NCBI RefSeq assembly: GCF_018350175.1
Contig: NC_058368.1
Coordinates: 109,432,001 to 109,496,000, forward strand
DNA: 64,000 nt
Direction of reading: 5' to 3'
DNA from: Felis catus
Lineage: Eukaryota
Shown here: piece by piece, positions 1 to 64,000 of the stretch
Layout: each line of letters starts with the position of its first letter
Position numbering within the stretch: the first letter of the stretch is position 1
Notes under the pieces: generated by a model
What the model was told of the DNA's origin: nothing
What the model saw: the letters and a program-made list of their open reading frames with translations, nothing else
Databases searched by the model: none
Program-made: the position numbers and the translations under genes

Positions 1-88
1 CTAAGAAACCTTGTAAAACTTACTCAGTTTTTTCACAAAAACAATGCACAAAATGATACTACCCCTTCACTATCTATTTCCACATTAT

Positions 89-325
89 TTTTTTTCTTTT
101 TTAATGTTTGTTTATTTTTAAGAGAGAGAGAGAGAAAGAAAGACAGAGTAGAGTGTGAGTGCAGGAGGGGCACAGAGAGCGAAGGAGACACAGAATCTGA
201 AGCAGGCTCCAGGCTCTGTGCTGTCAGCACAGAGCCCGACGCAGGGCTCAAGCTAGGTTAACAGCAAGATCAAGACCTGAGCCAAAGTCCAATACTTATT
301 AACCAAATGAGTCACCAGGTGTCCC
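89..325 (-). mobile_element. CAN-SINE (SINEC_Fc-type)
   Basis: Reverse complement of tRNA-derived head, (CT)n region, A tail. Confidence 0.9.
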
Positions 326-367
326 TATTTTCACATTATCAAGGTTGGAAATACACAATATAGCTTA

Positions 368-40766
<40,399 letters not shown>

Positions 40767-41187
40767 CGTGGCTCCCTCCTGTGCCCCGCTGACGTCCCCG
40801 CCCTGGGCGCAGTCCAACGGCGCCGGGTTCGCAGGAGAGGTTTGTCAGAGATTACCGAAATACCGCCTTGGCGCTCTCGAGACTGCGGCTCCTCGGGCGA
40901 GAGCAGGCTGTGCGCAAGCGCACTGCGAGCTCGCCCCGCCCCGTCCCCGGGCCTCAGGCTCTCTCGGCCTTCTGAATTACGCCTGCGCGGAAGCTTTCCG
41001 AGTCCGTCTCCTAGGACGCCAGACTAAGGCTGCGCCTGCGCAATGCTGCCATTCGACTGCGCTAGAACTCTGGCCCGCATTGGGGCGGGGATACCTGGCT
41101 GCCACCGGTAGGCAGGGGGAGGCGCTCCTAAATCCCGCGACTACCTTTCTGGCTCTGGCAATATTCCCAGTATTAAAAACAACCATA

Positions 41188-41408
41188 GGGGGGCACCTGG
41201 GCGGCTCAGTCGCTTGAGCGTCCGACTTAAGCTCAGGTCATGATCTCATAGTCCGTGACTTTGAGCCCCGCGTCGGGCTCTGTGCTGACAGCTCAGAGCC
41301 TGGAGCCTGTTTCAGATTCTTTGTCTCCCTCTCTCTGCCCCTTCCCCGCTCATGCTCTCTCTCTTCTCTCGAAAATGAGTAAACGTTAAAAAAAAAAAAA
41401 AAAAAAAA
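41188..41408 (+). mobile_element. CAN-SINE at edge of KIF3A CpG island
   Basis: CpG-retaining head, long A tail. Confidence 0.9.
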
Positions 41409-42759
41409 GGAAAAAATTTAAAAAGCAGTTGTACACTGCGTCCATGCGGAGAGCTAAAGACAGCCTGATTGCTGACTTGTTTATGACCTCTCTTACAGAT
41501 AAGGTCATAAGGAGCTTTGTAGGTGTTTTCACAAGTATCTCCAGAGCCTAAAATAGGACTTAAAATAGGACCTAGCACAGAGTAGGTTTTCAATAAATAT
41601 TTGTGAAAGAACGAATGATCTTGATCCATCTTCTTTCCTGTCTGAAGCTCGCTCTGAACACCAACTACTGGGCTTGGATGTGCAATAGGCTTTTCAAGAT
41701 CAGCCTTGTCAAAAATTGAAAGGTTGATTCCCGCCCCCGCCCACACACACACTACTACTGCCCATCCCCACCCCAAAACCCTGGCGAAACGTTAAAAAAA
41801 AAAAAAAAAAAAATGTGCCCTCTCAGACTTGCCTCAGCGTAATAAATCTAAGCTGAATCCTGACAATTGCTCAGGTCAAACCAGTCTCTTTTTCTCATAC
41901 CCAATAATCAATCTTTAAGCAGAGCTTGTTGTTTCTATCTTCAAAGTAGAACCAGAATCTAACCCTTTCTCACTACCACAATCACCTGTTATCTGTATTA
42001 CTACAACAGCTCAAAATTGGTTTCCTTGAGTGCACCCTTGTCCTCTTTTAGATGTTTTCAACACAGGAGCCAGAAAGATGGTGTTTAAACATGAATCAGA
42101 TAGTGTCTTTTCTCTATTCAAAACCTGCCGATGATTTCCTATCTCACAAACTGAAAGTCACAGGCCCTTTCCCCACTTCCTACAATCTTCCCTCTTGCTC
42201 ATTATTTTGCACCAGCCCCACTTGGCCTCCTTCAATGGACCTTCCGGGCATGGTTCCATCTTAGAACGAAAGAGCTTTTGCACTTGCAGTAGGAAATAAT
42301 AAAAACATCTATAAAGCATTTTACTTAGTGCCAGTGTACTATTCTAAGTGCTTTACTTTCTTTTTTTATTATTTAATACATATAAAAACCTTTTGAAATA
42401 GGTACTGTTAGTCATTTTACTAGAAAATAGGAACAAGTATTTTACAGATAAACAAACTCACGTACAGAGCCATTAAGTAACCGTCCAAGGTCAGACACAG
42501 GGGCAGTGACAAAGCTCAGATCCAAACTTAAGCCCTGGAAAGCTCTCCCTCTAAATATCCCGATGACTCCCCCACCTCTTTCAGAATGTCTTTGTTCACA
42601 CATCACCTTCTCAATGAGTCCTACCATGACCTCTCCACTTAAAATTTCAGCTTTCATCGCCCATCTTCTTATGTCTTCTCCCTATTTTATATTTCTCCAT
42701 AGTATTTATCACCATCTAATATACTGTATATATATATTATGTAAACACATATACATAGC

Positions 42760-45700
42760 TTTCTTGAGATATAATCAGACATCATACAAGTCGCCAATTT
42801 AAATTGTAAACATAAATGGCTTTTATTATATACACAGACTATAACCACTATCAATTTTAAACATTTTCATCACCCCAAAAAGGGACTCTATATTCATTAT
42901 AGTGACTCCCACTCATCCCACCCGCTCCTCGCCAACATCCTAGCCCTAGGCAATCACCAATCTACTTTATGTCTCATAGATTTGCCTATTTGGAACACTT
43001 CATATAAATTGAATTATATAATATGTGGCCTTTTGTGAATGACTTCTATCACTTAGAGTAATGTTTTCAAGCTTCAGCCCTGTTGTGGAATATATCAGTA
43101 ATTCTGTACTTATAAGGCTGAGTAATATTCCGTTATGTGGATATACCACATTTTTATACATTTGTCACTTGATGGACATTTGGGTTATTTCTACTTTTTG
43201 GCCATTATGAATATTGCCACTACAAGTTTCTGTGTGAACATGTTTCATTTCTCTTACATCTAATATGCCTACAAGTGGAGTTGCTGAGTCATTCAGTAAC
43301 TGTAATGTTTAACATTTTGAGGAACTACTGAACTTTTCTCTACAATGGCCACACCACCAGCAATTTTTCATTCTCACCAGCAACGTTATGAGGTTTACAA
43401 TTCCACCACATCCTCAGCAACACTTGCTACTTTCTTGTTTTGTTTTGTGTTTTGTTTTTATAGTCATACTACTGGTGTAAAATAGGATCCTATTACAGTT
43501 TTGATTTACAATTTCTTGATAACTAATGATGCATTTGCTTTCACCTGCTTATTGGCCATTTGGACGTCTTCTTTAGAGAAGCATCCGTGCAAATCCGTTG
43601 CCCATTTTGTCTTTTCATTATTAAGTTGTAAGAGTTCCTTCTGTATGCTAAATACAAGTCCCTTTTGGGATACACAGTATGCATACATTTTTCTCTGTGG
43701 GTTGTGTTTTTAATTTCTGGAGATCATTCTTTGAAGCTCAAACGTTTTTTGATTTAGATCAAATACAATTTATATACATTTTTTCTTTTGCTGTTTCTTT
43801 CGTTGTGTTTTTGGTACATATCTAAGAAACCATTTCCTAACCCAAGGTCATGCAGACTTATTCTTCTAAGAATTTTATAGTTTTAGCTCATACATTTAGA
43901 TCTATGATGTATTTTGAATTATGTTTACATAATGGTGTGGTACAGGGATCCAGCCTCATTGTTTGCATATGAATATCCAGCTGTCCTATCACCATTTGCT
44001 GAAAAAACTATTCTTCCCTCCACTGAACCACTTGTAGCACCCTTGCCAAAAATCAGTTGATCATGAATGTGACTTGATTTCCAAACTCTCAATTCAATTC
44101 CATTGATCTAAATGGCTAACCAAATGCCAGTACACCTTGATTGCTATAGGTTTGTAGTAGGTTTTGAAGTCATATAGTATGAGACCTCCATCTTTGTTCT
44201 CTTTTTTCAAGATTGTTTTGGCTATTGTGAATCCTTTGCATTTCCATGGAAACTTTAGAAACACCTTGTAAATTTCTGCAAAAAGCCATCTGGAAACTTA
44301 ACAGGGATTACATTGAATCTATAGATCAATTTGGTAAGTATTGCCATTTTAACAATGCAAGTCTTTTCATCTATGAACATGGAATGCCTTTCCATTTATC
44401 TATGTCTTCTTTAATTTCTCTCAGTGATGTTTTGTCGTTTTCAATATATAAATAATGCAGTTTTTGGTTGTATTCTTGAATATTTTAGTCTTTTGTATGC
44501 TATTGAAAATGGAATTATTTTCTTTCTTTTTTTTTAAGTTTATTTATTTTGAGAGTGACAGAGAGTGTGAGCAGGAGAGGGGTAGAGAAAGAGGGAGAAT
44601 CTCAAGCAGGCTCCACACTGTCAGCGCAGAGCCCAGTGTGGGTCTCGATCCCACCAACCATGAGATCAAGTCCTGAGCCAAAATCAAGAGTTGGATGCTT
44701 AACCGACTGAGCCACCCAGGCATCCCTGGAATTATTTTCTTAATTTTATTTTCAGATTGCTCATTGACAGTGTATAAAAAATTGATTTTTTCTAGTACAT
44801 TGACCTTGTACTCTGAACTTCCATGAACTTATTACCTCTAATAGTTTTTTAGCAGATTCCTTAGGATCTTCTATATACAAGATCTTTATTTCTTCATCTG
44901 AAAGATAATTTCATTAGATACACAATTCGAGGTTGGTAGCATTTTTCTCTCAACACTTTAAATATCTCGGCCCACATCTTGCTTGCATGATCTCTGAAGA
45001 GAACTGAAATGTAATTCTTATCTTTGCTCTTCTATAGGTAAGTTTCTTCCCCTCCCCGCCTCCAGCTTCTTTCAAAACTTTATCTTTGATTCTCTGTAGT
45101 TTGAATGATATGCCTAGGTATACTTGGGAGGCATTTATCCCACCTGGTGTTCTTTGAGATTCCTCGTTCTGTGGTTTGGTGTCTCATATTACCTGAGGAA
45201 ATTCTCAGTCATCATCACTCCAAATATTTCTTCTATTCCCTTTTCTTTCTTCTCCTTCTGACATTCGCATATATTTTAATGTAAATTTAATGTAATGTAA
45301 ATCTTAATGAAATATATCTCACGTAAATAAAAGTGCACAAATCAAAAATGCACCGCTTGATCAGTTTTCGCAAGGCGAACACGTGTGTAATCAGCATCCA
45401 AATCACGAAACAGAACATTTCCAGCCCTGGAAGCTCCTTGTGTTCCTTCCCAGTCACTATCCACAGCCCTCTAACGGTAACCACTATCTTAACTCTTAAC
45501 GTTACAGATTTCGTTTTTCTTGTTCTTATACTTTATGTTAATGGAATTATACAGTATGACGTCTTTTGTCTCTGTCCCTCAACATTCAGTATTATGTTTG
45601 TGAGATTTTTTTTCTTGTTGGGTGGAGCATTAGTCCATTCTTTTTCAATGTGGTGTAGTATTCCAGAGTGCGAACATACAAAAATTTGTTTATTGCATTC

Positions 45701-45800
45701 AATTGCTGACGGACATTTGGGGCTATGACAACATTGCGTAGGTGTCTTTTTGATGCACATATATGAATTTCTGTTGAGCATATACTTAAAAGTGAAATCG
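42760..45800 (-). mobile_element. Cluster of old L1 fragments between the two promoters
   Basis: Antisense L1 motifs (gatggacatttgggttatttc; ccagtacaccttgattgctatagg). Confidence 0.75.
44520..44726 (-). mobile_element. CAN-SINE
   Basis: Antisense SINEC flanked by tggaattatttt duplication. Confidence 0.88.
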
Positions 45801-46099
45801 CTGGGATTTCTATATATTCTGTTCATGTTTATTATCTGTCTCTCCTGGCTAGAATGTAAACTCCATGTCTGTGTTATTCACTGTTATGTCCTAACATTGT
45901 AGGCCTTCACTGATTAACTGCTGATCGGAAAAATATATGCATGAAGGAACTACTTTGTGAGGCAGATTTTGCCTTTTTTTAAGAGTCGAAGTAAACAGGA
46001 CTGAGAGCTCAAGTCCCATAAACGAGATCACACAGAGTCAGAATTCCATCTCAAGGGTGTCTGACTGAGGAGCGCTCTGGACGCTTCTCTACCTGGTCT

Positions 46100-47150
46100 T
46101 GTGTGCCGCAAAGCCCTACTGTGAAATAAGACGCGGGGTCTGCGGCCCGGTGAACTTCTCCAGGGCCCAAGTGCTCACCAGGTGACGCATTCCGGATTCG
46201 GGACTCTGGTCCTGGGGCTTCGGGCGTCGGGTGGGGAAGAAGCGCTCAGCGGGAGGTGGGGGCGGGGAGTGAAAGAAGACGGAATCCTTCACCCACCCGC
46301 AAGCACTCCACGCGCCACAAGCTGTGAGCAAGTGTCAAAGCCCGGCGGGTTGGGAGTTCCAGGAGCTGCTGCGCGCCCGGGCTGGGGGTGGGCCCGCCAA
46401 ACCCTCCCCGCCCCGGCGCGGCCCTAGCTGCAAGTCCCCCGCGCCGGGTTATAAAAGGCCGGCTATGGCGGGACCCAGACCCAGGAGCCGGCGCTCGCCA
46501 TGGCCTCCGGCAGGCGGCTCCCCTCGCAACCTTCGGCCCCAGGGGGGAGATCAGAGCCGCGTTTGGGCGAAGCGGCCCGCGGCATTCTTCTCCCGCGGCC
46601 TTGGTGGAACCCGTAGCTCTCCGCGCCGTCACCGAGAGGACCCCGAGCTGCCTGTCCCGCTCTCGGTGCCGCGCCAGGTCCGCAGCTCCCGCGGCCACCC
46701 CTCCAGTCCTCAACCCCGCGGGTGCCGTGCGAATGGGGACGCCCTCTGGATGAGCGCCGACTGGCCGCCCACCCGCAACTGGCCCTGGGACGCGAGGCGC
46801 GCCCGTGGCGTGGCGGTCAACCCCAGGTAGCGGGCCCCGCGGCCGGAGCCTTCCGGGAGCACGTTCACCCCCTTCCTCTTGCGCGCACGGGAGCGGCCGG
46901 GTTCCACCTGCGCCCGCGCCCAGGTGAGCAGCACCCTGGAGGCGGGGACCTTCACCAGGTGCGTGCCATGCACGAGGCACGAGGCGGCGGTCGCTAGCCC
47001 CTCTCGCAGAGAGGACGCCTTTCTGGTAGGTGCTTCGGAAGAGGTCTTGAGTTGGGAAACCCTGCTTAGGACCAAAACGGGCGCGAGGACCATCTCAATC
47101 CGTGAACCGCTGGGCAACACTCAGTCCCATCGCGGTTTAAGGTGCAGGGA
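46100..47150. promoter_or_regulatory. CpG island / CCNI2 promoter with TATA box
   Basis: CpG-dense block; TATAAAAG at 46450-46457, GC boxes at ~46260 and ~46406; ATG 46500 in gccATGG context. Confidence 0.85.
46500..46826 (+). CDS. CCNI2: CCNI2 exon 1 (327 nt, interrupted by TAG 46614-46616)
   Basis: MASGRRLPSQPS...WWNP*LSAP...LDERRLAAHPQLALGREARPWRGGQPQ|gtagcg, one frame throughout. Confidence 0.8.
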
Positions 47151-47259
47151 CGTCTCACATCCCCTCTGGTGACCTTCAGCAGGCTTGTGTCCACACAGGC
47201 GAACCTACACTGGCCACCAACGACCTTCCCTGCCCTCCCCTACCCCTTCTTTCCAACAG

Positions 47260-47388
47260 GCTGAGATCTGCCACAAGGTCCAGGAAATCGTGTTGTCGCT
47301 CCTGGGGCTTAAGAACATTTTTAACTTCTCCCAAATTACTTTTAACCTGGCTCTCACTACCTTCAGCCGCCTACTGGTTTCAGTAAAG
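47260..47388 (+). CDS. CCNI2: CCNI2 exon 2 (129 nt, cyclin box helices 1-2)
   Basis: caacag|GCTGAG...GTAAAG|gtaggg; AEICHKVQEIVLSLLGLKNIFNFSQITFNLALTTFSRLLVSVK. Confidence 0.9.
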
Positions 47389-47898
47389 GTAGGGGCTCTG
47401 GGGGTGGTAATAGAGGGTGGGAGAAGAAACTGACCTCTGCCCTCGATTGCTGCCTGAGAGGTCCACTATCCCAGCTGCTTAGAGGCTCATAAACTAAGGG
47501 TTACATCCCACTACCCAGCCTGTCTGCCTCAATGTTGTGTGGCTGTCCCTCTGAAGGGATCTAGCTGGGAAAGGACTTACTGTGTGATCATGTGGGGTGT
47601 GTTTGTCTGGATCTCGCCATTGCAGCCTGTGGTCATGATGTGTTCCCCGAAATGGTGCTGTATTTCCCACCCTCGTTCATCCCCCTAACAAGGGACTACT
47701 GACTAGCCACTGGTGCTTCTGAAATCAGGGGCATATTCACGGGTCAAATGTAAAACATGGCACTAATTGGTGGAGGAATACAATACATCTCTTTTTGAAG
47801 AAAGGAAAAAACATAATTTCCCAAAGAAACCCACCGGTGCTTGACTATTTGTTCCTGGCATTCATATTCTGGTCAAATGTGTTTGTTCCATACTTCAG

Positions 47899-47973
47899 AT
47901 AAGAGAGAGATTACTCCATTGTGTCATGATTACTTGCTTGAGACTTGCTGCCACATTTAATGAAGAAGAGGAG
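47899..47973 (+). CDS. CCNI2: CCNI2 exon 3 (75 nt)
   Basis: ttcag|ATA...GAG|gtaggc; IRERLLHCVMITCLRLAATFNEEEE. Confidence 0.9.
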
Positions 47974-49468
47974 GTAGGCATCCCTGGGAGTCCACTCTGG
48001 GCTGCTTTTGAAGTATAGGAGTGTTATACTGGAACATTCAGACTCCCAGAAAGGTGTGTCCTTAGGAATGGTGGGCTTTTTAGAAAATTCATTAACTTTC
48101 CAGGATCTCTGCTGTGCTGCCTTTAGCCTTGTTGGACCTCAAGACCCCATAATGGGCACTCAGAACAGCTGAATTCTCCTGGTCCAGCAAACCCAGAGGT
48201 CTGATCTCCTAGCAGATATATCTTTATTGGTCGATGTCTGATGCCACCTCCCACTGAACAGAAACATTGGCTGCTGAGCTAGGAAAAAGGCCTCCCCAAA
48301 CCATGTGCCGTAATGCCCCCCCCCCCCTAGAAACCTGTTGAGACTTAAGGACTTGTCTGTGTCACTGAAGCTGCTCTTCAGGGACTTTGGGACCCTTCTC
48401 TTGAGAGGCAGGAGGGCCATGTGCCAGGGGTCGAGGAGATGCCCCCACAAGTGCTTCAGGCTTGCTTGAACTTGGCAGTTTCACTGTAGTTTCTGTTGAG
48501 AAGATTCTCTCCCAATATCCTTTCCAGACCCCCCTCCTTCCATCTCCACAAACCTTCCCCCTTTAGGGATAGTAAAGCCTGTCATTGCCACAGGGTTCCC
48601 CTTGGCTAAGTTCAGGGTCTGAAGGGTCAGAAAATATCGTTTGTGTGTCCAGTTCCAAACATTGAGTAAAAATGCTTTTAACCCCTGTCCATTACAATAT
48701 AATGTGTGCTCCCCTCCAACAAAGTTGCTTTTTTTTTCAACTAAAAATCAAGTAAATGACCCTTAAAATAAGTGTTTGTGGAGGTTATAATAGTTGTTGG
48801 CTTACCTAAAAAAGTAGACTGGTCTGTGCAGCACCTGGTACTTGAATAAGTCTTATAAGTCCCTCTGGGAAAAAGTCCTTGTTTTTCCAGAACTGAACCG
48901 CCTTAAATCAAGGTTGAAGGAAACGTGGTTGTAGCTATGGTGTTGCCAAAACCACGGGAGGTTTTGTGAGTGAGCCTGTCTAGTGCAGACCGGGAAGTTC
49001 AAAGACCTACTTTTGCTCTCTATGACAAGTAATCACCGTGGGGGTCGGGAACAGGAATGATAAGGATAAAAACCGTGCAGCTGAATGGGGGGGACGCGGC
49101 ACAGCCCCGCCCTCCAAAGGACCTTTGGGCATGAGCTGGAGTGCGTTTGTGGATCGAGGCCTGTTTGCACTGAAACACCATATTGTACACCTAAAATTGA
49201 CCTCACACCATATGTTAACTACGCTGCAGTTAAAACAAAAACTTGTTTGCAGAGGGTGACCATGTGCCATTCACTACACGTTGTCATAACTACCTGGGAC
49301 TTGACACATGGCCAAAATCTGACTTGGTGTTTCTGTCAGAAGCATTTTCTGTGGCATGTCACGAGAAGACAACTCTCCTAGGGTCACGGATGCCCGGTTC
49401 CCATGGATAAGAAAACAAGTTACCATGACATGATACAGGGCTTTGGCCTCTTTATTTTCTTTTTACAG

Positions 49469-49609
49469 TTAATTCCACGCATAAAAGACTTCATAAAGCA
49501 CTACGGCTCTGGCTATACCCCGGGCGAGCTGCTGAGGGTGGAGCTGGCTATTTTGGACAGACTGCACTGGGACCTCTATATTGGGATACCGCTGGACTTC
49601 TTGACCATA
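49469..49609 (+). CDS. CCNI2: CCNI2 exon 4 (141 nt)
   Basis: tttacag|TTA...ATA|gtaaat; LIPRIKDFIKHYGSGYTPGELLRVELAILDRLHWDLYIGIPLDFLTI. Confidence 0.92.
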
Positions 49610-49968
49610 GTAAATACGAGGAGTTTGCAGAGTCTGCCCTAGACTCGTGTGCGCCTTTGGAACAGCTGTTCACAACATAGGATGGCAAAGCACAGGCGTG
49701 CACACGTCCTTACACATACCACAGTGAGGTGACCCACAGGGCTCATGACACACGTAAGAGGGAAAATGGAGATCTTAAATCCAACACAGTTCCACCAGAC
49801 CCCCGCTTCTAAAAGACAATAGATTATAAAGATTTTTTTGACGGCACTGTTGTGGTGAGTTTCTCTTTAAATACACACTGCAAAAATATTTAACTTTCCA
49901 TTCTATGAATACTGTACATAAAAAGCTGTCTGCCTGTGCTACACTTTACACACATTCACTTAGCTGTC

Positions 49969-49974
49969 TTTATT
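49969..49974 (-). terminator. Candidate distal SEPT8 poly(A) signal (AATAAA)
   Basis: TTTATT on plus, ~620 nt downstream of the distal-exon stop; motif only. Confidence 0.45.
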
Positions 49975-50541
49975 CACCTACACACGATCCTTATTGAGGC
50001 TTTAGACCATATTGATCTGGCACTTAAAAAATATTGTATTAGTTGGTATTTTTTGAGTTGGGGAATGATGGTCATTCTTAAGGAATGATTCCGTTAGTAA
50101 GGCAAAATTATGCAATGGGAAATGTATGGGGTTTTGGTCGGTTAGGAAGCATGAAGATTAAATCACTAAGGGCTGTTTCATTCTGAAAACTGGCCATTGT
50201 TGCCAAGTTGCAGTATACAGATACAAGTAACTTTTCTGCTATCTTAATCTTGAATAGTATGCTTCTGTTTTTCAGAACTGAAACATTGTCATCTAGGTAC
50301 TTTAAGCTCTTAATGACCATCCCAGGAAGCAGATTGTCTTTTCTCTCCAAGGTTGAAGCTCAGCTTGGCCACAGAATGAGTATTAAGCTTCAAGTCCCTT
50401 TTGGGGCCATGGATGGGAATGGAAGGGGTTGGGCAACATCGGATGCTCCCTGATGGAAATTTAACTTGTTTGCACTTTTGGTCATTGATATATGAAAGGT
50501 ATGGGGTTTTCTGTTCTAACATTAAAAACCACGGTCTCTAG

Positions 50542-50772
50542 TTCCATGCCCTGGTGGTCCTGGGCTGGCCCCACGTGGTGGAGCTGCTGCCTCAGAGGAA
50601 TCCTTCCCTCCACGTCGCGTCCCTGACCAGGCAGCTGCAGCACTGTATGGCGGGCCACCAGCTGCTGCAGTTCAAGGGCTCCACACTGGCCTTGGTCATC
50701 ATCACCTTAGAGTTGGAGAGGCTCATGCCCGACTGGTGTACTCCTATATCTGATCTGCTAAAGAAAGCACAG
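50542..50772 (+). CDS. CCNI2: CCNI2 exon 5 (231 nt)
   Basis: ctctag|TTCCAT...CAG|gtagac; [77 protein letters not shown]. Confidence 0.93.
50592..50757 (-). CDS. SEPTIN8: SEPT8 distal terminal coding exon, antisense inside CCNI2 exon 5
   Basis: gctttctttag|C AGA TCA GAT...; [55 protein letters not shown]; phase matches the 60022 donor; matches the recalled C-terminus of the long SEPT8 isoform. Confidence 0.88.
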
Positions 50773-53700
50773 GTAGACATCAACTTTGCCCCGGACCAGG
50801 CTCTCAGTTTTGCCCCTTGAGCTGATGCACTCTGCCCCCAAAATGGTACGCATCGCCCTTCTTGGCCCCTGTGGGCTCCAGATGTTCTGGCCACAATGAC
50901 TCTGTGAAGAGTCTACCTAAGGCCTAGGCTCTGTACACTTGGCATACCCTCTGGATGAGTATGGGGTACATGTTCCCTTCACTGGACCAATTGGGTGGGT
51001 TTCTTGACAGTGAAAAGAGCTTTATCTCAGTGGCAGCCCTTGTTGTCAAGAGGATGGGGTGAAGTCCAGGGCATGTGCCCGGCTCAGGAGGAAGCACCCC
51101 TGAGCTTAATATTGCAGCGTGTAAATCTCAGACCCCTCACCTTTTATCTGACTGTATGGTATCAGGTACTGGGGTACCATGAGGGAGGCACTGAAGGATC
51201 GGAATCTCTGAGTATGGACAGGGTAAGATGGAAATGCATAGTTAGATGAATGACAGTTTTACTGAGGTTGGAGGTGGATGTCCCTGAGATGGTGGGGTTA
51301 ATGCTCTTGAGCCAAACAGTTGGAACTTCCTGAAATTACTCTGTGCTAACATTTAAGCACTCACTATTTTATTTGGAATGTAAAATGGTTCTGTTTCAAG
51401 GATGACTCTATTTTAATTACAGGTCAGTAGTGAGCAGTTGAGCCACTGCAAGGAACTTGTAAAGCAGCACCTGAGAAGTTTGTAGTCCTCTTCCTGCTCA
51501 GACAACTTTGTTTCACTTCCCAGCCTCTGTGGCCCTACCCTAGTACCCTTTAGAGCATCATGGCAACCCCTTCTTGCTGGGACGCCTCTAAATTCTAGGC
51601 TTTATGGATCCTGTAATAATAAAGGAAGAAGGCACTGGAAGGCAACTGAGAAAAAGCTCTCGAGTCTTGAGAAGGCAGTAAGGAGAAAAAAGGCAGGTCG
51701 GGGGTCCCTGTTGGGAAGGGTGGTCTGACAGATCAAGACCCTGCTCTCCTCTCCCATGGGTCCGAGACCAGCATGAATGAATGAATGGTCATACTGCACC
51801 TTGGTTTTCCCTTCTTCTCCAGCATGGACTGGTAGTGGCCCCTAAGGGAACTGGAGTCAGGCCAGCAGTGGGCCTTGCTCAGGACCGAAGGGCCGGGCTG
51901 GTTCTGACTGACCAGCTTGTGCTGCTCCACCTACGGAGCTGGCCAGGTTCTGTCGGCTTCCCAGACTTCTGGGAAGTGTAGCACTTCAAGTGCCAATGAC
52001 CTTGCCCATCATGGCAAAAATGGGACCGTTTCTCCAAATGAATGTCCCCTGACTTGGCCATGACCTAGGTCTTCTCTTCATAAGACCTGGATCATAAAGT
52101 ATGCTTTGTTCAATGTACAGTAACTTGGTCAAGCTTCACACGTTTGTCCTTTGTTACTCTTAAGCAAAGTAGTTTACTACCTTAGAGGAATTTTATGTTT
52201 AAGAATGATCTCAGCAGCTGACCCCTGATGGGGAAACACAGCTCTGAGAGCTTTAGGTCGAGATGAGCAGGTTCTGAGGCTGAGGCTGCTCCCAACATGC
52301 CACTGCTAGAAGGAGATGACTGGCACAGCCGTGAGGGAGAAGCCAGCTGTCTCTCGGACAGCAGGACACTACAGAGCCATTGTCTGGGCAGGAGACTCCA
52401 GCAGGCAGAGCTGCCCCCTGGAGCTGTGTAAGCAGCGTCGGGAATACGAATGACAGAACCACACATTTCACAGTGATTTCTGAAGTCTTGCCACCCTGAG
52501 CAGTTTTTTGTAAACAGGCTAAGCTGTGAGGAATACGACCTGCTGCTAGATGCAGAGAGGTCACAGACCAGGTAGACTATAACAGTGCGCGTATGAATCT
52601 CTACCTATTGTCCACACAAATTTGCCTGGTGGAGCTTCTGTAAAAATAAAGTTTAAGTCCTTTCAACCTCATCAGAATCTTATTTTAAATGTATTGGATA
52701 TCCAGCATTTAGACTCGATAGTCACATACACTTAGAATACCACCTCCTGGGTCCCAGCAACAGCTGTCTGTAGTCCAGCACCAATGGAGAGGCTGAGGCA
52801 CATCCTGCTGCTCACAGCAACCCCTCCCAGGGCCACAGCTGCCCCCTGCCCCCTTCCTTGTGCTGGGAGTGAGGACTGGGGGCAGGGGGAGCAGGGAGTA
52901 CGGGCTCATGCTGAGCACCCATCCCAGCTCTGGCTCTCTCTGACTTTGGAGAACTGCAGGGAAGTCTTGACCTCTTAACTAGGGAGCTCTGAGTGGAAGC
53001 TGGGTCCTCAACGCTAATCTCTCAGAGAAAGGAGAAGGTGGACCTGTGTGTGAACCCTGTACTGAGAAAAGGGACAGCCCTGCTTTAGTAAACAGTATTG
53101 CTCTTTGAGAAAGCAAACTTCTGCGTTGCCAAGTACCACTTGGGAGTTTGAGAAAAGTTTTTAGGCTGTTGAGGCTCACCTTGGGATTCCAGGTCCCATC
53201 TTCCTCTCTCTCCCTCTCCCTCTCCCTCTCCCCCTCCCCCTCTCCCTCTCCCCCTCTCCCTCTCCCCCTCCCCCTCTCCCTCTCCCCCTCCCCCTCTCCC
53301 TCCCCCTCTCCCCCTCCCCCTCTCCCCCTCCCCCTCTCCCTCTCCCCCTCTCCCTCTCCCCCTCTCCCTCTCCCTCTCCCCCTCTCCCTCTCCCCCTCTC
53401 CCTCTCTCCCTCTCCCTCTCTCTCTCCCTCTCTCCCTCTCCCTCTCTCCCTCTCCCTCTCTCCCTCTCCCTCTCTCCCTCTCCCTCTCTCCCTCTCCCTC
53501 TCTCCCTCTCCCTCTCCCTCTCCCTCCCCCTCTCTTTTTAAGCAACTCCTATCCCACCTCAGATCAGAGATTGGGATTGTTGTGGTGGGAGAAGTATGGA
53601 CACGATTTGTCTTGCTTTTGTCCCTGTCTACAGAAGGGGAGGGATTGGTGAAGGACTGTAGCTACAGAAAATGGAGAGGAGAGAAGACACGGGCAGATGG

Positions 53701-56700
53701 GCTGAGAACAGAGTAGGGGAGCATCCTGGGCCTTTTTAATACTTGTCCAAATATTACTTCCCCCAGATGGGTGAGCGAGCTGTACAATGCTGTTCCCTCT
53801 ACCAATGTCACCTTTGTCTCCTCTGGTTTCCTGGAGGGTCTTTGTCCTTCAAAGCTCGGTGAAGACTTTGCTTCCCTGCTAGCTGACTCCCCACAAGGAG
53901 AGCTGAGCTGAACGTTCATTAGGGGTGTCTGCACACAAGTCTCTCCGGTGTGCTGTCACCTCTCTGACCTAAGTCCCCCTCTCCTTGTTTTGGTCTTGCC
54001 AGTGATGAACCTAGTGCCCAGTAGAGAAAGCTCCTCTGCAAATGAGTCCACAAGCTTGTCATCGCTTCCCTCCAGCACTGGTCTGCCCTTTCTCAGCCAA
54101 ATATCCACCTACCAGGGCATCCCACCTCTACCAAACCATCTCAGGTCCACCAACCCACACTTTTGTGTGTCAAACTGCACACTTCAATTGTGGCTACATT
54201 TTCACTATAAGTCCATCATCCCACTGGGTTGCCAAGTAGCAACTGTAGCTCAGGAATCAAGGGTACAGGCTACCAATAATCAAATCTCAACTCCACCAGT
54301 TACTAGCTGTGTGACTCTGGGTAATTACTTTACCTCTCTGCCTTACCTATAAAATGGGGGGGGGGGGGGAATAGTACCTGATCTTGGAATTATTATGAAT
54401 ATTAGAGGAATTAATGCACGTAATGCAATTCAGAACAATGCCTGACACACCATAAGAACTCAGATGTTAGTTGTCCCATGTCAAGCCTCTTCCACAAGGA
54501 TGTAAACTCTTAAAAGGCAGCCCTTTCCTTCTCTGGTGGCCTGCACCCACTCACGCACGCTGAAGATTGATGGACCATAGGCTCTCTCCTAACCATGACT
54601 CTTTCCTCCATCCCACACCCATTCCAGAGCTTTTCACAGATGCCCACAGCAGGAGTCACTATTGAAACACGACTCCTATAGAAGCTGGCCAACCCCACAA
54701 AGTTCACAGAAAAGACAAGCTGTGTTTTACCACAGTCGTAGCAGATTAATAGGCTAGAAAACATGTTAAATCAGAAAAGCTACTGCCCAAAAAAGACACC
54801 ACAAAAACTCAAAATAAATGCAAAATTTAATGGGGAAAAAAAAAAGAGTACAAAGTGAATGGAAAGGAACAAAAACAGTCAATGTATGAAGGAGTAAATG
54901 AATTAACAGGTGAAGCAGTTTTAGAAAAGCATGTTAACGTAACAGACGAGCAAGCCACACTTCCCTTGGGCCTCTTATCCAGTAATATGAGCCCCACTTA
55001 ACGAGCACCCACACACAGACACATGGAAACATATATGCAGTCAGTCTGCACAATTACAAACCACCTCCATTCGGGTTACCCATCACCAGGGTAACCATTC
55101 ATGCCGGTTCGCCTGAGACCGTTCCAGCTTACACCTGTTGATCTGGCATGATTATTAGCAGGACCTGCTTTCACTCTGAAAAGTCTCAGTTTGGACAATA
55201 AATTACATGATTCTATCCAAAACCAACATAGCTCATGAAGAGACATGATCATAAATGCCAGCATGACCCCACTGACAGTCCTAATAATGCTAAAAGATGA
55301 TTCTGAAAAGGAGAGGCAAATCAGATCCTGACTACAAGGGTCACATCCCGGACGGGGTAGCTTGTTAAATAACGGCACATTTTAAGCTCATTTTGTGCAT
55401 CAAGGATTAATTTGGTCTCAGCTGAAGATGATAAACTTACAAACACAAATAGCCCAGGGAGAGAAGGGTGGCAAGGCTCACTGGAGCCGATGGTACCTGT
55501 GGAAGCAGCTCAGACCCCAGAAAGTGTTAAGAGTGACAGGTCTCCCGAGAGATGCTGGGAAGCCCTGCACCCATAGGAAGGTAACCAGCCACAGTTCCGA
55601 CCTTCCAGTATGCCCGAGCTGCAGCCCACAGGCTGTGGTGAATGGGTGGCAGGAGCTGTCCACTCCAGAGTCCCCAAATCGGCCCGTGAACCAGGAATCT
55701 CTGTTTCTTATATAACCAGCGAATCCTCTGGGTCACTGAGCCTCATCTTCAGAAATACATTAGCTGACAGAGGTGATCTTACAGGTCATGCCTCAGCCAA
55801 AATGAATACACTCTCACACATATAATCCCCCTAAAGTCAAGCCACCGACAGTCCACATGTGCCTTAGGTATACGCTGATTGGCCTTTTGAATGCCCACAC
55901 TGAAGCCCCTTACAATCTGGATCCACCCCTGGTCACGGCATGACACTTCGAGCAGTTGCACTCCGGACATCCGTAAGACCTTCTCTGCTCCTGGTGAGGA
56001 GGACAAGGCTGCCTTTCTCCTGCCGTACCTCTGGGGACACACACACGGCTCGCCCCTCCTCCCCACTCTGAATGGAGCCCCATCTCAGAAGGGCAGGACG
56101 AGGCCAGGACTTGGTCCCGGAAATCAGTAAAGCAGGCCAAGGCAGAAAGGGGGAAACAGCAATGGGAAGGAGGACAGAGGACATGAAAAACAAACGACCA
56201 ATCTGACAATAAATTAGCGCGACTTCCCAAGGCTTCCGACTAGGGAGTGCACTAGACTGTGAGCTGCCTGAGGGCAGGGCTGCGTGTTATTCTGAGTACA
56301 CTGTATCTAGCACAGTGCTCCATCAACATTAAATGAAATCCTTTCATCTACTCATTTTTTATCTATTTCATCACACCATATTCTCAGCCCTGATACTCGC
56401 AGTGGCTCGCAGACCAACAGGAACATCGGAGAATCAATACTGCCAGTACTTCCTCACAATGATCCCCTGAAGAACGCAGTGGAGGTGGGAAAGCTCCTTG
56501 GCTGGTAGTGTTTTCTCAAATAGTCCACATACATCAGACACCTTCATGTCTTTGCTTTGTGAGTCGGCCAGGAAAACGGAAAACAACGACCTTGAGATAA
56601 AAAAACGACCTTTTCCCGGCAGAGTACTCTTTGCATTTGGAATATGCAGGATTGGTTTGGGGGGGGGTCTTAGTTGGAGTCAAACACTTAACACACACGT

Positions 56701-59700
56701 GGAGTGGTCCCTGTGTATGGGTAGCACCTGTGGAGCACACAGACAACGGCTTTGGGCTGCTGTTCCATTTACGTCCACATTTAAAACACTGCATGGGGTC
56801 TCCTTCGTGTCCCACTTTCATCCATAAAGAAATTCCAAACACTGTCATCACAGGATGTTTATTACCCACCTCTCCCTAAATATTATAGGGATACTTTATA
56901 CATAAGAAAGGTTTAGAGATATTTTTAGTTTTTAAAAAATGAGGGAATCTGGGTTACTTATGAAAATAACGGGAGAGGATATTATTTGTCTTTACGCTTG
57001 TGCCAAAATAAAAATTTAGAAGTATCTTAAAAGTTATTATTGAAATTAAGCTCTAGGTTAGAAAAATTAAACTGAGGGGGAATCGAGCGAATTTTGCAGC
57101 ATGTATACCAGACCACGCGGCCACACCTAGGGCACCGCATGAGTTGCCATCTTGACGCTGAACAATTAGGCCGAGCATCGCCGGCTGGGGCCTTCGCTAG
57201 AGCGGCACATAACTGCTCCGTCAAGGAATAGTGACACTGTAAATGGAAGACCAGCCACTGGCTCTGAAAAAAATAAACCTTGTCAGTTTTGGATTCCAGC
57301 ATTCATGGCTTTGACGTGTTTGCATAGAGAGGGTGGCCCACCAGGCCCAGGGCAGCCTGGGGGTGGGGGTAGGGGACAAAGCAAGGCTGTAAACACTGGA
57401 GTCTGTACCGGCTCCCAGTCCGTCCTCACACCATGTTATGGGAGAAGAAGGGTCACAAGGTGTAACTCAAGCAACTTAACACATGAAAGTCTAAAGTCCG
57501 CTCTTGACATGTAAGTCTGTGCGTGCGTTAACTGAAAAATAAAAATAAAACAAACAGAACAAAAACAGACACATTAAAAGATACGCAGACGACCAAATCA
57601 AACAGAAACAAAAGACAGCAAGTTGGCTGCTGGGAAAGGGCAGTCAGTTTGGCATTTGTGGCGAGCAAAGCAGAGAATTTGCTTTAGTTTGTGGCATTCC
57701 AGGCTGAGGGTCAAGATCTGATTGGGAACTAATTTTGCAAAAATGGATTAAAATCTAAAGACTAAGTATAACCAATCAAAGCAATCTAACTCAGTGGTCA
57801 TGAAAAACCACCCCCCACCCCGAAAGCGCTCCTCACATACCCCATTCCCCTGACCAGGACAAGAGGAAGGGGCACTCCAGGCCACCTCACCTACCCAACT
57901 CCTGGCCTCACAAGGCCAGCACGGGAGGAGAGGTCTCTCCCAGAGGCCAAACGGACTGAAGCTTTCTGGCATGTCCAGCAAGCAGAAAAGACCTGTTTGC
58001 CAGACCCAGGCCACACTGGGAAGGCAGGGAGACCCGACACCACAGATGAACTCTCACCCCGAGAGCTGTGCTGGTGCCCTTGCAGTCAGCCTGCACCCCA
58101 CCTCCTGGCCCTGTCCTGGCCACACGTCCGTGTCTTCAGCGTCTGAGCAGTTTCTCCATAGTTTATCTCCTAGGAGATTCTGCCTGTCTTTTCTGAAACA
58201 AGATGGCCCAGACCAAGCTGGCAGGGAGCAGGGCACAGTCTCTTTAGATGCCAACACCTGGGATGTAGACCCACACACCCCTTTCCAGGAGAAACTGGAT
58301 TCTTAGCCACTAGCTTGAAACCCACAGAGATTCCAATTCACAGAGCCCCAAGGCTCACCAAGCCAAGAGCTGGACATGGGGCTGGGGCTGGAAGCAAACG
58401 CAAAGCAAAGAGCAAATTCACATGGTTGAGGGAAATGTGGGGCTAGGGTCCTCCCTGGGGACAGGCAGGGGGTTATCTCTGCCAACAGTGCCAGCAGATG
58501 GGGTAGGACACACCAGGAAGCAGGATGAGGGAGACTATAGAAAGGAGGGGGGGGGGGGGGTCTGTCCCAAAGCAGAGGACAGGCCTTAGGAATAAGAACT
58601 AGCATTCTTTCCTAAATGCCTGGCTTTGTCCCCCTCATCTCTCCCAGGGAGCAGCTCAAGAAGGTTTTTTTCCTCAGATGTCTCTGTGCTTAGGTGCCCT
58701 GGGGGCTGTGTATGTTGCATGACAAGTGCCTGAGTCTGTGCATGTGACAGGGCTGGAGTGAGAGTAAGACTGTGTGCATGGGTGTATGTGTGTTAGGGAA
58801 TGGCAATACTAGGGGCGGGGAGAGTGCTGATGCCACAAGCAGCATCCCAGAGCCACGGCTGGCTACCTGCTGCATGGCCTTAACCACAAGCCTCCACTGC
58901 CACCAGGGAAAGAAGGGCTTGAACACACACATTCCCAAACATTCCAAGGAGACATGAGTGTCCAAGAAACTCGAGAATGAGGACAAAAATGGAATCATCC
59001 GCTTAGTTCCTCAGCTGACAAGCGAAAGATGGTATCTGACCCAGGCCAGGGGCAGGGAGAAGTAGGGATGGACGAGATCCCACAGCGTGATGAGGTACGG
59101 GACACTGAATGAAGTAGTGTGGAGGAGGGAGACCCCCCTAGGAACCAGGGCATCTGGACTCTGGCTGAGAGTGTGGAAAGAGGCTTTGAAAAAGGCTGAG
59201 GAGAAATGACTCGGAGTTGCCCCCACCTGGCCAAGAGGTTCACTGCACTGCGCAGGCTGGAAGCCTCCTGTCCTCCTCTCTCTTCCAACTCTAACTTCTA
59301 CTTGAAGGGCAGCTCCTCTCTGGAGCAGGACTCCCAGAGCCCCTTCAGGGAGATGGTGTCCTTCCTTCCACCAGGCAGTGAGCAGAGTGCCCAGGGGCCA
59401 GTGCTGCCTGGGCTCAAGCATCCACCTGCCAACCAATGCAGGTCCCACATCCACTGTAGAGACTGAGGGGGATGCACCACGCTGCCCAAGCAAAAACCAT
59501 AGGAGATTTTGGAATCTGGAAATGCGGACATTCACCGGTCCTGCCCCTCTCTGGGCTTGAAAGACCTTCCCTGAGACCTCTATACCCTTTTAGGCCTGTG
59601 TGGCCTGGGCTTCACCATCCCAGCTCTGAGGGGGCGGCAGGAGGGGGAGAGAGAGAGAGAGAGAGAGAAAGAGAGGGGGACAGGAAGAAAGAAACAGAGA

Positions 59701-62700
59701 CAGAGCCTGAGACTGAGCCAGGAAAGAGAGAGACAGAGAGAGAGAGAGGAATAGAGAATCGGGGTGGGGGGGTAACAAGGGGTTACCTGTGCAAGACAGA
59801 GCATGCACAAATACCCAGTATCCTGAGATATCAAGCTCACCAGTGAGAAGAAAAGAAAGGAGGGCAAGAATGAAGTGGGAAAGCGTGTGGGACTGAGAGC
59901 CAAATGGTGACTAGGCAGAGCATGGGCGAGAACCAAAGTAGACTCAAGGAGCCAAGAGTAGGACAGAGTGGGTGCCCAGGAGGGAGCAAGAGCCAGCGTG
60001 GGCAGGAGGCCCACCACCTACTTCTTCTTGTCCTTGTCCTTCCTCAGAGGCTGCTGCGAGGTGGCGTGCAAGGCCTGGGACTGCAGGGCCTCCACCGCGG
60101 CCTTCCTGCGGTTGAAGGCGCTAGTCTCCTCCTCCAGCTCCCTGCGCTTCTCTTCCACCTTGCGCTTCTCCTCCTGGTGGACCCGCTTGAGGTGCTCAAA
60201 CTTCTCGTGCAGCTGGGAGCAGAGGAGGAACAGGGGCTTCCTGTGAGCCTGGCCAGGCCCCGCCCTCCCTCACCTGGCCTCTCCCAGACCTGGAGCCCAC
60301 ACGTACCTCCCTCTCCTTCTCCTTCAGCTCCAGCTCTGTCTCCTTCACTTTGTTGACGAACATCTGCCTCATCTCTTCCTCCTTCCTCTGCAGCTCACTC
60401 AGGAACTCCTTGCGCTTGGCCTCGTAAGTCTCCTGCAGACTGTGGAGACGCACAGACAAGAGGCCAAGGGTGGGATTGTAGCGGGATGGGATGGGGCAGA
60501 GCCGGAGAAGGGGGATCACTTGGGCAAAGGAGGGTGCCAGGGTCCCCACGCCCCTCCACCTGGCTCATGAGACACCCCCCCCGCCCCCACCAGGCACAGC
60601 TGCCAGCATGGCAAGTCTGGCCGTGGCTGTGGAGATGGGCTCACGCCCCACGCAGGATGTCACCTGAAGGGCTGGCTGTCACCATCGCTGTCCTGGAAGC
60701 CCATCTCCTCCAGCTTGCAGCGCCGGTACAGCTCGTAGTGCCGACTGTGGGTCTGTTCTCGGAGGTCCTCCATGTTCACTCTGATCAACATCTCCCGGAG
60801 CTTCACAAAGTCACAGTGGTTCTCATTCTCCACTGAAAGCACAGGGCCCGTGGGGCATCAGGTGAACACACACACAGGTGGGCACAGGGAGGAAAGAACA
60901 CAGGAACAGCAGTCAAGTGTTCCAGGCCGACTCCATTGGCAGCACAGGCACTGGACAGTCAAAGGGAGGACATAGGCCAGGAGACTGAGTTTAGGCCCAC
61001 CACCTGGGGATGTGCTCCCTCTAGTCACTTACCCTGCACCACTCCCCATGGGTACTGCCGTGCTCGGACCAGCTTGTTCCCCACCTTCACCTCTTCAGTG
61101 CTGCCTACCACAGCGAAGGGCAAGTGCGCCTGGAAAGGAGCCCAAGTATGGGTGAGCAATGGGTGGACAGACTAATGGACAGACCCTCCCTCACTATCCT
61201 GGACCCCAGGGAAGGGATGCCACACCTGAACAAGGCGTGGCCAGATGCTTGCTTCCTGGCTCTCTTTTGGAGAAGTATCCTAAGGCCTCCAAATAGGAGA
61301 GCGGGCTGAACCTGCACCCCCGTCTTCCTCACATTTGAGGGGTTCTTTCAGACCTTGGGCTCCCTAGGGGCCATTAGAAGCTCCCTCACAGGACCTGCAA
61401 GCCTGGCTTTCCTCCATGTTCCCAAGCTCTGGCATCTTACCTGCTTACTCCTACAGGTTTCAGTTCCTGCCCTGCATCCTTATCTTGTGAAACTTAAGCG
61501 TGGGAAAGGCCCAGCACCAACCCAATACCCAATTCCTCCCATCTCCTGGCCGTAGGACGTAGGACTGGCTGGCTTCCAGATGCCCACCCACCCGTCTTTC
61601 CTGAATCCTGGAAATCCTGGGGAATCCTGGGGGAGCCAGAGTCTCTGGGGCTGCCACAGATCTATGCTGGCTCCAAGCCCCCTCTGGCCCTGAGGCCAGT
61701 GCCCAATGCTCACGTTCATGACTGCGTTAATCTCGGCAACAGCCTCATCATCAGTGGGAAACTGGTAGATCTGAACCCCATTGCTGACCAGCTCGCCCAT
61801 GATCTTGATCTTGAACTTGTGGAGCTCACTCTTGGAGATGGTGTCAGCCTTGGCAATGATGGGAATAATGTTCACCTGCCAGGATGAGGGGTGAGGGGCA
61901 GCAGGTTAGTTCTCCCTGACTGTGGACAGCCCTGCCCAGTCCACATCCCCAGGCAGAAAGGCAGGAGGCCAGAGACATGGAGCTGCTCCCATGGGCAGCC
62001 CCAGCCTGAACCCAGCCACCTGGGGCCTTTCTAATGGGTGGTACCAATTGACTATGGGGCTTCTTACAGCCCTGGTTCCCTCAAACCACCATCTAGCCCT
62101 AAAAACTAGTCCTCTGGGCAAACCCAGCTTTGGTTTTTAAATAAGAAATAATTCAGCTAGGGCTCAGGACCAGACTAAGGAGACAGAGCTCTACAGAAAG
62201 AACCCAGAGTGATGAGGGCCCATTGGAGCAGTAGGGAAAAGGCAAGAGAAAACAGCACCAAGCCCAGGAGCTATCTGCAGGCCCCTAAGCAGCAGAGCCC
62301 CTGAGGACCACAGTAGACAGTCACACTGCAGGCCCCAACTCAGCGGAGGACCATGAAGCCCACGGAACAAGTTTGGGGGGCAGGGTGTGTACCTTGCTGT
62401 CTAGTTTCTTCATGGTCACCAGATCCAGGGACTTGAGGGAGTGCCCAGTGGGCGTGATAAAGTAGAGGCAGACGTGGACCCTCGTATCGTGGTAGTCGAA
62501 GAGTGAGCGGCGGATCTTCAGCTCCTCCTGCAGGTAGTTTTCAAACTGCGCGTCGATGTAGTCAACTATGGGCCTGTAACTAGAGACAGCTCCATCACTC
62601 CTGAGGCAGGCACTGAGCCGCAGGGCGCGGGCTGCCCCCAACCTGCTCTCTGTAGGGACGAGCGGCTTCAGTCTGGGGTTCCCTGTCTGGGTACAGGTGG

Positions 62701-63110
62701 CTGACCCTGTCTCCTAACCTCCAAAGGGGTCCTTGGGACCTCAGGTGTTCCCCAAGAGGCCCTCCTCTGGCGCCCCATAGAGTGGAGGGCTTGCCGATTA
62801 GTGTGGGAGCAGCTAGGAATTAAGGGTGCTTGGGCAGAGCGTTAGAACCGAGCCCACCATGGGGGGAGGGGAGCGGGGATGAGAGTAGGCGGGGCCGCCC
62901 TTCCCGCCTCTTGCCTCTCATCCTTATTGATCTGATCCCCGAAGCCCACAGCATCCACGATGGTCAGCTTGAGGTGCACGTTGCTCTCTTGGAGGTCGTA
63001 GGTCTGGGGCCGCAGGCGCACACACTCCTCATGATGACTGGCTTCCTCGGTCTCGAAGGTCGTGTTGAAGAGAGTGTTCATCAGCGTGGACTTGCCAATG
63101 CCAGTCTCCC
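50592..63110 (-). CDS. SEPTIN8: Septin-8, spliced span of exons in window (5' end beyond right edge)
   Basis: Septin GTPase motifs GETGIGKS (G1), DAVG (G3, SEPT6 group), AKAD (G4), septin unique element, coiled coil ending KDKDKK; synteny with KIF3A/CCNI2. Confidence 0.97.
51423..51485 (+). CDS. CCNI2: CCNI2 exon 6 coding part to TAG
   Basis: ttacag|GTC AGT AGT...; [20 protein letters not shown]. Confidence 0.85.
   Translation, partial: VSSEQLSHCKELVKQHLRSL
51618..51623 (+). terminator. Candidate poly(A) signal for CCNI2 (AATAAA)
   Basis: First AATAAA I found after the exon 6 stop; motif only. Confidence 0.4.
53199..53539. repeat. ~340-nt pure polypyrimidine/polypurine tract of degenerate CTCCCT units
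   Basis: No A or G on the plus strand over the interval. Confidence 0.97.
54240..54470 (+). mobile_element. MIR relic
   Basis: ttactagctgtgtgactctgggtaattactttacctctctg...ctataaaatgggg core. Confidence 0.7.
54780..54831 (-). terminator. Candidate proximal SEPT8 poly(A) site
   Basis: Minus strand ATTAAA (54831-54826) followed by a U/GU-rich element (gagtttttgtggtgtctttttt), at the end of an almost repeat-free 3' UTR-like stretch. Confidence 0.6.
57221..57263 (-). CDS. SEPTIN8: SEPT8 alternative terminal exon ([14 protein letters not shown])
   Basis: tttttttcag|A GCC AGT GGC TGG TCT TCC ATT TAC AGT GTC ACT ATT CCT TGA; matches a SEPT8 C-terminus I recall. Confidence 0.85.
57528..57531 (-). 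CDS. SEPTIN8: SEPT8 alternative terminal exon start (N*)
   Basis: Very long U-rich tract ...ttttatttttatttttcag|T TAA completes AA| to N-stop (KDKKN*). Confidence 0.8.
57748..57754 (-). CDS. SEPTIN8: SEPT8 candidate alternative terminal exon start (KF*)
   Basis: tagtctttag|A TTT TAA completes AA| to K-F-stop. Confidence 0.55.
60022..60212 (-). CDS. SEPTIN8: SEPT8 last common exon (191 nt)
   Basis: [63 protein letters not shown], ends AA|gtaggt (phase 2). Confidence 0.95.
60307..60439 (-). CDS. SEPTIN8: SEPT8 exon (133 nt)
   Basis: [44 protein letters not shown]. Confidence 0.96.
60664..60832 (-). CDS. SEPTIN8: SEPT8 exon (169 nt)
   Basis: [56 protein letters not shown]. Confidence 0.96.
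61033..61129 (-). CDS. SEPTIN8: SEPT8 exon (97 nt)
   Basis: [32 protein letters not shown]; donor gtaagt. Confidence 0.96.
61714..61875 (-). CDS. SEPTIN8: SEPT8 exon (162 nt, G4)
   Basis: [54 protein letters not shown]. Confidence 0.96.
62393..62579 (-). CDS. SEPTIN8: SEPT8 exon (187 nt)
   Basis: [62 protein letters not shown]. Confidence 0.96.
62915..63110 (-). CDS. SEPTIN8: SEPT8 exon (196 nt, G1/G3), GC donor
   Basis: ccccag|GG GAG ACT GGC ATT GGC AAG TCC...GAT GAG AG|gcaaga; this boundary joins the next exon in frame (INKDES-YRP). Confidence 0.93.
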
Positions 63111-64000
63111 CTGGGGAGCAAGGAATGGAGGAGATGTCGAAGTTTAGAAACAGGACTGTCCCTGGCTGCTGGCTAGGATGGGTGGGGCTTGGGCACCTCA
63201 GCCTCCACACAGAAGAGAGGGGCAGGCCTCCAGCTCCATACCTCGCTGTCCCCATCCCGAGGAGCCACCCCTTCTTGGTGGCCTCAAAAACGTGTGGAAG
63301 AAAAAGCCAAAAGGCTGACTTGGACATAAGCCATGGCTATGTGGGATGTGAGAAATGTTTCCTCAGGGTGTGGGGAAGAGGCAGAGCCAGGCAGCTGTGG
63401 GATCCACTGGACATTAGCCTCTGCTAGCCTCAATGGGACCCATCACCTGCTCTGCACACCATTGTTCCTGGGCTGGGGCTGGTCATGAGCCAGGGTCTAA
63501 AGCCATCAGTGGCCTCCTGTTCCAGCTAGCTTTATCCGGTTCAGGACAGGCTGCTTCCCGAGGGGCACCCACAGCCCAGCAGATGCCAGGGCTTAGGCAC
63601 CTGCGGAAGGTGTGGCAGAGCTCTTTGTACCGTTGGCCTTGAGACCCATGGAACCTCCCAGAGCCTCCCTGTTTGGGGCTGTATTTGTTCAGATGCGTGC
63701 CGGAGCTCTCGCATGGTATTATAATAGGACAGTCTTGTTTACCATAGTGTTCTTAATACACAGTAGGAACAAGAGTGAATGTTTTAAAAATAAACACACA
63801 ATCTAAATCTCTGTGATAAACACTCTCAGTTTACAAAGCACTTTCACAGCCCTGATCTTATTCACTCTTCGAGGCAACTGGAGTCAGGCCCCCAATATCT
63901 GTCCTTGACCCTGGCAGAGACACCAATCAGTGCCTCGCCATGACCCTCAAAGTGTCTCTCTGCCTAGGAGGTCCCTTGTAGCTCAACAAGTGGACAGGGC

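Follow-up and report, generated by a model that had tools for sequence, protein, structure and literature searches.

A stop codon at codon 39 of feline CCNI2 and the probable felid-shared inactivation of an often-lost mammalian gene

CCNI2 and its neighbors in the window

The DNA analyzed here, hereafter the window, is a 64,000-nucleotide stretch of Felis catus contig NC_058368.1. It carries CCNI2 on the plus strand, flanked upstream by a kinesin gene and downstream by SEPTIN8, both of which lie on the minus strand, the latter tail-to-tail with CCNI2. The kinesin gene, which we take to be KIF3A, has motor motifs at 13497-27948 (minus strand) and a CpG island at 40-41 kb, and is oriented head to head with CCNI2; the human order kinesin/CCNI2/SEPTIN8 is presumably the same. 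A putative L1-like remnant is located at 44894-45183 (minus strand) upstream of the CCNI2 promoter, and a long purine/pyrimidine low-complexity repeat (53085-53550) lies within the last SEPTIN8 intron. The identification of the gene as CCNI2, made in the original prediction, is supported by this neighborhood and by protein comparison: cyclin-I2 proteins across vertebrates were retrieved with exon 5, and the best matches were the cyclin-I2 proteins of carnivores and other mammals. All 235 residues compared with the Felis catus model and all 166 compared with the snow leopard model are identical in the window, intron-derived stretches included. The features of the locus are as follows.

46450..46456, plus strand: TATA box (TATAAAA), a putative promoter element in a CpG island (CpG o/e 0.78-0.92), 50 nt before ATG 46500
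46465..46467, plus strand: +1-frame ATG used by the lynx model, 15 nt from the first T of the TATA box
46500..46826, plus strand: CCNI2 coding exon 1, 109 codons with a stop at codon 39; 78% identity to meerkat cyclin-I2 over the full length
46614..46616, plus strand: premature TAG, codon 39; Trp in meerkat and in a second feliform protein
46722..46724, plus strand: in-frame GTG, codon 75, a candidate rescue start within a few codons of the CCNI2 starts of birds, reptiles and coelacanth
47260..47388, plus strand: CCNI2 exon 2, in which the cyclin box begins
47899..47973, plus strand: CCNI2 exon 3, containing ATG 47926
47953..47955, plus strand: codon 171, ACA (Thr), site of the cyclin-defining Lys; Thr in lynx too
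49469..49609, plus strand: CCNI2 exon 4, with M201V at 49538-49540 and the defining Glu (codon 202) retained
50542..50772, plus strand: CCNI2 exon 5, codons 241-296 of which lie opposite SEPTIN8 coding sequence
51423..51485, plus strand: coding part of CCNI2 exon 6 with the normal stop; AATAAA at 51618
50592..50757, minus strand: last coding exon of the SEPTIN8 long isoform, with a Cys-Cys palmitoylation/filopodia-inducing motif
60022..60212, minus strand: penultimate SEPTIN8 coding exon (Septin-8, E 6.6e-31), with a phase-2 donor

From the ATG at 46500, which sits in a strong context (GCC ATG G), 38 open codons are followed by TAG at 46614-46616, beyond which the same frame stays open as far as the exon-1 donor after 46826. 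The joined gene consists of six phase-0 exons with GT-AG ends and encodes 321 codons plus a stop, with the codon-39 TAG as its sole internal stop and all 10 splice sites canonical. The first in-frame ATG after this TAG is codon 162 (47926), which falls within the Pfam Cyclin_N domain, placed at window codons 118-213 by means of the hyena ortholog; an open frame running from an AUG across the whole cyclin box is absent from window CCNI2. In-frame near-cognate codons 3' of the TAG are GTG at codon 75 (46722) and CTG at codons 83, 88, 94 and 96. The strong start, the stop and the continuation to a phase-0 donor, the restriction of the next ATG to exon 3 inside the cyclin box, the GTG, and canonical splice sites throughout had all been predicted, and the sequence and the joined frame bear them out.

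A sequencing or assembly error in GC-rich DNA had been offered as one explanation of the TAG, and exon 1 does have a GC content of 74%. All 124 sampled 31-mers of 46300-47500 (fraction 1.00), however, were present in 14 of the 24 listed runs, representing 10 samples, one of them possibly the window's own source, and six studies; under random sampling, the chance that no sampled 31-mer covers the TAG site is about 3%. The lynx gene model, which is independent of the window, also marks the identical site. On these grounds we reject a base error, an extremely improbable cause of the TAG. Because the run list ranks the best holders of these words, cats with a sense or heterozygous allele may exist, and fixation is not established by it. 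Scans of metagenomes for carnivore DNA gave 0 matches and then 13 loci, which proved to be chance matches of at most 27 nt with no tblastn match.

Origin and age of the stop codon

Codon 39 is Trp in both of the non-felid feliform proteins that cover the site, namely that of meerkat and a second one close to hyena (two differences in 51 residues), from which a TGG-to-TAG transition is inferred. Ser, suggested by ungulates as the ancestral residue, was considered and rejected, since the nearer feliforms have Trp. The Lynx pardinus model begins at a +1-frame ATG equivalent to 46465, runs for 32 residues, of which 30 match the window's +1 frame, and picks up again precisely at codon 40. The 56 nt that this model skips open, on the window, with GT and close with the AG of the codon-39 TAG. 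As a gene finder requires that AG and TGG offers none, the lynx protein model makes it likely that lynx carries the same TAG; a 56-bp genomic deletion would yield an identical model. With the TAG implied in lynx, its origin probably predates the split of cat and lynx, approximately 7 million years ago.

None of the four felid models found (cat, lynx, snow leopard and Prionailurus) keeps the frame of ATG 46500. The Pfam Cyclin_N cut-off is 23 bits, and the cat, Prionailurus and snow leopard models fall below it at 16.4-20.5 bits; the proteins of hyena, meerkat, dog and rhino score 60-72 bits and the lynx model 47.5 bits. The three low-scoring models fit an older, felid-wide lesion, though they do not establish one.

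A recent loss or a segregating null allele had been put forward as well. Since the lynx model points to this TAG in a second felid, an allele that is private or of very recent origin is improbable; the run list, which ranks the best holders, still allows for cats with a sense allele. We nevertheless find it distinctly improbable that the TAG is a common segregating null allele, or that it originated separately in cat with some other cause behind the lynx model. Such a reading draws on the run list, which gives the best holders with no view of heterozygous or allele-lacking samples, and on the fact that the lynx evidence is a protein model rather than DNA. It is at odds with the avoidance of the ATG-46500 frame in all four felid models and with a lynx junction placed exactly at the TAG. 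CCNI2 does not occur in the 12 supplement files covered, out of 16, of a cat variant paper (PMC7581003), a weak argument since CCNI2 may be unannotated there.

Several gene models have peculiarities of their own. In the harbor seal model (P0182) the frame shifts, the protein stops within exon 3 and codon 102 is likewise Pro; at the corresponding position one dog model (P0132) shows an unusual patch, close to a GA repeat where exon 3 begins. Additional CCNI2 lesions that arose independently in carnivores may underlie both. Exon 3 (47899-47973), with the site of the defining Lys, is skipped in the cat, Prionailurus, deer and one donkey model, possibly as a common splice form. The cat and meerkat models run exon 1 into intron 1 (46827-47025), with a donor near 47025. 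In the models of a hominid-like primate, Aotus, Microcebus and Myotis, exon 5 is extended 16 codons upstream (window 50485-50541). In the window the acceptor's TAG closes this extension, at the place where those models have Gln, so the longer exon-5 isoform would also be stopped.

The cyclin box, selection and the antisense SEPTIN8 exon

The PF00134 cyclin box is encoded by exons 2-4, downstream of the TAG. At codon 171 the window has ACA (Thr), and lynx likewise has Thr; the aligned residue of cyclin D1 is the Lys that is described as cyclin-defining and required for CDK binding (PMC6971155). This codon is Lys in 30/30 non-felid rows aligned there, the count having been obtained from 37 projected homologs, six of which had no aligned exon 3 or were misaligned and one of which was the lynx. 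The defining Glu is kept, as Glu202 aligns with the Glu of cyclin D1. Lys171Thr is predicted to weaken CDK binding, which would likely be poor even for a rescued protein. Other felid changes are L92P and L102P, found in window and lynx, and M201V, found in window, lynx, Prionailurus and snow leopard; over codons 40-224 the lynx model is 97% identical to the window. The proposed loss of function of CCNI2 is supported, at the level of sequence, by the real in-frame stop and the lost defining Lys.

At conserved columns within codons 84-224, the window departs at 5 of 65 and lynx at 6 of 65, as compared with 0 in dog and elephant seal, 2 in hyena and 3 in meerkat; orthologs with no known stop depart comparably (Aotus 4, pika 6, Dipodomys 7, tamandua 7). 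Snow leopard codons 158-177, Prionailurus codon 109 and the exon-5 rows of lynx and meerkat were discounted as alignment artefacts of partial models, and N-terminal departures of pig and Myotis were also discounted as probable artefacts. Relative-rate tests against hyena and meerkat yielded no significant result (e.g., 8 versus 5, p 0.58). Window and lynx differ at 5/185 codons, where 4.9 would be expected under neutrality at an assumed divergence of 1.2%, and over a comparable region the window-lynx difference (4/141) equals that between dog and arctic fox (4/141). Between the cat and snow leopard models there is no difference in the 144 residues compared from exons 4-6. For exons 4 and 6, 0 changes are seen against ~2.7 expected if neutral (assumed divergence 1.8%, P ~0.07), and adding the non-overlapped part of exon 5 gives a P of 0.03. 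The protein-level comparison therefore points neither way, and relaxed selection on CCNI2 is neither shown nor excluded.

The conservation of exon 5 has to be read with its opposite strand in mind. Among 23 placental orthologs, CCNI2 residues encoded by exon 5 differ from the window at 46/1288 positions (3.6%) inside the SEPTIN8 overlap and at 54/368 (14.7%) outside it, and those of exons 2, 3, 4 and 6 differ at 18-38%. Exon 5 looks intact since the SEPTIN8 long isoform has its last exon encoded on the other strand, and exon-5 conservation consequently tells little about CCNI2 function; likely, part of felid CCNI2 stays pristine only through the use that SEPTIN8 makes of the same DNA. The overlap is presumably visible in human annotation, and among the papers listed in our literature search none described a CCNI2/SEPTIN8 coding overlap.

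Among the homologs of the antisense exon are a protein bearing the name Septin-8, with 98% identity, and the C-terminal end of a fish septin, and the peptide is conserved to teleosts; a PDB match for it was not found. As predicted from the DNA, it would be joined in frame to the penultimate, coiled-coil exon of SEPTIN8 from the phase-2 GT donor at 60022 to an AG acceptor at 50757 or 50754. These are tandem TAG/CAG acceptors 3 nt apart (50754-50757, minus strand), both of which keep the frame. Minus-strand AATAAA motifs at 49456 and 49974 are candidate SEPTIN8 3' UTR ends, and a UTR extending to the farther one would span CCNI2 exon 4. The antisense peptide has Cys-Cys near its C-terminus and Arg at +6 and +11, a spacing identical to that of C469, C470, R475 and R480 in mouse Sept8 exon 10b (PMC6092797). 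Exon 10b is described as NOVA-regulated, with a palmitoylated filopodia-inducing motif, and as promoting dendritic branching and spines; Ccni2 and an antisense overlap have 0 occurrences in that paper (PMC6092797).

CCNI2 exon 5, dual-coding with a SEPTIN8 exon that is important in neurons and conserved to fishes, is a trap for arguments from conservation. Exon-5 conservation, gene models or unstranded read counts would not show that CCNI2 is alive or expressed, and probes and siRNAs directed at exon 5 in other species likely call for similar care.

Interpretation and comparison with known systems

We consider it likely, with reasonable confidence, that the felid CCNI2 ortholog, with its real stop and Thr171, is a unitary pseudogene that arose through the proposed TGG-to-TAG change before the cat-lynx split. 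Ribosomes initiating at the strong ATG 46500 would produce a 38-residue peptide and stop with five exon junctions still downstream, for which reason the mRNA is a predicted target of nonsense-mediated decay (NMD). If translation restarted at Met162, the product would be missing the beginning of the cyclin box, and an upstream non-AUG restart would still yield a Lys171Thr protein. We infer fixation of the TAG, NMD and absence of the protein. A single frame-breaking lesion, canonical splice sites and an intact CpG island and TATA box count against the pseudogene reading, and N-terminal or single-exon lesions are reported to be frequent in conserved genes (PMC5865188). Since antisense SEPTIN8 constrains exon 5, the preserved splice sites and 3' half say less for a recent loss than they seem to.

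Three ways in which a protein might still be made were weighed against this reading. CCNI2 could be alive in a shortened form that starts by re-initiation or leaky scanning at GTG 46722 or CTG 46746, giving approximately the length of bird proteins, or at Met162, giving 160 residues. The codon-75 GTG adjoins the position at which non-mammalian CCNI2 begins, the N-terminal extension of mammals varies (caniforms are without ~30 of these codons), a second frame break is absent, and exons 4-6 are identical in cat and snow leopard; three RNA-labelled runs and three guessed to be RNA also hold 0.43-0.73 of the words of the region, although these may be DNA. The strong context of ATG 46500 nevertheless opposes such a start, and non-AUG re-initiation after a 38-codon ORF is generally poor. 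Hyena and meerkat share Val75, which is therefore not a new compensation; the product would carry Thr in place of the defining Lys together with Pro at codons 92 and 102, and the Met162 product would be without ~44 codons of the cyclin box. We regard the shortened form as unlikely. The sequence may instead have rescued itself, if the new AG served as the acceptor of a 56-nt intron that joins ATG 46465 to codon 40 in the manner of the lynx model. This join is in frame and GT-AG on the window, it was picked by the lynx annotation pipeline, and the lynx model passes Cyclin_N at 47.5 bits, but 4 of 9 donor positions match the consensus (6-7 in real donors), pyrimidines make up 47% of the acceptor tract (53-88% in real ones), and 56 nt is below the usual mammalian intron minimum. 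ATG 46465, only 15 nt from the TATA box, likely lies upstream of the transcript start and is untranscribed, and the Lys would still be missing, which makes this mini-intron very unlikely. Readthrough of the codon-39 TAG to give a full-length protein has a slimmer chance still. The TAG is followed by C, a leakier context, and a hairpin can form downstream; this hairpin is no more stable than those of shuffled sequences (z -0.55), we know of no readthrough motif that matches the site, and the product would again lack the Lys.

Every rescue route, whether by GTG 46722, mini-intron or readthrough, is thus possible but weak, and each gives a Thr171 protein. A bolder proposal, which we think quite unlikely, is that the stop turned the mammal-specific N-terminal extension into a regulatory uORF (or else gave rise to the acceptor of a rescuing mini-intron), with a non-AUG start near codon 75 producing a Lys-less, CDK-blind cyclin under selection. 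If it were true, the ancestral short CCNI2 would have been restored and kept under selection beside the antisense SEPTIN8 exon.

The pseudogene reading, which we prefer, places cats among the lineages that lack CCNI2. Its product is an activator of CDK5 in human and chicken, the gene is reported absent from mouse and rat (PMC5256034), and the supplement of PMC9355568 calls it lost in 13/38 mammals, including ferret, Myotis, camelids and galago; the gene is dispensable in other mammals on this evidence. The same gene was lost independently in those lineages. Consequences for cat biology are probably minor, given that mouse and rat are without the gene. Cat (felCat8) was screened in PMC9355568, yet is absent from the CCNI2 loss list of that supplement. 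The gene-loss pipeline, as described, disregards mutations that fall within the first 20% of a protein (PMC5865188), and a loss call requires <60% intact (PMC9355568). Codon 39 of 321 lies at 12% of the frame, and a single lesion fails the loss criteria of this Sharma/Hiller pipeline. The type of felid loss, consisting of one early stop plus a missense change, is what standard gene-loss screens are built to miss. Among the papers listed in our literature search none dealt with felid CCNI2 loss, and CCNI2 appears neither in the supplements of PMC6386725, PMC7671337 and PMC10208646 nor in the main text of a cheetah preprint (10.1101/2024.04.26.591110).

The locus is probably a felid-shared inactivation of an often-lost mammalian gene, and as such a further, modest case of a known kind. 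In comparison with known CCNI2, the window copy is alike in its exon blocks, Cyclin_N domain and long mammal-type N-terminus, and differs by the stop at codon 39 and by Thr in place of the defining Lys. Cyclin F (CCNF/FBXO1) is likewise described as a cyclin fold without the defining Lys (PMC6971155). In contrast to cyclin F, felid CCNI2 retains the Glu, and its loss of the Lys, known here from sequence alone, is lineage-specific.

Follow-up and report, generated by a model that had tools for sequence, protein, structure and literature searches.

A stretch of DNA that encodes part of a cyclin on one strand and the end of a septin on the other raises two questions: which of the two frames came first, and which of them now holds the exon in place? 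We examined both for the overlap of SEPT8 and CCNI2 in the cat genome, within a stretch of 64,000 nucleotides (referred to below as the window, whose numbering is used throughout).

An alternative last exon of SEPT8 lies antisense within CCNI2 exon 5

The features that make up the overlap are the following.

50757-50592, minus strand: coding part of the SEPT8 alternative last exon (the tail exon; mouse exon 10b), 166 nucleotides
50758-50776, minus strand: SEPT8 3′ splice site, a pyrimidine tract and TAG (50760-50758) with a tandem AG, presumably used in cat
60022-60212, minus strand: last common SEPT8 coding exon, LHEKFEHLK...KDKDKK, 5′ border approximate
50631-50642, minus strand: CCSC cluster, tail residues 39-42, opposite CCNI2 Gln and His codons
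50542-50772, plus strand: CCNI2 exon 5, 77 codons (ag/FHALVV...LLKKAQ/gt), fifth of six exons

The septin exon supplies the last base of an Asn codon, 54 further codons (RSDIG...REGFL) and a TGA stop (50594-50592). The donor at 60022 (...GACAAGAAGAA/gtaggt) is in phase 2 (AA/gt) and the tail acceptor at 50757 reads ...ctacctgtgctttctttag/CAGATCA (tag/C). When these are joined across the intervening 9264-nucleotide intron, the AA of the donor and the C of the acceptor form the Asn codon, and RSDIG... follows in phase; annotated septin-8 proteins show the same join (KDKDKK-NRSD). An earlier note on this DNA, written from the sequence alone, had described a 166-nucleotide minus-strand tail inside CCNI2 exon 5 with this acceptor and phase, and its account proved exact when the cat DNA was rechecked. 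Its identification of the peptide as the tail of the long SEPT8 isoform was also borne out, since the cat tail is identical to that of an annotated septin-8 (P0001) at all 54 residues (100%) and is 87–98% identical to most other eutherian sequences. We infer that the 60022-50757 junction is used in cat. The acceptor is a tandem (TAG CAG, 50754-50760, minus strand), and its second AG, three bases downstream and overlooked in the earlier note, explains the annotated KSD form that occurs beside NRSD (P0006, P0013, P0179). Both forms are annotated, in mammals as well as in fish.

Codons 18-72 of CCNI2 exon 5 overlap the SEPT8 coding frame, and codons 1-16 lie opposite the SEPT8 3′ UTR. The two frames share their third codon positions (both 0 mod 3), and the same bases carry both frames on opposite strands in a bird-like DNA locus (L001) as they do in the cat window. 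Read on the plus strand, the acceptor TAG becomes CTA, a Leu codon of CCNI2, and the pyrimidine tract becomes the CCNI2 codons AAG AAA GCA CAG together with the donor of that gene. On the cyclin side, exon 5 encodes helices in the second half of the cyclin fold, which was assigned from a model of the full-length coelacanth CCNI2 protein (exon 5, residues 156-232; mean pLDDT 75.7). In that model the overlap forms helices at residues 176-231, and the fold matches cyclins D, E and A. Exon 5 alone had no sequence match in the PDB, and neither exon 5 nor exon 2 alone matched a Pfam family. Some gene callers have read through the SEPT8 acceptor and produced unspliced antisense proteins with invented N-termini (P0002, P0005, P0007, P0010 and P0020-P0023).

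The cat tail exon is orthologous to mouse Sept8 exon 10b, the alternative last exon of the isoform called SEPT8-X1 or Sept8-204 (Yuan et al. 2018, PMC6092797). As described in that paper, NOVA blocks an upstream poly(A) site and exon 10b is used, being found in 65% of motoneuron transcripts as opposed to 22% in whole cord. Residues C469 and C470 are palmitoylated, and knockdown of exon 10b reduces dendrites and spines, an effect partially rescued by the wild-type protein and not by Cys-to-Ser mutants (PMC6092797). The S-palmitoylation that the earlier note had called plausible for the CCxC cluster was thus already established in mouse. The main text of the same paper contains neither ‘Ccni2’ nor ‘antisense’, and gives there no origin, age or cyclin overlap for exon 10b. 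Tail residues C39 and C40 number as mouse C469 and C470, and the di-cysteine is kept in cat. A search of titles and the beginnings of abstracts found no literature on the SEPT8-CCNI2 overlap; subscription journals and the supplements of overlapping-gene surveys, which may list the pair, were beyond its scope. A 2023 study by Liu et al. reportedly also deals with palmitoylated Sept8-204.

Several further features of the window were noted. An AATAAA lies on the minus strand near 56863 with six YCAY motifs in the surrounding 300 nucleotides, a count made with no control at a signal that may not be the orthologous poly(A) site. A 330-nucleotide pyrimidine repeat of CTCCCT type occupies 53204-53534, inside the last SEPT8 intron. 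Downstream of the tail, AATAAA occurs on the minus strand at 48223, 49451 and 49969. If a distal one were used, the SEPT8 3′ UTR would span CCNI2 exon 4 as well, which could help explain the 80% identity of that exon among mammals and could confuse unstranded RNA-seq counts.

The tail occurs from skate to eutherian mammals

A word-based search with the bird tail found it in 39 of 40 candidate proteins, the bearers being a skate (Amblyraja), teleosts, frogs, a caecilian, a crocodilian, birds, echidna and eutherians. Thirty-seven of the 39 are named septin-8, two are unnamed and none is named as another septin; no tail match carried the name SEPT11, SEPT6, SEPT10 or SEPT14 among the 24 and 40 candidates of our word-based searches. 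The tail is therefore not peculiar to the long mammalian SEPT8, as the earlier note had described it, and a mammal-specific origin is ruled out by the skate, teleost, amphibian, bird and echidna tails and by L001.

Direct signs of the overlap come from DNA and from unspliced proteins. L001, the sole DNA locus to emerge from a metagenome scan (1 of 361 pattern matches, too few for dN/dS), carries CCNI2 exons 1-5 and shares with cat the antisense exon, its acceptor and its stop. In unspliced fish frames the tail is preceded by TCAFFS and followed by RAWNW, the reverse of the two ends of CCNI2 exon 5. These signs place the overlap at least as far back as the bony-vertebrate ancestor. Of 48 positions compared in the skate tail, 38 agree with what the opposite strand of coelacanth CCNI2 could encode, compared with 29–33 for three CCNI proteins and 5.8 for shuffled sequence, in a comparison that covered the skate septin protein, with skate DNA and CCNI2 outside it. 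This protein dates the overlap at least to the jawed-vertebrate ancestor. That ancestor lived over about 420 million years ago.

Conservation of the tail exceeds passive constraint

A frame that shares its third positions with a cyclin frame may be preserved passively, as the earlier note had cautioned. When the CCNI2 protein was held fixed and its synonymous codons were randomised (20,000 trials per setting), the antisense frame was open in 13–55% of recodings, and about 37 of the 54 tail residues are fixed by the CCNI2 protein alone. Openness by itself is therefore no evidence of function, and we dropped the open-frame argument. The caution, which holds for openness, does not extend to the sequence of the tail: recoded bird CCNI2 reached the real identity to the cat tail (41/54) with a probability of 5e-5 to 3.5e-4.

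Between cat and L001 (a DNA comparison of one pair of sequences), the third base differs in 10 of the 54 overlap codons versus 31 of 47 codons of exon 4 (P=1.9e-6), the exon 4 count being inflated by a difference in GC3 between the two sequences in that exon (0.68 and 0.40). For codons that encode the same residue in both, the corresponding counts are 9/40 and 16/21. Conservation falls at the SEPT8 stop, with 21 differences in 50 bases upstream and 25 in 162 inside; the diverged stretch (L001:5001-5050) corresponds to exon 5 codons 1-16. At the protein level, all 77 distinct tails share C30, W33, W34, C39, C40, C42 and L43, a count anchored on residues 14-29 and drawn from 111 tail-bearing proteins among 125 (the other 14 are short isoforms or cyclins). 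Six of these seven residues, all but C39, could be changed by substitutions that are synonymous in CCNI2. Selection on the SEPT8 frame thus exceeds passive constraint.

The opposite reading would make the tail a passive by-product, in which selection on CCNI2 keeps the frame open and annotation pipelines attach it to SEPT8. Such a reading would accommodate both the frequency of open recodings and the share of residues fixed by the cyclin, but we find it scarcely credible. Mouse, from which CCNI2 is reported absent, retains the tail; two stops interrupt the equivalent frame of CCNI, which is subject to the same passive constraint; and the exon is present in 65% of motoneuron Sept8 transcripts and yields a palmitoylated protein (PMC6092797). 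For mouse, the published isoform data refute it.

The cyclin frame is the older of the two

The cyclin frame aligns with CCNI and with cyclin I of amphioxus and of a hemichordate. The tail matched nothing in Pfam or the PDB and its best Atlas match (0.82) was at chance level, so that an origin from another protein family was rejected. In the cat genome beyond the overlap, the only tail-like match was the antisense shadow of CCNI. Wider homology for the cyclin frame, and none for the tail, agrees with the proposal of the earlier note that SEPT8 overprinted the antisense strand of an older cyclin exon. By these matches the cyclin frame is ancestral and the septin tail frame newer.

The paralogous pair provides a control. 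Cat CCNI (contig C11, plus strand) lies tail to tail with a septin of the SEPT6 group, which has the same AA/gt donor, located 23.4 kb from the position equivalent to the SEPT8 tail acceptor. We take this septin to be SEPT11, by synteny and by its C-terminus. The block (G000:C11:142567087-142643195; loci L002-L005, L008 and L010), which has a cyclin G-like match about 77 kb away, is the paralog of the SEPT8-CCNI2 block. Read antisense, CCNI exon 5 matches the tail at 57% (E 1.9e-8) and contains two TGA stops, one of them at the C39 position; its pyrimidine tract is interrupted and the second AG of the acceptor is kept. The nucleotide identity of CCNI and CCNI2 over exon 5 is 145/231.

The two paralogs also differ in how well this segment is conserved. 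In CCNI, the segment equivalent to the overlap is 62% identical between monkey and lungfish (exons 2-4: 70%, 84% and 81%) and 88% between monkey and rabbit, versus 100%. In CCNI2, the overlap is 96% identical between penguin and coelacanth, versus 71–81% for exons 2-4, and 95% between monkey and rabbit, versus 60–81%. Few parts of the CCNI core are less conserved than this segment, and no part of CCNI2 is conserved better.

Every Cys and Trp of the tail motif lies opposite a cyclin His or Gln codon, so that both the anchor and the acceptor were drawn from cyclin sequence. The antisense of amphioxus and hemichordate cyclin I can encode 23–28 of 48 tail residues (a shuffled tail against coelacanth CCNI2 gave 5.8). 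Lungfish CCNI can still encode four of the six residues C30, W33, W34, C39, C40 and C42, and amphioxus cyclin I can encode none of C30, C39 and C42.

These comparisons bear on whether the overlap might predate the duplication, with an ancestral septin already splicing into exon 5 of cyclin I and the SEPT11-CCNI pair having lost the arrangement. Both copies have the septin-cyclin I arrangement and the phase-2 donor, and the retained second AG, the 57% antisense likeness and the coding capacity of lungfish CCNI would all suit such a history. However, a shadow of this kind is expected from cyclin homology alone (145/231 nucleotides), the tail matches among the 24 and 40 candidates include none named SEPT11, SEPT6, SEPT10 or SEPT14, and amphioxus cyclin I lacks the capacity for three of the motif cysteines. 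We regard an origin before the duplication as unlikely. Our searches yielded no cyclostome sequence, by which a gain after the duplication could be told apart from a loss in SEPT11-CCNI; the gain would be the simpler reading.

Constraint peaks on the overlap in mammals, and both genes appear constrained in birds and reptiles

Among mammals, CCNI2 sequences are on average 95.6% identical to cat over the overlap (40 aligned sequences) and 99% over the acceptor codons. The corresponding values are 84.7% for exon 5 codons 1-16, 80.2% for exon 4 (39 sequences) and 63–66% for the exon 1 core and exons 2, 3 and 6 (29–34 sequences passing the alignment filter). The 40 sequences come from 46 aligned, after one felid, a second Saguinus copy and four non-mammals were left out, with some species present twice; as the CCNI2 sequences were chosen and ordered by their similarity in exon 5 (best 120 of 256), they are biased toward high exon 5 identity. 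The expectation in the earlier note that constraint would peak on the overlap (95.6%, versus 63–80% in other exons) is upheld. In birds and reptiles, CCNI2 exons 2-4 are 81–93% identical (24–25 sequences), which indicates that both genes are constrained there.

Within the overlap, with silent and altering classes defined on the cat window DNA, the substitutions seen favour those silent in SEPT8. In mammals (34 sequences), 7 of 19 possible CCNI2 changes that are silent in SEPT8 were seen, versus 19 of 289 that alter both proteins (P=3e-4); in CCNI2 exon 4, 60 of 276 possible changes were seen (32 sequences). The reciprocal class, SEPT8 changes silent in CCNI2, was seen at 4 of 30 (28 tail sequences). 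The asymmetry between the frames (7/19 versus 4/30) is not significant (P=0.08), and the two sets of sequences differ. Sauropsids (50 sequences) show a weaker enrichment, with 4 of 18 SEPT8-silent changes versus 24 of 291 (P=0.07).

Rodents provide a case in which the cyclin is reportedly missing. CCNI2 is reported absent from mouse and rat (PMC5256034), and the tails of mouse (P0179), hamster and gerbil are retained with the motif intact. A species reported to lack CCNI2 thus keeps this segment, a check that the earlier note had put forward. The further suggestion there that the rest of CCNI2 drifts was only partly sustained. It fits exons 1-3 and 6 in mammals at 63–66%, but not exon 4 at 80% or the sauropsid exons 2-4, and it is also too strong because human and chicken CCNI2 activate CDK5 (PMC5256034). 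In mammals other than cat, CCNI2 therefore appears relaxed and not neutral, and it appears conserved in birds and reptiles.

Conservation of the exon might instead be mainly a matter of nucleotides, through splicing signals on two strands, a sense-antisense RNA duplex or an enhancer, with the tail secondary. Sites that are fourfold degenerate in both frames differ at only 1 of 9 positions between cat and L001, which hints at constraint of this kind, and exon 5 codons 1-16, beyond the coding overlap, are also raised in mammals. The drop in conservation at the SEPT8 stop and the preference for substitutions silent in SEPT8 argue the other way, as does the failure of Cys-to-Ser mutants to rescue dendrites of mouse neurons (PMC6092797). 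We therefore judge it very unlikely that such constraint is the main cause.

A few CCNI2-like sequences depart from this pattern. In Saguinus oedipus, P0081 is a second CCNI2-like sequence on another contig, in a model fused to unrelated sequence; its changes would remove antisense C40 and W33, and it may be a copy freed from the overlap. The CCNI2 sequences of Tamandua (P0069) and Smutsia (P0062) carry several changes in the overlap that would alter SEPT8 residues, including W33 and C30 in Tamandua. These may be copies from another locus, sequence errors or true losses of the tail.

CCNI2 is probably decaying in cat

The plus-strand gene of the window is the CCNI2 ortholog by sequence and exon structure. 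Its remaining exons are as follows.

46500-46826, plus strand: CCNI2 exon 1, ATG at 46500 and in-frame TAG at codon 39 (46614-46616)
47260-47388, plus strand: CCNI2 exon 2, 43 codons, open
47899-47973, plus strand: CCNI2 exon 3, 25 codons, open, with Thr at the cyclin-box Lys position
49469-49609, plus strand: CCNI2 exon 4, 47 codons, open, end of the Cyclin_N domain
51423-51485, plus strand: CCNI2 exon 6, coding part, 20 codons and TAG

The frame that runs from the orthologous ATG through the cyclin box is interrupted in cat by the TAG at codon 39, and no further in-frame ATG follows that codon within exons 1-2. A mini-intron excising the stop was judged unlikely by eye (about 56 nucleotides, with a weak donor). 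The Lys of the cyclin-box Lys-Glu pair, which is treated as defining (PMC6971155), is Thr in cat; it is Lys in 67 of 67 motif-matching sequences (126 examined), and the Glu is retained in exon 4. Two Leu-to-Pro changes lie in the N-terminal helix region of exon 1, before the cyclin box; with 126 sequences examined, the first site is Leu in 23 of 23 matched sequences and the second is Pro in 0 of 50. Felid database models of CCNI2 (P0025, P0201 and P0202) lack exon 3 and the orthologous exon 1 and disagree on their starts, and those of Felis and Panthera begin with intron-derived sequence that matches translations of the cat window.

By this reading, CCNI2 in cat is probably a decaying gene, with an assembly error or an alternative start also possible, and felid CCNI2 may be dead. 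As CCNI2 looks broken in cat, exon 5 may be dual-coding there by descent only. A functional felid CCNI2, expressed from another first exon, from a non-AUG start or by exon 3 skipping, would instead leave the exon truly dual-coding. The gene does retain open exons 2-6 with GT-AG borders, and its differences from hyena in exons 2, 3 and 4 are few (4/43, 2/25 and 5/47 residues); databases also carry felid models of it. We nevertheless consider a functional gene unlikely, given the TAG at codon 39, the loss of the cyclin-box Lys and the two Pro changes, and given that all three models are without the orthologous exon 1 coding sequence and exon 3 and start differently. Cat exon 5 is identical to that of rhinoceros over its 77 residues, and the exon 6 stop position is matched in rhinoceros, dog, seal and two felid models.

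Dog and seal CCNI2 (P0028 and P0029) lack the stretch of exon 1 that carries the felid stop (the 46500-46826 region). Together with that stop, this gap suggests that the N-terminal extension of mammalian CCNI2 is unstable in carnivores.

A proposed history of the overlap

The explanation that we favour, and consider probable, is that a new last exon of the septin overprinted an old cyclin exon on its antisense strand. Its foundations are the anatomy, age bracket, polarity and pattern of constraint observed here; the order of its steps, and the gain after duplication, are our reconstruction. An ancestral septin of the SEPT6 group would have lain tail to tail with cyclin I, and duplication of the pair would have given SEPT8-CCNI2 and SEPT11-CCNI. 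In the SEPT8 copy, before the split of skate and bony fish, read-through transcripts may have spliced the old phase-2 donor to sequence antisense to CCNI2 exon 5. There the reversed codons for Leu-Lys-Lys-Ala-Gln would have offered a pyrimidine tract and an AG, the frame with shared third positions would have been poor in stops, and reversed His and Gln codons (CAN, read as TGN) would have supplied Cys and Trp. The cluster of cysteines may then have become a palmitoylated membrane anchor, put to neuronal use when NOVA blocks the upstream poly(A) site (as shown in mouse). Both frames would have been under selection in most jawed vertebrates. In mammals, CCNI2 would have become relaxed, leaving SEPT8 as the stronger constraint on the exon, with CCNI2 apparently broken in felids and, by report, missing from mouse and rat.

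A bolder statement, for and against which we see about equal weight, is that this is an unreported overprint of at least jawed-vertebrate age, older than that of TRalpha2 and perhaps older than any other functionally tested one among vertebrates, that its palmitoylation motif came ready-made from cyclin His and Gln codons in reverse and its splice acceptor from Lys codons, that the new frame has outlived its host, that mouse exon 10b is the remnant of a lost cyclin and that felids stand part-way along the same course.

Relation to known overlaps and implications

Since both genes are annotated and the overlap is visible in a genome browser, the system is not of a new kind. It is a case of antisense overprinting, a class already known, and it is distinct in its age, in its paralog control and in a new frame that outlasts its host. 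The closest parallel that we considered is the antisense coding overlap of TRalpha2 (THRA) and Rev-erbalpha (NR1D1), which is described as unique to eutherian mammals (Rindfleisch et al. 2010, PMC3047299). There, too, an alternatively processed isoform overlaps its neighbor antisense, and a 3′ splice site decides whether the isoform exists. Compared with TRalpha2 as presented in that paper, the SEPT8-CCNI2 overlap is far older (skate, teleosts), has a defined lipid anchor, and has a host that is decaying or lost in some mammals.

One antisense frame is proposed on theoretical grounds to gain and keep ORFs more easily under sense selection (Iyengar et al. 2024, PMC11266595); the stop-poor frame of SEPT8-CCNI2, with its shared third positions, would correspond to ‘frame 1’ of those authors. 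Antisense emergence and exonisation are both listed as classes of de novo origin (PMC12605812). The yeast and fly ORFs of these two sources, as treated there, are mostly of unknown function, whereas the SEPT8 tail comes from an ancient vertebrate exon whose function has been tested and for which a paralog serves as control. CCNI2 itself has been described as an atypical cyclin and an activator of CDK5 (Liu et al. 2017, PMC5256034; PMC6971155). In contrast to that published CCNI2, the cat gene has an early stop and lacks the defining Lys; the main text of PMC5256034 does not contain the word ‘septin’.

This locus offers a rare vertebrate case in which the antisense birth of protein sequence can be traced with controls: SEPT11-CCNI is without the overlap, both genes are intact in birds, reptiles and coelacanth, the host looks broken in felids, and it is reported lost in mouse and rat. 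With these controls and the published dendrite function, the theory of antisense ORF gain becomes testable over deep time. There would also be practical consequences. CRISPR edits in CCNI2 exon 5 would be expected to strike SEPT8 as well, a variant that is synonymous in CCNI2 could be missense or nonsense in SEPT8, and unstranded RNA-seq may assign SEPT8 reads to CCNI2. Conservation of exon 5 in a species would be no evidence for a functional CCNI2 there.

One retinal eQTL variant is tied to the expression of both CCNI2 and SEPT8, as reported in PMC11228954. Such a joint eQTL could be explained by shared reads or by shared regulation. Elsewhere in the window, a second CpG island lies at 40001-42000 (104 CpG in 2 kb), which we take, by human synteny, to be the KIF3A promoter.
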